Below, piece after piece: positions 1-64,000 of a DNA stretch of 64,000 nt. Under the pieces are notes generated by a model. That model searched no databases. It was not told the origin of the DNA and worked only from the letters and a program-made list of their open reading frames with translations. The stretch spans positions 13,533-77,532 of the forward strand of contig JADHWK010000006.1 of assembly GCA_016783505.1 (NCBI GenBank), read 5' to 3'. This DNA comes from Candidatus Zhuqueibacterota bacterium. GTDB lineage: Bacteria > BS750m-G25. The first letter of the stretch is position 1. Each line of letters begins with the position of its first letter. The position numbers and the translations under genes were made by a program.

Positions 1-1
1 T

Positions 2-1030
2 GGGCAGGCTGTAAAGAAGCGGGAACAATTGTTAAGACAGATCAAGGAAGGTCAGGCCCAGTTCATCATCGGCACCCACGCACTGATCCAGGAAGGGGTG
101 GATTTTAAAAGGTTGGGGTTGGTAGTGATTGACGAACAGCACCGATTCGGGGTGATGCAGCGGGCTATCCTGCGCAAGAAAGGCTTCTCGCCCGATGTGC
201 TGGTGATGACGGCCACCCCCATCCCCCGAACGCTTTCCCTGACCCTTTACGGGGACCTGGACATCTCAACCATCGAGGAGATGCCCAGCGGACGGAAGCC
301 GATAGTGACCGTGGTCCGGGACGAATCAAAAAGGGCGGATCTTTACCGTTTTATCCAAGAAGAAGTCCAGAGAGGAAGGCAGGTCTATATCGTCTACCCC
401 TTAGTGGAGGAGTCGGAGAAGGTGGACCTTGAGGACGCCACTCGGAACTGGAGGCGGTTGAAGGATGAGGTCTTTCCCCAGTTCCGGGTGGGGCTGTTGC
501 ACGGCAGGCTCAAGGGCGAGGAAAAGGAAGGGGTGATGGAGGTCTTCAAAGAGGGTCGGCTGGACATCCTGGTATGCACCACGGTGGTGGAGGTGGGGGT
601 GGATGTGCCCAATGCCACGGTGATGGTGATCGAACACGCCGAACGGTTCGGGCTAACCCCACTGCATCAACTGCGGGGTCGGGTGGGCCGGGGTGGGGAA
701 AGATCCTACTGCGTCCTGATGATCTCCGGCTATCCCTCCCCAGAAGCCAAAAGGAGGCTGAAGGTTATGACCCGAACCACCGATGGATTTAAGATTGCTG
801 AGACGGACCTGGAAATCCGGGGCCCCGGGGAGTTCTTCGGCACCAGGCAGCACGGCTTGCCCGAACTGACCATCGCCAACCTGCTGACCGATGGGGAGAT
901 CCTACGACGGGCCCGAAGAGAGGCTTTTTCCTTAGTGGATCGGGACTCCAAGCTGATGAACCATCCCCGGGTGCGGGAGCACCTGATAAGGCGCTACCGG
1001 CATAAGTGGGAACTGGCGGGGGTGGGGTGA
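2..1030 (+). CDS. recG: ATP-dependent DNA helicase RecG, C-terminal part (begins before window)
   Basis: IIGTHAL, DEQHRFGVMQR, MTATPIPRTL, HQLRGRVGRG and DLEIRGPGEFFGTRQHG motifs; frame open from nt 2. Confidence 0.97.
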   Translation, partial: GQAVKKREQLLRQIKEGQAQFIIGTHALIQEGVDFKRLGLVVIDEQHRFGVMQRAILRKKGFSPDVLVMTATPIPRTLSLTLYGDLDISTIEEMPSGRKPIVTVVRDESKRADLYRFIQEEVQRGRQVYIVYPLVEESEKVDLEDATRNWRRLKDEVFPQFRVGLLHGRLKGEEKEGVMEVFKEGRLDILVCTTVVEVGVDVPNATVMVIEHAERFGLTPLHQLRGRVGRGGERSYCVLMISGYPSPEAKRRLKVMTRTTDGFKIAETDLEIRGPGEFFGTRQHGLPELTIANLLTDGEILRRARREAFSLVDRDSKLMNHPRVREHLIRRYRHKWELAGVG

Positions 1031-1146
1031 TCACGGATGACACGGATGTTGCGCCTGCCTGTCGGCAGACAGGGATTCACACGGATTGATAATATTTTGA
1101 ATAAAGAATCGGTGAAAATCTGCTTGAGCTAGTGTCATCTGTGTGC
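1031..1146. repeat. Inverted short-period repeat element (CACGGAT-type units) with nested CCTGCCTGTCGGCAGACAGG palindrome
   Basis: CACGGATGACACGGAT...CACACGGAT on the left, ATCGGTG...GTGTCATCTGTGTG on the right; inner palindrome at ~1054-1073. Confidence 0.65.
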
Positions 1147-1248
1147 TACTTTTTCTAAAAGTTTTGGAATTCTGTCCAGATCCGTATCTTCAGATCGGTT
1201 CTCAATTTATAGACGTTTTATTCTACAGATTTATTAGGTTTCGGAGTT

Positions 1249-1374
1249 ACCCCGAGATCTCGGGGTTTATAAACAGAATTGTGTGGAGTGCGTCCCGAGC
1301 CTTCGGGACGCATAAATTGACATCCCGAATGATCAGTCAGGCCCCTGACTGATCGGGACAGGCTGGTCAATTTA
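1249..1374. repeat. Cluster of palindromic mini-elements upstream of parA
   Basis: Perfect ACCCCGAGATCTCGGGGT (1249-1266); GCGTCCCGA-GCCT-TCGGGACGC; TAAATTGAC...GTCAATTTA enclosing TCCCGA...ATCAGTCAGGCCCCTGACTGATCGGGA. Confidence 0.8.
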
Positions 1375-1424
1375 CTACAAAATAGAATTTGTGAAAGGTA
1401 ACAGCCGTTTTATAAGGACAATAC

Positions 1425-2189
1425 ATGGGTAAGGTTATCGTAATTGCCAATCAGAAGGGGGGGACGGGGAAGACAACCACCGCTGTTAACCTATCGGCGG
1501 CCATCGCGGTGGCCGAGCGGAAAACGCTGCTGGTGGACATTGACCCCCAGGCCAATTCCACCTCTGGATTTGGGATCAATGCCCGCAAGAACCAGCGCAC
1601 CATCTATGATGTGTTGATCAAAGAGCAGAAGCTTAGCCAGACCGTCCTTTCCACCGATATTGGTTATCTTGACCTGGTTCCCTCACACATCAAGCTGGTG
1701 GGGGCCGAGGTGGAGCTGGTGAGCATGATCGCCAGGGAACATATCCTACGTAAGGCCTTGGAGGGGGTAAAGGAAAACTATCGTTATGTCTTCATTGATT
1801 GTCCCCCCTCCCTGGGTCTTTTGACCTTGAACGGGCTCACGGCAGCCGATTCGATTCTCATCCCCATTCAGTGTGAATATTACGCCCTGGAAGGACTGGG
1901 CCAGCTTTTAAACACCATCAGACTGGTTCAAAAGTATCTGAACAAGAAACTTAGAATTGAGGGGGTGTTGTTGACGATGTATGATTCCCGGCTGAACCTG
2001 GCCAAACAGGTGGCCGAGGATGTTAGAAACTATTTCGGTGAAAAGGCTTTTCGAACGATTATTAATCGCAATGTAAAGTTGTCCGAGGCGCCCAGCTTCG
2101 GCCTCCCCATTATTCTCTACGATGCCATCTCCCGGGGGGCGGAAGACTATCTGGCCTTGGCGGAGGAGTTATTAAGCCATGAAGAATAA
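1425..2189 (+). CDS. parA: Chromosome partitioning ATPase ParA/Soj
   Basis: Deviant Walker [35 protein letters not shown]. Confidence 0.97.
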
Positions 2190-3036
2190 AGTCTTGGGCA
2201 GGGGGCTGGAAGCCCTGATCCCCATGCCGGAAGAGGAAGGAGTGGGGGTTCAGGAGATCGAGTTGGCCGGGATTAAGTCCAATCCCTACCAGCCCCGACA
2301 GCAATTCGATCGGGAGGGGTTTGAGGAACTGAAGCGGTCCATTGAGGAAAAAGGGATCATCCAGCCCATTGCCGTTCGTAAGGCCGGGGATGGTTTTGAG
2401 GTCATCGCCGGGGAGAGGCGGGTGCGGGCCTGTAAGGAACTGGGGTGGGAGAAAATTGCTGCCTATGCGCTGGAAAATATTTCCGATGGGGAGATGCTGG
2501 AAATTGCCTTAGTGGAAAACATCCAGCGGGAAGATCTGAACCCCATGGAGTTGGCCCTGGCCTACCAGCGGTTGATCACAGAAAGGCACCTGACCCAGGA
2601 GGAGGTGGCCCAGCGGGTGGGCAAGGATCGGTCCACGGTGACCAATTTCTTAAGGCTCTTGAAACTTCCGGCTAAGGTTCAAGAAAGTCTACGAACCGGG
2701 GAGATCACGGTGGGACATGCCCGGGCGCTGGTCACTGTGGGCGGGGAAACCAACCAACTGGCAATCTGGGAAAAGATCGTCCGGCAGGGGCTCAACGTCC
2801 GTCAGGTGGAGAAGCTGGTGGGCGGGGGGACGCTAAGGCCGCCCGGGGCGGGCCCCTCACGTCCCAAAAAACTGTCTTATCTGATCGAGGCTGAGGATAA
2901 ACTCCAGGGGATCCTGGGGACGAAGGTGAGAATAAAGCACCGGAAAAAAGGGGGGCACATCGAGATTGAATACTATTCCAATGAGGACCTGGAGAGGTTG
3001 ATGGAGATTTTCTCAGCCATGGAAGAACGATATTAA
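2179..3036 (+). CDS. parB: Chromosome partitioning protein ParB/Spo0J
   Basis: LGRGLEAL N-terminus, [24 protein letters not shown]; overlaps parA. Confidence 0.97.
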
Positions 3037-3078
3037 GAGAAACTATTTCCCAATGGTTTACCAAAAAATTAACTTTCC

Positions 3079-6000
3079 ATGAAAAAGTTATCCTTAGTTT
3101 TAACCGGTGTTTCTTTGTTACCAGCCCTCCTTTTCTCCCAGACCTGGTGGGGGGGCAAACTACAAAGACCAGAAGCAAGGAAAAGTCAGGTCGTCCGCAC
3201 TAAAAAAGGGGAAGTCCAATCGGTGCTGGTCAGCCGGGATGGGGAGGTTCGGGTCAATACTATTGATCTGAACGAGGAGCTTTACGTTATTGTCCAGTTT
3301 AAGGATACCCCGTTGTTGTTGCAGAAAAAGCGGGAGCGGATGTCTCCGGGATCAATCGAAGCCCGATTTGGCCAGTTTGAAGCCGACTTGGCCAGGCTTC
3401 AGGCTAAGGTGGCCCCCCACCTGGCCCCGGAGGCTCCCACCTATCAAATTCTTAGGCGCTTTTCCAAAATCTACTGCGGGGTTTCCCTGAAGGCATCAAG
3501 GGGTCTGGTGCAGACCCTTCATGGGCTTCCCTATGTTAAAAGCATCAGGGAAGTTAAGAAGGTTTACGCCCATCTGAACGAAAGCGTGGGCCTGATTGGG
3601 GCCGATTCGGTCTGGAGCCATTACGGGGTTATGGGGGATAGTATTGTAGTGGGCGTTTTGGACACCGGGATTGACTATACCCATCCCGCTTTAGGGAATG
3701 GGTTCGGCCCGGGCTTTAAGGTCATCGGGGGGTATGATGTGGCGAATCAGGATGAGGATCCTATGGATGGTGTCGGGCATGGGACCCACGTGGCGGGGAT
3801 CGTGGCCGCCGATGGGGACAGCATTCGGGGGGTGGCCCCCCGCGCCCTGCTGATGGCCTTTAAGGTGTTAACCGATGAGGGATGGGGATGGGAAGATTGG
3901 ATCCTTGAGGGTATCGAGAGAGCCGTAGATCCCGATGGGGATCCCAATACTGATGACGCCGTTGATATCATTAACCTCAGTTTGGGAGGCAGGGGTGACC
4001 CCGATGATCCCCTTTCTACGGCGGTGGACGGGGCAGTGGAATTGGGTGTAGTCTGCGTGATTTCGGCAGGAAATAACTTTAATTATAACTCCATTGGAAG
4101 CCCCGGAACAGCCCGGGCGGCGATCACAGTAGGGGCTACTGATAAATCCGACCAGATTGCCTATTTCAGTTCCCGGGGCCCTAATAAGATAACTTATGGC
4201 ATAAAACCGGACCTCGTGGCTCCTGGGGTGGATATCCTCTCCTGTGACTTGGGGGGAGGGTTTGTGAAACACGACGGCACCTCTATGTCGGCTCCCCATG
4301 TTGCCGGTGTGGCGGCACTGCTGTTAGACCTGTATCGGGACTGGACCCCGGCGATGATCAAATCGGCCCTGATGAGCCAGGGTGTGGACATAGGCGAGGA
4401 TGTGTTTACCCAGGGAGCCGGGAGGGTGGATGCCTTAGCCTCTGCGGGAGTGGCTACCCTCACCAACCCGGCTAGCCTGAGCTTCGGTCTGGATGACGTA
4501 ACCCAGGATTTATGGACGGTGACCGATACCCTAAATGTCATTAATGTTGATTCCCTACTACAGGATTATGTTATCCAGTTTTCAGGGATGCTGGAGGGTC
4601 TTTCGCTAAGTGCTGACCCAGCAGGTTTTACCTTATTACCGGGCGGGGAACAGTCGGTCGTCATTGAATTACTGGTGGATAATATCCTGCTTTCCTGGCC
4701 TGAAGAATATCCCCCCTCCTATGAGGGAGCATTGACGATTGGTGGAACCTCGGATACGCTGAACATCCCCTGGGCCCTGCTGAAAGCATCGGTGGTTCGG
4801 CTTACGTTTGACAGTCCCCGGCCAGGGGTCTTTATCAGCAGTAACGAGTATGCTATAACTGATGTTGATTTAACCTGGGAAGCTGGTAATACAGTAGCTG
4901 AGGGGATTCTTCCCCGGGGGATTTATGATATCGTGACTCATTATTATGGTCTCACAACAAATAGATATGTGTTTTGGGAGAATATGCTTATTGAGGGCTT
5001 TTTGGATACGCTGATTTCCTCTTCTGAAGCGATCCATGCCATTACCACTTGGGACCTCGACGAAGGGGGGAACCCTTTGGGCGGTGGTGATGAATTAAAT
5101 AGCCACCAGAACATCATCCTTACCTTTCCTGATTCATCCTATTTCCGTGCCTACTCCCTTGGCTCTCCCATTTCAGATACCGTTATGACTTCAGATTTTA
5201 GTTCGGATTTTGAATTACAGGTAGTCCACCGACGGGTTATTCAGGGAAAATTTTATGTCATGTCCCATAGTATAGAAGGATTGGTTATAGACACGGCCCT
5301 GGTCAACGACCCTTTTTCCTATGTTTCCCAGGCCCTTAATTTTCAATTTAATCCTAATATGGGAAATTATTTTCTCACTTTTTTAGACGGCATACATGTT
5401 AAAAGGGATGAGATCGAATTCGGTTTCTTATTTGGTCAAATAGAACCCTACTACCCTGTAGAAAATCCCGACTCTATCCAGGCGTTCTTAACAAATAGAA
5501 TAGCTCGGAAAGAAGTCGGATACATAACCGCTCTTGATGGTTGGGATATTGATCTGTATAATTTTGAGGATGTTATTCGTGGATATTATTTCTTTAGCAG
5601 ACCTTTTTATGTCACCGAGGGGGACTCGGTGGCCAATAGCTGGTGGGTTCCCCCCAAAAAAATCGATGTGGTTTCCCCGACGGGGGGACAAATGTTCTTC
5701 GGTGGATCAGCGCCTTTTTGCTATTCTTACAACCTAAATAACTATTTTGGGAACCTATCCATTATGAATTATCCTTACCCTACCGGACAAGCCAATGAAG
5801 TTAGATATTCGGATTTATTTAAATCCCGATATTGGATAATGCAAGATACCACCGTCCTGACAACCGATACCTTGTGGAATATTGAGCCCTTCACTGTTCA
5901 ATCCCCGGCCTTGTATACCTTTATGGTTGAAAACCCGAACTACTATCTGGACCAGCTTCAGGGACAATCCCAGCTCTGGATGACCTTTGACCTGGGACAG

Positions 6001-6765
6001 GATGACCCCAATTCCCCCACTTTAACCTCCTTTAAAATCAAAAATGACGAGCATCAGGTTACCAGTCAACTGGATCTTGATGAAACCGCAATCGTCGAAC
6101 TGACAGCGGCGGATTTTATAGTAGAGGATTGGATGCTCGGCTATTTCGGCTATCAGGATGTAGCCCAGGTCGGGCTATACTACAAGCTTTTCGATGGGGA
6201 GGACTGGGGTGAGATACCCTTGGTGGAGAGCCAAGCCGATTTTGACAGCTCCTACGGTCGTTTTTTCACCGCTGATCTAACCCCCATTACCAGCCAATAT
6301 CCCGAAAGCACCGTTGTGGATTTGAAGGTCTTCGTTTCCGACTTCAGCGGCAACATCACTGAGCAGATTTTCCACCCTGCTTTTAAAATTGGAAATGTCA
6401 TTATTACCGGGGTTGAAGGGGAACGTATGCAGGCTGAAATTGGTATCCCTCTCGCCTTTGCCTTGGATCAGAACTATCCCAACCCTTTTAATCCAGAGAC
6501 GGTCATAAGGTATCATTTACCCCAGGCCTCAAAGGTCGTTTTAAAAATATACAACATATTGGGTGAGGAGGTGAAGATCCTAGTTGATGTACATCAGGTT
6601 GCCGGTTCATATACTATTAGCTGGGATGGACGGAATCAACTAGGGAAGCCGGTGGCCTCGGGGATTTATTTTTGTCGGATCACCTCCGGGCCTGCGGGTG
6701 ACAACTTTGCTGGTTACGATCAGAGGAATTTTACTAGGGTAAGAAAAATGGTGCTTCTACGATAA
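3079..6765 (+). CDS. Secreted S8 (subtilisin-like) serine peptidase with C-terminal FlgD-Ig/T9SS-type sorting domain
   Basis: Signal peptide; triad VLDTG, HGTHVAG, GTSMSAP; C-terminal QNYPNPFNP...SGIYF...KMVLLR. Confidence 0.92.
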   Translation: MKKLSLVLTGVSLLPALLFSQTWWGGKLQRPEARKSQVVRTKKGEVQSVLVSRDGEVRVNTIDLNEELYVIVQFKDTPLLLQKKRERMSPGSIEARFGQFEADLARLQAKVAPHLAPEAPTYQILRRFSKIYCGVSLKASRGLVQTLHGLPYVKSIREVKKVYAHLNESVGLIGADSVWSHYGVMGDSIVVGVLDTGIDYTHPALGNGFGPGFKVIGGYDVANQDEDPMDGVGHGTHVAGIVAADGDSIRGVAPRALLMAFKVLTDEGWGWEDWILEGIERAVDPDGDPNTDDAVDIINLSLGGRGDPDDPLSTAVDGAVELGVVCVISAGNNFNYNSIGSPGTARAAITVGATDKSDQIAYFSSRGPNKITYGIKPDLVAPGVDILSCDLGGGFVKHDGTSMSAPHVAGVAALLLDLYRDWTPAMIKSALMSQGVDIGEDVFTQGAGRVDALASAGVATLTNPASLSFGLDDVTQDLWTVTDTLNVINVDSLLQDYVIQFSGMLEGLSLSADPAGFTLLPGGEQSVVIELLVDNILLSWPEEYPPSYEGALTIGGTSDTLNIPWALLKASVVRLTFDSPRPGVFISSNEYAITDVDLTWEAGNTVAEGILPRGIYDIVTHYYGLTTNRYVFWENMLIEGFLDTLISSSEAIHAITTWDLDEGGNPLGGGDELNSHQNIILTFPDSSYFRAYSLGSPISDTVMTSDFSSDFELQVVHRRVIQGKFYVMSHSIEGLVIDTALVNDPFSYVSQALNFQFNPNMGNYFLTFLDGIHVKRDEIEFGFLFGQIEPYYPVENPDSIQAFLTNRIARKEVGYITALDGWDIDLYNFEDVIRGYYFFSRPFYVTEGDSVANSWWVPPKKIDVVSPTGGQMFFGGSAPFCYSYNLNNYFGNLSIMNYPYPTGQANEVRYSDLFKSRYWIMQDTTVLTTDTLWNIEPFTVQSPALYTFMVENPNYYLDQLQGQSQLWMTFDLGQDDPNSPTLTSFKIKNDEHQVTSQLDLDETAIVELTAADFIVEDWMLGYFGYQDVAQVGLYYKLFDGEDWGEIPLVESQADFDSSYGRFFTADLTPITSQYPESTVVDLKVFVSDFSGNITEQIFHPAFKIGNVIITGVEGERMQAEIGIPLAFALDQNYPNPFNPETVIRYHLPQASKVVLKIYNILGEEVKILVDVHQVAGSYTISWDGRNQLGKPVASGIYFCRITSGPAGDNFAGYDQRNFTRVRKMVLLR

Positions 6766-7478
6766 TGAATAACGAACTTCTTTTTGTCGCTATGACCGGC
6801 TTCGGACTTGGGGGGACGCTGTTGGCCTTCGCTCTGGGGGGTAAGGATTGGATTAAGGCCATCATTGGGGTGAACATCATTTTAGCCAATATCTTTGTCA
6901 CCAAACAAATGAACCTATTTGGAATTGCTGCCACCGGGGGAAACATCCTCTACGGATCCATCTTCCTGGCCACCGACCTGCTCTGCGAGCATTATGATAA
7001 AAAGGAAGCCCGGGATGGGGTGATGATGGGATTCTTCTTCGCCCTGTTCTTTCTGGTGGTCTCTCAGCTCATTTTGGTGTTTATTCCCAATAAATGGGAT
7101 ACCGTTCAGGAAAGCATGAAGCATATCTTTGGCTTTGTTCCCCGCATCATCTTCGCCTCCCTGGTGGCCTACCTGGTCAGCCAGCTTCACGATGTGTGGA
7201 TGTATCACAAAATTAAAATTTTCAAACCAGCCAAAAAATGGCTCTGGTTACGTAACAATGGGTCCACCTGGCTCAGTCAATTGATAGACAGTGTGGTTTT
7301 CTCCCTTGTTGCTTTTTGGGGCACGATGCCGTTTTCTGTGGTTCTTCAGATCATTTTCACCACCTACGTCCTGAAGATTATCGTCGCCGCCTGCGATACC
7401 CCGTTTATTTATTTGAGTTATGCTATTAAAGGGAGAAGAAAACCATTACTCTTTACAGCAACTAGCCCCGAGAAATGA
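6765..7478 (+). CDS. Queuosine precursor transporter (YhhQ/VUT family)
   Basis: Multi-TM; FLATDLLCEHY, ASLVAYLVSQLHDV, WLRNNGSTWLSQLIDS, DTPFIY. Confidence 0.88.
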   Translation: MNNELLFVAMTGFGLGGTLLAFALGGKDWIKAIIGVNIILANIFVTKQMNLFGIAATGGNILYGSIFLATDLLCEHYDKKEARDGVMMGFFFALFFLVVSQLILVFIPNKWDTVQESMKHIFGFVPRIIFASLVAYLVSQLHDVWMYHKIKIFKPAKKWLWLRNNGSTWLSQLIDSVVFSLVAFWGTMPFSVVLQIIFTTYVLKIIVAACDTPFIYLSYAIKGRRKPLLFTATSPEK

Positions 7479-8344
7479 TCTCTACGATTTTAATAAGCCT
7501 TCGTCCCAATCAGTGGACGAAGAATCTTTTCCTCTTCGCCGGCATCGTTTTTTCCCGTCAGTTGACGAATATGGAGGCCTTAACCAAGGTCCTGGGGGGC
7601 TTTATCGCTTTCTGTCTCCTTTCCAGTGCCAACTATCTGATCAACGATGTGCTGGACATAGAGGAGGACAGGCAGCATCCGGTCAAGTCCCGGAGGCCTA
7701 TTCCCAGCGGGGCGTTATCGGTCAGGCTGGCGGTGGCCGTTGCCCTGGGGATGATGGCCGGGGGGTTGCTGCTATCTTTCCTCCTTAATCCCGTGTTCGG
7801 ACTGGTTGCCCTGGGTTATCTGGTGTTGACCGTGGCCTATTCCTTAGCCCTGAAAAATGTGGTGCTGGTGGACATCCTGACGGTGGCAGTGGGGTATGTG
7901 CTGCGGGCCATCGGGGGGGCGGCGGTGATCGGGGTGGAAATCTCCTCCTGGCTTCTGATCTGCACCATCCTACTTTCCCTGTTTTTGGTATTGGGCAAGC
8001 GGAGGGGGGATCTGGTTTTGGCGGTTTCTAATCCCAGCGGAAATCGGAGAACCTTGCAAAAATATGACCTGACCCTGTTGGATCAGATGATCACCATCAC
8101 CGGCGCAGCGGCTATTCTGTCCTATGCCCTGTATACCATGTCGGCACGTACGGTTGGCGAGTTTCATACCGAGAACCTGCGGTATACCTTAATCTTCGTC
8201 GTCTACGGCATCTTCCGTTATCTTTACCTGCTTCGGAAAGGGGAGGGGCGGGCGCCGGAAGAAATTCTAATCACAGACAAACCCCTGCTTATAAATTTGA
8301 TCCTATGGGCTGGGTGTGTGGGTTTAGTTATTTACAGTTACTAA
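7475..8344 (+). CDS. UbiA-family prenyltransferase, decaprenyl-phosphate phosphoribosyltransferase-like
   Basis: RPNQWTKN, NDVLDIEEDRQHPVKSRRPIPSG, GKRR, YGIFRYLY. Confidence 0.88.
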   Translation: MISTILISLRPNQWTKNLFLFAGIVFSRQLTNMEALTKVLGGFIAFCLLSSANYLINDVLDIEEDRQHPVKSRRPIPSGALSVRLAVAVALGMMAGGLLLSFLLNPVFGLVALGYLVLTVAYSLALKNVVLVDILTVAVGYVLRAIGGAAVIGVEISSWLLICTILLSLFLVLGKRRGDLVLAVSNPSGNRRTLQKYDLTLLDQMITITGAAAILSYALYTMSARTVGEFHTENLRYTLIFVVYGIFRYLYLLRKGEGRAPEEILITDKPLLINLILWAGCVGLVIYSY

Positions 8345-8488
8345 GAACGATCCGGCATCTTACGGATGTCTTTTTATCGCCCCGTATAATTTTCAAGCAA
8401 TCATAAGCTGCCTTAAACACGGTCACAGACCGTGTTAGATACCTTTCTGACATTTTATAGTTATGCGATTTATTAAATCTCCATCTTT

Positions 8489-9574
8489 ATGATGAACTCC
8501 AAAGTAGCCGTATTGAAAACTTCGCCCGAGTCGGTAATTGAAGATTATGGAAAGCTGATGCGGCTGGCGGAATACGAAAAATACCTACCTAAGGATAAAA
8601 ACACCGCCTTAAAGATAAACATCTCCTGGCATACCTTCTACCCTGCCTGTTCGTCCGCTCCCTGGCAGCTGGACGGTGTTATCAAAACCCTTCTAGAAGA
8701 CGGTTATCCCCGGGAAAAACTGTACGGCTGCCATAATAAGACGGTGGTGGTGAGTGCTAAGAGAGGGGAAATCAATAACAAACAGAAACAGGTTGTAGTT
8801 GATAAATACGGGCTGAAGAACGTTCACCTCTACGAAAATGAAGAATGGGTGACCTATGAGCCTAAGGGGGATATGCTGGTGTTGCCGGAGATCTACCCCG
8901 ATGGAATCCGTATCCCCAGACGTCTGATCGGGGACAATGTTATCCATCTGCCCACCATGAAGACACATGTGTTTACCACCATTACTGGAGCCATGAAGAA
9001 TGCCTTCGGGGGGCTGTTGCACGACAAGCGGCACCACACCCATTCGGTCATTCACGAAACGTTGGTGGACCTGCTGACCATTCAACGGGAAATACACCCG
9101 GGGATCTTCGCAGTGATGGACGGGGCATTCGCCGGGGACGGACCCGGTCCCCGGTGCATGGTGCCCCATGTCAAAGGTTACATTTTGGCTTCCAGGGATC
9201 AGGTGGCCATTGATGCCGTAGCCGCAAAAATGATGGGGATTGACCCATTGTCCCTGAAATTCATCCGGTTAGCCCACCAGCGGGGATTGGGCTGCGGGGA
9301 TCCGGCTGAGATTGAGATCGTGGGGGACGACATTGAAGGTATTAACTGGGGTTTCTCAAGGAACGGAAACACCCTCGCCTCCTGGGGTCAAAAGCTAATC
9401 TACTGGGGCCCTTTGAAGCCTCTGGAAAAATTCCTATTAGGGACGGCTATTGCCCCCTGGTCCTATTTAGCCTCCTTTCTCTATCATGACGTCTATTGGT
9501 ATCCCTTCGTCGGCAGGAAGAGGGTGAAGGAAAGTTTGGAGACGGAATGGGGGCGATTGTTCGAGCGGTACTGA
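8489..9574 (+). CDS. DUF362 domain-containing protein
   Basis: LKINISWH, LPTMKTH...GAMKNAFG, DGAFAGDGPGP, DQVAIDA. Confidence 0.8.
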   Translation: MMNSKVAVLKTSPESVIEDYGKLMRLAEYEKYLPKDKNTALKINISWHTFYPACSSAPWQLDGVIKTLLEDGYPREKLYGCHNKTVVVSAKRGEINNKQKQVVVDKYGLKNVHLYENEEWVTYEPKGDMLVLPEIYPDGIRIPRRLIGDNVIHLPTMKTHVFTTITGAMKNAFGGLLHDKRHHTHSVIHETLVDLLTIQREIHPGIFAVMDGAFAGDGPGPRCMVPHVKGYILASRDQVAIDAVAAKMMGIDPLSLKFIRLAHQRGLGCGDPAEIEIVGDDIEGINWGFSRNGNTLASWGQKLIYWGPLKPLEKFLLGTAIAPWSYLASFLYHDVYWYPFVGRKRVKESLETEWGRLFERY

Positions 9575-9586
9575 CTTCGGGTGATT

Positions 9587-9745
9587 AATTCTAAATTCAA
9601 CATTGACCGAAGGTTCGCTGTAGTGAAAAAACACTGAATTGTTGATTGTTAATTGCCAATTGTTAAAACCTAGGTTCCAGCATCAATCAGCAATCATCAA
9701 TGAGCAATCCTTTCAATGTCATTCGGTGTTTTCTGAATCTGGGTT
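9587..9745. mobile_element. Heptamer-repeat MITE-like element, copy A
   Basis: Core CACTGAATTGTTGATTGTTAATTG...CAGCATCAATCAGCAATC shared with 22288, 38621 and 62831; ends GAATCTGGGTT. Confidence 0.75.
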
Positions 9746-9784
9746 AATTTTAGGGGATTGAACTTCTAAAATCTGGGAGGTAGC

Positions 9785-10549
9785 ATGAAAAAAATCTTTT
9801 TGGTTCTAGTATTGTTACTTGTCTTTGGTTCCTGGGCCTTTCCCCAGGGCATGAAGACCGCCGAGATCAAAGGGTTGATTGACTCCCCCACAGCCGGCTC
9901 CTTGAAGAGGGCCCAGTATGATTTTGAGGTGAGGCTCTTCCCCGGGGGTGGGGCCTTGGCCGGTTTTTCCATCGGGCTTTTCGACCGGCTAATGATGGGC
10001 ATCTTCTACGGGGGGGAAAGCATCATTGCCGATTCGGCCATCAACTGGAACGCCCAACCGGGGGTGATCTTCAAATACCGGCTGTTTGAGGAGACGATGA
10101 AGTTCCCCGCCCTTTCTATCGGCTACTCCTCGCAGGGCTACGGGGCCTACAATGATTCCACCAAGCGGTATGCCATCAAGGCCAAAGGGTTCTTCGTGGT
10201 GGCCGGGAGAAACTTTAAGGTGGACGGACTGGGTTTTTTGGGCGTGCACGGAGGGATCAACTACAATCCCCAGGAAAAGATGACGGGGGGGGATCGGCCT
10301 GACCTCTACGTAGGCCTGGATAAATCCATCAACGAGGAAATCTCCGTGGTCGCCGAATACGACTTCGCCTGGAATGATTTGAAAGATTCCTCATTTAAAA
10401 TCAATACCACAGGCTATCTCAACGCCGGCTTGAGGTGGACCTTTGCCTCCCGGATCAGCATCGAACTGGATTTTAAGAACATCCTCAAAAAGAACGAGGC
10501 TCCGGGGGTCAGTCGGGAGATTAAAATCAATTATTTGGAGTCATTTTAA
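9785..10549 (+). CDS. Putative outer-membrane beta-barrel protein (YjbH-like)
   Basis: Signal peptide, LIDSPTAG motif, alternating aromatic strands, terminal Phe. Confidence 0.6.
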   Translation: MKKIFLVLVLLLVFGSWAFPQGMKTAEIKGLIDSPTAGSLKRAQYDFEVRLFPGGGALAGFSIGLFDRLMMGIFYGGESIIADSAINWNAQPGVIFKYRLFEETMKFPALSIGYSSQGYGAYNDSTKRYAIKAKGFFVVAGRNFKVDGLGFLGVHGGINYNPQEKMTGGDRPDLYVGLDKSINEEISVVAEYDFAWNDLKDSSFKINTTGYLNAGLRWTFASRISIELDFKNILKKNEAPGVSREIKINYLESF

Positions 10550-10618
10550 CCACCCGGGGCAGCTTCAGGCATTGGTCAACATGGGAATCGTAGGGGAGGC
10601 CTGGAAACAAAAGTTGAA

Positions 10619-10640
10619 GTGCTAACAAATTTGTTAGCAC
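10619..10640. promoter_or_regulatory. Perfect 22-bp palindrome, candidate operator
   Basis: GTGCTAACAAATTTGTTAGCAC, 24 nt upstream of the 10665 start. Confidence 0.5.
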
Positions 10641-10664
10641 CAAAATGTTAGTAAAAAAGGGGTA

Positions 10665-11153
10665 ATGAAAATGATATTTAGGGCAAGAAAGGAATTAATT
10701 CTCATTCCTATTGCGGTAGCGGTGTTCTTAGCGATAGGCTGCTACACCCTTATCCGCCATCCCGACTTGAAGGATCAGGCCGATGATCAAGGGCCCACTC
10801 ATATCCATTACGGCAATGTCTGCACCGATTGTCATGGGAGCTATCATGACTTTTACCCCTATCCCGCCTTTCGTTCCGATTATTCCTACTATCGCTGGCG
10901 GGGCTATTACGATTATCCCTGGTGGTGGGATTGGTATTATTATCCTAGCTACGATGGGGATGAACTACTCCTGAAGCCTAAGGAAAGGCGCTTCTTCGGC
11001 CGTCGGCGGGGGCTGGATGATCAGGGTCGTTATTCCAGTCCTTCGCGGCGAAGGGAAAGCGGTGGCCGGGGTGAGGGGGTTAAGAGGAGCAGCCCCCCGA
11101 GGAAGGAGAATAAACAGGAGAGGCCCAAGAAAAAGCGCCGAGGCCTGGAATAA
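10665..11153 (+). CDS. Hypothetical lipoprotein with CxxCH motif, W/Y-rich segment and basic tail
   Basis: Lipobox LAIGC; CTDCH; YYDYPWWWDWYYYP; R/K-rich C-terminus. Confidence 0.65.
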   Translation: MKMIFRARKELILIPIAVAVFLAIGCYTLIRHPDLKDQADDQGPTHIHYGNVCTDCHGSYHDFYPYPAFRSDYSYYRWRGYYDYPWWWDWYYYPSYDGDELLLKPKERRFFGRRRGLDDQGRYSSPSRRRESGGRGEGVKRSSPPRKENKQERPKKKRRGLE

Positions 11154-11250
11154 CAAAGATGAACTTAGCCCCCTCGGGGCAATCGGTCAGGCGCCCGACT
11201 GACTGGAATAATGGCCTACAGCGACGTTAAAATAGCAAAAAAAAGATGAA

Positions 11251-12516
11251 ATGACACGAATTTCTTCAATCTGCGGTTTTGGGTTTTTCTTGTTGTCTGC
11301 GCTGATTATAAAAATCCCATCGGCTTGGTGCCAGGAGGAGATGGTCATCTTGACCCGGTCCTTTGGCGTCGGGGCTAGGGCCATGGGGATGGGAGGGGCC
11401 TACGTGGGGGTATGTGACGATTTTACCGCTACTCAATTCAACCCGGCCGGGCTGGCTCAGATTCGGAGAATCGAAATCCAGACCGGTCTTTCCCATCTTT
11501 TCGCCCACCATGAGGGCGCCTATTATGGTACTACAAAAAAGGATATGACGGGCTATACCCGAATAAATACTATAGGAGTTGTCTTTCCCTATCCGGTCTA
11601 CCGGGGAAGCCTGGTTTTTGCGGCTGGATATAATCGGGCAATCAGCTTTGACGGTTCGGCCACCTTTACGGGATATAATCCGGTGCAAGTTGCGAAGGTG
11701 GATGCCCTTGAGCTTGAGAACGGGGGATTGGGGCCCATCACCTTAGCCAGTGCGGTGGACTTTTTAAAAGACCTCTCCTTAGGATTTTCCTTAGACATCT
11801 GGATGGGAAAGGACGAATATAGCTGGCAGGTTGAGAAACATATTTTAGACAGTTTCGGGAACGTATATATAGATTCCACTCTTAACGATAATATCAGCAC
11901 GAAATTCACTGGCATTACCCTTAAATTCGGTTGTCTCTATCGGATGGGGTCAACCCTTCGGGTGGGCGCAGTAATCTCACCCCCGATCACACTTACTGCT
12001 GAAGAGACATGGAATATGTCTGATGAGGTGAGGGATGTGGATACGACGGTATTTTCCTCGTGGTCTGGGGATTACACCTACAAAATTCGACGGCCCTTTT
12101 CCTTTGCCGCAGGGCTATCCCTTTCCTTCGCCTTTCTGCTCCTTACCGCCGATTGGAGCTACACTGATTGGCGGCAGATGAAATATACCTACCCGGCTGA
12201 ATTTCTGAGGAAAAACCCGGGCTTTCGGAATGGGTATCGGGCCACCACCCGGACACGTATTGGGTTGGAATTTCCGGTTCCCCGTACGGGCTTAAGGCTG
12301 CGGGGTGGATACGGGGTTGATCCGCTGGCTTATCAATGTCATCAAATTAAAAAAGATAGGCACTATTTTTCGTTGGGGGCGGGTATCACTTTCACGGGAA
12401 AGGTGGCGGTTGACCTCGCCTTTGTCCGGGAAGAATGGGAAATGGCTACTACAGGTTACATTGTTGAGGACATACGTCACGATAAAATCTTCTTTACTGC
12501 TACCTTTCGGATATAA
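11251..12516 (+). CDS. Outer membrane transport beta-barrel (OmpP1/FadL/TodX-like)
   Basis: GARAMGMGGA...NPAGLA N-terminal motif; C-terminal aromatic strand. Confidence 0.8.
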   Translation: MTRISSICGFGFFLLSALIIKIPSAWCQEEMVILTRSFGVGARAMGMGGAYVGVCDDFTATQFNPAGLAQIRRIEIQTGLSHLFAHHEGAYYGTTKKDMTGYTRINTIGVVFPYPVYRGSLVFAAGYNRAISFDGSATFTGYNPVQVAKVDALELENGGLGPITLASAVDFLKDLSLGFSLDIWMGKDEYSWQVEKHILDSFGNVYIDSTLNDNISTKFTGITLKFGCLYRMGSTLRVGAVISPPITLTAEETWNMSDEVRDVDTTVFSSWSGDYTYKIRRPFSFAAGLSLSFAFLLLTADWSYTDWRQMKYTYPAEFLRKNPGFRNGYRATTRTRIGLEFPVPRTGLRLRGGYGVDPLAYQCHQIKKDRHYFSLGAGITFTGKVAVDLAFVREEWEMATTGYIVEDIRHDKIFFTATFRI

Positions 12517-12661
12517 GTTGCGGGGTTAATCCGTAAGGATTTTATAGGGCCTTAAAATGGTAACAGTATTTTGGTCAGTTTTTATAAAATAACTGTTGCT
12601 GTTCCATCCCGTAGCAGTTTTAAAACACCCATAGCAGAGATAGGAAATGGGGTGAAAAACC

Positions 12662-14632
12662 ATGGTTGTCAAAGAAAAAGGATTGAAGGGAGTGAACGAG
12701 GAACTTTTGGCCCTCCAGGAAATATCCACCTCCATCCAGGAGACATTGGAACTAAATGATGTATTGCAGAAGGTCGCCGATGGTATTGTCAGGATTCTGG
12801 GATTTAATGTCTCGGTCATTTTATTGAAAGATAGGGAAGGGGACCTTGGTCGGGTCGTCGCCCTGTCATCTGAGGCTGGCCTGGTTAAGAAGATCGAACG
12901 AATCCTGGAATGCAGATTCACCGATATTCAATTTCCCGCCGCAAGGGACTACAGTGAAAGTGTTCAGAAAGTGCTGGATGGACAAGTTGTGGTGAGTGAA
13001 AGCCTTCATGAACTGGCCAGACCGACGTTGAGCAAAACGGTCTGTTTGGCTCTACAAAGAGCGGGAGACGTCAAAACATTTATCGTGGTTCCTCTATCCG
13101 CTAAGGGAGAAATTATTGGGGCCATTTTAGCTTCTTCACCAAGGGTGGGAATATCGGAAAAGGAACGGGGATCATTAATTTCTTTTGCCAACCAGGCGGC
13201 CCTCGCTGTCGAGAACAGCCGGTTGTTCCAGGAAACCCGAAGGAGCCTGTCCGACCTCTCTATCCTGAACAAGGTCAGCCAGGCCATCAGTTCCACCCTT
13301 AACCTCGGGGAGATATGCGATCTTGTGGTCAAGACGGTGGCTTCAGCCATGGTGGCCAAGATCTGCACCATCCGGTTTGTGGAGGGGGATGAGCTGACGG
13401 TAGGGACCGCCTTCGGATACAGCGATGAGGAGGCCCGGGGCCATCGGATACCCATAGACGAGCGATTGGCCGAGATTGTGCGGGATAAGCGGTCTTTCGT
13501 AGTTGAGGACTTATGGGCGGATGCCGGGCTTCCCAAAAGCCGGTGGCAGCGCATGAAGAAGGAGGGGGTACGTTCCTTCCTGGGGGTTCCCATAATTTCC
13601 CTGGGGAAGACCACCGCCATTTTAAGCGTCTACAAGGAAGTCCCCCATGCCTTTGGTAAGGGGGATATCAGGCTTCTTTCCACCATTGCCAATCAGGTGG
13701 CGGTGGCCCTGGAGAACGCCCGGCTGTATCAGGAAGTGATGGATTCAGAAAAGAAATACGAAACCCTGGTAGAGCAGTCCAATGATGCTATTTATATTCT
13801 GCAAGAAGGAAAGTTTGTCTACATTAATCCCACATTTGAGGAGCTTTTGGGTTATAGTCTGACAGAGACTTCCGCTGTCGGGTTCGATTTTATGAAACTG
13901 GTGGCCCCGAAGAGTCAGGATTTGATCAAAGCGAGGATGGAAAAAAGCGCCAGGGGGAAAACTGTTCCCCTGCGGTACGAGTTCAAGGGGTTGACAAAAG
14001 ATGGCCGCGAAATAGATTTCGATGTCAGCATTACCCATATTGATTACCAGGACAAACCGGCGACCCAGGGAATATTGCGGGATATTACAGAGAGAAAGAA
14101 AATGGAGCAGAGACTGGTGGAATCGGAGAAAAAGTACCGGGCTTTAGTGGAGAACGTGCCCAATGTCATCTATCGGGATGAGCCGGACGGGAGGACGTTC
14201 TACATGAGTCCCTATATTGAAAAGATGATTGGCTACCGGCCCGAGGACTTCTACGGCGATCAGGAGCTGTGGTGGAAGGTGATCCATCCGGATGACCAGG
14301 CCGGGGTCCGGGGAAAATTAGATCGGATGCTAAAGACCGGGGAGGAGTTCCGCTGGGAATACCGGATGCGCCATAGAAACAGGAAGGACATCATCTGGAC
14401 CTACGATAGAGCCGTTGCGGTAAGGGATGAAAAGGGCAATATTCTCTATTTTGAGGGGATATTGCAGGATATTACTGACAGAAAAATAGCAGAAGAGGAA
14501 TTGAAAAGACTGAACGAGGAGTTGACCAAAAAAATTGATGCCCTGGAAACGTTTAAAAAGGTCACCGTGGACCGGGAGCTGAAGATGATTGAACTGAAGA
14601 AAAGAATAAAGGAATTAGAGGGGGGGGGTTAA
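12662..14632 (+). CDS. Cytoplasmic GAF-GAF-PAS-PAS sensor with short coiled-coil C-terminus, no recognisable output domain
   Basis: Two GAF ends (ANQAALAVENSRL, ANQVAVALENARL), two PAS/PAC (DITERK, DITDRK), ends VDRELKMIELKKRIKELE. Confidence 0.85.
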   Translation: MVVKEKGLKGVNEELLALQEISTSIQETLELNDVLQKVADGIVRILGFNVSVILLKDREGDLGRVVALSSEAGLVKKIERILECRFTDIQFPAARDYSESVQKVLDGQVVVSESLHELARPTLSKTVCLALQRAGDVKTFIVVPLSAKGEIIGAILASSPRVGISEKERGSLISFANQAALAVENSRLFQETRRSLSDLSILNKVSQAISSTLNLGEICDLVVKTVASAMVAKICTIRFVEGDELTVGTAFGYSDEEARGHRIPIDERLAEIVRDKRSFVVEDLWADAGLPKSRWQRMKKEGVRSFLGVPIISLGKTTAILSVYKEVPHAFGKGDIRLLSTIANQVAVALENARLYQEVMDSEKKYETLVEQSNDAIYILQEGKFVYINPTFEELLGYSLTETSAVGFDFMKLVAPKSQDLIKARMEKSARGKTVPLRYEFKGLTKDGREIDFDVSITHIDYQDKPATQGILRDITERKKMEQRLVESEKKYRALVENVPNVIYRDEPDGRTFYMSPYIEKMIGYRPEDFYGDQELWWKVIHPDDQAGVRGKLDRMLKTGEEFRWEYRMRHRNRKDIIWTYDRAVAVRDEKGNILYFEGILQDITDRKIAEEELKRLNEELTKKIDALETFKKVTVDRELKMIELKKRIKELEGGG

Positions 14633-14649
14633 TCGGTGGGGAAGAGAGG

Positions 14650-15174
14650 ATGAAAAGGAACATTTTATTCCTCGCTGCGACTGTTCTCATCATTATCGTA
14701 TTGGTGGCGGTGGGCCGTAAGGTCTATAAAGATACAGAGAAGGCGGTGGTCAGGCAGTTCAACCAGCAGCAGATGCTGATGGCCAGTCAGGCGGCGCAGG
14801 GGATAGAAGATTATTTTAATGGGGTAAAAGAAGAATTGCTGTTGTTATCAAAAATGACCACCATCCAATACCTTGAGCCGCAATCTTATTTTGAGGAAAT
14901 GGATAGGGTTCGGAGGTCCTTTATGCCTTCTTAATAAATTGACGGCACCTTGCTTTACCATCCAGAACATCCCGAGATGGTGGGAAACAGCATTTTTCAG
15001 AGGGATGAGAGTTGCTACCAGTGCCACCAGTCATTTGATCTGCAAGAAGAGATGGTCAAAGGAGGGGCAGGAATGGGGATTTATCCGGTGCAAATCGGTC
15101 AAAAGAAACCGATCGCTTTTTCGCCCGTCCGGATTGAAAACTAACTATGGTCCATCGCCGTCGGAGCCCCCTAC
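14650..15174 (+). pseudogene. Disrupted N-terminal periplasmic Cache-like/heme-c sensor part of the histidine kinase
   Basis: ORFs 14650, 14950 and 15175 share one frame, split by TAATAA (14932-37) and TAA (15142-44); DGTLLYHP, CYQCH and WSIAV motifs. Confidence 0.75.
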
Positions 15175-17397
15175 TTGGAGATTACTCATCTGGTGAGGAA
15201 AAGCTCAAGAGGGATCTTCGGACTCATGGGGGGTATTATGGCGATTATTATTGGAGGGGCTGTTTTGGTTTTGTGGATAAATGCCAAAAGAACAAAAGAT
15301 ATGGAACATACTAATCATCTGGAGACGGAAACTAAACTAAAGGGGGAGATCGAAAGTTCGGAGAAGCAATATCGGGAGCTGGTGGAGCGGGCCAACGATG
15401 GGGTCTGGATGCTGGATAAGAACCACGTGACCCTGTTTGCCAACCGGCGCATGTCCGAGATCACCGGTTATGATGAGCTGGTGGGGAGGCCCGCCTTCCT
15501 TTTCTTTAACGAAGAGAGCCAAAAGAAAATAGCCGAAGAGAACAAGAAGAGACTCCGGGGGGAAAGTTCCCGTTACGAGGTGGGGATTACCACCCGGGAT
15601 GGAAAGCAGATCCCGGTTATGATCAGCGGTTCGCCCCGATTTGACGATAAGGGAAACTTCCTGGGTACCTTTGGGATTGTTACCGACATCTCTGAACGAA
15701 AGAAGATTGAAGAGGAGCTTAAGCGGATCAACGAGGAGTTGAAAAAGGGCGAAGCGGCCACCCTAAACGTTCTGTCAGACATTCATGAGACGAACCAGCA
15801 GCTTCGTGAGGCCACCAGGCAGTTGGAGGCATTTAGCCGCATCTCCAGCGAGATTATTCAGGAGCGGGAGCCGGCGAAGATATGTGCTATTACCGCCCAG
15901 GCTATTCAGGAATATTCTAATTATGGCCGGGTTTCCATATCCCTGTTAGAGGAGGACGGCAGCGCTAGACACATCACCCAGGCCGGTTATACCGAGGAAG
16001 AGAAGGGCCGATTGAAGCAGAAACTGGCCCTGATAAAAAGGCTGGGCCAGGGCCTTTTCGAAAATAAATCGTATAGGGTCGGTGGGTGTTGTTTTCTTCC
16101 CCGGGGGAAGAAAGAGGCTATCAAGGGGGAGCGGGGATGGCATCCCGACGATCTTTTGCTCATTCCCCTCACCGGTCGTGAAGGGGTGATGATAGGGTTC
16201 ATCCTGGTGGATGACCCTAAGAATGGCCGCCTTCCTGCGGTGGATACCTTACGACCGCTGGTGCTGTTTGCCAATCAGGCGGCTATGGCTATTGAGGATG
16301 CCCGGCTGGATCGGGAGATCCGGGAGACCCGGGACTACTTGGAGAACTTAGTGGACTCATCGGTGGATGCTATCCTCACCACCGACCGTAAGGGACGTAT
16401 CACCTTTGCCAGCCGGGGAGCCTCGGCCATCTTCGGCTATGATCCCGAAGAGGCCCTGGGCCGGCCGGTGGCGGAGTTTTACGACAAAGGGATAGAAGAA
16501 GCGGTGAAAATTGACCACATTTTGAGAAGAAAAGGCAAAATTAAGGACTACGAGATTGAGATAGTCTCCAAGGACGGCCGCCACGTTCCCTGCAGCCTGT
16601 CGGCTGCCATCCTTCGGAATGGGGGGGGAAGGCCTATCGGAACGGTGGGCGTCATTAAGGATTTTACCGAGAGGAAAATGCTGGAGCGGGAACTCCTCCA
16701 TGCCGAGAAATTGGCTTCCTTAGGCCGACTCACGGCTGGGGTGATGCACGAGATCCTGAACCCCCTGAACATTATTTCTGGTAATGTGCAACTACTTCAG
16801 CGAAAGAAAGACTTTGACATCACCCCCCGGATCAAGAAAGCGCTGGATATTATAGAAGCTCAGGTGGGCCGGATCGTCAAAATTACCGATGGATTGCTTC
16901 GTTTTTCCCGCCAGAAGATACCCGGGCGAAAGCCTATCCATATCGGTCAACTTATCGAAAAAACCCTGTCCTTGGTGGAGCATGAAACCAGGCTGGAGAA
17001 CATCACCATTGTCAAACAATTCGACCCCCACACCCCAATAATCCAGGGTGATACCGATCAACTCTCACAGGTGGTGATGAACCTTATTAACAACGCCCGG
17101 GACGCCATGCCCGAAGGGGGGACGATGACGATTACTACAAAGGGTGTTGAGGATGAGCGGGGTAGTTGGGTTCAGGTTGAATTTATGGACACCGGGGTGG
17201 GGATAGCCCCGGAAAACCTTTCCAAGATCTTCGATCCTTTCTACACCTCAAAAGAAGTGGGGAAGGGCACCGGGCTGGGGCTTTCGGTGTCATTGGGCAT
17301 CATCGAAGGCCATGGGGGGACCATTTCGGTCCAGAGCAAGGTGGGAAAAGGAACCACCTTCAGCGTTAAGCTGCCCGTAATGAGGGAGGAAAGTTAA
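15175..17397 (+). CDS. Sensor histidine kinase (TM-PAS-GAF-PAS-HisKA-HATPase), N-terminally truncated
   Basis: H-box GVMHEILNPL, NLINNARDA, DTGVG, FDPFYTSK, GTGLGL. Confidence 0.9.
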   Translation: MEITHLVRKSSRGIFGLMGGIMAIIIGGAVLVLWINAKRTKDMEHTNHLETETKLKGEIESSEKQYRELVERANDGVWMLDKNHVTLFANRRMSEITGYDELVGRPAFLFFNEESQKKIAEENKKRLRGESSRYEVGITTRDGKQIPVMISGSPRFDDKGNFLGTFGIVTDISERKKIEEELKRINEELKKGEAATLNVLSDIHETNQQLREATRQLEAFSRISSEIIQEREPAKICAITAQAIQEYSNYGRVSISLLEEDGSARHITQAGYTEEEKGRLKQKLALIKRLGQGLFENKSYRVGGCCFLPRGKKEAIKGERGWHPDDLLLIPLTGREGVMIGFILVDDPKNGRLPAVDTLRPLVLFANQAAMAIEDARLDREIRETRDYLENLVDSSVDAILTTDRKGRITFASRGASAIFGYDPEEALGRPVAEFYDKGIEEAVKIDHILRRKGKIKDYEIEIVSKDGRHVPCSLSAAILRNGGGRPIGTVGVIKDFTERKMLERELLHAEKLASLGRLTAGVMHEILNPLNIISGNVQLLQRKKDFDITPRIKKALDIIEAQVGRIVKITDGLLRFSRQKIPGRKPIHIGQLIEKTLSLVEHETRLENITIVKQFDPHTPIIQGDTDQLSQVVMNLINNARDAMPEGGTMTITTKGVEDERGSWVQVEFMDTGVGIAPENLSKIFDPFYTSKEVGKGTGLGLSVSLGIIEGHGGTISVQSKVGKGTTFSVKLPVMREES

Positions 17398-17412
17398 AAA
17401 TTGAGAATTATT

Positions 17413-17880
17413 ATGGCTAATATGAACATCAAAAAGCTAACCCACGTTCTATCTAAAAAGAACGAAGTCCTATTTGCTTTTCTCTTTGGCTCCCAGGCTA
17501 AAGCAAGGCCCCGGCCTGGGTCCGATGTAGACATCGCCGTATATCTGAAAGATGGGTAGGGTCCCGAAGACATAAACAGGATCTGGAGTGACCTGGAGGA
17601 TGTCTTAAGGTCTGATGTTGATCTGGTCGTTTTAAACCAGGCCCCCAGCACCGTCGCCTGGACAGCCATTAGGGGTACACCCCTGTTCATCAAAGATTAT
17701 CGTTTCTTTCTTGAGTTTATGCTTCGGGTTTCCCAGGAGGCGGAGGATTTTCAGGGGTTTATCCTAGATTGGTTGCGGTGGCGAGAGCGTATAAAGTTGG
17801 GGGCTAAAGGTGAGGGGAATCCCCTGACCTATGATCAGAAGGTAGCTATCATAAATAATGAAGAACAAAAGATATCTTAA
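17413..17880 (+). pseudogene. MNT-type nucleotidyltransferase (MntA-like antitoxin) with in-frame TAG
   Basis: Manual translation: FAFLFGSQA...SDVDIAVY...DVDLVVLN; TAG at 17557-59; no intact HEPN partner follows. Confidence 0.75.
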
Positions 17881-18826
17881 AGAATATCAGGTCGGTGAGC
17901 GTTTCACTGGGTTTTTCGTCCTTCGGAAAAAAGAGATGAAATCCCGCAAGGACGGGGATCCCTACCTGGTTCTGGAGTTTGGGGATCGGTCCGGGAGACT
18001 TTCAGGGAATGTCTGGGATGACGCTAAAACCTTGTATCATGACCTTAAGGTCGGGGGGGTGGTGAGGCTCAGGGGGATGATCACCACCTTTCGGGATGAA
18101 CCCCAGGTTTCCGTTGAACGGGTGCGTTCCGCAACCGATAAAGATGTATACGATGTGAAGGACCTGCTGCCCGCCCTCGATGATGATGTGGGTGAACTGT
18201 TGGGGCAGTTACAGGATGTTGTCAAAACTGTGTCCAATCCTCCTTTACAAAAGCTGCTTGATCTGTTTTTCAGCAATCAGGATTTTTTAGATAAGTTTAA
18301 AACCGCCCCCGGGGGGAAGCTGTGGCACCATGCCTGTCTGGGGGGGCTGCTGAAACATACCCTGTCGGTGCTCAGGATCTGTGAGGCAGCGGCTCGGGAA
18401 TATCCCCTCGTAGACAGAGACCTATTGGTGACCGGGGCCCTCCTGCACGATGTGGGAAAGATATACGAATTTGAATACCGGACCTTTATTGATTATTCCG
18501 ACCAGGGGCGACTTCATGGGCATATCGTTATCGGCGAGCGGATGGTGGCCGATAAGATTGGCCAGATCAATGACTTTCCAGATGAATTAAGGGACCGTTT
18601 GCTGCATCTCATGTTAAGTCACCAGGGGAGGCAGGAGTACGGGTCCCCGGTGGTCCCCAAAATGCTGGAGGCCATCATTCTATACTTCGCTGACGATATG
18701 GATGCCAAGGCAGACGGCTTTTCCCGAATTATTAAACAGCAGAGGGAATCAGGCAAGCGCTGGAGCGACTGGGTGCATCTTCTGGATCGGTTTATTTTTC
18801 TGGGGGAAGAGGGGGAGAAAACATAG
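17858..18826 (+). CDS. YhaM-family 3'-5' exoribonuclease (OB-fold + HD domain)
   Basis: OB-fold N-terminus; WHHACLGGLLKH, LLHDVGK, GHIVIG, SHQG, ADDMDAK. Confidence 0.9.
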   Translation: MKNKRYLKEYQVGERFTGFFVLRKKEMKSRKDGDPYLVLEFGDRSGRLSGNVWDDAKTLYHDLKVGGVVRLRGMITTFRDEPQVSVERVRSATDKDVYDVKDLLPALDDDVGELLGQLQDVVKTVSNPPLQKLLDLFFSNQDFLDKFKTAPGGKLWHHACLGGLLKHTLSVLRICEAAAREYPLVDRDLLVTGALLHDVGKIYEFEYRTFIDYSDQGRLHGHIVIGERMVADKIGQINDFPDELRDRLLHLMLSHQGRQEYGSPVVPKMLEAIILYFADDMDAKADGFSRIIKQQRESGKRWSDWVHLLDRFIFLGEEGEKT

Positions 18827-18880
18827 GATTAAGGAAATTATGTAAATGTGAAAGAGTTTTCAAAAGGGGGGGCGTATGAA

Positions 18881-19108
18881 ATGACTACTAAAGAGAAAAC
18901 AAGGATAAAACGCTGCAAGCGTTGCAACGAAGTTTTGGATCGTATTTGGTTTAATACTCTGATGACAGAGGAATGGTCCTGGAACGGGGAAGGTTATAAT
19001 GAGTGCACCGCATGGCATAGTCTCCTTACCGATCCGGAACAGCCTGTTCAGTGTCCATACTGTGACCAAGTGGTCGGTACAGGCCTTGATTTCGGTTTTG
19101 GGCTATAA
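18881..19108 (+). CDS. Small hypothetical protein with two CxxC motifs
   Basis: CKRC and CPYC; G-rich RBS-like sequence upstream. Confidence 0.5.
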   Translation: MTTKEKTRIKRCKRCNEVLDRIWFNTLMTEEWSWNGEGYNECTAWHSLLTDPEQPVQCPYCDQVVGTGLDFGFGL

Positions 19109-19144
19109 GGATTAAATGAAAATAAAGAGAAAGAGGCGTGAAAA

Positions 19145-19714
19145 TTGAAATATGATCCAAACAAACACCACCGCCGTTCAATTCGATTAAAAGAATATGA
19201 TTACTCGCAGGCCGGGGTATATTTTATCACAATATGCACAAAAAACCGGGAATGTTTGTTTGGCAGGGTGGTGAATGGATTGATGGAATTATCGCCGTTC
19301 GGTGTAATTGCACACCAATTTTGGTTTGAAATACCAAAACATTTTGACAATGTCGAATTGGATGAATTTAACGCCATGCCTAATCATATACACGGGATAA
19401 TTGAAATTACATCCGACAATCAAATCGCATACAACGTAGGGGCAATTCGTGAATTGCCCCTACCAAAATTGCCCATACATGTTCAACGGCGAAAAATGTT
19501 GATTCCGAGAATCGTCGGATATTACAAAATGAATACCGCAAAACGCATAAATCAAATGCGCAACACCCCAGGTATACCCGTATGGCAGCGCAATTATTAT
19601 GAACACATTATCCGCAATGAAGATGATTTAAACAAGATCAGGAGATATATAATAAACAATCCCATTAAATGGGAATCGGACAGGGAGAATCCTAAGAAAA
19701 TAAAACAGGGATAA
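19145..19714 (+). mobile_element. REP-associated tyrosine transposase (RAYT-like, IS200/IS605 Y1 HUH superfamily)
   Basis: HHRRSIRLKEYDYSQ.G.YFITIC, MPNHIHGI (HUH), WQRNYYEHIIR, YIINNP. Confidence 0.9.
19436..19463. repeat. GTAG-tagged REP palindrome within the RAYT coding sequence
   Basis: GTAGGGGCAATTC-GT-GAATTGCCCCTAC, perfect 13-bp arms; encodes VGAIRELPL. Confidence 0.85.
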
Positions 19715-19754
19715 CAAAGGCCCAGATCTGGTCCGGGTTTTTTAAATCTTTGTT

Positions 19755-20537
19755 TCATACCGTCTTTTTGATCCGATTCCAGATCTCATCCATTTCCCCT
19801 AAGGTGGCCCTCCGAATGTCCTTTCCGCTCTTCTTCAGTTCAACCTCGATGCGTTTAAAGCGGCGGATGAACTTGTCAATGGTCATTCTTAAGGAATCCT
19901 CGGCGCTTAAGCCGAGGAAGCGGGATAGGTTGACCAGTGAGAATAAAAGATCGCCGAACTCCTCCTCGAGCTTGGCCTGATCTTTCTCCCGGTAGGCCGC
20001 TTTGAATTCGGCTAGTTCTTCGTCCAGTTTTTCGATAACCCCTTTGATATCGTCCCACTCGAACCCCACCCCGGCCGCCTTCTCCTGGACCCGGTGGGCC
20101 CGAATTAACGAGGAAAGCTCCCGGGGAACTCCATTCAATACCGATTTTTCCTTTTCAGCTTGTTTTATCCTTTCCCACTGATTGATTACCTGGGCGGCAT
20201 CTTTGGCCTTTGCCGTGCCGAACACGTGGGGGTGACGCCGGATTAGCTTTTCGTTGATCAAATAAAGGACATCTTTTATGGTGAAGCGACCGGTCTCCTC
20301 GGCTATCCTAGCGTGGAAGACTATATGCAGGAGAAGGTCCCCCAGTTCCTCCTTCAATTCGTCGTAGCGCTCGTTGTCAATGGACTCCAGTACTTCATAG
20401 ACCTCCTCCAAAAGATAAGGCCTCAGCGACCTATGGGTCTGCTCCCGATCCCAGGGGCAGCCCCGTTCGCTTCTTAATTTTTTCATGATCTTCAGTAACC
20501 GATCAAATTCTCCGGTAGCCATATCCTTCTTCTCCAT
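19755..20537 (-). CDS. mazG: Nucleoside triphosphate pyrophosphohydrolase MazG
   Basis: GCPWDREQT, EELGDLL, KLIRRHPHVFG, second domain EEEFGDLLF. Confidence 0.95.
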   Translation of the reverse strand: MEKKDMATGEFDRLLKIMKKLRSERGCPWDREQTHRSLRPYLLEEVYEVLESIDNERYDELKEELGDLLLHIVFHARIAEETGRFTIKDVLYLINEKLIRRHPHVFGTAKAKDAAQVINQWERIKQAEKEKSVLNGVPRELSSLIRAHRVQEKAAGVGFEWDDIKGVIEKLDEELAEFKAAYREKDQAKLEEEFGDLLFSLVNLSRFLGLSAEDSLRMTIDKFIRRFKRIEVELKKSGKDIRRATLGEMDEIWNRIKKTV

Positions 20538-20653
20538 TTTTATTTTAAGATATTAAAAGAAATCCACTTTGTCAATAAAAAAGGGTTGTATTTTTGAATA
20601 AAATTTATTATTATAAGAAATGTAGAAATATAGTTAAATTCAGGTTCCCTTAA

Positions 20654-22288
20654 TTGACCCTTAACAAACTTTTTCAAACTCTGATAATTTTTATGATGGC
20701 GGAGTCCGTCTGGGCCCAGCTTCCCATCCCGCTGCGGATCGTCAACCGGAACCCTACCGTGGAGGAGGCCTCTTCAGGGGGAAAGCCGGCGGTGCCCGAC
20801 ACTAACTACTTCTTCCCCCATTACAGCGATGACCGCCATCGTTCCTCCTACGACCAACTGGTGGGGCAGGAGTTCTGGGCTGATGTGATGGTGGATACGG
20901 TGATTTCCTCTACCTATAAGGTGGCCTCCTGCAGCGTCAGGGTGGCCTGGAATTTAGCGGTCATTCGCCTTCAGGAGGTTCGGATCGGTGATATGTGGGG
21001 GTTTGGTGTGGATTCTGGCCTCACCTTTCAGGTCAACAGTCAGACCGTTTCCCAGGACAGTTTTCTTTTAGACCCTTTGGTTTCCCAGAACTCCCGGGCG
21101 GTGGAGGTGGAGTTAACCACCCCATCATCTGTAGGGCCGGACGGGGAGTCGTCCCTGTTTAAACTCCGATTTCAGGTAGCGGCCCCCGGTGTATCCCCGA
21201 TTGACATCACCGCTGCTGAAGTAAAAGATCAGTATGGGGTGCCGTTCACACTGTACTATATAACTTCTTCCGGCAGCAATGGCTGGGCCAAGTTCATTCT
21301 GGGCGATTTCGGCGGGGACCATAATGATTGGATTCCGGACTCCGAAGTGGATTACCGGGATCTTGTCCCCTTAGCCGTCAACTTTGGCCGCTCTATCGGG
21401 GATACGGCCCTTACCCTACCGGATGATTCCGTCTTCTGGCGGGGGAGGCTGGACATCGGACCTACCAGCACCGGTGGGGTTGACGGTATTCCCCAGCAAG
21501 ACGGCCGCATTGATTTTGAGGATCTGGTCCTTTTCTCCATCAATTACGGACGTTCCTATCAGGGGACGTTCGACCAGAAAGGCATTCCCCATCCCAACCC
21601 CCAAGTGACCGTGCGCTGGCGAGGCTGGCCGGAGGAGGCCCCGGGGGATTCCTTCACCTGCGACCTGGTGGTCGAAAATATAGCCTCCTTGAAGGCCTTC
21701 CGGGTGGTGCTGGAATATGACTCCCGTGCCTTGGCTTTGGGATCGGTGGATGAGGGGCGTTGGTTGAAGGATGAAAGGAGAGTCTTTTTCCATTCTTCTA
21801 GAAAAACCGAAGGAGGGGTTGGCATTCTTGACCTTTCGGCAGCCTTATTAGAGGGTACCGCCTCCGGGGATGGGGAGCTGGTCCGGTTTTGTTTTCATTC
21901 CCGACCAGGACAAATTTTTAGTCCACCCCGGGTGGTGTTGGACCTCAGGGATGGGATTAATCGAAGGATAAGCTATCGGTGGACATATGGGACCGGGGAA
22001 ACCCTGGCCGGTGAATTTCGTCTCGGGTCCAATTACCCCAATCCGTTCAATGCCAACACTGCAATCCCATTTGTCATTGACCAGGAAGGATCGGTGTCTT
22101 TGTCGGTAGTAAATTCAAAGGGACAGGTCATTTCCCCTTTGTTTAACGGTTTGAGGCAGCCCGGGATATACCAGGTCATCTGGGATGCTACCGACGGGGA
22201 TGGCCTTAAGGTGGCCAGCGGCCCCTATTTTATCCTGCTGGAACAGGGTCCCCGGAGGGCGGTCAGAAGGGTACTGATTTTGAGATGA
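20654..22288 (+). CDS. Secreted cohesin/dockerin-like protein with C-terminal sorting domain
   Basis: Two cohesin-like beta segments; paired EF-hand-like loops (GDF...VDYRDL; DIG...DGRIDFEDL); NYPNPFN CTD. Confidence 0.65.
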   Translation: MTLNKLFQTLIIFMMAESVWAQLPIPLRIVNRNPTVEEASSGGKPAVPDTNYFFPHYSDDRHRSSYDQLVGQEFWADVMVDTVISSTYKVASCSVRVAWNLAVIRLQEVRIGDMWGFGVDSGLTFQVNSQTVSQDSFLLDPLVSQNSRAVEVELTTPSSVGPDGESSLFKLRFQVAAPGVSPIDITAAEVKDQYGVPFTLYYITSSGSNGWAKFILGDFGGDHNDWIPDSEVDYRDLVPLAVNFGRSIGDTALTLPDDSVFWRGRLDIGPTSTGGVDGIPQQDGRIDFEDLVLFSINYGRSYQGTFDQKGIPHPNPQVTVRWRGWPEEAPGDSFTCDLVVENIASLKAFRVVLEYDSRALALGSVDEGRWLKDERRVFFHSSRKTEGGVGILDLSAALLEGTASGDGELVRFCFHSRPGQIFSPPRVVLDLRDGINRRISYRWTYGTGETLAGEFRLGSNYPNPFNANTAIPFVIDQEGSVSLSVVNSKGQVISPLFNGLRQPGIYQVIWDATDGDGLKVASGPYFILLEQGPRRAVRRVLILR

Positions 22289-22447
22289 ACCTAAATCCGG
22301 GAAGTGAACACTGAAAAATACTGAATTGTTGATTGTTAATTGTCAATTGTTAAAACCCAGACTCCAGCATCAATCAGCAATCAGCAATTAGCAATCATTT
22401 CAGTATCATTTCCCAAGATCGTTCCGACAGTGTTTTCCGAATCTGGT
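22288..22447. mobile_element. Heptamer-repeat MITE-like element, copy B
   Basis: AACCTAAATCCGGGAA ... shared core ... TTCCGAATCTGG. Confidence 0.75.
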
Positions 22448-22464
22448 ATGAACAGGCAGCGATT

Positions 22465-23538
22465 ATGAGAAGCAGTTCCTTTCTGTTGATTTTTTTGGTG
22501 GGCTCGACCCTAAGGGCCCAGCCCGTAGGGGTTCGCTTTGACCCATCCCGGTTAACTACCAACGTGGCCGTCGGGGACAGCTTTCGCTTGGCGGTAGTCC
22601 TGAACAGCACGGCTACTTTTGTGCGGGGGACACATCTGAAGATAGAATTCAGTGACACCGTTCTGACCCCCGGAAGGGTTGATCTGGGAACATTATTCAC
22701 CCAGACCAGTGCCGCATACTTCTTTGATTACCACACTGATACCCGGGATTCATCCCTGGTCTTGGATGCGGCGGTATTAGGCTACGGCCGATACTTTAAC
22801 GGTCCCGGGGTCTTATTCTGGATTAGTTTCCATGCATTAGGTGTCGGAGACATTCAGTTAATTATTACTGAACTGAATTTATTTGATGTGGATGGTGATT
22901 CTGTAGAAGCTGAAGGCTTCGCTGGTTATGTAAAAGTGGCCCAGAGCGATGAGTGGCCCCCGGGACCGGTGACCCATTTTACTGCCACTGCCGGGCGGGA
23001 CGGACATATTTTCTTAAGCTGGCATAACCCGGACGATTTTGATTTTCGTGAGACGATGATCCGGCGAAAGGTGGGGGAATTTCCAAACAGCCATACTGAC
23101 GGGGACATCGTTTACGCCGGTCCGGCAGAGGGCTTTCACGATACCAGGCTGCAGCAGGGGATAACCTTTTACTATCAGGCATATAGTTATGACGATGAGA
23201 TTCCGCCCAATTATTCTTCAGGGGTTGGGGACACGGCGACCACTCAGTTCCTGGGAACCTACGCCGCCCCCAATCCCTTTAATCCGGACCGGGAGACGGT
23301 CAAAATTGCCTTTATGTTAGAGGAGGACGCCCGGCTAACCATAGAGATTTTCGATGCTTTCGGACGCCGAGTTATTACCTTGATAGAGGATGAATTCATA
23401 TGGGCCCGGGAACAAAACCAGGTGTTTTGGGATGGAGAGAATCAGAGGGGAGATCAGGTGGCCAACGGCGTGTATATCTATCGGTTAAGAACAAATAGGG
23501 GTTACAAAAGAATAGGGAAAATTGGTGTTGTGCGCTAA
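22465..23538 (+). CDS. Secreted cohesin-like + FN3 + FlgD-Ig protein
   Basis: Signal peptide; PPGPV...LSWHNP.D.DF FN3 motif; PNPFNP...WDGEN...ANGVYIY. Confidence 0.65.
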   Translation: MRSSSFLLIFLVGSTLRAQPVGVRFDPSRLTTNVAVGDSFRLAVVLNSTATFVRGTHLKIEFSDTVLTPGRVDLGTLFTQTSAAYFFDYHTDTRDSSLVLDAAVLGYGRYFNGPGVLFWISFHALGVGDIQLIITELNLFDVDGDSVEAEGFAGYVKVAQSDEWPPGPVTHFTATAGRDGHIFLSWHNPDDFDFRETMIRRKVGEFPNSHTDGDIVYAGPAEGFHDTRLQQGITFYYQAYSYDDEIPPNYSSGVGDTATTQFLGTYAAPNPFNPDRETVKIAFMLEEDARLTIEIFDAFGRRVITLIEDEFIWAREQNQVFWDGENQRGDQVANGVYIYRLRTNRGYKRIGKIGVVR

Positions 23539-24475
23539 ATGGGCAATTCGTAAATTGCCCCTGCGTCTTTTTATCATAGCCTTTGGGGTTGGGGGGTTAC
23601 AACCGGTTTTTGGTGGAGATAAAGGGGACGGAGGCTATGCCGGGGGATTTTTGCGGTTCGGGGTGGGGGCCCGAGCCCTGGGAATGGGTAACGCCTTTGT
23701 TGCCGTGGCCGATGACCCCACCTCCTGCTACTGGAACCCGGCCGGGCTAACTCGGGTGGGGGGAATCGGTTTCACCACCTCCACTATCCTGATGTCCCTG
23801 GGGAGGAGGCTGGATTACATCGGATTGGTTCGACCCATTACCCATCTGCGGGCTATTGGGGTGGGCTTTGTGAACTTTGGCCTAGGGGATATCGAGGGGC
23901 GGGATCAGTATGGACTTCCTACCCAAAAGTTCAGCTTTCGGGAAAGCGCCCTTTTGGTCTCTTATGGATTTATCCTGCGGGAAGGACTGGGGGTTGGTCT
24001 TACCGGGAAGCTCTTAAACAGCAGCTTGGCTAATTATCGAGCCTATGGGGCGGGTGTGGATGTGGGGCTCTTATGGAAACCCATTACCTCGGCGACAGTG
24101 GGTGTGGTGGCCCAGGATGTCTACACCTATCTGAAATGGGACACACCGGCCAGCCATGGGGAGCGGTTTCCTATCCACTTCAAGGTGGCCTTTTCCAACG
24201 CCGTTTTGGACAGCGCCCTTCAATTTTCTATTGCTTATGATAAAAACATAGAACAGGCTCCGGGCCGCCATCTGGGAATAGAATATTGGTTTCAGAAAAC
24301 GATTGGGTTTCGCATAGGTAGGGAGGGAAATGATACCGTCTTTGGCCTGGGAATAATCTACCGTACCTTTCACTTTGATTACGGCTTTCGGCCTGATTCC
24401 ATGGGTGAGGGCGGGGTGCATGCCCTGGATGTTGGATTCCGTTTGCCAGGCCGATTGATAAGGCTTTCGCCTTAG
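23522..24475 (+). CDS. PorV/PorQ-family outer membrane protein (start uncertain)
   Basis: FLRFGVGARALGMGNAFVAVADD...YWNPAGL; follows CTD-bearing genes. Confidence 0.8.
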   Translation: MVLCAKWAIRKLPLRLFIIAFGVGGLQPVFGGDKGDGGYAGGFLRFGVGARALGMGNAFVAVADDPTSCYWNPAGLTRVGGIGFTTSTILMSLGRRLDYIGLVRPITHLRAIGVGFVNFGLGDIEGRDQYGLPTQKFSFRESALLVSYGFILREGLGVGLTGKLLNSSLANYRAYGAGVDVGLLWKPITSATVGVVAQDVYTYLKWDTPASHGERFPIHFKVAFSNAVLDSALQFSIAYDKNIEQAPGRHLGIEYWFQKTIGFRIGREGNDTVFGLGIIYRTFHFDYGFRPDSMGEGGVHALDVGFRLPGRLIRLSP

Positions 24476-24536
24476 AATTTTTCTTGACTATTTCCTTTGA
24501 ATTTATTACATTTCATATTGTAAAAAAGGATGAATC

Positions 24537-24800
24537 ATGGCAAAAGGAATCCGGGGGGGAAAGCGAAGGGTCATAAAAGAGCAGAAACTGCTCGGTTTCG
24601 TGGGACGGGAAAATTATCTCTTTTTTCTGGGGGGTGTTGGGGTCCTAATCTTGGGGTTTATCTTTCTCTCTATTGGACCTTGGGACAGTTTTTGGTCATT
24701 AACGCTGGCCCCCATCCTGTTGATCATCGGTTATATCATTTTGATTCCCCTGTCCATTCTCTACAAAAAAAAGAAGGGGGGAGACAATCCGGGCGGTTAG
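24537..24800 (+). CDS. Small two-TM membrane protein (DUF3098-like)
   Basis: ENY...G..LILGF...SLTLAPILLIIGY; stop codon lies inside tRNA-Val. Confidence 0.65.
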   Translation: MAKGIRGGKRRVIKEQKLLGFVGRENYLFFLGGVGVLILGFIFLSIGPWDSFWSLTLAPILLIIGYIILIPLSILYKKKKGGDNPGG

Positions 24801-24865
24801 CTCAGTTGGTTTAGAGTGTCTGCCTTACAAGCAGAAAGTCGGCAGTTCGAATCTGCCACCGCCCA
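24791..24865 (+). tRNA. tRNA-Val(TAC)
   Basis: GGGCGGT/ACCGCCC acceptor stem; TCTGC-CT-TAC-AA-GCAGA anticodon arm; GGCAG-TTCGAAT-CTGCC T-arm. Confidence 0.95.
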
Positions 24866-24884
24866 CAGAAAGTTAAAATGTTTG

Positions 24885-24913
24885 TTGACAAAGCCGCGAA
24901 TTTTTCGTAAATT
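24885..24913 (+). promoter_or_regulatory. Sigma70-type promoter for pseudo-tRNA-Asp / GIY-YIG / tRNA-Asp
   Basis: TTGACA-17 nt-TAAATT. Confidence 0.6.
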
Positions 24914-24945
24914 TAAATAGGTTATTTACTGAAAGTTTTTTTTAG

Positions 24946-25020
24946 GGGGTCGTAGTTCAGTTGGCTAGAACGCCGGTCTGTCATCCCGATGGTTCGGGAC
25001 GAGTTCGAGTCTCGGTGGAT
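24946..25020 (+). pseudogene. tRNA-Asp pseudo-copy 1 (hairpin replacement, divergent 3' end)
   Basis: 5' half nearly identical to 25261; TCCCGATGGTTCGGGA replaces CGCCGGAGGTCG; acceptor 3' strand lost. Confidence 0.85.
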
Positions 25021-25025
25021 GCCTG

Positions 25026-25283
25026 ATGTTTTATGTGTATTTATTGCAGAGTGAAAAAGATGGTTCTTTCTACATTGGATATACCTCAAATTTAGAACTC
25101 AGAATAAAGGAACACAATAATGGGAAAGGACGTTACACCAACAAGAAAACACCATGGTCATTGGTTTATGTGGAAAGATTTGCGATAAAAAGCGATGCTT
25201 TAAGACGGGAGAGATTTTTAAAAAGGCAGAAAAATAGGGCTTTTTATGAAAAGTTGATACGGGGTCGTAGTTCAGTTGGCTAG
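25026..25283 (+). CDS. Small GIY-YIG nuclease (UPF0213/Slx1-like)
   Basis: FYVYLLQS...FYIGYT..LELRIKEHN.G...YT....PW.LVY.E......AL.RE..LK; last 23 nt lie in tRNA-Asp. Confidence 0.92.
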   Translation: MFYVYLLQSEKDGSFYIGYTSNLELRIKEHNNGKGRYTNKKTPWSLVYVERFAIKSDALRRERFLKRQKNRAFYEKLIRGRSSVG

Positions 25284-25334
25284 AACGCCGGCCTGTCACG
25301 CCGGAGGTCGCGAGTTCGAGTCTCGTCGGCCCCG
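25261..25334 (+). tRNA. tRNA-Asp(GTC), intact
   Basis: GGGGTCG/CGGCCCC acceptor stem; CCGGC-CT-GTC-AC-GCCGG anticodon arm; GCGAG-TTCGAGT-CTCGT T-arm; CCA not encoded. Confidence 0.95.
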
Positions 25335-25338
25335 CCCG

Positions 25339-25391
25339 AAATAGCCTCCTCAAGTTCTTAAGAAAAATAACTTGACCGGAGGCTATTTTTT
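25339..25391 (+). terminator. Intrinsic terminator after tRNA-Asp
   Basis: AAATAGCCTCC-TCAAGTT...AACTTGA-CC-GGAGGCTATTTTTT. Confidence 0.7.
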
Positions 25392-25480
25392 GAGACTTCC
25401 GACAAATACTAGGTTTGGTTTCTGATGTAAAAAATTCTTGATCTGGTTAAACAGTTATTTGCCGAAGGTTTTTTTATTGG

Positions 25481-25556
25481 GGGGTCGTAGTTCAGTTGGC
25501 TAGAACGCCGGTCTGTCATCCCGATGGTTCGGGACGAGTTCGGGTCTCGTCGGCCC
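25481..25556 (+). pseudogene. tRNA-Asp pseudo-copy 2 (hairpin replacement)
   Basis: Same TCCCGATGGTTCGGGA replacement; upstream ~25 nt resemble those of copy 1. Confidence 0.85.
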
Positions 25557-25589
25557 TCCGAATGCCAAAAGGCTTTCCCTCTTCATCCA

Positions 25590-25860
25590 ACCTATCGAAA
25601 AAGTCTACCAAGCTACACACACCACCATCCCCATAGCTACGCCCCGCTTAAACGGATCAACGTAAAACTTCCACGGTCGCATTGAAGATGAACTCTGTAC
25701 CACCGAAACCTTTACCTATGAAAAAGAACTTCTGGATAAAATAATAAGCTATATGCTGTTCTATCACTTCAAACGCCCACACCAAGGCCTCAGCAATAAC
25801 AACGGGCGTCCCTCTACATTATACCTTTACATCAAAACTAAACTACCTAATGCAACACCA
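25590..25860 (+). pseudogene. Integrase-core (IS481/IS3-like DDE) transposase remnant
   Basis: Manual translation HTTIPIATPRLNGST*NFHGRIEDEL...YMLFYHFKRPHQGL with internal stop. Confidence 0.65.
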
Positions 25861-26011
25861 TCCTTGACATTCCTACCGCCAATCATCTTGGATCGGATCC
25901 CAATCAGTCGGGCGCATGACCGATCCACCCAAAACAACTGCTCCAACAAACACGCCCCACTAATAGTGGGGAGGTCTTATCCATTGAGGTCAATATTACT
26001 TAATTTTTTAC

Positions 26012-26061
26012 TTGACTTTCAACAAATTAATTATTATATTTAGGAGTATGTACGTACATAC
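26012..26061 (+). promoter_or_regulatory. Sigma70 promoter with perfect 16-bp palindromic operator at the predicted +1
   Basis: TTGACT(26012)-17 nt-TATATT(26035); GTATGTACGTACATAC at 26046-26061. Confidence 0.7.
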
Positions 26062-26084
26062 ATACTTCTAAAATTGTAACCTCT

Positions 26085-27005
26085 ATGATCAAGATAACTA
26101 AAACAATCAAGATTTCAATACGCCAGGAAGAGTGGATCAAATCTAAAAAGATTAACTTTTCAGAGTGGGTAAGACAGAAATTAGATGCAGAAATTGATCA
26201 ACAACTCAAATTGGGAAATAAAGACAGATTCAAGGCTGTTATATTAGCTGCTGGCAAAGATACTAACCTTTTTCCGCTCACTGAAGATATACCCAAAGCT
26301 CTACTTGATGTCAAGGGAAAAACTATCCTCCAGCGACAGATTGAAATGCTTAGGATGATCGGGATAAATGATATTGCAGTCGTGCGAGGTTACAAAAAGG
26401 ATCAGATAAACTTCCCTAATCTGGAGTACTTTGATAATGATGATTATGAAAATACAGGAATTTTAGTTTCTTTATTTCTTGCCAGGAAATTTATGGATGG
26501 AGATATGGTAGTTTTGTACGGTGACATTCTTTTTGAAATAGGCATACTAAAAAGACTAATAGAAACACGATACAACACTACTCTAGTTGTTGATAGAGGT
26601 TGGAAAAGGCGCTATCAGGTTAGTCATGAAGAGCATCCTTCTGCTCCTGAGTTGACTACCCTATCTGACAAAGAGCGGGAGATTGAAATTAGTTCAGTTG
26701 GCGTCGGTTTACCTGAAACTAATTCAACATCTGAATTTATCGGGTTAGCTAAATTATCAACCAGTGCCTGTTCAGTTCTCAAGGATCTTTATGAAAAAGT
26801 TTATTGTGTAAATAAGGATAAGAAATTTTACCAGACTGAACATATTAGAAATGCATCCTTCGTCGACTTTATTCAAGAATTGATAAATCGGGGAGAAAAA
26901 GTGTCTGCTTTAGAAATTTGGCGGAAATGGATAGATGTAGACACGTTTGAAGACTACAGAAATGCATGGAAACTTTTAGACGAAATAACTGGGAGCGAAA
27001 AATGA
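26085..27005 (+). CDS. LicC/PntC-like cytidylyltransferase with N-terminal putative ribbon-helix-helix domain
   Basis: AVILAAG...PLTEDIPKALL, YGDILF, EFIGL, WIDVDTFEDY; N-terminal KTIKIS...INFSEWVRQKLD. Confidence 0.8.
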   Translation: MIKITKTIKISIRQEEWIKSKKINFSEWVRQKLDAEIDQQLKLGNKDRFKAVILAAGKDTNLFPLTEDIPKALLDVKGKTILQRQIEMLRMIGINDIAVVRGYKKDQINFPNLEYFDNDDYENTGILVSLFLARKFMDGDMVVLYGDILFEIGILKRLIETRYNTTLVVDRGWKRRYQVSHEEHPSAPELTTLSDKEREIEISSVGVGLPETNSTSEFIGLAKLSTSACSVLKDLYEKVYCVNKDKKFYQTEHIRNASFVDFIQELINRGEKVSALEIWRKWIDVDTFEDYRNAWKLLDEITGSEK

Positions 27006-27430
27006 GAATTGTTTATTCATATTATGTGTTAGATATTGTTCATAGAGGGCATTTGTTAATGATGAAAAACGCCAAAGCAATAGCCGGAGTGGATGGTAAG
27101 TTAATAGTGGGAATTCTTACCGATGAGGCAGTTTTGGAAAAAAAGCCAAATAAACCGACACTATCATTTGAGGAAAGAATTGAACTGGCGAGTGCAATAA
27201 AATATGTGGATGTTGCAGTCGCACAAGAAACTTATTCACCATTGCCCAATGTTATGAGAATTAAACCTGATATATTGATGGAAAGTGCAAGTCATGATGA
27301 AGAAGAAATTGAAAAGGCAAGGGAATATATGGCGAGTATTAAAGGCAAAGTTATTGTCATTCCATACTTTCCCTCACAATCATCAACCGAAATAAAAAAC
27401 ATCATAGTTGAAAATAGTAAAAGAGAATAG
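27002..27430 (+). CDS. HxGH-family cytidylyltransferase (TagD-like; resembles the domain fused to PEP mutases)
   Basis: DIVHRGH, VGILTDEAV, FEER, KPD, SSTEIK; ATG at 27002 overlaps upstream stop. Confidence 0.85.
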   Translation: MRIVYSYYVLDIVHRGHLLMMKNAKAIAGVDGKLIVGILTDEAVLEKKPNKPTLSFEERIELASAIKYVDVAVAQETYSPLPNVMRIKPDILMESASHDEEEIEKAREYMASIKGKVIVIPYFPSQSSTEIKNIIVENSKRE

Positions 27431-27463
27431 TACGGGATTACACAATATTAACAGGAGTGGAAA

Positions 27464-28765
27464 ATGGCAAATGAATTAACTGAGTCTGTAAACCTGCAGA
27501 TTAGGCACTGGCAAAAGAAAATGTTCTGGCTGATGTGGATAACCTACGCCTCATTTTATCTGGGGCGCGTAAATATCTCAGTAGCTTTGCCTGGAATAAT
27601 GGACGAGTTTGGCTTAACAAAAACTAATATAGGATGGGTTTTGAGTAGTCTGTTTGCACTGTATGCAATTGGGCAATTTATCAATGGTCAGCTGGGCGAT
27701 AGACTAAATTCTAGGAGAATCATTACAATTGGATTGTTATCATCGGCGGTTTTAAATGTTATTTTTGGGTTCATCGGTGGCATATTAGGTCTTATGGTTG
27801 TTATATGGGGATTGAATGGATATTTCCAATCAATGGGTTGGGGACCTACTGTAAAAGCGATGGCAAATTGGTTTCCCCAAAATATAAGAGGTAAAATTTC
27901 CGGACGTCTGGGTACCTGCTACATTATTGGAGGAGCGCTTTCATGGCTGCTGGCTGGCACGATTATTAGATATTTTAATTGGCGTTTTACCTTCTGGTTA
28001 CCTTCCTTAGTGATGATACTTATTGCTGTTCATTGGTTTATTCGTGCAAGAAACGCGCCTGAAGAAATAGGGTTACCAAGTTTAGAAGAGCAAGAAAAAG
28101 GTATTGAAAACACACAGGTTCGCAAAGATGAGCATATTGGTTTTCGTAAAACATTAAAGATCACTCTTTTAAATCCCTATGTTTGGTTTGCGGCCTTTGG
28201 ATTGTTTGGGTTAAACATTGTGCGTTACGGTTTTATGAGCTGGGCACCGACTTATATGTTTGAAGAGCAAGGTGCAACAATTTCATTAGCAGCTTATAAG
28301 GCAATTGCTTTTCCTATAGCTGGGGGTCTTGGTGCAATATTTGCCGGCTGGGCATCAGATAAGATGTTTAATAACCGAAGGGCGCCGATTGCTTTTATCA
28401 TGCTGATTTTATTAGCTGTATTCTGCTACCTATACAGAATAGTTCCTGGAGAAAACTGGATTGTGAGTTTAATTATATTATTATTGATTGGCTTTTTTAC
28501 TTTTGGTCCTCATATACTGGTGGTAGCTGCATTACCAGCGGACTTAGGTTCACGTAAAGCTGCTTCATCTGTAACCGGTTTCATAGATGCAATGGGATAT
28601 GTGGGAGCAAGCTTAACTGGTGTTGGAACTGGTTATCTTATAGACAAATTTAATTGGGATGCTGCTTTTTACTTCTGGATTTTTGGTGCACTCATGGCTG
28701 CAGCTATGATGATTTTTATTTGGAAATTTGAACTAAAAAGAGGAGAATATGAAAATGAGTATTAG
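27464..28765 (+). CDS. MFS transporter, organophosphate:Pi antiporter family (GlpT/UhpT-like)
   Basis: YASFYLGRVN, NGYFQSMGW, PEEIGLP, NIVRYG...WAPTY, GFIDAMGY. Confidence 0.88.
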   Translation: MANELTESVNLQIRHWQKKMFWLMWITYASFYLGRVNISVALPGIMDEFGLTKTNIGWVLSSLFALYAIGQFINGQLGDRLNSRRIITIGLLSSAVLNVIFGFIGGILGLMVVIWGLNGYFQSMGWGPTVKAMANWFPQNIRGKISGRLGTCYIIGGALSWLLAGTIIRYFNWRFTFWLPSLVMILIAVHWFIRARNAPEEIGLPSLEEQEKGIENTQVRKDEHIGFRKTLKITLLNPYVWFAAFGLFGLNIVRYGFMSWAPTYMFEEQGATISLAAYKAIAFPIAGGLGAIFAGWASDKMFNNRRAPIAFIMLILLAVFCYLYRIVPGENWIVSLIILLLIGFFTFGPHILVVAALPADLGSRKAASSVTGFIDAMGYVGASLTGVGTGYLIDKFNWDAAFYFWIFGALMAAAMMIFIWKFELKRGEYENEY

Positions 28766-29765
28766 AGTTCATGTTAAAATTATGGTTTCAATTTTTGTTA
28801 GTGTCCTTTTATTGGCAAGGGGAATTTTACATGCACAGCAATCTTCCGGTATGAAGATTTCAGGTTTAGCCTACAACGCCTACTACTACGATTTTTCTAA
28901 AGGTTCACAGGATAAAAATGGGTTCGATTTAACCCGATTGTATCTTACCTTCAAGAAAGGTCTATCTGAAAATATTGGCATTCGAGTCACTACTGACATA
29001 GGCCGTGTTTCCAATGATCAGGAGAAAGGATATTACCGGCTTTATCTTAAATATGGATATGTCGAATTGAAGAAACCATCCTGGAAGGTTAAACTCCTGG
29101 TAGGCCTGCACTATGTTCCATTGTTGGCATTTCAGGAAAACATTTGGGGTTATCGTTCTATAAGCAAAATGCTTACCGATCTTGAACATAAACAGACCTC
29201 ATCAGACCTGGGACTGAAGCTTCATGGTCAATTTCACAAAGAGTACGGAGAATATGCTTTCTCCTTTGTGAATGGTGAGGGATACAACCAACCAGAAATG
29301 GGCAAACACAAAGGGTTCTATGGACGAATATCCCTTAGACCTTTCCCCATTAGTATACATGGGCTTCGGTTGACGGGGTTCGCTTCCCACATTCAACATG
29401 ATCAGGACTCCTCAACCACACTCACTACGGGATTTGCCACCCTTGAATCCAACCGATTAACTCTTGGTGCTGAGTTCTCAGCGGGCAATGATAAAATAGG
29501 CAGCCAGAAGACCAAATTTTTAGGCTATTCTTTCTTCAGTGTTTTCAAACTTACTTCTAAATGGACTATCATTGGCAGAATGGACTGGTTTGACCCTGAC
29601 ACAAGGACAAAAAAGAATTCCCATCTGAGGAAAATCATAGGGATCGGATATTGGATAAGTAAAGATGTAGAATTGGTTTTTGACTACCAAGGGGTTCAAT
29701 ATGACGAAGGAATTTCGTATATAAATTCGGACATCCTTTATACTCATCTACATTTTAATTTTTAA
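28749..29765 (+). CDS. Outer membrane porin (phosphate-selective porin-like)
   Basis: Signal peptide; FDLTRLYLTF, NGEG, RMDWFDPD, terminal HFNF. Confidence 0.7.
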   Translation: MKMSIRVHVKIMVSIFVSVLLLARGILHAQQSSGMKISGLAYNAYYYDFSKGSQDKNGFDLTRLYLTFKKGLSENIGIRVTTDIGRVSNDQEKGYYRLYLKYGYVELKKPSWKVKLLVGLHYVPLLAFQENIWGYRSISKMLTDLEHKQTSSDLGLKLHGQFHKEYGEYAFSFVNGEGYNQPEMGKHKGFYGRISLRPFPISIHGLRLTGFASHIQHDQDSSTTLTTGFATLESNRLTLGAEFSAGNDKIGSQKTKFLGYSFFSVFKLTSKWTIIGRMDWFDPDTRTKKNSHLRKIIGIGYWISKDVELVFDYQGVQYDEGISYINSDILYTHLHFNF

Positions 29766-29933
29766 AGCCAGTGGGTATATTGAAGGCGAGCGAATCAGGA
29801 CAAGTAATTTTATTGAATATGTAAGTATGTATATGTTTGCCGATACACGCTACTTATATTGATAATTAACATGAAGTTAGTAGCAACTAAAATTCTTGCA
29901 CTGAAAATGTATATTTTATAATAACGTGTTGGG

Positions 29934-30039
29934 GAAAAATAGGGTAATAAAAAGTTGATACGGGTTCGTAGTTCAGTTGGTTAGGACACCGGCCTGTCAT
30001 CCTGATGGTTCGGGACGGGATCGAGTCTCGTCGGCCCCG
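29934..30039 (+). pseudogene. tRNA-Asp pseudo-copy 3 (29962-30039) preceded by remnant of GIY-YIG 3' end
   Basis: GAAAAATAGGG...AAAAGTTGATACGGG matches 25229-25263; TCCTGATGGTTCGGGA replacement; ends CGGCCCCG. Confidence 0.85.
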
Positions 30040-30092
30040 CTTGCCCCCACTAATGATTATTTCCTTAGCAAAAGTGGGGGTTTTCTTTTTTA

Positions 30093-31754
30093 TCAAACCT
30101 TTTTCCCAAAAATCCTCAAAATCACCACCAACAATAAAATTCCAAAAATCAAAGAAATCACCGGGGATATTCCAAATCCCGCTGGTAAGTAGCCGAACAA
30201 AACACCGACCCCGGCGGTGGTCAGCGCATAGGGTATCTGGGTGCGTACATGGTCAATATGGTCGGCTCCGGAGGCCATTGAGGACATGATGGTGGTGTCG
30301 GAAATGGGGGAGCAGTGATCCCCGAAGCAGGAGCCGGCGAGCACGGCGGCGATGGTGCCCATCAGAATGGAAAATCCCACCCTGGGGTCTATGGCTGCAT
30401 CTATTGGGACCCGGTGGGCGATGGGGATGATGATGGGCATCAGGATGGCCATGGTGCCCCAGGAGGTCCCGGTGGCAAACCCGATGAAGGCGGCTATCAG
30501 AAAGGCTATCATCGGGATAAAATGGGGCGAGAGCAGCCCTTTAGTTACCCCAATTACGTAATTGGCGGTGCCCAGGTCTGCGCACACCTTTCCGATGGAC
30601 CAGGCCAACACTAGTATAATCATGGCGATTATCATTGACCGCACCCCTACCATAAAGGCTTCCACCGTCTGTCCCAGGGTCAAGATCCGCTGGGAAAGGG
30701 CCAATATGCCCGCCAACGCCGCCCCGGAGAAGGAGGCCCACATGAGTACCCGGAAGGAGTCGGCTTCACCGATAATCTGATATAAGGGGACCCCCTGGGC
30801 CCCGCTTCCCAGGGTCCGCCATCCGTCCCACCAGAGGCCGAGGACGGTGACCAGGATGACGGTGAGGATGGGCAGTAGGGCGTTGCGGGCCCGGGGGGGG
30901 ACAGTATCGGGGGGCATACCTTGGGTCAGTTCTTTATCCGATAGGGGAACAGCCCCGTCCGCCAGCACCTTTCCTTCCTTCCTGCTTCTCCGTTCCGCAC
31001 GCGCCATTGGGCCGTAGTCACGGCCCATCAAAGCCAACAGCACGATGAAGATCAGGGTGAGCAGGCTGTAAAAGCGATAAGGGATGGTCTGGATGAAGGT
31101 CAGATAAATGTTTCGCTGGATGTCCAGGTTTACGAAAGCGTCCCTGATTAAGCCCATCTCAAACCCGATCCAGGTGGAGATTAAGGCCACGGAGGCCACC
31201 GGGGCGGCGGTGGAGTCAACGATGTAGGAGAGCTTCTCCCGGGATATGCGCAAGCGGTCAGTGAAGGGTCGCATGGTGTTGCCCACGATCAAGGTGTTGG
31301 CGTAATCGTCGAAGAAGATCAAAACGCCCATGGCCCATGTGGCTAGCTGCCCCGTGCGTGGGGTGTGGGCAAATGTGGATATTCGGTCAACTATGCCCTT
31401 TGCTCCCCCGGATCGGGTAATGATCCCCACCATCCCCCCGAGGATGAGGCTGAACATGATAATGGAGGCGTGATCCCGGTCGGCTAATGCCGGTATCAAA
31501 TAGGAATCCAGGGTGCGCATAAGTCCGATGATGGGGTTCCAATGGGCTATAAACCAGGCCCCCAGCCAGACCCCGCAGAACAGGGAGAGGATGACCTGGC
31601 GGGACAGGAGGGCTAAGAGGATGGCTAAGATGGGGGGAAGAAGGCTCAAAAAACCGTAACCATCCGGAGGAGATGAGGCGGCATTCTCGGCCCAGGACGA
31701 ACCGGGAATCAGACTCAATGCTATAATGGAGAAGAAAAAAACAGTTCGAGCCAT
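30093..31754 (-). CDS. Na+/H+ antiporter NhaC-family transporter
   Basis: FFDDYAN, SREKLSYIVDSTAAP, ATGTSWGT, GDHCSPISDTT; start moved to 31754 because the upstream extension is repeat-derived. Confidence 0.9.
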   Translation of the reverse strand: MARTVFFFSIIALSLIPGSSWAENAASSPPDGYGFLSLLPPILAILLALLSRQVILSLFCGVWLGAWFIAHWNPIIGLMRTLDSYLIPALADRDHASIIMFSLILGGMVGIITRSGGAKGIVDRISTFAHTPRTGQLATWAMGVLIFFDDYANTLIVGNTMRPFTDRLRISREKLSYIVDSTAAPVASVALISTWIGFEMGLIRDAFVNLDIQRNIYLTFIQTIPYRFYSLLTLIFIVLLALMGRDYGPMARAERRSRKEGKVLADGAVPLSDKELTQGMPPDTVPPRARNALLPILTVILVTVLGLWWDGWRTLGSGAQGVPLYQIIGEADSFRVLMWASFSGAALAGILALSQRILTLGQTVEAFMVGVRSMIIAMIILVLAWSIGKVCADLGTANYVIGVTKGLLSPHFIPMIAFLIAAFIGFATGTSWGTMAILMPIIIPIAHRVPIDAAIDPRVGFSILMGTIAAVLAGSCFGDHCSPISDTTIMSSMASGADHIDHVRTQIPYALTTAGVGVLFGYLPAGFGISPVISLIFGILLLVVILRIFGKKV

Positions 31755-31769
31755 GGGATATTCTCTACA

Positions 31770-31860
31770 CGGAATAATGGAAGATTGGAAGACTGGAAGA
31801 TTGGGATCCATCCATCCATTCTTCCATCATTCCAACATTCCAATTGTGAGCGAAGCGAAC
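31770..31860. repeat. Inverted 8-nt tandem repeat element
   Basis: TGGAAGAT-TGGAAGAC-TGGAAGAT followed by TTCCATCA-TTCCAACA-TTCCAATT. Confidence 0.75.
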
Positions 31861-31995
31861 TTTATTCTATTTTTGTAAAATTACACATTCTACCTGAAAA
31901 AGTAAAGAGAAAAATGAAGTTTTTAATTGATTTTAAGGATTAGATTTTATATATTATAAAGAAATGGGGATAAAAAGGCTGTAAATCAGTCGGGC

Positions 31996-32202
31996 GGGCC
32001 TGTTGCAGAACTATTGTAATTGATAATTTAGGGGTTATTTTAAAACCGCTCTAAAGAGCGGTTCTGGTTAACTAATTGTTAAACAAAACGTTAACCAGTC
32101 CGCATTTGTCCGCCTAGGGTAGGAGGCTACGCTTAATCTTATCCCGATAGTTCGGGATAGGTTCTGGACATTAGCAACTTTTACTAGCTGTGCCACAGGC
32201 CC
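31996..32202. mobile_element. 207-bp non-autonomous IS-derived element (MITE) with 18-bp TIRs and GGGC target duplication
   Basis: GGGCCTGTTGCAGAACTA vs reverse complement of right end GGGCCTGTGGCACAGCTA (15/18); GGGC at 31992-95 and 32203-06. Confidence 0.8.
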
Positions 32203-32284
32203 GGGCGCCTGACCGAAGGCTTCCCTATAAAATCGCTGAAGGTTCGGATTTCGGAGACGGGGAGGGTTATCCATTTATCCAATT

Positions 32285-34903
32285 ATGCAATTATCCATTT
32301 ACTTGAAGGTTCACATATTGGGATTACGCTTCTTGTTCGCCCGTCTTTTGATCTTATGTTCCCTGCTGCTGGCCGGTGTTTCGGGCTTCTTCCCCCAGGC
32401 CGCCCTGGGGATAGTGTTCTATGAGCGCCCCCCGGGGGACGATGGCCGTAACTTATGGGGAGAACCCCATATGGAAGGTAAGGCTGTCCAAATCTTTCCC
32501 CTGAACGGAAGATGGAGATGGCAGCGGGGGGAAGATGGGGGGAGCGTTTCCGTTCCCGGCTGTTATCTGGGGGAAGATGGGATCATCTTCCATAGGTATT
32601 TCGATCTCCCCTCTCAATGGCAAGATCGTCACCTCAAGCTGGTGGCCTTGGGTATTAACTATCGCTGCTCGATCAGCCTGAACGGGGTTTATCTGGCTGC
32701 TCACGAGGGGGGGTATGTCTCCTTTTCCGTAGACTTGGCCCCGGAATTCCTTAATTTCGGGGGGACCAACGAGATCGAGATTAAGGTAGATAATGAGCTT
32801 GACCCCAGGTATACCATCCCCCCGAGGTCCCAGATTTGGGGTTGGCGAAACTACGGCGGGATCTTCCGGGACATCTATCTTCTTTCAACCCCCCGGACTT
32901 TCGTAGACGGGGCTCGGCTGCGGTCCACCCTTGAAGAAGACCTTCGAAGGGGGACTCTGGGGGTAGAAATTCGCTTTAAGAGCTTCACCACAACGCCGCC
33001 CGGGGTATCCCCTCCCCCGGGGTCACGTTTTTCCTATGTTCTGGAGATTCGTCGGGGGGAGGGGGGGAGGCTGGTAGCCCGCACCCCGAAAAGGCCCTTG
33101 GAGTTTGGGAGTAAGCAGGTGCTCAGAAAAAAAGAGGAGATTGAGATAAAAAATCCCGATCTCTGGAATCCCGGGGATCCCAGGCTTTATCGATTGGAAA
33201 TTTTTCTTTTTCAGGAAAAGGAGCTGGTTGATCGCTACCGTATCCATTTCGGTATGAAGGACCTAAGGATCGTTGACGGGGATTTCGTGCTGAATGGTGA
33301 CTGGTTGGTCCTGCGCGGCCTTCTTTATCATGAGGAAGCCCCGGGGATGGGGAGCGCCCTGTCCTTCGACCGAATGGAGAAAGATGTAATAACATTGAAG
33401 GAAACCGGGGCGAATATGGTTCGGTTAGCTTATCCCCCCCACCCGGTTTTCCTCGATTACTGCGACCGATATGGTCTCCTTGTGCTGGAGGAAATTCCCC
33501 TCCGACAATTTCCACCATCCCTGTTAGCGGCTGAGGCGATCAAATCCCTGGCAAGGCGTTATTTGAAGGGGATGATCCTCCGGGATCGGCATCACCCTTC
33601 GGTGTTGGGCTGGGGGTTGGCCGCGGGGTTGGCTTCCCCGGATGAAAGAAGTCGGGAATTTCTGGAGGCTCTGGTCCCCCTGGCCCGGGAACTGGATGAC
33701 CGGCCCCTGTTTTACGGGGCTTTATGGCACTCCGGTGATGTGTGCGGGGAGGTATTGGATTTTGCGGTGTTGGAGCTTCCCTCCGGGGATGTCGAGGATA
33801 TGCTGAGCCAAAGGATGACGCGATTTCCCAGCTCCCCGGTGGTGGTCAGTCTGCTGTGCCGGACCCTGTATCGGGAACCCCTGGCCCTGCTGGCAGATAC
33901 CCGCTTTCGGGGCGGGCAACTGGGAAAGTTATGGGGTAGGATTAATCAGATTAGGGGGGTTGATGGGGAACTGGTGGCGGCTCTGAAAGATTGGTATGGG
34001 GATCAACCCCTGCTGGTCCCCCCCGGGGGAGACCCCTTTCTTCAGCCGGCGGGATTGATTACCCCAGAGGGGACAAAGAAAGCACTCTTTGGGACGGTTC
34101 AAGATCTCTTCTCCAGCCACCCTGGATCAGTACTCCCGGATCAACACCCGCTAGAGGAATTTCCCGCCGCCTTCCCCGTAGGGGGACTTCTGTTGGTTGT
34201 CCTGTTTATACTCGGCTATCGAAAAAGCACGCACTTCCGGGGAAATCTCAAAAGGACCTTTGCCCATTCCCACGGATTTTTTGTTGACGTAAAGGGGAAA
34301 CGCTATCTGAGGTTGGCTCCCAGCCTTTTTCTGGGACTGTTGATCTGCGGGGCCCAGGCCATCACCCTATCGGGGCTTTTCTACCGATTCAGGGAGAGTC
34401 AGCCCCTAAATTATGCGCTGGTTCATTTGATTGGAAACGGTTCCCTATCCTCAAAGATCTTTCGTCTTATATGGAAACCACCGTCCTCCATACTGGCTAT
34501 CTTTCTGGTAAGCGCAGTTTTTTTTCTATTACTGGCCTTAGTCTTAAGGTTAGCGGCCTTTACCTTTAAGGCCGGGCTGAGGTTCAAACAGGCGGTCACC
34601 TTTTCCATCTGGTCAGGGGCCAGCTTTCTGTTTTTGATACCCGTCACCATTCTGTTCTATCGATTAATCTCCATTTCTTCCTTATTCTGGCCTTCTGTAG
34701 GATTAGTCCTTTTGCTTATCCTCTGGTTTGTTCTTCGTTTCCAGAAGGGGCTGCGGGTGATCTTCGGTTGGTCATGGCTGCGGGTATGGGTCTTAAGCGG
34801 AGTGGTCGTCCTCATCCTGGGGTTTGCCCTCGGGCTTTATCTTGGGGAAACACGGGCCACCCTCGATTATTGGGGTTACTTCTTAGGGGAAATCGTGCGC
34901 TGA
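32285..34903 (+). CDS. GH2-fold protein with C-terminal multi-TM region; catalytic residues appear absent
   Basis: LNGRW, HEGGY, NYGGIFRDIYL, CDRYGLLVLEE, RDRHHPSVLGW; no WxxxNE motif. Confidence 0.8.
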   Translation: MQLSIYLKVHILGLRFLFARLLILCSLLLAGVSGFFPQAALGIVFYERPPGDDGRNLWGEPHMEGKAVQIFPLNGRWRWQRGEDGGSVSVPGCYLGEDGIIFHRYFDLPSQWQDRHLKLVALGINYRCSISLNGVYLAAHEGGYVSFSVDLAPEFLNFGGTNEIEIKVDNELDPRYTIPPRSQIWGWRNYGGIFRDIYLLSTPRTFVDGARLRSTLEEDLRRGTLGVEIRFKSFTTTPPGVSPPPGSRFSYVLEIRRGEGGRLVARTPKRPLEFGSKQVLRKKEEIEIKNPDLWNPGDPRLYRLEIFLFQEKELVDRYRIHFGMKDLRIVDGDFVLNGDWLVLRGLLYHEEAPGMGSALSFDRMEKDVITLKETGANMVRLAYPPHPVFLDYCDRYGLLVLEEIPLRQFPPSLLAAEAIKSLARRYLKGMILRDRHHPSVLGWGLAAGLASPDERSREFLEALVPLARELDDRPLFYGALWHSGDVCGEVLDFAVLELPSGDVEDMLSQRMTRFPSSPVVVSLLCRTLYREPLALLADTRFRGGQLGKLWGRINQIRGVDGELVAALKDWYGDQPLLVPPGGDPFLQPAGLITPEGTKKALFGTVQDLFSSHPGSVLPDQHPLEEFPAAFPVGGLLLVVLFILGYRKSTHFRGNLKRTFAHSHGFFVDVKGKRYLRLAPSLFLGLLICGAQAITLSGLFYRFRESQPLNYALVHLIGNGSLSSKIFRLIWKPPSSILAIFLVSAVFFLLLALVLRLAAFTFKAGLRFKQAVTFSIWSGASFLFLIPVTILFYRLISISSLFWPSVGLVLLLILWFVLRFQKGLRVIFGWSWLRVWVLSGVVVLILGFALGLYLGETRATLDYWGYFLGEIVR

Positions 34904-35058
34904 TTAAGTGTTAAATTTGTATTGATTTTCATGAAAAATGTATTATCTTTAGAATAGTGGGTATTGTCTCTTTAGAGTCTTATGGATAAATTAGTAATGA
35001 TTCCAGCATTTCCTGATCCCGAGAAAGATTGTAGATAGGATTAATATGGTGAACTTAT

Positions 35059-38000
35059 ATGTATTTATCCAAGGTTGAATTGCGGGGTTTCAAATCGTTT
35101 GCCCAGAAGACGAAGATCACCTTCAGCGATGGTCTGACGGGCTTTGTGGGGCCAAACGGGTGTGGGAAGACCAACATTGTGGATGCCATCCGCTGGGTTT
35201 TGGGGGAGCAAAAGGCAGGACTTCTGCGAAGCAACCGGATGGAAAACGTCATCTTTGATGGTACCAGTACCCGCAGACCCCTGGGGATGGCGGAGGTGTC
35301 CCTGACCATCGAAAACACCCGCAACATCCTGCCCATCGAATACGGTGAGGTGGAGATCATCCGCAGGCTGTTCCGTTCCGGGGAGAGCCAGTACCTGTTG
35401 AACCGTTCTCCCTGCCGCCTGAAGGACATCGTGGACCTGTTTATGGATACCGGTATGGGTTCTGATGCCTATTCTATCATCGAACTTAAGATGGTGGAAG
35501 ACATCCTTAAACCCGAGGGGTCAGAAAGACGGCGACTGATTGAGGAGGCGGCCGGGGTGACCAAATACAAAGAGCGACGCCGGGCCGCCCAGCGGAAGCT
35601 GATCACAACGGAACAGGACCTGGTGAGGGTGGGTGATATTATTTCTGAGGTAAAGAGGAATGTAATCTCCCTTAAGCGTCAGGCGGGCCGGGCGGAAAGG
35701 GTCCAGAAACTTAAGGAGGAACTAAAGGCCTCTGAGATCCGGCTGGCCCAGATTGAATTTGCCAGGCTAACCGGGGAGGGAGGGTGTCTGAAAGACCGGA
35801 TAGTTAGGTTTCAAGATGAGGAGCTTTCCCTGGCGGCCCGAATATCCCGGGCCCAGGAGGGACTGGAGAAATGGAGGACTGATGGGTCGGCATTGGAAGC
35901 CCAAGGGGCCGATCACCAAGCCACCTGGGATCAGATCTCCAGACAGATCCATCATTTTCAAAATGAAATGCTCATATCCCAGGAGAGGATACGCGCCCTT
36001 AAGGAAAATAGCCAGCGGCTAAGAGACGAGAGGGAAAGACTGAAGAAACGGGTTGAGGAGCAGGGCCGGAAAGTGACCGAGCTGGGGGAAAAGATCATCG
36101 GGCTGGACCGTGAATTGACCGATTTAGAGACACTGCGATCTCCCCGGCAGGATGGATTGATGCGCTTAGGTAGGGAGTTGGGGGATCTGCGGAACCAGGC
36201 TCAGGGGGCACGGGAAAGAAATTTAGATCTCCTGAGACAGGCTTTCCTGAAGGAGGGTGAGCGGGTTAAGCTCCAGTCCAGAGTTGAGAATATCGAACAT
36301 CTGATCGCCAGGCTAAAGGCTGAGGGAAGCGATCTCGAAGGGGTAATTGCCGCCAAAGAAAATGAACTTGAGGGGTTGAGGCACACCTTGGTGGAGCTTC
36401 TGGGGAGGCAAGAAAGCTTGGCTGCTGAGATGAGGAAGGTCAGCGGGGATTTGAAAGTGGAGGAAGAAAAACAGATAGCTTTTGGGGAAAGACATCGTGC
36501 TCTTCAGCAGAAGGTGGGAATTGCCAGGGCGAAGATTGATTTTCTGAACCGCTTGGTTGGTGAGAAGGGGGACCCGTCGGGAGCGGCATTTTTGCTAAAG
36601 CGGAGACTTTCCGGCATCCAGGGGAGGGTGGGTGACCTGATCGAAGTCCCCCCCAACTACCGTCGGGCCGTAGAAGCGGCCCTGGGTCCGGCCGCCTGGT
36701 TCTTAGTGGTGAGGACCATCACCGACGCCCTCAAATGCATCGCCCTCCTAAAGAAGGAGCAAAAGCCCGGGGTCACCTTCATCGTTCTTGATAAATTTGC
36801 TACTTTCAAATGGAAAGCCCCGGGGGTGGTCTCCACCAAATCCCACTCCGGGGTTCACGGATGGGGAAAGGATCTGGTTAGCTGCCTTTCTCAATACCGG
36901 TCGGTGGTGGAGTTTCTGCTGGGGGACGTGCTGGTGGTGGCGGATCTTTCTATGGTGCACCAGTTCCAAAAGAGGAAGGGGGGGGATGGGGTGCGGTGGG
37001 TAACGATGGACGGCGAGGTTATCCAGGCTGCCGGGGGCATCATCGGCTGGGGGGGAGCTTCCCCGGCCACCCTATGGGACCGCAAACAACAGTCCCAAGA
37101 GCTGGGACGGCAGATTCAGACGGATACGGCAGAACTGAACATATTGGAAGGGAAAATAGAAAAACATAAGGCTAAGCAGGAGGGTTTGCGCGCCCGTGAA
37201 AAAGAATTGAAGGATCAGCTTGAGGTTCTGGGTACCGATCGCTCCGATGCGGGGTTAAAACAGTCCACCTACCGATTAGAAATGGACAGGGCCCGGGAGG
37301 CACTGAAGTCCAACCGGGAAGAGGGGCATAAGTTACACCAGGAATTGAAACAGGTTCGTTCGGAACTTTCCCGTACAGACGGGGAACTGGGGGAGATCAG
37401 ACAGCAACGGGAGGACCTTGAAACCCGCAGTGCCGGGCTTTTTCTGATCCTGGAGGAGAAGGAGGCCGACCAGAAAAGGGCCGCCTCTGACCTGCAGGAG
37501 TTGGATCTCCAATTGATCAGAAAGAAGGGCGAACGGGAGAACTTCATCGCTGAACAGGAACGGCGGAACGAGATCGTCCGGGAGGCCGAGAGCATCCTTC
37601 TGGATGTGCGGGGCCGGGAAAAGGCATCGGCCTCGGAAGAAGAGACGTTGCTAAAGGATGTAACCGAGAGGGAACTAAAGCTGGCCGAGCTCTCACGAAA
37701 GCTGGGCCTGGTGGAGGAGAAGAAGGCCAGGGTGGCGGACCGGCTGGGGCGGATGAAAGACCGCATAGCAGAAAGAGAGAGGGGCATTGCCGCCCAGAAG
37801 GAGAAACGGACCGAGATCCGGGAGCGTATTCATGGGCTTGAGCTTGAGCTGTCCGGGATCAAGGGTAAAGCCGAAGCTTTGAGGGATCGAATACGGAGGG
37901 AGTTTCAGGTGGACCTGGAGACCCTTAAAGCCCCGGCTGAGGGGGAGGCACCGGATTCTGTCCCTGAGATTACCCGGAAGATTGATCAACTGCGGCAGAG

Positions 38001-38601
38001 ATTGGATCGGGCAGGGCCGGTCAATCTGTTAGCCCTGGAGGAGTATAAGAAGGCCAAAAAACGCCTGGATTTTCTGATTCCCCAGCGGCAGGATCTGCTG
38101 GAAGCCAAGGCTACCCTGCGGGAGACCATTGTCCATTTAGACAAAACGGCCCGTAAGCGGTTCAAAGATACCTTAGATAAGATCCATAAGAACTTTCAGG
38201 CCATTTTCGCTGATTTGTTTGACGGGGGGGAAGTGGAATTGCACCTGGGGGATGGAGACCCCTTAGAGGCGCAAATTGAGATCGCCGCCAGGCCCAAAGG
38301 CAAGCGCTTGAAGGCCCTTAATTTGCTCTCTGGTGGCGAGAAGGCCCTGACTGCCACCGCCCTGCTGTTTGCCATCTATATGGTTAAACCCAGCCCATTC
38401 TGCATATTAGACGAGGTGGATGCCCCCCTGGATGACGCCAACATTGACCGCTTTTTGGGCTTGTTGCGCCGCTTTTATCCCACCACTCAGTTTATCCTGG
38501 TGACCCACAACAAGAAGACCATGGAGGCCGCTGACAGCCTCTACGGGGTGACCATGGAGGAGGAGGGGGTGTCAAAGGTAGTGTCGGTGAAATTTGAATG
38601 A
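35059..38601 (+). CDS. smc: Chromosome segregation protein SMC
   Basis: GFKSF, GPNGCGKTN, coiled coils with hinge, LSGGEK, LDEVDAPLD. Confidence 0.97.
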   Translation: MYLSKVELRGFKSFAQKTKITFSDGLTGFVGPNGCGKTNIVDAIRWVLGEQKAGLLRSNRMENVIFDGTSTRRPLGMAEVSLTIENTRNILPIEYGEVEIIRRLFRSGESQYLLNRSPCRLKDIVDLFMDTGMGSDAYSIIELKMVEDILKPEGSERRRLIEEAAGVTKYKERRRAAQRKLITTEQDLVRVGDIISEVKRNVISLKRQAGRAERVQKLKEELKASEIRLAQIEFARLTGEGGCLKDRIVRFQDEELSLAARISRAQEGLEKWRTDGSALEAQGADHQATWDQISRQIHHFQNEMLISQERIRALKENSQRLRDERERLKKRVEEQGRKVTELGEKIIGLDRELTDLETLRSPRQDGLMRLGRELGDLRNQAQGARERNLDLLRQAFLKEGERVKLQSRVENIEHLIARLKAEGSDLEGVIAAKENELEGLRHTLVELLGRQESLAAEMRKVSGDLKVEEEKQIAFGERHRALQQKVGIARAKIDFLNRLVGEKGDPSGAAFLLKRRLSGIQGRVGDLIEVPPNYRRAVEAALGPAAWFLVVRTITDALKCIALLKKEQKPGVTFIVLDKFATFKWKAPGVVSTKSHSGVHGWGKDLVSCLSQYRSVVEFLLGDVLVVADLSMVHQFQKRKGGDGVRWVTMDGEVIQAAGGIIGWGGASPATLWDRKQQSQELGRQIQTDTAELNILEGKIEKHKAKQEGLRAREKELKDQLEVLGTDRSDAGLKQSTYRLEMDRAREALKSNREEGHKLHQELKQVRSELSRTDGELGEIRQQREDLETRSAGLFLILEEKEADQKRAASDLQELDLQLIRKKGERENFIAEQERRNEIVREAESILLDVRGREKASASEEETLLKDVTERELKLAELSRKLGLVEEKKARVADRLGRMKDRIAERERGIAAQKEKRTEIRERIHGLELELSGIKGKAEALRDRIRREFQVDLETLKAPAEGEAPDSVPEITRKIDQLRQRLDRAGPVNLLALEEYKKAKKRLDFLIPQRQDLLEAKATLRETIVHLDKTARKRFKDTLDKIHKNFQAIFADLFDGGEVELHLGDGDPLEAQIEIAARPKGKRLKALNLLSGGEKALTATALLFAIYMVKPSPFCILDEVDAPLDDANIDRFLGLLRRFYPTTQFILVTHNKKTMEAADSLYGVTMEEEGVSKVVSVKFE

Positions 38602-38620
38602 TTTTAAATCAGAAATGTTC

Positions 38621-38977
38621 AACCTAAATCCAAAAATTGTCTACGGTTTGTCCCCAGATCGTTCCGATAGGGGATATTAAAAAACCACTGAATTGTTGAT
38701 TGTTAATTGCTAATTGTTAAAACCCAGACTCCAGCATCAATCAGCAATCATTTCAGCGTAATTAAACGTCTCGGAAATTCCAAGAAAGAGCTTTAAAGCA
38801 GATCAGAATATCAGAAAATCAGTAGGAAGAAGACCAGATTATCAGGGTATCAGACTTTATCCTGATGTTCTGATCTACTGATATCCTTCCGACTGATATT
38901 CTGATCACCTGATACACTTATTTCCATTATTTCAGTTGCCCCGTAGAGGCTAAGTTCGTGTTTTGCTAATCTGGGTT
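38621..38977. mobile_element. Heptamer-repeat MITE-like element, copy C, expanded by a nested 8-nt inverted repeat element
   Basis: AACCTAAATCC...core 38686-38756...ATCAGAAT/ATTCTGAT-type arrays 38798-38916...AATCTGGGTT. Confidence 0.7.
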
Positions 38978-39005
38978 AAATGCCGTTTAAAATTTAGGGG
39001 GGAAA

Positions 39006-40406
39006 GTGATGAGATTATTATCAAAAATTTGGGGTGCGGTTTTTCCTTTATTGGTGTGTTTGTCCCCGGTCTCAGGGAGGCCCGCACTCGGGGATCACCG
39101 TTTCGAAGTGGATTATGCCCAGTTCCGGATGGGGGGGGAATATGTCTGCTTAGAGGTCTACTACTCTATTTTTCGGGAAGGGCTGAAGTTTGTCCAGGAT
39201 AAGGAGGGGAATTACCGGGCCAACTTTAACATCACCGCCCAGATATACCGGGGGGATTCCCTGCTGGTGGAGGAGAGCTGGGATAACGTAAATTACGCCA
39301 AAGACTTGGACGAGATCGGCCCCGGCCAGAGACTGCCCAATATCTCTAAATTTCGTATCAAAGCTGGCAATTACCGGTTAAGGGTGACTGTCACCGACCT
39401 CCATTCTGGGATAAGTGCCTCTCAGGAAGAAGGGGTGACCATCGTTCCCTTTGACCCGGATCATTTGGCCATCAGCGACCTCGAGCTTTCCACTACTATC
39501 CAGAAGGACACCTCCCAAAGCAAATTTTGCAAGAATAATTTCCGGGTCATTCCCAATCCGGGCCGGCTGTATGGAACCGATTTCACGCTGGTATATTATT
39601 ATGCCGAGATATACAATCTGGACTACAAGGGGTCCGGGGATTCTTGTTTTTCGGTGACCTATCGGGTGTTGGACAGTAATCTGAAGGAGGTCAAAACCTA
39701 CCCGGCGAAGGTGAGGAAAAAGGCGGGCTCCTCGGCGGTTGAAGTAGGGGCTTTGCCCATTGCTGTGTTGGCCTCGGGCAGCTTTTTTCTCGATATTGGG
39801 GTAACCGACATCAGCACTGGGGAGACGGCTTCAGTCCGAAAGAAATTCTTCGTTTACCGGCAGGCCGATTTTGCCGGGGCCGGACTTAAGGAGGAAAATA
39901 TCTATGCCCAGATGGGGGAGGACCAGATAGCCGAACAGTTTGATCGGATCAGATACATCATCGGCAGGGACGGAAAAAAGATGTTTGGGGATCTGCCCCT
40001 GAATGGAAAGAGACAATTTCTTTACCAGTTCTGGTGTTCCCGGGATCCGGATCCCACCACCCCCATCAACGAGTACCAGGTCGAATTCCAACGTCGGTTC
40101 GACCAAGCCAACACCAAGTTTTCCGGCCTCAGGGAGGGGTGGCGCTCCGACCGGGGACGGGTGCTCATCGTATACGGGAACCCCGACTTCATTGAACACC
40201 ACACCGCCGAACCTGGGGTGAGGGATTATGAGATCTGGCAGTATGACTCCTTAGAGGGGGGGGTGGTCTTCGTTTTCGCCGATCGGTCGGGTTTTGGGGA
40301 TTATGAGCTGATCCATTCCACCAAAAAGGATGAACTCCACAACTACAACTGGCCGAGTCTCATCCAGGTGGAGCGGTCCCCAATGGGCCCAGCCATTTCC
40401 AGATAA
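39006..40406 (+). CDS. GWxTD domain-containing protein
   Basis: FW..RDPDPTTPINE, GWRSDRGRVLIVYGNPD, YEIWQY, FVFADRSGFGDYELIHST. Confidence 0.9.
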   Translation: MMRLLSKIWGAVFPLLVCLSPVSGRPALGDHRFEVDYAQFRMGGEYVCLEVYYSIFREGLKFVQDKEGNYRANFNITAQIYRGDSLLVEESWDNVNYAKDLDEIGPGQRLPNISKFRIKAGNYRLRVTVTDLHSGISASQEEGVTIVPFDPDHLAISDLELSTTIQKDTSQSKFCKNNFRVIPNPGRLYGTDFTLVYYYAEIYNLDYKGSGDSCFSVTYRVLDSNLKEVKTYPAKVRKKAGSSAVEVGALPIAVLASGSFFLDIGVTDISTGETASVRKKFFVYRQADFAGAGLKEENIYAQMGEDQIAEQFDRIRYIIGRDGKKMFGDLPLNGKRQFLYQFWCSRDPDPTTPINEYQVEFQRRFDQANTKFSGLREGWRSDRGRVLIVYGNPDFIEHHTAEPGVRDYEIWQYDSLEGGVVFVFADRSGFGDYELIHSTKKDELHNYNWPSLIQVERSPMGPAISR

Positions 40407-40532
40407 AAGGCCTCAAAAATTTTTTGAAAAAATGCTTGCGAATTAAACTTTTATTTATTATATTACTTTTGAGAATCTAGAAAAACCATACATTTGTCTA
40501 AAAAGAAGTACAGTAAAAAAGGGAGGGGGATC

Positions 40533-42069
40533 ATGGGAAAAAGGTATTTTATCCCCATAATAGTTACCTTGCTGGTAACAGCCTTTTGGGCGGGGAACGT
40601 TTTCGGTCAAGAAGAGGCAGAACCCACCGTTGATGTGGAAAGCATGACTGAGGCAATTACAGATTCAATAAGCGAGGTTTTTGCCGATTCCTTAATCTAC
40701 TATCGGGAATTATTCAAGAGAAGTTATTCGGATTCCATGGCTCAGCTTGAAGGCCGCTTAAGGGCTTTTTACCTCGATTCATTGGATTTTTATCGTAAAT
40801 CTTTGGACGAAGCCAGGATGACTATCCAAAAGGCTAAGGAAAGGGAAAATAGATGAAACCCTGGTTAATAATTACTATAATTATATAAATATGTTATTTG
40901 ACACTGAGGATGAAAAGGTCTATCCGGTCACTATAGGGGAGGCAAATCTCTTTTTGAATCTATTCCCGCAAACAAAGCCAGCCCCCGACATCTTATTCCG
41001 ATTGGCTTCTTCCTATGAAGAACGGAAGGGGGGCGGGTTGCTTGGTGGGGGAAAAGAGGTGAAAAACGCGGTGGTTTTATATCTTAAATTCTTATACTTT
41101 TATCCCGGCTCAATACGGGAGAGGGATGCCCAGAATAGATTAAAGAAGCTGGTAATCGGAAAGAAGGACTTTGAGAAGACCGAGCAGGATATATTGGCCC
41201 TTATACGGAAAGAACTATCAGAAAAGGATAAATATCTGCAATATGTTGATTATCTGGAGGACCTGGCGAGGCTAAACGATGATGATATTAAGGAACTGGC
41301 ACTGACTGAGTGCAATAACTACCTGAATGCTTTCAAGGAGGCTGAGAAGGATGATCAGGTTATCGTAATTATGGGGGACCTACTTTCGCAACTAAAGAGA
41401 TATGAGCAGGCCGTATCAGCTTATCAAAAGATCGAATATTTATATCCTGAGAGTTATTATTATGCCCGTGCTCTGTATAATATTGGCAAACTTTATGCGT
41501 TCCAGTTGAAAAAGAGGGATGAGGCCTCAAATATCCTTCAGGAATTAGTTATTAAATACCCGAAAGATACATATTCTGGCTTCGCCCAATACCTTATAGC
41601 CGAGCTGGCTGAAAAAAAGAAGAAGGGGGAAAGGCAAGCGATAGCTGAATATCAAAAGATGGTTGAGAATTACCCCCAGCATCTGAAAACCCCCGACGCT
41701 TTGCTGGCTATGGGAAGGATCTATTCGGTAAAGCTGAAGCAGTATCAGGAAGCCATAAAGTCCTATGAAAAAATCGCCTTCCAATATCCGCAGAGCGGGA
41801 TGGGTGGTCAGGCATTGGCCCTGGCGGGGGAGGTTTATGAGAAGAAATTGAAGAGATATAACGAAGCCGCCGAGAAATATATTCAGATTGCCGACCTTTT
41901 TCCCCAGGACTCCCTGGTATTACCAAAACTAATGGAAGCAGCAGGGCTTTATGAAAGCAAAGTAAAGGAGAGAACCAAAGCGATTAATACCTATCAGAGG
42001 GTGATATCGAATTTTCCAGGGACTAAAGAGGCAGAAGGAGCGAGGAAAAAGATAGAAAAACTAAAATAA
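40533..42069 (+). pseudogene. Exported TPR protein split by an apparent +1 frameshift (ORFs 40533-40856 and 40891-42069)
   Basis: Signal peptide only in the first ORF; second frame open from 40822; many TPR-like repeats (YP.S...ARALY..G). Confidence 0.6.
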
Positions 42070-42220
42070 TAGCCGAAGGCCAAAGCAATTAAAACCGTAA
42101 GATCGAATCATTAACCCAGAGAATTCCGTCTTTTTTGACGGATTTTCTTTTATTGACATTATGGGCAATAATTCTTAAATTAAAAAATAAATTGATAACA
42201 AAATTCATTTGGAGAGATAA

Positions 42221-45200
42221 ATGAAAAGGGCGATATTATTTTTACAGATCCTTAGCTTTTCCTTCGTCCTTGGCTTGGCACTCTTAGTCCTTCGGGTCAA
42301 TGCTGAATCCCGATGGGTCTCCCTGAACACCATCCCCGGTGACCGCACTGAAATTTCCGTTCTATCATCGGATGACTTCCGTACGGTCATCCGAGTGACG
42401 GTGCCCGGGATGTCGGTTGCGGATTTTAGCAGGAACGGTGAGACCTTTCAGGTTCTAACGATTCCCGATGCGGGGACCTCAACGGATGAGGGGAAACCCC
42501 AGCTTCCCTTAATCCGAAGGCTGGTGGCCGTACCCCCGGATAGGGGGATTCACCTGAAGATCCTGAAAGAAGAACATCACCTGCTTTCCGGGTATCGGGT
42601 GGTCCCCTATCAAAAACCGCCCCTGAGGGGGGAATCACAAGTGGAAGGCTGGGTTATTGACGAGACCTTTTATTCAAAAGATGATTACTTACCGGAAAGT
42701 CCGGTCAGACTGGAGGAGCCCGTCATTCTGCGTGATTTCCGGGCCGTGCCCTTAGTGATAGAGCCCGTAAGCTACAATCCGGTCAGGGGAGAGCTAATGG
42801 TCACCACCCAAATCGTGGTCGAGTTAAGCTACGCTGGCGCTGGGACGGGGAATGTGAAAACCCGGCCCTACGGCCCCCGGTCCCGGGCCTTTGACGGGAT
42901 CTATCGGCGGACTTTATTAAATTATGACCAGGTCGCTTCCACCACCGAACTGGGGGATGAGGGGCGGATGCTGATCATAACCCACGATAATTTTTACGAT
43001 AATGTTATCCCCTTGGCCGAATGGAAACACCGCAAGGGTATCCCCACTACGGTGGTGGCCTTATCAGAGATCGGAGCCAACCCCTCCCCGGATGAGATCA
43101 AAGATTTCATCTCCGATGCCTACTTCAACTGGGGAGTTTCCCCTGAATATGTACTGTTCGTCGGGGATGTTCAATATATCCCCTGGTGGGTGGGGGTGCA
43201 CGGCTCCCGTACCGACCACCGCTACGCCACCTTGGAGGGCGACGACTTCCTGGCCGATGTCATCCTGGGCCGGTTTTCGGTGCAGACCCCAGCGGAGGCC
43301 GACACGGTGGTGCAGAAATCCATCGCCTACGAAAGGGATCCCTATTTAGATGAAACGAACTGGTATACCAGCGCCATGGTCATCGCCTCAGCCGACAACC
43401 TTGATCCTGAAAACGGTCAATTGGCGGCCAACCTCTTTATAAATCATGGGTTTACCACCGTAGATGAGCTGCAGGAGATCCAAGGTACCGCAACCTTCTC
43501 CGCGGTGGAAAACGGGTTAAACCAGGGCCGGAGCTGGGTTTTCTATATCGGCCACGGATCACCCAATGGTTGGACCAGCGTCCATCCTAACTTCACTACC
43601 GGTGACATTGATTCGCTGACCCACGGGCACAAAATCCCGGCTATCATCTCCATCGCCTGTTCCAATGCCGATTTAGACCGGCCCGGGGATGTCTTCGGCG
43701 AGGTGTGGATGAAAGGCCGCGTTTCCGGGGGGGCGGCCAACTTCCTCGGGTTCACTGAACTGGTGTCATTCTACACCTCCGATTCGCTGGGCCGGGGGGT
43801 CCTTTACGGCTATTTCGACGAGAACATCCATACCTTCGGGGGAGCCACCGACTACGGTAGGCTGTTCATGTATCAATATTTCGGTAGTACAGGTCAGGAG
43901 ACCATGGAGCAGTGCATCGTCCTGGGGGATCCAGAGCAGAACGTGTGGTCGGGGTTACCCGTTCTGCTTACCGTGATCCGACCGGAAATGGCTCGGATTG
44001 GCTGTTCTGAGTATGAAGTAGGCGTCTTTATAGAGGGCAACCCGGTTGAGGGGGCCCTTGTCTGTGTTTTGAATGATGAGCTGTATGCGTCAGGATACAC
44101 GGAGGAGGACGGCGGGATCACCCTCATATTAGACCCGCCCCCCCAGACCCCGGGAGAAGACCTCTTTTTAACAGTCACTGCCCATAATGCCCTTCCTTAC
44201 ATAGACACTGTTCAGGTGGGTGGCTGGTATGGTGTTCTGACCGGGGCGGTCACCGACGCTGCCACCGGGGATTCCCTGGCCGAAGCCGTGGTTACTGTTG
44301 GGGAGATTGGGTTGGTAGACACCACCGGTGAGGACGGCCTTTTTCTGTTTGAGGAGGTTCCCGAATGGAACTATACGGTTACGGTGACCCGGGAGGGTTA
44401 TCTGGATTGGTATCAGGAGGGGGTGGTGGTGGATTCCGGCCAGACCACGGTGCTTGATGCGGGACTGCTCCATCCCGAATTTGTGGTGGATGTGGATTCT
44501 TCGGGGATCCATATTACCCTGCTTCCTGGGGGGGAGACCAATGTAGTTTTCAATATTCTGAATCCGGGGAACGGCCCCTTAGAGTATGGAATCGGTCTGG
44601 AATATCCCGGTTGGACCGACTCTGTTAATCTTGATCAGCCCTTGTTTTCCTATGATCTGGGGATGCTAACCGGGGACGAAAGGCTTTTGGGGGTGGAGTT
44701 TGATTCAAGTTTCTTCTACGTCTCCGGGGCCAACAATTCTGCTCAGCCCAATTACATCTATGTTTTTGATCGGGATGGTAATTTGGTGAGGGCTTTTGAG
44801 CAGCCCGGCGGGTCTGCGGGATGGGGTTTCCGGGATTTGGCCTGGGATGGGCAGTTTTTATACGGGAGTTTCGGTCCCGAGATTACCGTCTTTGATCCGG
44901 TGGGCAATTATGTAGGTGGGATACCGGGTCCGATTCAGCCCAGCCGGGCTATTGCTTATGATCCGGGGACGGATCATTTCTGGGTGGCCGGGGTGAACAC
45001 GGGTCTTTATGAGATTGACCGGCAGGGGGATGTGATCAGTAGCTATCCTTGTAGCCTGCGGGTCTACGGGCTGGCCTGGCGGGGGGATGACTTAGAGGGG
45101 GCCAATCTTCACCTGTTCTCCCGGGAGGGGACCGATCAGGTCTCCACGGTGAGCAAGTTTAATCCTTCTCGGGGAGAGTTAATTCCTTTGGGTAGCTTGC

Positions 45201-45808
45201 CCTTTATGGATGGGGATCGAGCCATGGGGGCGGCCCTTACTGGGGATTGGATTCCGGCTAAGTGGGTATTATTGGGGTTGATTAACGGTCCTACGGTCAG
45301 GCTGGAGGGTTACATCGTCGGGGATAACCTGATCTGGGTGCGGCCCTCACCCCGGGAGGGGACGGTAGCCGGGGGGGAGGCCCAGTCGGTCATCGTCCAC
45401 TTAAACACTGTGGGACTTGAGGAGGGGACATACACCGGTGAAATCCACATTCAGCACTCGGCGGTCGGGGAGGAAGGGGTCATTCCGGTTACCTTGACGG
45501 TTCAGGCCCTCTCGGTGTCTGAAAGGGAATCGTTTAAATTACCGACTGATTATGAATTATTCCAGAACTATCCCAATCCCTTCAATCCCTCCACTACCAT
45601 ACAGTATGGTCTGCCCGAACCCGGTAGGGTAACCCTAAAAGTTTACAACATATCTGGTCAGGAGGTAGCCACCTTGGCTGATGAACATCAACCTGCCGGT
45701 TACCACCAGATAAGTTGGGATGCAACCGGTCATTCGTCAGGTATCTATTTTTACCAAATTCAAGCGGGGGAGTTTCAGAAGGTGAGAAAGATTATTTTTT
45801 TGAAGTGA
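42221..45808 (+). CDS. C25 (gingipain-family) cysteine peptidase with propeptide, carboxypeptidase-regulatory-like domain, propeller region and CTD
   Basis: GKPQLP, EWKHRKG, YVLFVGD, GRFS, catalytic GHG and ACS, LGDP; NYPNPFNP CTD. Confidence 0.9.
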   Translation: MKRAILFLQILSFSFVLGLALLVLRVNAESRWVSLNTIPGDRTEISVLSSDDFRTVIRVTVPGMSVADFSRNGETFQVLTIPDAGTSTDEGKPQLPLIRRLVAVPPDRGIHLKILKEEHHLLSGYRVVPYQKPPLRGESQVEGWVIDETFYSKDDYLPESPVRLEEPVILRDFRAVPLVIEPVSYNPVRGELMVTTQIVVELSYAGAGTGNVKTRPYGPRSRAFDGIYRRTLLNYDQVASTTELGDEGRMLIITHDNFYDNVIPLAEWKHRKGIPTTVVALSEIGANPSPDEIKDFISDAYFNWGVSPEYVLFVGDVQYIPWWVGVHGSRTDHRYATLEGDDFLADVILGRFSVQTPAEADTVVQKSIAYERDPYLDETNWYTSAMVIASADNLDPENGQLAANLFINHGFTTVDELQEIQGTATFSAVENGLNQGRSWVFYIGHGSPNGWTSVHPNFTTGDIDSLTHGHKIPAIISIACSNADLDRPGDVFGEVWMKGRVSGGAANFLGFTELVSFYTSDSLGRGVLYGYFDENIHTFGGATDYGRLFMYQYFGSTGQETMEQCIVLGDPEQNVWSGLPVLLTVIRPEMARIGCSEYEVGVFIEGNPVEGALVCVLNDELYASGYTEEDGGITLILDPPPQTPGEDLFLTVTAHNALPYIDTVQVGGWYGVLTGAVTDAATGDSLAEAVVTVGEIGLVDTTGEDGLFLFEEVPEWNYTVTVTREGYLDWYQEGVVVDSGQTTVLDAGLLHPEFVVDVDSSGIHITLLPGGETNVVFNILNPGNGPLEYGIGLEYPGWTDSVNLDQPLFSYDLGMLTGDERLLGVEFDSSFFYVSGANNSAQPNYIYVFDRDGNLVRAFEQPGGSAGWGFRDLAWDGQFLYGSFGPEITVFDPVGNYVGGIPGPIQPSRAIAYDPGTDHFWVAGVNTGLYEIDRQGDVISSYPCSLRVYGLAWRGDDLEGANLHLFSREGTDQVSTVSKFNPSRGELIPLGSLPFMDGDRAMGAALTGDWIPAKWVLLGLINGPTVRLEGYIVGDNLIWVRPSPREGTVAGGEAQSVIVHLNTVGLEEGTYTGEIHIQHSAVGEEGVIPVTLTVQALSVSERESFKLPTDYELFQNYPNPFNPSTTIQYGLPEPGRVTLKVYNISGQEVATLADEHQPAGYHQISWDATGHSSGIYFYQIQAGEFQKVRKIIFLK

Positions 45809-45873
45809 AATTTAAACCCTTCTCATTTAAAAGGCCTATTCATTCATCTTGAGTAGGTCTTTTGTTTTTTTGA
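45669..45873 (+). repeat. ~205-bp direct repeat (CTD end + stop + terminator), copy 1
   Basis: Near-identical to 48247-48451. Confidence 0.9.
45831..45871 (+). terminator. Intrinsic terminator
   Basis: AAGGCCTATTCA...TGAGTAGGTCTT followed by a T-rich tail. Confidence 0.75.
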
Positions 45874-45881
45874 TTTTCTTC

Positions 45882-45910
45882 TTGATTCTATCTCCACAAT
45901 TCACTATATT
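45882..45910 (+). promoter_or_regulatory. Sigma70-type promoter for the LVIVD gene
   Basis: TTGATT-17 nt-TATATT. Confidence 0.55.
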
Positions 45911-45967
45911 TGCTCTGCAGGCCTTTCCATTCGGAGCCTCCTCTGAACTGGTTAGCCCCTTAAAGAT

Positions 45968-46050
45968 ACCCCTGTTAAGCTACTAATCTTGGTAGGGCTA
46001 TTGTTGGTTTGCCAACTGAAGTAGTCTATCCGGCTAAGGATTTCAGGGGT
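45968..46050 (+). ncRNA. Candidate structured leader RNA (four-way junction)
   Basis: ACCCCTG/CAGGGGT closing stem enclosing three hairpins; folded by eye only. Confidence 0.35.
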
Positions 46051-46166
46051 TTATTAGTTGTCTTGTTATTCTGAAAAGGAAATAACTACTTTCATTAAGG
46101 GAGGAGACTAAAATAAAGATGTTAGACCCGCCATACAAAATTCAACGAACAAATGAGGAGATCATT

Positions 46167-48386
46167 ATGTTTTTGAAATATTGTAAAATCTTATTAGAGA
46201 CAGTAATGATTGCAATCTTATTTTGCAGTCTTGCTTTTGGCCAGAATAACAGACCAGCAAATGTGCCCCCAGAACAGCTCCCATCAAGGGATATTCGCCA
46301 CCATGTAAATTACATACCGCAGGAGACTTTTCAAGCCTTCAGCGATAGTAATACTACACTAATAGGATGGTGGGCAAGAGATCCCTGTTATGCCGTGGAT
46401 GTATTGGGTAACATTGCCTATTTTGGTAATGGGGGCTATCTTGAAGTTGTAGATATATACGATCCGGCAAATCCCGATGAATTAGGAAAGATATTAACTC
46501 CGTCAGAAGTTAGAGGCGTTGCCGTCAGCGGCAGTTACGCCTATGTGGCCAATGGGTGGTATGGGTTACGCATCATTGACGTCTCCACCCCTTCCTCTCC
46601 GCAAGAAGTGGGCTTCTTTGATACGGGGGACCTTGCTTTTGGCGTTGCAGTCAGCGGCAGTTACGCCTATGTGGCCGATAGGAGTGATGGTTTACGCATC
46701 ATTGACGTCTCCACCCCTTCCTCTCCGCAAGAGGTGGGCTTCTTTGATACGGGGGACCTTGCTTTTGGCGTTGCAGTCAGCGGCAGTTACGCCTATGTGG
46801 CCGATTGGGATGATGGTTTACGCATCATTGACGTTTCCACCCCTTCTTCTCCGCAAGAAGTGGGCTTCTTTGATACGGGTGGCGAAGCTTTAGGTGTTGC
46901 CGTCAGCGGCAGTTACGCCTATGTGGCCGATTGGGATGATGGTTTACGCATCATTGACGTTTCCACCCCTTCTTCTCCGCAAGAAGTGGGCTTCTTTGAT
47001 ATGGGTGGCTTGGCTTTAGGCGTTGCCGTCAGCGGCAGTTACGCCTATGTGGCCGATGGGGCGGATGGTTTACGCATCATTGACGTCTCCACTCCCTCCT
47101 CTCCGCAAGAAGTGGGCTTCTTTGATATGGGTGGCTTGGCTTTAGGCGTTGCCGTCAGCGGCAGTTACGCCTATGTGGCCGATGGTTTACGCATCATTGA
47201 CGTCTCCACCCCCTCCTCTCCGCAAGAAGTGGGCTTCTTTGATACGGGTAGCTGGGCTCAAGACGTTGCCGTCAGCGGCAGTTACGCCTATGTGGCCTAT
47301 GGGTTGGATGGTTTACGCATCATTGACGTCTCCACCCCCTCCTCTCCGCAAGAAGTGGGCTTCTTTGATACGAGTAATAATGCTCGGGGCGTTGCCGTCA
47401 GCGGCAGTTACGCCTATGTGGCCGATGGGAATGCTGGTTTACGCATCATTGACGTCTCCACCCCTTCCTCTCCGCAAGAAGTGGGGTTCTTTTTTATGGG
47501 GCACAGGGCTTTGGGCGTTGCCGTCAGCGGCAGTTACGCCTATGTGGTCGGGGATGGTTTACGCATCATAGACGTCTCCACCCCTTCCTCTCCGCAAGAA
47601 GTGGGCTTCTTTGATACGGGTAGCTGGGCTTTAGGCGTTGCCGTCAGCGGCAGTTACGCCTATGTGGCCGATGGGGGGAATGGGTTACGCATCATAGACG
47701 TCTCCACCCCTTCCTCTCCGCAAGAAGTGGGCTTCTTTGATACGGGTGGCGAAGCTTTAGGCGTTGCCGTCAGCGGCAGTTACGCCTATGTGGCCGATGG
47801 GTCTGCTGGTTTACGCATCATTGACGTCTCCACTCCCTCCTCTCCGCAAGAAGTGGGCTTCTTTGATACGAGTAGCTATGCTCGTGGCGTTGCCGTCAGC
47901 GGCAGTTACGCCTATGTGGCCGATTACTCTGATGGTTTACGCATCATTGACGTCTCCACCCCTTCCTCTCCGCAAGAAGTGGGCTTCTTTGATACGGGTG
48001 GCGAAGCTTTAGGCGTTGCCGTCAGCGGCAGTTACGTCTATGTGGCCGATGGGTTGTATGGTATGTATATTATACAGAACGATCTACTATTAGTTATTAA
48101 TGAAGAGTCCAGCTATTCCCCAGGGAATTTCTTATTAGCTCAAAATTATCCCAATCCATTTAATCCAATAACAACCTTTAAATACGGCCTTCCAAAAGAG
48201 TCAAATGTAACCCTGAAGATATTTAACATCCTCGGAAGAAAAGTGACCACCTTGGCTGATGAACATAAACCTCCCGGTTACCACCAGATAAGTTGGGATG
48301 CAACCGGTCATTCGTCAGGTATCTATTTTTATCAAATTCAAGCGGGTGAGTTTCAGAAGGTGAGAAAGATGATTTTTTTTAAGTGA
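46167..48386 (+). CDS. Secreted LVIVD-repeat beta-propeller protein with CTD
   Basis: GAGGAG RBS then ATG 46167 with signal peptide; 42-aa repeats GVAVSGSYAYVAD...GLRIIDVSTPSSPQEVGFFDT; NYPNPFNP. Confidence 0.9.
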   Translation: MFLKYCKILLETVMIAILFCSLAFGQNNRPANVPPEQLPSRDIRHHVNYIPQETFQAFSDSNTTLIGWWARDPCYAVDVLGNIAYFGNGGYLEVVDIYDPANPDELGKILTPSEVRGVAVSGSYAYVANGWYGLRIIDVSTPSSPQEVGFFDTGDLAFGVAVSGSYAYVADRSDGLRIIDVSTPSSPQEVGFFDTGDLAFGVAVSGSYAYVADWDDGLRIIDVSTPSSPQEVGFFDTGGEALGVAVSGSYAYVADWDDGLRIIDVSTPSSPQEVGFFDMGGLALGVAVSGSYAYVADGADGLRIIDVSTPSSPQEVGFFDMGGLALGVAVSGSYAYVADGLRIIDVSTPSSPQEVGFFDTGSWAQDVAVSGSYAYVAYGLDGLRIIDVSTPSSPQEVGFFDTSNNARGVAVSGSYAYVADGNAGLRIIDVSTPSSPQEVGFFFMGHRALGVAVSGSYAYVVGDGLRIIDVSTPSSPQEVGFFDTGSWALGVAVSGSYAYVADGGNGLRIIDVSTPSSPQEVGFFDTGGEALGVAVSGSYAYVADGSAGLRIIDVSTPSSPQEVGFFDTSSYARGVAVSGSYAYVADYSDGLRIIDVSTPSSPQEVGFFDTGGEALGVAVSGSYVYVADGLYGMYIIQNDLLLVINEESSYSPGNFLLAQNYPNPFNPITTFKYGLPKESNVTLKIFNILGRKVTTLADEHKPPGYHQISWDATGHSSGIYFYQIQAGEFQKVRKMIFFK
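46515..48060 (+). repeat. Intragenic ~126-bp tandem repeat, 12 full units plus 1 partial
   Basis: Near-invariant GTCAGCGGCAGTTACGCCTATGTGG and CCGCAAGAAGTGGGCTTCTTTGATA blocks. Confidence 0.95.
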
Positions 48387-48451
48387 GATTTAAACCCTTT
48401 TCATTTAAAAGGCCTATTCATTCATCTTGAGTAGGCTTTTTGTTTTTTTGA
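48247..48451 (+). repeat. ~205-bp direct repeat (CTD end + stop + terminator), copy 2
   Basis: Near-identical to 45669-45873. Confidence 0.9.
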
Positions 48452-48567
48452 ATTTATACTTGATTTTTAAAGATTAATTGCTATATTAAATGATGTAATC
48501 CTAATTTACTGGAATCCAAACCTTCCTGAGTGTTATATTCCTACCTGTATTATGTAAGGAGACTAAA

Positions 48568-50166
48568 ACGAGAAAATTATTTAAAAGCTTTTACTTCGGA
48601 TTGTTTATGGTCGCCATAGCAAATGCAACCATCATCAATGTCCCGGGAGATCAACCGACAATTCAGGCTGGGATCAATATTGCAGTGAATGGTGACACTA
48701 TTCTTGTCCAACCTGGCAGCTATGTAGAAAACATCAATTTTAACGGAAAAAATATTGTTGTAGGATCATTGTTTCTAACAACAGGCGACACTGCCTACAT
48801 CTCACAGACCGTGATTGATGGAGACTCCAGCGGAAGTGTTGTAACGTTTGAGAATAGTGAGGATACGACGGCGGTGTTAAGGGGGTTTACGATTACAAAC
48901 GGTTCGTATGGTTCTGGTGGTGGGATTTACTGCTTGAATTCCAGTCCAAGATTGGTGAATGTGACAATGATAGGTAATTCTGCTGATGAATATGGTGGCG
49001 GTATTTTCTGTAGTGATGAATCCAGCCCAAGTTTGGAGAATGTTACGATAAGTGGGAATACGGCTGATGATGGTGGTGGGATTTACTGTTATGAATCCAG
49101 CCCGAGTTTAATAAATGTGACGGTGAGTGGAAACACATCCTCTTCTTACGGCGGCGGGATTTGCTGCATTGTTAATTCCAATCTGAGTTTTGTGAACGTG
49201 ACAATAACAAATAATTATGCTTATTCTGGGGGAGGGATTTGGTGTGTTGAATCCAGCCCGAGTTTGGAGAATGTGACCATAATAGTAAATTCTGCTATAA
49301 ATGGTGGCGGGATTTTCTGTGATGTCAACTCCAGCCCGAGTTTGGATAATGTTACGATAAGTGGGAATACGGCTGTTTATTCTGGCGGCGGGATTTACTG
49401 TCGGAATAATTCTATCCCAAGTTTGTCGAATGTAACCATAAGCGAGAATACGGCTCATATTGGTGGTGGGATTTACTGTCATGATAATTCCAACCCGACT
49501 TTGATAAATACCGTCCTCTGGAACGATTTGTCGCAGGAGATTTATTTCTGCCAATATGGAGACTCAAGTTCCATTACAATCGCCTATTCCGATGTGCAGG
49601 GTGGGCAAGATAGTATTGTAACCAACGACAATGGCACTGTGAACTGGCTGGAAGGGAATATTGATACCGATCCGCTGTTTGTTGATGCTACAAGTGGTGA
49701 TTTTCACCATCAAGAAGGTTCCCCCTGTATAGATGCAGGAATACCAGACACTTCTGGGTTAAATCTACCACTTTGGGATTTAGATGGTAATCAGCGTATC
49801 TGGGATGGTGATGGAGACGGTTCAGCGATTATTGATATGGGTGCTTATGAATATGGTTCTCCGTCAGTTGTCGGGATAGATGATAATGCTATGGTTGAAC
49901 TAATAAGCTTTAATCTTTACCAAAATTACCCCAATCCCTTCAACCATATGAGCACAATCAAATACGGGTTTCCCAAAGAGTCAAAGGTAACCTTGAAGAT
50001 CTTTGACATCCTAGGGCGGGAAGTGACTACTTTGGTCAATGAACATCAGACTGCCGGTTATTATCAGGTAAGTTGGGATGCATCCGGTTATTCGTCTGGT
50101 ATCTATTTTTATCAAATTCAAGCTGGTGAGTTTCGGAAGGTGAGGAAGATGGTTTTGTTGAAATAA
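48568..50166 (+). CDS. Secreted right-handed beta-helix repeat protein with CTD; apparent ACG start
   Basis: VPGDQPTIQAGI; eight GGGIxC repeats; SPCIDAG, DMGAYE; AAGGAG RBS precedes in-frame ACG that restores a signal peptide. Confidence 0.8.
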   Translation, partial: TRKLFKSFYFGLFMVAIANATIINVPGDQPTIQAGINIAVNGDTILVQPGSYVENINFNGKNIVVGSLFLTTGDTAYISQTVIDGDSSGSVVTFENSEDTTAVLRGFTITNGSYGSGGGIYCLNSSPRLVNVTMIGNSADEYGGGIFCSDESSPSLENVTISGNTADDGGGIYCYESSPSLINVTVSGNTSSSYGGGICCIVNSNLSFVNVTITNNYAYSGGGIWCVESSPSLENVTIIVNSAINGGGIFCDVNSSPSLDNVTISGNTAVYSGGGIYCRNNSIPSLSNVTISENTAHIGGGIYCHDNSNPTLINTVLWNDLSQEIYFCQYGDSSSITIAYSDVQGGQDSIVTNDNGTVNWLEGNIDTDPLFVDATSGDFHHQEGSPCIDAGIPDTSGLNLPLWDLDGNQRIWDGDGDGSAIIDMGAYEYGSPSVVGIDDNAMVELISFNLYQNYPNPFNHMSTIKYGFPKESKVTLKIFDILGREVTTLVNEHQTAGYYQVSWDASGYSSGIYFYQIQAGEFRKVRKMVLLK

Positions 50167-50186
50167 GGCCAAATAACCAAACCAAG

Positions 50187-50325
50187 TGTAGCCGCACCCC
50201 GAAACTTCGGGGTGCGTAATTATCATTCAGTCGGGCTCCAGCCGATCAGTCTGGCGCCTGATTGTTGGCAGGCATAAAGTCATGCCTGCGGCAGGCAGGC
50301 GCCTATGGCGTGACCTGCGGCTACA
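50187..50325. repeat. GTAG-type REP doublet carrying nested palindromes
   Basis: TGTAGCCGCA...TGCGGCTACA termini; inner CCCCGAAACTTCGGGG, CAGTCTGGCGCCTGATTG, TGCCTGCGGCAGGCA. Confidence 0.75.
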
Positions 50326-50490
50326 TTCAAAAAAAGAGCCCATCAAATGATGGGGCTTTTTATTTCTGCCTGTCCCCTAAAACTGGGAATAAGTTTTGTT
50401 GCTTCAAGGTTGCACCTTGAAGCATTACTTAGGGAATAGAAGGAAGTATAAATTTTAGATACAAAAAAAGGCCATTTAAGATGGTCTTTT

Positions 50491-51450
50491 TTATAGGTGC
50501 TGTGCATATTCAAAAGCATCTGGTCGGGCGAAATCTGGTTGGTAATGACTTTGACTTTCCGGGGCCTGAATCCAGCCGTAACGGAATCCCAGGTTCTCGA
50601 ATTCCTCCAACACTTCATCATACTCTTCCCGGTATAAACACCGGCCCAATTCAGGATGCCCAAACACTTCCGGGATGGGGAAATATTGGGACATTAAAGA
50701 AACATGAACCGAAGGGGACAACTCATCGGCAATAAACCTTAAACATTCTTTGCTATTTTCAACCTACCCCGGCAGGATCAAATGTCTGATAATCAGGCCG
50801 GATTCAATATCCCCGTTATCATCCAGTCTGATATACGATCCTTTCTGGCGAAACATCTCCTTGAGGGCTCTCATTGCTACTTCGGGATAATCAGGCGTGG
50901 AGGAATAGCGTTCCGCCAACTTTTTATCTATGTACTTGAAATCCGGAAGGTACACGTCCACTATATTTTGCAGGGACTGAAGTGTTTCCCATTTATCATA
51001 AGAATTGGTGTTCATGATGTAAATTGGTTTCCTGCCCCTGCTCTCCAAGGCGCGGATGATGGCTTTCATCTGGGGGATGTGGTGTGAAGGTGAGACGAAG
51101 CCCACACATTTGGGGCCTTGATCAAGGGTTCTTTCTATCCTATCCAGAATGACCACCAGCTCCAGGCGGTGTTCCGGATTGTTTAGGCGATTCCGGCTGA
51201 TCTGATAATTCTGGCAGAAGATGCATTGCATGTTGCAGTGGGTAAAGAATACATTGCAGATTCCATTGGAACCGGTTATGACGGGTTCTTCCCCTTGATG
51301 AGTGCATATGGCAGCTACCCCAAACTCCATACCACACTGGCAAAATCCTAATTTTTCAGTATTGCGTTTGGCGTGGCAATTTCGGGGACAACAGGTGCAA
51401 TCTAAAAGTTCCTCAAAAATTGCAACTATATTTTCCCCGCTCAGTTCCAT
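50491..51450 (-). pseudogene. Radical SAM protein (PflX-like) interrupted by in-frame TAG
   Basis: CTCCPRNC, CNMQCIFC, YLPDFKY, IIRHLILPG*VENS...SLMSQYFP; TAG at 50764-66. Confidence 0.85.
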
Positions 51451-51571
51451 GATTCTGTTAAGTTTGGTGCCGCATTCCCCACATAGACATTTCTGTTACA
51501 TCAACAGCTCGAAAATTTGAACATCTATTTCTAAATGTTATCCTGGGGGCCACATTACGCCTAACGAGGGA

Positions 51572-52837
51572 TTATTTTGTCTCGGCTTGGTGAAATTTGG
51601 CGCCATAATACTTGTAAAAGGATCGAAAGGCGTCCTTCAGCACCGGCCAGCGAACGGTCTCGCGCAGGATTTCCCGGTAAAATTTGTGAGCCGATACGCT
51701 GTTGAACAGGGCATTCTGCATTATTTGATTTTGATGGGCGAAATGGATAAAAAAATCCAAAAGGCCGTAATTGGTGCTTAAGATGGCAAACCGCCGCATG
51801 AAATGCCCATAGGGTAAGTCATGAATGATCTCGTGGCAGGTTTCCTCAAAGAGCTTAAACGCCTGGCGCGAGATCCCTTCATGCATCATCACCTGGGCGG
51901 CATGAATGCCGCTTTGAAACGCCGAATTGATCCCCTTTCCTTTAAACGGCCGCACCAAACCGGCCGCATCCCCAATCATTACATAGCGGTGTCCATAATA
52001 GTTCTTAGCGATGGAAATGGGGAATTTGCCTTTAAAATAGAAAAGCGAGTTGTGATCGTAGCTATCATTCGAAGGCAGAATCTGACGCACGGGAGAGTAG
52101 CGCAAAAAGGTGTCCATCCAATGGGTATTGATGTCCTTGCCGGCGATATTGATAGTGATGTGATTGTATTTCGGGGTGATGGCGCCGAACTCGATCCGAC
52201 GGTAGGAAGGAAGAAAGGCAAAAATCTTGTTTCCGATCTGCGCCATATAATCCATCCCGGGATGGATTTTGGTCACAATGGAATACAAAAATTCCGGCGA
52301 ACGGTAATCGGTGGCGCGTTCAAACATCTGGATGGACCCGTCATCGAGGCCGAAGGCACCCACCACTACATCGCAGCGGAGATAGTCGGTTTCCGAATAG
52401 AGAATGACCCGATCCGGGTGCAGTTCCAGATCAGTTACCCTGCTTTGGCGCACATCTACACCCCACTGCAGGGCCTGATCCAACAAATAACTGTCAAAAG
52501 TAATGCGGCGGACAGCAAAAGAGGGTTCCGATTCATCCTGCAATTCAATGTGGCGGTTGTCGGAATACAGGATATAACCGGTAATCTCCCGCTGGACAAG
52601 ATGGTCGGGAAACGGCACCTGCAACTGATCTTCCAGTAAGGAACGGATCGGAGGGGACAGCACCCCTACGCATTGGTTGTAATGGGGCACACCGGAGTAG
52701 GTTTTACCCTCGTAGATCACGGTTTGCACGCGAATGCCGCGTTCCCGGGCCAACCTTTTCAACGTAATGGCACAAGCCATCCCGCCAGGCCCACCGCCGA
52801 CTATGCCCACTATGGATCCATCCTGCAAACGTTCCAT
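51572..52837 (-). CDS. FAD-dependent oxidoreductase (geranylgeranyl reductase-like family)
   Basis: IVGGGPGG, RITFDSYLL, IGDAAG...GKGINSA; probable start MERLQDG at 52837. Confidence 0.8.
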   Translation of the reverse strand: MERLQDGSIVGIVGGGPGGMACAITLKRLARERGIRVQTVIYEGKTYSGVPHYNQCVGVLSPPIRSLLEDQLQVPFPDHLVQREITGYILYSDNRHIELQDESEPSFAVRRITFDSYLLDQALQWGVDVRQSRVTDLELHPDRVILYSETDYLRCDVVVGAFGLDDGSIQMFERATDYRSPEFLYSIVTKIHPGMDYMAQIGNKIFAFLPSYRRIEFGAITPKYNHITINIAGKDINTHWMDTFLRYSPVRQILPSNDSYDHNSLFYFKGKFPISIAKNYYGHRYVMIGDAAGLVRPFKGKGINSAFQSGIHAAQVMMHEGISRQAFKLFEETCHEIIHDLPYGHFMRRFAILSTNYGLLDFFIHFAHQNQIMQNALFNSVSAHKFYREILRETVRWPVLKDAFRSFYKYYGAKFHQAETK

Positions 52838-53241
52838 TCCCCATTTCGCCCGCACCTTGGAAACATCCGTATCCGGCAGAGATACAGGCCGGATGTTCTG
52901 GGCAGGGAATTTCTCCCTGAAGCTTTTCAGAGTCTTGCGAACCATGAACAACTGAAAGACGGGATTAATAAATTTCGAAAAGATTTTTTGATACCATTGG
53001 CGACCAGTGAACATGTTCCACACCGGGTGATTCGAGCCGAATACCGTTCAGCCGCAACAGGCGAACCAGATTTTCGGAGATGACGCCCGCGCAGAGGTTG
53101 CATCCGGGCGGTCCAGTAAGCAAAAAGTCCTTGGCATCAAAGATGGAGAGTTGGATGTAATGGAGTCCGGTTCGGCGACGGATTAGTATCCTGGTTTCCT
53201 TACAACTGTATCTGCGGGAGGAACTACCCGGTCTTTTTCAT
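52838..53241 (-). pseudogene. Internally deleted remnant of a paralogous FAD-dependent oxidoreductase
   Basis: Manual translation IFDAKDFLLTGPPGCNLCAGVISENL parallels IYEGKTYSGVPHYNQCVGVLS of the downstream gene. Confidence 0.5.
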
Positions 53242-53412
53242 GAATATAGCGAATTATCTATATACTGTCAAGGGAAAAGTTGATTAATCCAAATCAAACC
53301 TATGGATTTTTTGAACTGTTGGTCGGTCAAACTAGTCCGTTTTGTTATTGACTTTATGGGAAAAATTCCGTATTTTTTGAAAAGTTAAAATTTAAATTTA
53401 GGATGTTTGGGA

Positions 53413-54420
53413 ATGATGGGAACTGAGAATAGCAAAAGGGACGATTTAAAGGCAGCCCGGGAGCTGAAGGAGGCCCGGGATGTCATAGATAGGGAGATCG
53501 AGAAGGTCATTGTGGGCCAGAAGAAGGTGATCGAGGAGCTGCTCATCTCCCTTCTCTCCCGGGGACACTGCCTTATCATCGGGGTCCCTGGCCTGGCTAA
53601 GACCCTGCTAATCAGCACCCTGGCTCAAATGCTGGAGCTTAAGTTTTGCCGCATCCAGTTCACACCGGATCTGATGCCCTCGGACATTTCGGGGACCGAG
53701 ATCATCGAGGAGGACATGACCACCGGCAAGAAATCCTTCCGTTTTGTCAAAGGGCCGGTGTTTGCCAATATAGTGCTGGCTGATGAGATCAACCGCACCC
53801 CCCCAAAGACCCAGGCGGCCCTGCTGCAGGCGATGCAGGAGCACGAAGTTAGCTACGGGGGTGTGACACATAAACTGGAGGAGCCCTTCTTTGTCCTGGC
53901 CACCCAGAATCCCATCGAACAGGAGGGGACCTACCCCCTTCCTGAGGCCCAACTGGATCGTTTTATGTTTAACCTGTGGATGGATTACCCCTCCCACGAC
54001 GAGGAGATGGAGATCGTGCGCACCACTACCAGTGGGTATACAGGCTCGGTGGAGGTGGTTTTGAACGCTGATAGTATCATAAAGCTGCAGGATCTGGTGC
54101 GGCGGGTGCCGGTGGCCGACAATGTGATTGACTTCGCGGTGGAACTGGTCAGGCGCACCCGACCCAACTTTGACGGGTCCCCCCAGTTCGTCTGGGACTG
54201 GGTAAGTTGGGGAGCGGGACCCCGGGCCTCCCAATATCTCATCCTGGGGGCCAAGACCCGCTGCATCTTAGACGGCCGCTACACCCCAGACATAGACGAC
54301 GTGCGAAGGGTGGCCCTGCCCGTCCTCCGGCACCGGATCGTGACCAACTTTAACGCCGAAGCCGACGGGGTGGGGACATCGGAAATCATCGAGAAACTTT
54401 TGAAAGAGGGAAAAACTTGA
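53413..54420 (+). CDS. moxR: MoxR-family AAA+ ATPase
   Basis: GVPGLAKT, RIQFTPDLMPSD, DEINRTPPKTQAALL, ATQNPIEQEGTYPLPEAQLDRF. Confidence 0.95.
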   Translation: MMGTENSKRDDLKAARELKEARDVIDREIEKVIVGQKKVIEELLISLLSRGHCLIIGVPGLAKTLLISTLAQMLELKFCRIQFTPDLMPSDISGTEIIEEDMTTGKKSFRFVKGPVFANIVLADEINRTPPKTQAALLQAMQEHEVSYGGVTHKLEEPFFVLATQNPIEQEGTYPLPEAQLDRFMFNLWMDYPSHDEEMEIVRTTTSGYTGSVEVVLNADSIIKLQDLVRRVPVADNVIDFAVELVRRTRPNFDGSPQFVWDWVSWGAGPRASQYLILGAKTRCILDGRYTPDIDDVRRVALPVLRHRIVTNFNAEADGVGTSEIIEKLLKEGKT

Positions 54421-54463
54421 TTTCAGGAAGAAAAGTCGGGAACTTTGAAAAAGGAGAACGATT

Positions 54464-54694
54464 ATGATTAGGGGTTTAATTACCGTTGATCCAAAGGTTT
54501 GTCACGGCAAACCCTGTATACGAGGAACCAGAATCATGGTTAGCAATATTTTAAGTCAGCTTGCGGGTGGCTATGGTTTTGACCAGATCAAGGAGGGGTA
54601 TCCAGAACTGACAGATGAACATATAAAAGCAGCCATAGAATATGCTGCCCATTTAGTTGAAGATGAGGACATCTTTTTAGTGCCTGCTGAATAA
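54464..54694 (+). CDS. DUF433 protein (putative antitoxin), orphan
   Basis: ITVDPKVCHGKPCIRGTRI.V..IL..LA.G.....I...YPEL. Confidence 0.9.
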   Translation: MIRGLITVDPKVCHGKPCIRGTRIMVSNILSQLAGGYGFDQIKEGYPELTDEHIKAAIEYAAHLVEDEDIFLVPAE

Positions 54695-55587
54695 TGGAAG
54701 CCTACCGCAAATACCTAAGCCCCCAGGTGGTCTCCCGTCTGGCCCGGATGGATCTTAGGGCCCGGTTGGTGGTGGAGGGATTTTTAACCGGACTGCACAA
54801 GAGCCCCTATCATGGGTTCTCGGTGGAGTTTGCCGAACACCGACCCTACGGCCCGGGCGACCCCATCCGCTTCATAGACTGGAAGGTATGGGGACGGACG
54901 GACCGATACTACATTAAGGAATACGTGGAGGAGACCAACCTCAAGGCATATCTGCTGATGGACATTAGTGCCTCCATGGGATATTCTTCAAACGGCCTGT
55001 CCAAATTGGAATATGGGACCTATCTGGCCGCGGCCTTATCCTACCTGATGCTATCCCAGCAGGATGCGGTGGGGCTGTTGGTCTTCGATGAGGTTATCCG
55101 CAAATACCTACCCCCCAAGTCGGTGATGGGCTATCTGCACCCCCTGCTGACCGAACTGGACGGGCTGAAGCCCGGTCGGGGGACGGATGTGAGCCGGGTC
55201 CTGCACCATCTGGCCGAACGGATCAAGCGGCGGGGGCTGATTATTTTGATCTCTGACCTTTTCGATGACCCCGAAAGGGTGATGACTGGGCTCAAGCATT
55301 TTCGGCATAAGAAACATGAGGTTATCGTATTTCACGTTCTGAATCCCCAGGAACGGGGATTTGATTTTAAGCGGGATGGGGTGTTCGTGGACCTGGAAAC
55401 CGGGGAGCGGCTTACCGTCCAGCCCTGGCATATCAAGCGGGCTTATCGGGAACTTATGGGCACCTTTGCCGATTGGTATAAAAGGGAGTGCCGCCAACAC
55501 CGGATTGATTACGTATTACTGGATACCGCTACCGATTACGATGTGGCTTTGGTCCAATATTTGACCAAGAGAAAGCGGATTATGTAA
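54694..55587 (+). CDS. DUF58 domain-containing protein (MoxR partner)
   Basis: GLHKSPYHGFSVEFAEHRPY.PGD..R.IDWK, DISASM, ISDL. Confidence 0.93.
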   Translation: MEAYRKYLSPQVVSRLARMDLRARLVVEGFLTGLHKSPYHGFSVEFAEHRPYGPGDPIRFIDWKVWGRTDRYYIKEYVEETNLKAYLLMDISASMGYSSNGLSKLEYGTYLAAALSYLMLSQQDAVGLLVFDEVIRKYLPPKSVMGYLHPLLTELDGLKPGRGTDVSRVLHHLAERIKRRGLIILISDLFDDPERVMTGLKHFRHKKHEVIVFHVLNPQERGFDFKRDGVFVDLETGERLTVQPWHIKRAYRELMGTFADWYKRECRQHRIDYVLLDTATDYDVALVQYLTKRKRIM

Positions 55588-55703
55588 CCCCCACTTTCAG
55601 ACAACAAATTGGGCTCATCTTGAATTTTTATGAGTACCACTAAAACCCGGAAAGAGGGATAAATTTTAGTTATTTGGCCGATATCGTGCCTCAGCCTCTT
55701 CTG

Positions 55704-55823
55704 TGTCATTCCTGAATGTTTTCATCAGGAATCCAGGTTTTTTGGGGAGGGTTTCTTTTAGGAAAACCAGTAAGAGTGGATTCCCGCTAGAGGATTGCCC
55801 TGCCAGGCATGGCGGGAATGACA
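55704..55823. repeat. GTCATTCC...GGAATCC paired palindromic repeat (dRS3/RPE-like)
   Basis: TGTCATTCCTGA...TCAGGAATCCA and TGGATTCCCGC...GCGGGAATGACA in inverted arrangement. Confidence 0.75.
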
Positions 55824-56051
55824 AAAAAAGAAACAGCTAAGGGAAAAAAATCATATTGATGCATTTTTTTCCAGCAAAGAAACAGTAACAAATTTTTGTT
55901 AAATAGACAAATTATTGTTTGTATCCGCACTAACCTGTGAAGAGCCCGGCGGGTAATTAATCGTAATACGAAGACGCAACTAACAAACAAGACTAGTCCG
56001 GCATTTGCCGGACAAACGAAAAGGGAATGACGTAACCTATTTTTAGGGAGG

Positions 56052-58457
56052 ATGAAGATGAAAAAGTTCTTATCAATCATTCTGGGGTTGCTGGTCATGT
56101 CTTCTATTGCCGGGGCCCAGCTACTCGTGCCCACCCAATCGGTGGCCACCACCGACGATGCCTTATCTACCGCCGTAAATCCGGCTGGGCTGGGGGTCAA
56201 CCGTAAAGCCCAGGGATATCTACTGGGGACTTATAACGGCGATTTCGGCCGGAACAGCAGTTTATTCCTGTCCGCTGACGGCTTAGGCTTCGGGGCCGGG
56301 TGGTTGGAGGAAGGGGGTTCCCATTATCAGCACTACATCCTGGCCCTGGGGAGCTATTCCGGTAGTGGATTTTACCTGGGGGGGAGCTATGAATGGTTCG
56401 GGACGGTGGATCGTTCCGGGATATTCAACCTGGGGGCACTGTACCGCCCCTTTCCCTCCCTGTCGTTGGGGCTTGCCGCCCGTCAAATCAACAAACCGGA
56501 TGGGATTTATCCCCAGTATGACATCGGAATTGCCCTGCGATCTTTCGGCAATCGGCTGACGCTGGCTCTGGACGCCAGCCTGAACAAAATGGGCGATAAC
56601 GCCTACGGAGACAGCCTGAACCCTACCCTTCTGGTCAACTTAGAGATGGTTGACGGGATCGTCTTTAGGGGTCATTACTCTGAAGACGGCTACGGGGTAG
56701 GACTGGGTATTAACTTTAGCTCTGCAGGACTGGGGGGATACAGCTCTTTTTCCGACGGTTCCCATCAGGGGGGCGTATCCTACGCCCGCTTTTCCGCCGA
56801 GAGGTATCGCACCGTATTCAAAAAGCGGCCCGCCCAATTCATTGAGCTAAAACTGTCGGGTCCCATCTTTGTGGGAAAACCGGGTTTTTCCCTGTTCGGT
56901 CCCAAGGGTTGGACGATGAAATCCCTGATTAATCGAATCAAACAGCTTAAGGAGGACGAAGCCGTTTCCGGGATGATTCTGAAGCTGGGGCCCGTTGGGG
57001 TGGGGTGGGGTAAGATGCAGGAGATCCGGGACGCCCTGACCGGTTTTCGGGAAGGGGGCAAGCAAATCATCTGCTTCATGGAAATGGGGGGGAACGGCCA
57101 GTATTATCTGGCCTCGGTCTGCGATAAGATTTATATGGAACCCTCAGGCTATCTTAATTTTAACGGCCTGCGGGTTGAAGTAACCTTCCTGAAGGGAACC
57201 CTGGATAAGCTGGGAATTAAGGCCGAGCTGGAGCACATCGGCCGCTACAAATCCGCCTCTGACATGCTCACCCGTGACTCCATGTCTGTGGCCCATCGGG
57301 AGGTGATGAACTCTATTCTTGATGACCTCTTCGACCAGTTCACTACCCAGATCGCCGAGAGTCGCCATTTCACTAACGAAGAATTGGTGGAGAAAATCGA
57401 TCGGGGCCCCTATACTGCTAAGGAGGCCTACGAGGCCGGACTGGTGGATTCCTTAGTCTATGAAGACCAACTGGAGGATTTGGCCAAACGGGTAGGCGGG
57501 GAGAAAGTCAAGGTTGTGAAGGCCAAAAAGTATTTTAAGCGCAAGGACTACGTCCATGATTGGGTTGATCCCACCCGGGATAAGATCGCCATTGTTTACG
57601 CTACCGGACTCATCGTCCCCGGTAAAAGTGAGACCGACCCCTTCACGGGCAGTAAGACCATGGGCTCGGAGACCATCGCAAAGGCCATCAGAAACGCCCG
57701 GGAGAACGAGGGGGTGAAGGCCATCGTCTTCCGTATTGATTCGGGTGGGGGTTCCGGGCTGGCCTCCGATATCATCTGGCATGAGGTTAAATTAACCACC
57801 GAGGGGGAGAAGAAAAAACCCTTCATCGTCTCCATGGCCGACGTGGCCGGGTCGGGAGGTTACTATATCGCCTGTGCCGCCGATACTATCGTGGCCGAAC
57901 CGGGCACCATCACCGGTTCCATCGGGGTTATCTCGGGTAAGTTTGACATCAGTGGGCTGGAGCGCAAGATCGGCTTTCACACCGACATTATCAAACGTGG
58001 TGAACACGCCGATATTTACTCCAGTTCCAGGGGCTTTACCGAGGAGGAGCGGGAGAAGGTTCGCAAGCAGATACGGGAATTCTACGAGGATTTTATCGCC
58101 AAGGTGGCCGAGGGTAGGGACACAAACGCCGTTTATATAGATTCGATCGGCATGGGCCGCATCTGGACGGGTAGACAAGGTGTAGGTATCGGTCTGGTGG
58201 ATACCCTGGGGGGATTGGATCTAGCGGTAGAGATCGCTAAGGCGGCGGCAGGGATCCCCGCAGAAAAGGGGGTGGACCTTGAGATCTATCCCAGGTTGAA
58301 GAAATTCGGGATTGAGCTGAAAATCGGTTCGATGCTAGTCAGGGGCTTTACCCTTTCACCCGAGGAACGACTGGCCTTAAGAATTGAAGAGCTGAGGAAA
58401 CTCTACGCTTCAGGCCAGCCCCTGCTGATCATGCCTTACAATATAAAAATTGAATAA
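56052..58457 (+). CDS. sppA: Signal peptide peptidase SppA (S49) with N-terminal beta-barrel-like domain
   Basis: Two S49 domains (GRYKSA; RIDSGGGS, AGSGGYY, GSIGV, GRIWTG); N-terminal DDA...NPAGL. Confidence 0.9.
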   Translation: MKMKKFLSIILGLLVMSSIAGAQLLVPTQSVATTDDALSTAVNPAGLGVNRKAQGYLLGTYNGDFGRNSSLFLSADGLGFGAGWLEEGGSHYQHYILALGSYSGSGFYLGGSYEWFGTVDRSGIFNLGALYRPFPSLSLGLAARQINKPDGIYPQYDIGIALRSFGNRLTLALDASLNKMGDNAYGDSLNPTLLVNLEMVDGIVFRGHYSEDGYGVGLGINFSSAGLGGYSSFSDGSHQGGVSYARFSAERYRTVFKKRPAQFIELKLSGPIFVGKPGFSLFGPKGWTMKSLINRIKQLKEDEAVSGMILKLGPVGVGWGKMQEIRDALTGFREGGKQIICFMEMGGNGQYYLASVCDKIYMEPSGYLNFNGLRVEVTFLKGTLDKLGIKAELEHIGRYKSASDMLTRDSMSVAHREVMNSILDDLFDQFTTQIAESRHFTNEELVEKIDRGPYTAKEAYEAGLVDSLVYEDQLEDLAKRVGGEKVKVVKAKKYFKRKDYVHDWVDPTRDKIAIVYATGLIVPGKSETDPFTGSKTMGSETIAKAIRNARENEGVKAIVFRIDSGGGSGLASDIIWHEVKLTTEGEKKKPFIVSMADVAGSGGYYIACAADTIVAEPGTITGSIGVISGKFDISGLERKIGFHTDIIKRGEHADIYSSSRGFTEEEREKVRKQIREFYEDFIAKVAEGRDTNAVYIDSIGMGRIWTGRQGVGIGLVDTLGGLDLAVEIAKAAAGIPAEKGVDLEIYPRLKKFGIELKIGSMLVRGFTLSPEERLALRIEELRKLYASGQPLLIMPYNIKIE

Positions 58458-58497
58458 CTAGACTTTGGCAAAAATCACTTTTTAGTGGATCAGGATA

Positions 58498-58660
58498 AAA
58501 ACCGTTGAAACGGTTAAGAATGACGTTTTGGGTTTCGTTTAACCCCCAGTTAAAACTGGGGGTTATTTATTACTAATTTGGACACAGTAGCCCCCGAATT
58601 AATTCGGGGGTTAACGATTTCTTAACAACTTAACAACAGAAATAACCGATTTATCGGTTT
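58498..58660. repeat. REP-like hairpin cluster
   Basis: AACCGTTGAAACGGTT; AACCCCCAGTTAAAACTGGGGGTT; GTAGCCCCCGAATTAATTCGGGGG; AACCGATTTATCGGTT. Confidence 0.8.
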
Positions 58661-59000
58661 TGTTTACTGCACAGTATAAAATTTACCAAAGTTTGGTGAA
58701 TAATACTATATTCGAACTACCCGGGCAATATCCATATTCCCTTCAATAAAATCAAAAAGCCCGAAATTAACCAAACATTCGGGGATTTTTGATAGTCAGT
58801 AATAAAAAAAGATGTTGCTTTTTAGAGAAATTTTTTTTATTATACATCGAATATGATAATCTTTAACTTTGGCTCTATTTAGATTTCCCCCTCTTTATTA
58901 AAGGGGGGAATAAGGGGGGATTTCAATGGGGCACTTTGAGAAAGGTCAAAAGATTCAGAAATAGGATTTAGTGTTGAACTGTTGCGGGATTGGATAGACT

Positions 59001-60491
59001 ATGGAAAAGATTCCTCTTTCAGACTGGATTGCTTTTGGGGGGTTACTTTCAGGCCTTTTCGTTTTTGTGGGGGCGGCGGAGAAGATCCGGTCCCGGCTGG
59101 GCTGGCCGGGCGAGGTGACCAGGAAGTTAGTGCACGTGCTGGTAGGGGTGCTGGTGTTCTCTACCCCCTTCTTTATCCAATCGCCTATACCCCTCTATAT
59201 TCTGGCCATCATCTTCATCGTAGTGAACTTCACTACCACAAAATTTGGACTGCTGAAAGGAATGCACGACACCGAACGGGTGACCTATGGAACTACATAT
59301 TACCCCATAGCTTTCCTGTTTTTGGTCCTCTTCTTCTGGAAAGACTACAAGGTCGTCCTGATGGCGGCCATGCTCATTCTGGCCCTGGGGGATGCAGCGG
59401 CCACTTTAGTGGGAAAAAATATTAGGGGAGCGCACATCTATTATTTCAGCAAAGCGAAAAAATCTGTCGAAGGGTCATCCACCCTGTTTCTCCTTACCGT
59501 AATAATCACTTTGTTGTGCCTTCATTATTTGGGATATATAGATGGTCTAAAGATTCATTTTCCGGAGGCCCTGTGGATAGCGGTGTTGACGGCCATCGGG
59601 GCTGTGGTGATTGAGGCCCTCTCCGGATACGGATTGGACAATCTGTTCACCCCCTTAGGTGCTGCCTTCATAACCCATTTCATGATCGTCCACGGACCGG
59701 TGACCAACCTGTACTTCACCCTGGGGATGATCTTTGCCCTGGTCGTGGTTATCATCTCCATTAGGGCTAAATTCCTGGAGCTGGGGGGGGCAGCGGCTAC
59801 CTTTCTTTTGGGATGGGCTATTTTCGGGATCGGGGGCTGGTCCTGGGCGTTACCCATCCTGGTCTTCTTCTTCCTATCCAGCATTATCTCCAAACTGGGA
59901 AAAAACAAGAAAAAGGAATACGAAGGGCTGTTCGCCAAGTCCAGCCGCAGGGACCTGGGCCAGGTACTGGCCAACGGGGGGGCGGCGGGGTTACTGATGC
60001 TCGGGTGGAATTTTTTTTCTAACGATCTATTCTATCTTCTGTATCTGGGCACGCTGGCGGCGGTAACGGCCGATACTTGGGGCACCGAAGTGGGCCTCTG
60101 GATCGGGGGTCAGCCGCGGTCGATCCTTTCCTTCAAACAGTTACCCAAAGGGGCCTCCGGCGGCATAACCCTACGGGGAACCCTGGGGGCTGCCGTGGGG
60201 GCGGGCCTCATCGCCCTGACCGGCTATGGGCTGCGACCGGACCTGATCGGGATTCGGATAGGGACCTTTATCGCCCTCAGCGGTCTTTTAGCCAGCTTAG
60301 TGGACAGCGTCTTAGGGATTACCATTCAGGCCCAGTATGAATGCCCAGTCTGTCAAAAACTAACGGAGCGGGCCAGGCACTGCGGGGATCGGGTCACTGA
60401 GCTGAAATCGGGCTTCCCCTGGATTGATAATGATATGGTCAACTGGGGCTGTGCTCTGTCGGGAATTTTTCTCATGTGGCTGTTGGTGTAA
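59001..60491 (+). CDS. Phytol/dolichol kinase-like domain fused to DUF92 (TMEM19-like) membrane domain
   Basis: TRKLVH, GDAAATLVG, KSVEGS, GLDN; RDLGQVLANG, ADTWGTEVG, SGGIT, DSVLG, DNDMVN. Confidence 0.85.
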   Translation: MEKIPLSDWIAFGGLLSGLFVFVGAAEKIRSRLGWPGEVTRKLVHVLVGVLVFSTPFFIQSPIPLYILAIIFIVVNFTTTKFGLLKGMHDTERVTYGTTYYPIAFLFLVLFFWKDYKVVLMAAMLILALGDAAATLVGKNIRGAHIYYFSKAKKSVEGSSTLFLLTVIITLLCLHYLGYIDGLKIHFPEALWIAVLTAIGAVVIEALSGYGLDNLFTPLGAAFITHFMIVHGPVTNLYFTLGMIFALVVVIISIRAKFLELGGAAATFLLGWAIFGIGGWSWALPILVFFFLSSIISKLGKNKKKEYEGLFAKSSRRDLGQVLANGGAAGLLMLGWNFFSNDLFYLLYLGTLAAVTADTWGTEVGLWIGGQPRSILSFKQLPKGASGGITLRGTLGAAVGAGLIALTGYGLRPDLIGIRIGTFIALSGLLASLVDSVLGITIQAQYECPVCQKLTERARHCGDRVTELKSGFPWIDNDMVNWGCALSGIFLMWLLV

Positions 60492-60524
60492 CTATAAGGA
60501 ATGAAAAACCGCTGACGAATTAAT

Positions 60525-60598
60525 GATAGCCCCCAGTTTTAACTGGGGGTAAGTAAGTCCGAAGTTTAAAACGTCATTTTTAACCGTTTCAACGGTTT
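60525..60598. repeat. Inverted copy of the 58498-58565 REP-like unit
   Basis: AAAACGTCATTTTTAACCGTTTCAACGGTTT matches the reverse complement of 58499-58529 at 30/31; CCCCCAGTTTTAACTGGGGG. Confidence 0.8.
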
Positions 60599-60660
60599 AT
60601 TATATTAATCCATTCAAAAAAACATTTTTGCTAAGGTTTAGTATTTATGAAGGAGCAGCC

Positions 60661-62850
60661 ATGAAAAGCACAATCTGTAAGGTATTTATCCTGTCCCTCG
60701 TTTTTTACCTGGCCGGTTGTTATGAAAAGCAAAGGATATGGGTCCTGGAAGGGCCGGAAAGCCCCCCCAAAATTTTAAGCCACGATCTTTCCCTTGAAAT
60801 TGACCCTACCAATCATACCTTGAAGGCTACCGACCAATTTCAGACCCAGGGATCCAAGGGGGGCCAGTTCTTCTTTTTTCTGAACAAAAACCTGTCCATT
60901 GAAAGCTTAGCCCTTGAGGGGACAGGGGTGATCTTTGAGACCGCGGACACCTTTAACGTAAGAGACTATGAAAAAGTGGTGGACGAGGGGGTAATAGAGG
61001 CCTACGGGCGCGCCAGGCTGATTACTTTCCCCCTTCCCCAGAGTGGGGACAGTTCCTTTTCGGTAACGGTTGCCTATCGAGGGATTATCTACGACACCCT
61101 GGGGGTAGCCCGGTTCTCCAGGGGGGAGGTGGCCGATCAGACCACCGGTTTAATCGGGGATGAGGGGGTCTACCTGAGCCCCGACGGATTCTGGTATCCT
61201 AAGGTCCCGGAGTCCTTCTCTACTTTTAAGGTGACCTCCCTCACCCCGGTGGATTTTGAGACCGTCACCCAGGGAAAGCGAATCCTTCACCAGCTTCAAG
61301 GGGACAAGCTCAGGACCGTCTGGGAAGCGGTCCATCCCTCCGATGGCCTTTACTTCATCGCCGGTCGCTATGAAGTGACCCGGGAGGATCATAACGGGGT
61401 GATGGTCTACGCTTTCTTCTTCCCCGAAGAACGGGAGCTGGTTCCCCAGTACATCGGTGCCGTTAAACGGTATCTGGATATGTACAGCCGGATGTTGGGT
61501 CCCTATCCCTACGCCAAGTTTGCGGTGGTGGAGAACTTCTTTCCTACCGGCTATGGCATGCCCTCCTACACGTTGCTGGGAAGAGCGGTCATCCGATTGC
61601 CGTTTATTGTTTACACCTCCCTGGGGCATGAAGTGCTTCACAACTGGTGGGGCAATTCGGTGTTTGTGAACTATGCCACCGGAAACTGGTGTGAGGGGCT
61701 GACCACTTACTTAGCCGATTATTACTATAAAGAACAGCAAAGCCCCGAGGCGGCTGAGGGATACCGGAAGGGGCTACTCAAGGATTATTATAGCTATGTT
61801 AATCCTGACAACGACTTTCCCCTGATCCAGTTCAGGGAGCGTACCACCCCGGCCACCCGGGCGGTGGGCTACGGGAAGGCGGCCATGGTGTTCCACATGA
61901 TGAGGAAGATGATCGGGGATCAAAATTTTTTCCTTGCCTTAAAGAATATCGTCCGGGAAAAGAGCTGGCAGAAGGCCTCGTGGGCGGACTTTCAAAGGGT
62001 TTTTGAAGAGCAGGCCGGCGAGGACTTTTCCTGGTTTTTCCGCCAGTGGGTAACCGAGGGGGGAGCCCCAACACTTGTTCTTAAGAAGGTAGATTACGTT
62101 CAGTTGGGGGGAGTCAATCAGTTTAATATCCACCTGACCCAGGAAGGGAAGTTTTACCGGCTGCTGGTGCCCATTCGTTTGACCACCGAGAGCGGGTCGG
62201 TGGATACGGCGGTCTGGCATGACGGTGGGGTGAAGGTGATCACCCTGGAAACAAAAGGGAAACCCATCTCACTGGAGATTGATCCCGACTTCGATATCTT
62301 CCGGCGGCTGGACCGGGGTGAAATCGCCCCCACCTTAAGTTTGGTGCTGGGGGATAAAAACCAACTGATTATCTTACCAACAGGAACGACCGAAGAGAAA
62401 AAGCAAGCCTACGCCGGGATCGCCGGGCGGCTGGGACGTACGGGAGAAGCGGTAGTAGTGCCCGACACCGGGGTCACCGAAGATCAATTGCGGGGAAATT
62501 CCTTTCTCCTGCTGGGGGGGCCCGGGGAAAACAGGGTGGTGGATGCGTTGGGACCTCCAAGTTACGATTTTGCTTTGACCGTAAAAGGGTATTCTTTAGT
62601 CGGACGGGAATATAAAGACGGGGATTTCAGCGTAATGGTGGCCCGCTACAACCCCTGGAACCCTGATAAGGGGGTGGTGATCTACGCCGGTTTAAGCCCG
62701 GCGGGGATTTCTGCCGCCGGCGGCAAACTGATCCACTACGGGAAATATAGCTATTTGGCCTTTGACGGTGGGAAAAATGTGGCCAAGGGGATCTGGAGGG
62801 TGACTGAAAGTCCTCTGGTTTACAGATTTAAACCTGGGTCCGAAAATTAA
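60661..62850 (+). CDS. M1-family aminopeptidase, probable lipoprotein
   Basis: Lipobox LAGC; GYGMP, HEVLHNWWG-x-EGLTTY zinc motif, YGKAAMVFHM. Confidence 0.9.
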   Translation: MKSTICKVFILSLVFYLAGCYEKQRIWVLEGPESPPKILSHDLSLEIDPTNHTLKATDQFQTQGSKGGQFFFFLNKNLSIESLALEGTGVIFETADTFNVRDYEKVVDEGVIEAYGRARLITFPLPQSGDSSFSVTVAYRGIIYDTLGVARFSRGEVADQTTGLIGDEGVYLSPDGFWYPKVPESFSTFKVTSLTPVDFETVTQGKRILHQLQGDKLRTVWEAVHPSDGLYFIAGRYEVTREDHNGVMVYAFFFPEERELVPQYIGAVKRYLDMYSRMLGPYPYAKFAVVENFFPTGYGMPSYTLLGRAVIRLPFIVYTSLGHEVLHNWWGNSVFVNYATGNWCEGLTTYLADYYYKEQQSPEAAEGYRKGLLKDYYSYVNPDNDFPLIQFRERTTPATRAVGYGKAAMVFHMMRKMIGDQNFFLALKNIVREKSWQKASWADFQRVFEEQAGEDFSWFFRQWVTEGGAPTLVLKKVDYVQLGGVNQFNIHLTQEGKFYRLLVPIRLTTESGSVDTAVWHDGGVKVITLETKGKPISLEIDPDFDIFRRLDRGEIAPTLSLVLGDKNQLIILPTGTTEEKKQAYAGIAGRLGRTGEAVVVPDTGVTEDQLRGNSFLLLGGPGENRVVDALGPPSYDFALTVKGYSLVGREYKDGDFSVMVARYNPWNPDKGVVIYAGLSPAGISAAGGKLIHYGKYSYLAFDGGKNVAKGIWRVTESPLVYRFKPGSEN

Positions 62851-62961
62851 ACACTGAAAATCACTGAATTGTTGATTGCTAATTGTTAAAACCGAGGCTC
62901 CTGCAGCAATCAGCAATTAGCAATCATTTCACTATCGTTTAGTGTTTTCCGAATCTAGATT
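62831..62961. mobile_element. Heptamer-repeat MITE-like element, copy D (supplies the M1 gene's last codons and stop)
   Basis: AACCTGGGTCCGAAAA...shared core with one fewer left unit...TTCCGAATCTAGATT. Confidence 0.75.
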
Positions 62962-63014
62962 TAACGACCTTTGCTTCAGTATTTACTCTGGTTTACAAAT
63001 TCGAAGGAGACGCT

Positions 63015-64000
63015 ATGGAGACGGAAAAGCCTATTCAGCTTCCCAAGAATGCCTTTACTGAACTGAAGCCCGGGGAGACCTATACCCCCATCATTACCGC
63101 TGAAAGAGGGGTGGCCGAGCTTACCCTCCGTTCGGTGGTTTTTGGACTGCTGATGGCGGTGCTGTTCTCGGGGGCGGCCGCCTACATTGCCCTCAAGCTG
63201 GGCCAGGGGATCGAAACTGCTATTCCCATTGCCATCCTGGCGGTGGGCTACTCGGCGATGTTGGCCCGCAAAAGCACCCTGATCGAGAATGTCAATATCC
63301 TGGCCATCGGGGCCACCTCGGGGATCATCGTGGGGGGATCGGTGTTCGTCATGCCCGCCATTTACATACTCGGAGTAGAACATCTATCCAGTTTCTTCCA
63401 AATTTGCCTGGTGCCCCTGTTCGGGGCTGTTCTCGGAGCCCTGTTCTTGATCCCTTTTCGGCGTTACTTCGTCGCTGACCAGCATGGTAAACTCCCCTTT
63501 CCCGAGGCCACCGCTACCACCGAGGTATTGGTGACCGGGGAGAGGGGGGGCAAACAAGCCAAGGTGCTGGTCTATGCCATGGCTATCGGGGGCCTTTTTG
63601 ACTTTATCGGACCCTCCATGCATGCCTGGGCCGAGAATTTCACCACCTCCCTCATCGGTGCCCTCTCCACTTTGACCCACAAAATAAAAGCCGTCTTCTC
63701 GCTGAACACCTCAGCGGCCATCTGCGGGCTGGGTTACCTCATTGGGGTCCGCTACGCCGCTATCATCCTGGCCGGGTCCATGATGTCCTGGTTTGTGCTG
63801 GTCCCCCTGTTCGCCCACCTGGGAGGCTTTATCCAGGGACCCATTTCCCCTGACCTACAGCCTTTATCGAAGATGAGCGCCGAAGATATTTTCTACAACT
63901 ACGCCCGCTACGTAGGCATCGGTGGCATTTTCGCCGCCGGTCTTATTTCGATCCTAAAAATGTCATCGGTGATCGTCAAGGCCCTCCGCCAGGCGTTCGG
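63015..64000 (+). CDS. OPT-family oligopeptide transporter, N-terminal part (runs off window)
   Basis: Manual translation METEKP...ELTLRS...YIALKLGQGIETAIPIAIL...LPFPEATATTEVL; AAGGAG RBS; absent from ORF track because no stop is in the window. Confidence 0.9.
   Translation, partial: METEKPIQLPKNAFTELKPGETYTPIITAERGVAELTLRSVVFGLLMAVLFSGAAAYIALKLGQGIETAIPIAILAVGYSAMLARKSTLIENVNILAIGATSGIIVGGSVFVMPAIYILGVEHLSSFFQICLVPLFGAVLGALFLIPFRRYFVADQHGKLPFPEATATTEVLVTGERGGKQAKVLVYAMAIGGLFDFIGPSMHAWAENFTTSLIGALSTLTHKIKAVFSLNTSAAICGLGYLIGVRYAAIILAGSMMSWFVLVPLFAHLGGFIQGPISPDLQPLSKMSAEDIFYNYARYVGIGGIFAAGLISILKMSSVIVKALRQAF

What the first reader, a model, noticed from the sequence alone, without database searches (positions are those of the whole stretch)
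24885..30039. tRNA-Asp / GIY-YIG array in which three tRNA copies carry the same hairpin replacement
Seen: four tRNA-Asp copies (24946, 25261, 25481, 29962). Only 25261 is intact. In the other three, the 12 nt CGCCGGAGGTCG right after the anticodon are replaced by the 16-nt hairpin TCC(C/T)GA-TGGT-TCGGGA. An 85-aa GIY-YIG gene sits between copy 1 and the intact tRNA. The last copy is preceded by a remnant of that gene's 3' end. The copies at 24946 and 25481 share upstream sequence. The underlying unit therefore looks like [leader-modified tRNA-nuclease/cargo-tRNA], present twice, with cargo in place of the nuclease the second time. Known: integrase att sites duplicate only part of a tRNA, and GIY-YIG domains act in homing and structure-specific cleavage. 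Inference: an integrase-independent selfish system in which a small GIY-YIG nuclease acts on tRNA genes or hairpins, amplifies units and captures cargo.
Basis: partly seen in the sequence, partly recalled or inferred. Interest (0 to 1): 0.85.

Follow-up and report, generated by a model that had tools for sequence, protein, structure and literature searches.

The report
Hairpin nuclease cassette nested in tRNA-Asp genes
A tiny GIY-YIG nuclease gene sits between a working tRNA-Asp gene and broken tRNA copies carrying a fixed hairpin; the same gene, tRNA and hairpin trio recurs across several bacterial phyla, so it extends a recently described family of hairpin-cutting nucleases.

Summary
The window has four tRNA-Asp-like copies. 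Three have nt 38-49 replaced by TCC(C/T)GA-TGGT-TCGGGA. An 85-aa GIY-YIG ORF runs 23 nt into the only intact copy, and a remnant of its 3' end precedes copy 4.

The hairpin is not tRNA-specific. TCCCGA-N4-TCGGGA occurs 226 times in this 2.5-Mb MAG against 0 in a shuffle, mostly between genes. All four GIY-YIG paralogues here abut tRNA genes.

Of the 80 best related loci, 59 carry tRNA-Asp on the same strand and 68 have this hairpin within 300 nt, usually replacing an arm of a partial tRNA copy. They come mainly from Bacteroidota and Ignavibacteriota, plus Aminicenantia and candidate phyla. Tandem arrays reach about 14 units.

The closest known system is the Ssn family (PMC11893778, 2025): single-domain GIY-YIG nucleases that cut single-stranded DNA beside genome-wide hairpin repeats. 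That paper's main text never mentions tRNA, and its search motif misses these hairpins.

Verdict: a new variant of a known kind. The trio is firmly associated; mobility, cleavage and cargo capture are inferred.

The parts
24791..24866 (+). tRNA-Val (TAC), the upstream neighbour; not part of the cassette
   Evidence: ARAGORN; Rfam tRNA 72.1 bits
24885..24913 (+). Promoter-like site TTGACA-17-TAAATT, upstream of pseudo-tRNA copy 1. It is the likely promoter for copy 1, the GIY-YIG gene and the tRNA-Asp (inferred)
   Evidence: Consensus scan, 10 of 12 matches. The related locus L009 has TTGACA-17-TAAGTT at the same relative place (read)
24946..25015 (+). Pseudo-tRNA-Asp copy 1: tRNA nt 1-37, then the hairpin, then the T arm; the 3' acceptor strand is missing
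   Evidence: Alignment A1; Rfam tRNA 22.9 bits, below gathering score; DNA fold shows the hairpin and T arm only
24984..24999 (.). Hairpin TCCCGA-TGGT-TCGGGA, 26 nt before the nuclease start codon
   Evidence: genome-wide family
25026..25283 (+). GIY-YIG nuclease gene, 85 aa, single domain, Ssn-like. Its last 23 nt, including the stop codon, lie inside the intact tRNA-Asp
   Evidence: ORF; PF01541 E = 7.9e-18; 85% identical to a Candidatus Aminicenantia protein; 38-42% identical to homologues flanked by NTS-type hairpins; PDB 1zg2 E = 9.6e-12
25261..25337 (+). Intact tRNA-Asp (GTC), the only structurally intact Asp tRNA found in this 60%-complete genome
   Evidence: ARAGORN; Rfam 69.3 bits
25342..25391 (+). 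Terminator-like inverted repeat TAGCCTCC...GGAGGCTA followed by a T run, after the intact tRNA
   Evidence: Read from the sequence. The scan tool did not list it because the loop is long
25438..25480 (+). Leader shared with the region upstream of copy 1
   Evidence: Alignment A1
25481..25559 (+). Pseudo-tRNA-Asp copy 3: full length, with the hairpin (25519-25534) replacing nt 38-49
25666..25860 (+). Short remnant of the C-terminal end of a DDE (rve-type) transposase; weak support
   Evidence: rve_3 E = 0.0079, 16.4 bits, below the cut-off of 26.5
26085..29765 (+). Low-GC four-gene block: NTP-transferase, cytidylyltransferase, MFS transporter and an outer-membrane beta-barrel-like protein. It sits where the second unit's nuclease gene would be
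   Evidence: ORFs; Pfam; GC 34-45% here against 52-60% in the 1.6 kb downstream and 45-58% in the 5 kb upstream
29931..29961 (+). Remnant of the 3' end of a second GIY-YIG gene
   Evidence: Alignment A1; BLAST of L009 2704-2810 against window 29934-30040, 77% identity
29962..30039 (+). Pseudo-tRNA-Asp copy 4: a diverged copy with the hairpin TCCTGA-TGGT-TCGGGA at 30000-30015, followed by a terminator-like stem and T run at about 30044-30091
   Evidence: Rfam 28.9 bits against gathering score 29

Best explanation
This is a tRNA-Asp locus occupied by a cassette that encodes an Ssn-like nuclease. That means a single-domain GIY-YIG enzyme of the kind shown in Neisseria and Wolbachia to bind a specific hairpin in single-stranded DNA and cut just upstream of it. 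The TCCCGA-N4-TCGGGA hairpin would be that nuclease's cognate repeat.

One unit consists of a promoter, a partial tRNA-Asp copy in which the 3' anticodon-stem strand and variable loop are replaced by the hairpin, the nuclease ORF, and the intact tRNA-Asp that supplies the ORF's stop codon. A second unit follows: copy 3, then the gene remnant plus copy 4. Its nuclease gene has been replaced by a foreign low-GC gene block.

Shown here: the anatomy; the genome-wide spread of the hairpin; and the cross-phylum link of this protein clade with tRNA-Asp, partial tRNA copies and the hairpin.

Inferred:
1. The protein binds and cuts the hairpin in single-stranded DNA.
2. The gene is transcribed together with the tRNA. 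RNase P cleavage at the tRNA 5' end would remove the stop codon and so limit expression.
3. The tRNA-derived direct repeats drive unit amplification by recombination. They may also act as conserved homology arms through which the cassette, and sometimes neighbouring genes, enter tRNA genes.
For: Protein:
- PF01541 at 65 bits.
- The invariant residues Y5, Y16, G18, R26, H30 and E62 are kept across 25 homologues.
- It is 38-42% identical to GIY-YIG proteins in L093 and L096, whose genes are flanked by hairpins that match the published SRM motif.

Hairpin:
- TCCCGA-N4-TCGGGA occurs 226 times in G000 and 0-8 times in each of 40 unrelated genomes.
- Only 29 of 293 hairpins lie in ORFs of 120 aa or more, although such ORFs cover 82% of the genome.
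- The Aminicenantia genome that holds the 85%-identical homologue has 127 copies.

tRNA link:
- All 4 GIY-YIG paralogues in G000 abut tRNA genes (Asp, Pro, Ala, Asn). Each has a partial tRNA copy on its other side, and in the Asp, Pro and Asn loci that copy carries this hairpin; the Ala copy carries a different one.
- Of 80 related loci, 59 have tRNA-Asp on the same strand and 52 have a tRNA within 150 nt.
- 68 of 80 loci have the hairpin within 300 nt: 112 hairpins in 64 kb near the gene against 43 in 298 kb elsewhere.
- The hairpin sits at five recurrent tRNA positions, each time replacing the 3' strand of a stem.

Amplification:
- L022 and L028 each have two intact tandem units.
- G064 has 13.9 units of 361 nt, 98% alike, downstream of tRNA-Met.

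Within one family: 25 of 41 genomes have the gene, and hairpin number tracks gene number (Spearman 0.64). Related genomes are not independent.

Published biochemistry for the family: PMC11893778, Results, section 10 and Discussion read.
Against: - No biochemistry exists for this clade.
- The published SRM search motif matches none of these hairpins: 0 of 80 loci, and no modified tRNA copy in the window.
- Membership of CDD cd10448 could not be tested. The protein is as close to UPF0213 BH0048 (E = 9.6e-12) as it is to the NTS-flanked homologues.
- Protein and hairpin co-vary only in part. Three paralogues in G000 that are 37-47% identical share one hairpin, whereas the Ala paralogue (GTCCGAC...) and the G064 tRNA-Met clade (TCCGGC...) have variants.
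- One tRNA-linked homologue, L092 beside tRNA-Gln, has a partial tRNA copy without this hairpin.
- How the hairpin comes to replace tRNA arms is unexplained.
- Signs of mobility are weak. The tree mostly follows host families, and matches are rare in phages (1 of 50,697 records) and plasmids (2 of 72,556).
Confidence: 0.68

Rival explanations
1. A classical free-standing homing endonuclease, like phage T4 SegB. The nuclease cuts double-stranded intact tRNA-Asp genes in genomes that lack the cassette. Repair copies the cassette in, and the hairpin-disrupted copy is the cleavage-immune allele.
For: - The gene sits among tRNA genes and is flanked by tRNA-derived repeats that could serve as homology arms.
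- Protein clades go with particular tRNA types.
- Arrays would result if the target is regenerated after each insertion.
- Precedent: SegB, PMC2330249 and PMC13096335 (search listing and start of abstracts only).
Against: - The protein has only the 85-aa catalytic domain and no DNA-binding domain.
- Any disruption would give immunity, yet the same hairpin stem is kept across phyla and at five different tRNA positions.
- The hairpin also occurs hundreds of times outside tRNA contexts.
- The intact tRNA beside the gene would remain a target.
- Characterised relatives did not cut double-stranded DNA.
Confidence: 0.12
2. The elements act at the RNA level. The hairpin-bearing partial tRNAs would be processing, stability or decoy elements of the tRNA-nuclease transcript, and the hairpin would be an RNA protein-binding site.
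For: - All parts lie on one strand behind a promoter-like site.
- Whole tRNA arms are sometimes replaced by a hairpin of similar size, for example the Pro T arm and the Asn D arm.
- The ORF's stop codon lies inside the tRNA.
Against: - Most partial copies lack one acceptor strand, so they cannot form a tRNA-like substrate.
- In G000 the stem arms extend as a palindrome into the loop (A...T flanking two variable centre bases), which a hairpin structure alone does not require.
- Characterised relatives did not bind RNA.
- No RNA run holding this stretch was listed, so expression could not be examined.
Confidence: 0.08
3. An ordinary genomic island inserted at tRNA-Asp by an integrase or insertion sequence, with decaying tRNA duplicates. 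The nuclease gene and hairpin would be bystanders.
For: A low-GC four-gene block and a weak rve_3 remnant lie between copies 3 and 4.
Against: - No integrase gene is present.
- The repeats include the tRNA 5' end, not just a 3' attachment core.
- The trio recurs without any island in dozens of genomes.
Confidence: 0.07
4. A metagenome assembly artefact that stitched together tRNA-Asp loci from different organisms.
For: The contig comes from a MAG. Logan contigs break inside the shared tRNA segment, and the intact tRNA bin has very high summed depth from other organisms.
Against: - Every unique junction lies inside single contigs: copy 1 hairpin to nuclease gene to tRNA 5' part; tRNA 3' end to copy 3 to beyond; gene block to remnant to copy 4 to flank.
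- These are seen in runs X1 and X2 (possible sources) and in X5 and X6 from other studies.
- A related MAG has the same unit at 86.7% identity over 391 nt.
Confidence: 0.04

Closest known systems
Ssn family of site-specific single-stranded DNA nucleases with NTS/SRM hairpin repeats (N. meningitidis SsnA; Chenal et al. 2025, PMC11893778)
   Same: - A single-domain GIY-YIG protein of about 90 aa.
- The gene is flanked by a hairpin repeat that also occurs in hundreds of mostly intergenic copies.
- The motifs resemble each other: TGTCA-TCCCG...CGGGA-C here, against CGTCAT-TCCCGCG...CGGGAAT in the NTS.
- 38-42% identity to homologues flanked by NTS-type hairpins.
   Different: - The hairpin has a 6-bp stem and fails the published degenerate motif.
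- Here the repeats sit inside partial tRNA copies, and the gene abuts or overlaps a tRNA gene of a set type.
- Units form tandem arrays.
- The paper's main text has no occurrence of 'tRNA'; its supplements could not be read.
- The C-terminal region differs, and assignment to cd10448 is untested.
Phage T4/T6 SegB, a GIY-YIG homing endonuclease in the phage tRNA gene cluster (PMC2330249, PMC13096335; listing and start of abstracts only)
   Same: A GIY-YIG nuclease gene embedded among tRNA genes. It is linked to preferential inheritance and segmental amplification of the tRNA region.
   Different: From recall, SegB is a multi-domain enzyme that cuts double-stranded DNA in a phage. Here the protein is 85 aa, chromosomal, tied to a hairpin repeat, and rare in phage records.
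REP elements and their RAYT transposases (IS200/IS605-like); recalled, and cited in the Discussion of PMC11893778
   Same: A single resident nuclease gene flanked by the hairpin repeats that have multiplied across the genome between genes.
   Different: RAYTs are Y1 (HUH) transposases able to cut and rejoin DNA. A GIY-YIG enzyme is hydrolytic, with no known joining activity. REPs are not embedded in tRNA copies.
UPF0213 proteins (PDB 1zg2 BH0048, 1ywl EF2693) and the Slx1 nuclease domain
   Same: The nearest solved structures by sequence: profile E = 5.3e-16 and 5.9e-13; Slx1 about 1e-6.
   Different: The UPF0213 entries are named as hypothetical proteins. Slx1 carries extra domains and, from recall, cuts branched DNA.

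Membership tests
GIY-YIG nuclease superfamily (PF01541) | Match to the domain model above its curated threshold | tested here: met
   65 bits against 22.6, residues 1-71
GIY-YIG nuclease superfamily (PF01541) | Conserved catalytic-core residues: the Tyr of 'GIY', the Tyr-x-Gly of 'YIG', Arg, His and Glu | tested here: met
   Y5, Y16, G18, R26, H30 and E62 are invariant in 25 homologues. Their catalytic roles are recalled from I-TevI and UvrC, not tested
Ssn nucleases (Chenal et al. 2025) | Single-domain protein of about 90-100 aa with no separate DNA-binding domain | tested here: met
   85 aa; the only matches above threshold, PF01541 and PF10544, overlap on one domain
Ssn nucleases (Chenal et al. 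2025) | Gene flanked on both sides by a hairpin repeat | tested here: met
   Hairpins lie 26 nt upstream and 235 nt downstream of the ORF; 68 of 80 related loci have at least one within 300 nt
Ssn nucleases (Chenal et al. 2025) | The same repeat present in many, mostly intergenic, copies in the genome | tested here: met
   226 strict and 293 core copies; 29 of 293 lie in long ORFs
Ssn nucleases (Chenal et al. 2025) | Repeat matches the published SRM degenerate motif | tested here: not met
   0 of 80 loci match, and no modified tRNA copy matches. The motif does find canonical NTS-like sites in L093 and L096
Ssn nucleases (Chenal et al. 2025) | Assignment to CDD cd10448 and to the Ssn clade | not testable with these tools
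   No CDD library or named SsnA sequence was at hand. 38-42% identity to NTS-flanked homologues, but equally close to UPF0213. The tree does not resolve the placement
Ssn nucleases (Chenal et al. 2025) | Cuts single-stranded DNA upstream of the hairpin, with no activity on double-stranded DNA or RNA | not testable with these tools
   Needs biochemistry
Free-standing GIY-YIG homing endonucleases (Seg type) | Catalytic domain joined to a DNA-binding domain, about 200 aa or more (recalled) | tested here: not met
   85 aa, one domain
Integrase-borne genomic island at a tRNA gene | Integrase gene beside the tRNA, with direct repeats limited to the tRNA 3' part | tested here: not met
   No integrase among ORFs from 24.5 to 30.1 kb, only a sub-threshold rve_3 remnant. 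The repeats start at tRNA nt 1
Functional tRNA (for copies 1, 3 and 4) | Complete cloverleaf including the anticodon stem | tested here: not met
   The 3' strand of the anticodon stem is replaced. Rfam scores are 22.9, 40.3 and 28.9 against 69.3 for the intact copy

The most novel reading that the evidence does not exclude
tRNA-nested Ssn cassettes would be a distinct class of integrase-free mobile element. They would use the near-universal sequence of one tRNA type as both landing site and homology arms. The nuclease's action on single-stranded DNA would plant its own hairpin into the stem-loops of spare tRNA copies, and in some lineages into hundreds of other sites. That would turn those copies into pseudo-tRNAs and generate tandem arrays, and it could tie the host's only working tRNA-Asp to the cassette's promoter. 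The repeated units would then act as portable recombination anchors that let foreign gene blocks enter, as with the low-GC four-gene block here.
Probability: 0.3. Interest if true: 0.8.

Novelty: new variant of a known kind. Interest (0 to 1): 0.62.

Why it matters
- The Ssn nucleases were described in 2025 as the first site-specific single-stranded DNA endonucleases. Their role outside Neisseria is open, and so is the way their hairpin repeats multiply.
- This locus and its relatives give a large, previously unreported context for such genes (literature searches). They sit inside tRNA loci, with the hairpin replacing arms of partial tRNA copies, in Bacteroidota, Ignavibacteriota, Aminicenantia and candidate phyla.
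- The published search motif misses this clade, so the family may be considerably wider than reported.
- The before-and-after pairs offer direct sequence evidence on how the hairpins insert. An intact tRNA arm can be compared with its hairpin-replaced copy at five defined positions.
- Practically, these copies mislead tRNA annotation. Copy 3 passes both ARAGORN and the Rfam threshold.

Tried and rejected
Explanations considered and dropped:
- tRNA intron. There is no downstream 3' anticodon-stem strand, so removing the insert would not restore the tRNA.
- A class II long variable arm. No anticodon arm remains.
- The hairpin as a general cap on longer stems. Only 8 of 293 hairpins extend by 4 or more perfect pairs, against 3.5 in shuffled partners.
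- A conserved GTCAT 5' flank genome-wide. It is not seen beyond [A/G]T.

Dead ends and limits:
- The fourth genome hit for the hairpin with flanks (C27, 2 mismatches) is not tRNA-related.
- Rfam finds nothing but tRNA in the region.
- NCBIfam gives no family for the four paralogues.
- The genome search found no genome of the same phylum, so close-kin comparison was impossible there.
- No RNA holder was listed for the stretch.
- Parts of the stretch lack listed contig cover in run X6.
- A contig joint from 27092 to 29427 was seen in X1, X2 and X5 and was not explained.
- Cargo between units was looked for in the other 80 loci, but ORFs between units were not examined.
- The tree has only 85 columns and many unresolved forks. 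The placement of the NTS-type and Asn proteins is unreliable.
- Supplements of PMC11893778 were not readable. They list genomes and motif hits, and they may already include Bacteroidota or tRNA contexts.

Full report
**1. What is in the window**

ARAGORN finds tRNA-Val (24791-24866), an intact tRNA-Asp (25260-25337) and a second "tRNA-Asp" at 25481-25559.

In the copies at 24946, 25481 and 29962, the 12 nt after GTCA are replaced by a 16-nt hairpin. These 12 nt are the 3' strand of the anticodon stem, the variable loop and the first T-stem base. The hairpin is TCC(C/T)GA-TGGT-TCGGGA.

- Copy 1 also lacks the 3' acceptor strand.
- Copy 4 has several further substitutions.
- Rfam's tRNA model scores the intact copy at 69.3 bits, and copies 3, 4 and 1 at 40.3, 28.9 and 22.9 bits (gathering score 29).
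- Folding shows the new hairpin beside the T arm and no anticodon stem.

An 85-aa ORF (25026-25283) is a GIY-YIG domain (PF01541, E = 7.9e-18). It ends at a TAG inside the D loop of the intact tRNA, 23 nt into it. The 31 nt before copy 4 are a remnant of the same gene end.

A promoter-like site, TTGACA-17-TAAATT, lies upstream of copy 1. A terminator-like stem with a T run follows the intact tRNA.

Between copy 3 and the remnant lie a sub-threshold rve_3 fragment and four genes. They encode an NTP-transferase, a cytidylyltransferase, an MFS transporter and an outer-membrane barrel-like protein. This block has 34-45% GC, against 52-60% in the 1.6 kb downstream and 45-58% in the 5 kb upstream.

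**2. Is the assembly sound?**

Logan contigs from four runs were laid on the stretch. X1 and X2 may be the source; X5 and X6 come from other studies. Each unique junction lies within a single contig, and contigs break only inside the shared tRNA segment. No long reads were available, so the order of the units rests on the MAG contig.

**3. The hairpin is a genome-wide repeat**

The window lies in a 2.5-Mb MAG of 89 contigs, about 60% complete.

- CCCGA-N4-TCGGG occurs 293 times, against 1 in a shuffle.
- The strict form TCCCGA-N4-TCGGGA occurs 226 times.
- The next commonest hairpin of that shape occurs 47 times.
- Forty unrelated genomes have 0-8 copies each.
- Only 29 of 293 lie inside ORFs of 120 aa or more, although such ORFs cover 82% of the genome.
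- The hairpins sit in about 98 flank families, some of them known-looking interspersed repeats.
- Only about a dozen have tRNA-like flanks.
- In this genome the loop usually starts with A and ends with T, around two variable centre bases. In the related Aminicenantia genome it is G...C. The arms are therefore really 7-nt palindrome halves.

**4. The nuclease genes go with tRNA genes**

All four GIY-YIG paralogues of this genome abut tRNA genes: Asp, Pro-GGG, Ala-GGC and Asn. Each has a partial copy of that tRNA on its other side.

- In the Pro locus the whole T arm is replaced by the hairpin.
- In Asn copies both the D arm and the anticodon 3' strand plus variable region are replaced.
- The Ala copy carries a variant hairpin, GTCCGAC-N7-GTCGGAC.

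**5. Related loci elsewhere**

The best protein match (85% identity) is from a Candidatus Aminicenantia MAG. A scan of one genome per species found 242 loci, and the best 80 were kept. Most are from Bacteroidota. Several are from Ignavibacteriota, one is from Aminicenantia, and a few are from candidate phyla.

- 59 of 80 have tRNA-Asp (GTC) on the same strand.
- 52 of 80 have a tRNA within 150 nt.

Two layouts recur:

- Layout A, as in the window: a partial 5' tRNA copy with the hairpin, then the gene, then the intact tRNA. The ORF often ends 19 nt inside the tRNA.
- Layout B: the intact tRNA and its terminator, then the gene, then a 5'-truncated tRNA copy with the hairpin and the same terminator.

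The strict hairpin lies within 300 nt of the gene in 68 of 80 loci. That is 112 hairpins in 64 kb near the gene against 43 in 298 kb elsewhere. Most of the distant ones sit in further pseudo-tRNA units.

The hairpin occupies five recurrent places:
- after nt 37;
- after nt 40/41;
- replacing the anticodon loop and 3' strand;
- replacing the 3' half of the T arm;
- replacing the 3' D-stem strand.

Relatives beside other tRNAs show the same design: Lys (L067, L082), Ile (L070) and Met (G064). One beside tRNA-Gln (L092) has the partial tRNA copy without this hairpin.

**6. Amplification**

- L022 and L028 each carry two intact tandem units ending in an intact tRNA.
- L074 and L044 show periodic units.
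- G064 has 13.9 units of 361 nt, 98% alike, downstream of tRNA-Met. Each unit has a pseudo-tRNA-Met carrying TCCGGC-AATT-GCCGGA at the same position, after nt 37.

**7. Distribution**

In the family around Maribellus, 25 of 41 sampled genomes have the gene. Hairpin counts average 7.2 with the gene and 1.2 without it (Spearman 0.64 with gene number). Related genomes are not independent.

The protein tree is poorly resolved but largely follows host families. The Aminicenantia pair sits with a Flavobacteriaceae and an Ekhidna protein (support 89/89). Proteins linked to other tRNAs fall outside the Asp cluster.

tblastn finds 1 of 50,697 phage records and 2 of 72,556 plasmid records.

The unit in L009 is 86.7% identical to the window's over 391 nt. 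BLAST found no other similarity between L009 and the 10 kb around it.

**8. What is known**

Chenal et al. 2025 (PMC11893778) was read in part: Results, section 10, Discussion and passage searches. The paper reports the following.

- Ssn nucleases are single-domain GIY-YIG proteins of about 94 aa (CDD cd10448).
- They bind a hairpin repeat, called NTS or more generally SRM, that flanks their gene and occurs in hundreds of mostly intergenic copies.
- They cut single-stranded DNA just upstream of the hairpin, and do not cut double-stranded DNA or RNA.
- The authors note that the NTS-ssnA-NTS layout resembles an insertion sequence, and they compare it with REP/RAYT.
- The main text has no occurrence of "tRNA".

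The published degenerate motif hits none of the 80 loci and none of the window's hairpins. It does find canonical NTS-like sites beside GIY-YIG genes in two unrelated genomes (L093, L096). Those proteins are 38-42% identical to the window's protein.

By eye the motifs are related: TGTCA-TCCCG...CGGGA-C here, against CGTCAT-TCCCGCG...CGGGAAT in the NTS.

The nearest solved structures are UPF0213 proteins and Slx1. The window's protein is about as close to UPF0213 as to the NTS-flanked homologues, so formal membership of cd10448 remains untested.

Eight literature searches found no report of small GIY-YIG genes tied to tRNA genes and hairpin-bearing pseudo-tRNAs. The nearest precedent for a GIY-YIG gene in a tRNA cluster is phage SegB (search listing and start of abstracts only).

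**9. Most likely mechanism**

Shown: the anatomy and the associations above.

Inferred from the published family: the protein binds its hairpin in single-stranded DNA and nicks nearby.

Inferred from the layout:
- Transcription runs from the promoter upstream of the partial tRNA copy, through the gene, into the tRNA.
- RNase P cleavage at the tRNA 5' end would leave the message without a stop codon.
- The tRNA-derived direct repeats (38-80 nt) allow unequal crossing-over, which gives arrays. They could also let the cassette recombine into any tRNA gene of the same type.

In the window, the second unit lost its nuclease gene to an incoming low-GC block. Copy 4 is the most diverged copy and may have arrived with that block.

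How the hairpin replaces tRNA arms, and how it spread to hundreds of other sites in Aminicenantia, is not explained.

**10. Verdict**

The hairpin-nuclease pairing belongs to a family described in 2025. The tRNA-nested architecture, the link to specific tRNA types and the arrays appear to be new. Mobility, cleavage of tRNA genes and cargo capture remain hypotheses.

Noticed in passing
window 1293-1308, 1325-1367 and 32142-32157: Three more hairpins of the same stem, the second with a long loop. They lie in two other interspersed repeat families of this genome (clusters of 21 and 13 copies), with no tRNA or GIY-YIG gene beside them.
   Followed up: partly
G000 contig C35:19061-19132, outside the window: ARAGORN's 'tRNA-???' in a tRNA cluster (Ser, Arg, Glu, Gln) is a hairpin-bearing pseudo-tRNA with tRNA-Glu-like flanks. 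No GIY-YIG match was found on that contig.
   Followed up: partly
L101 (G064:C1:2024800-2031800), 814-5818: An array of 13.9 near-identical 361-nt units downstream of an intact tRNA-Met. Each unit holds a GIY-YIG gene, a pseudo-tRNA-Met with the variant hairpin TCCGGC-AATT-GCCGGA, and a terminator.
   Followed up: yes
G000 genome-wide, e.g. C1:61691, C84:1895, C83:1257-1315; also L082 downstream of the gene: Interspersed repeats of the form GTCATTCTGA...GAAGAATC and GTCATTGCGA...GAAGCAATC occur with the hairpin as their central part, and also without it. In L082 a similar repeat is inserted in the T arm of a pseudo-tRNA-Lys. These may be cognate repeats of other nucleases of this family.
   Followed up: no
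window 25261-25283: The nuclease ORF's last seven codons and its stop codon lie inside the tRNA-Asp. 5' processing of the tRNA would therefore leave the message without a stop codon. The same 19-nt overlap recurs in 13 of the 80 related loci.
   Followed up: partly
window 26085-29765: A low-GC block of an NTP-transferase, a cytidylyltransferase, an MFS transporter and an outer-membrane barrel-like protein, with its own promoter-like site at 26012-26040. It looks like a transferred module for activating and importing a small phosphorylated head group; its function was not examined.
   Followed up: no
window 27092 to 29427: Contigs in runs X1, X2 and X5 join these two places, skipping 2334 nt, with 50 nt on the shorter side. 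This could be a deletion variant or a short repeat from elsewhere.
   Followed up: no
None of these genes abuts a tRNA gene.
   Followed up: partly
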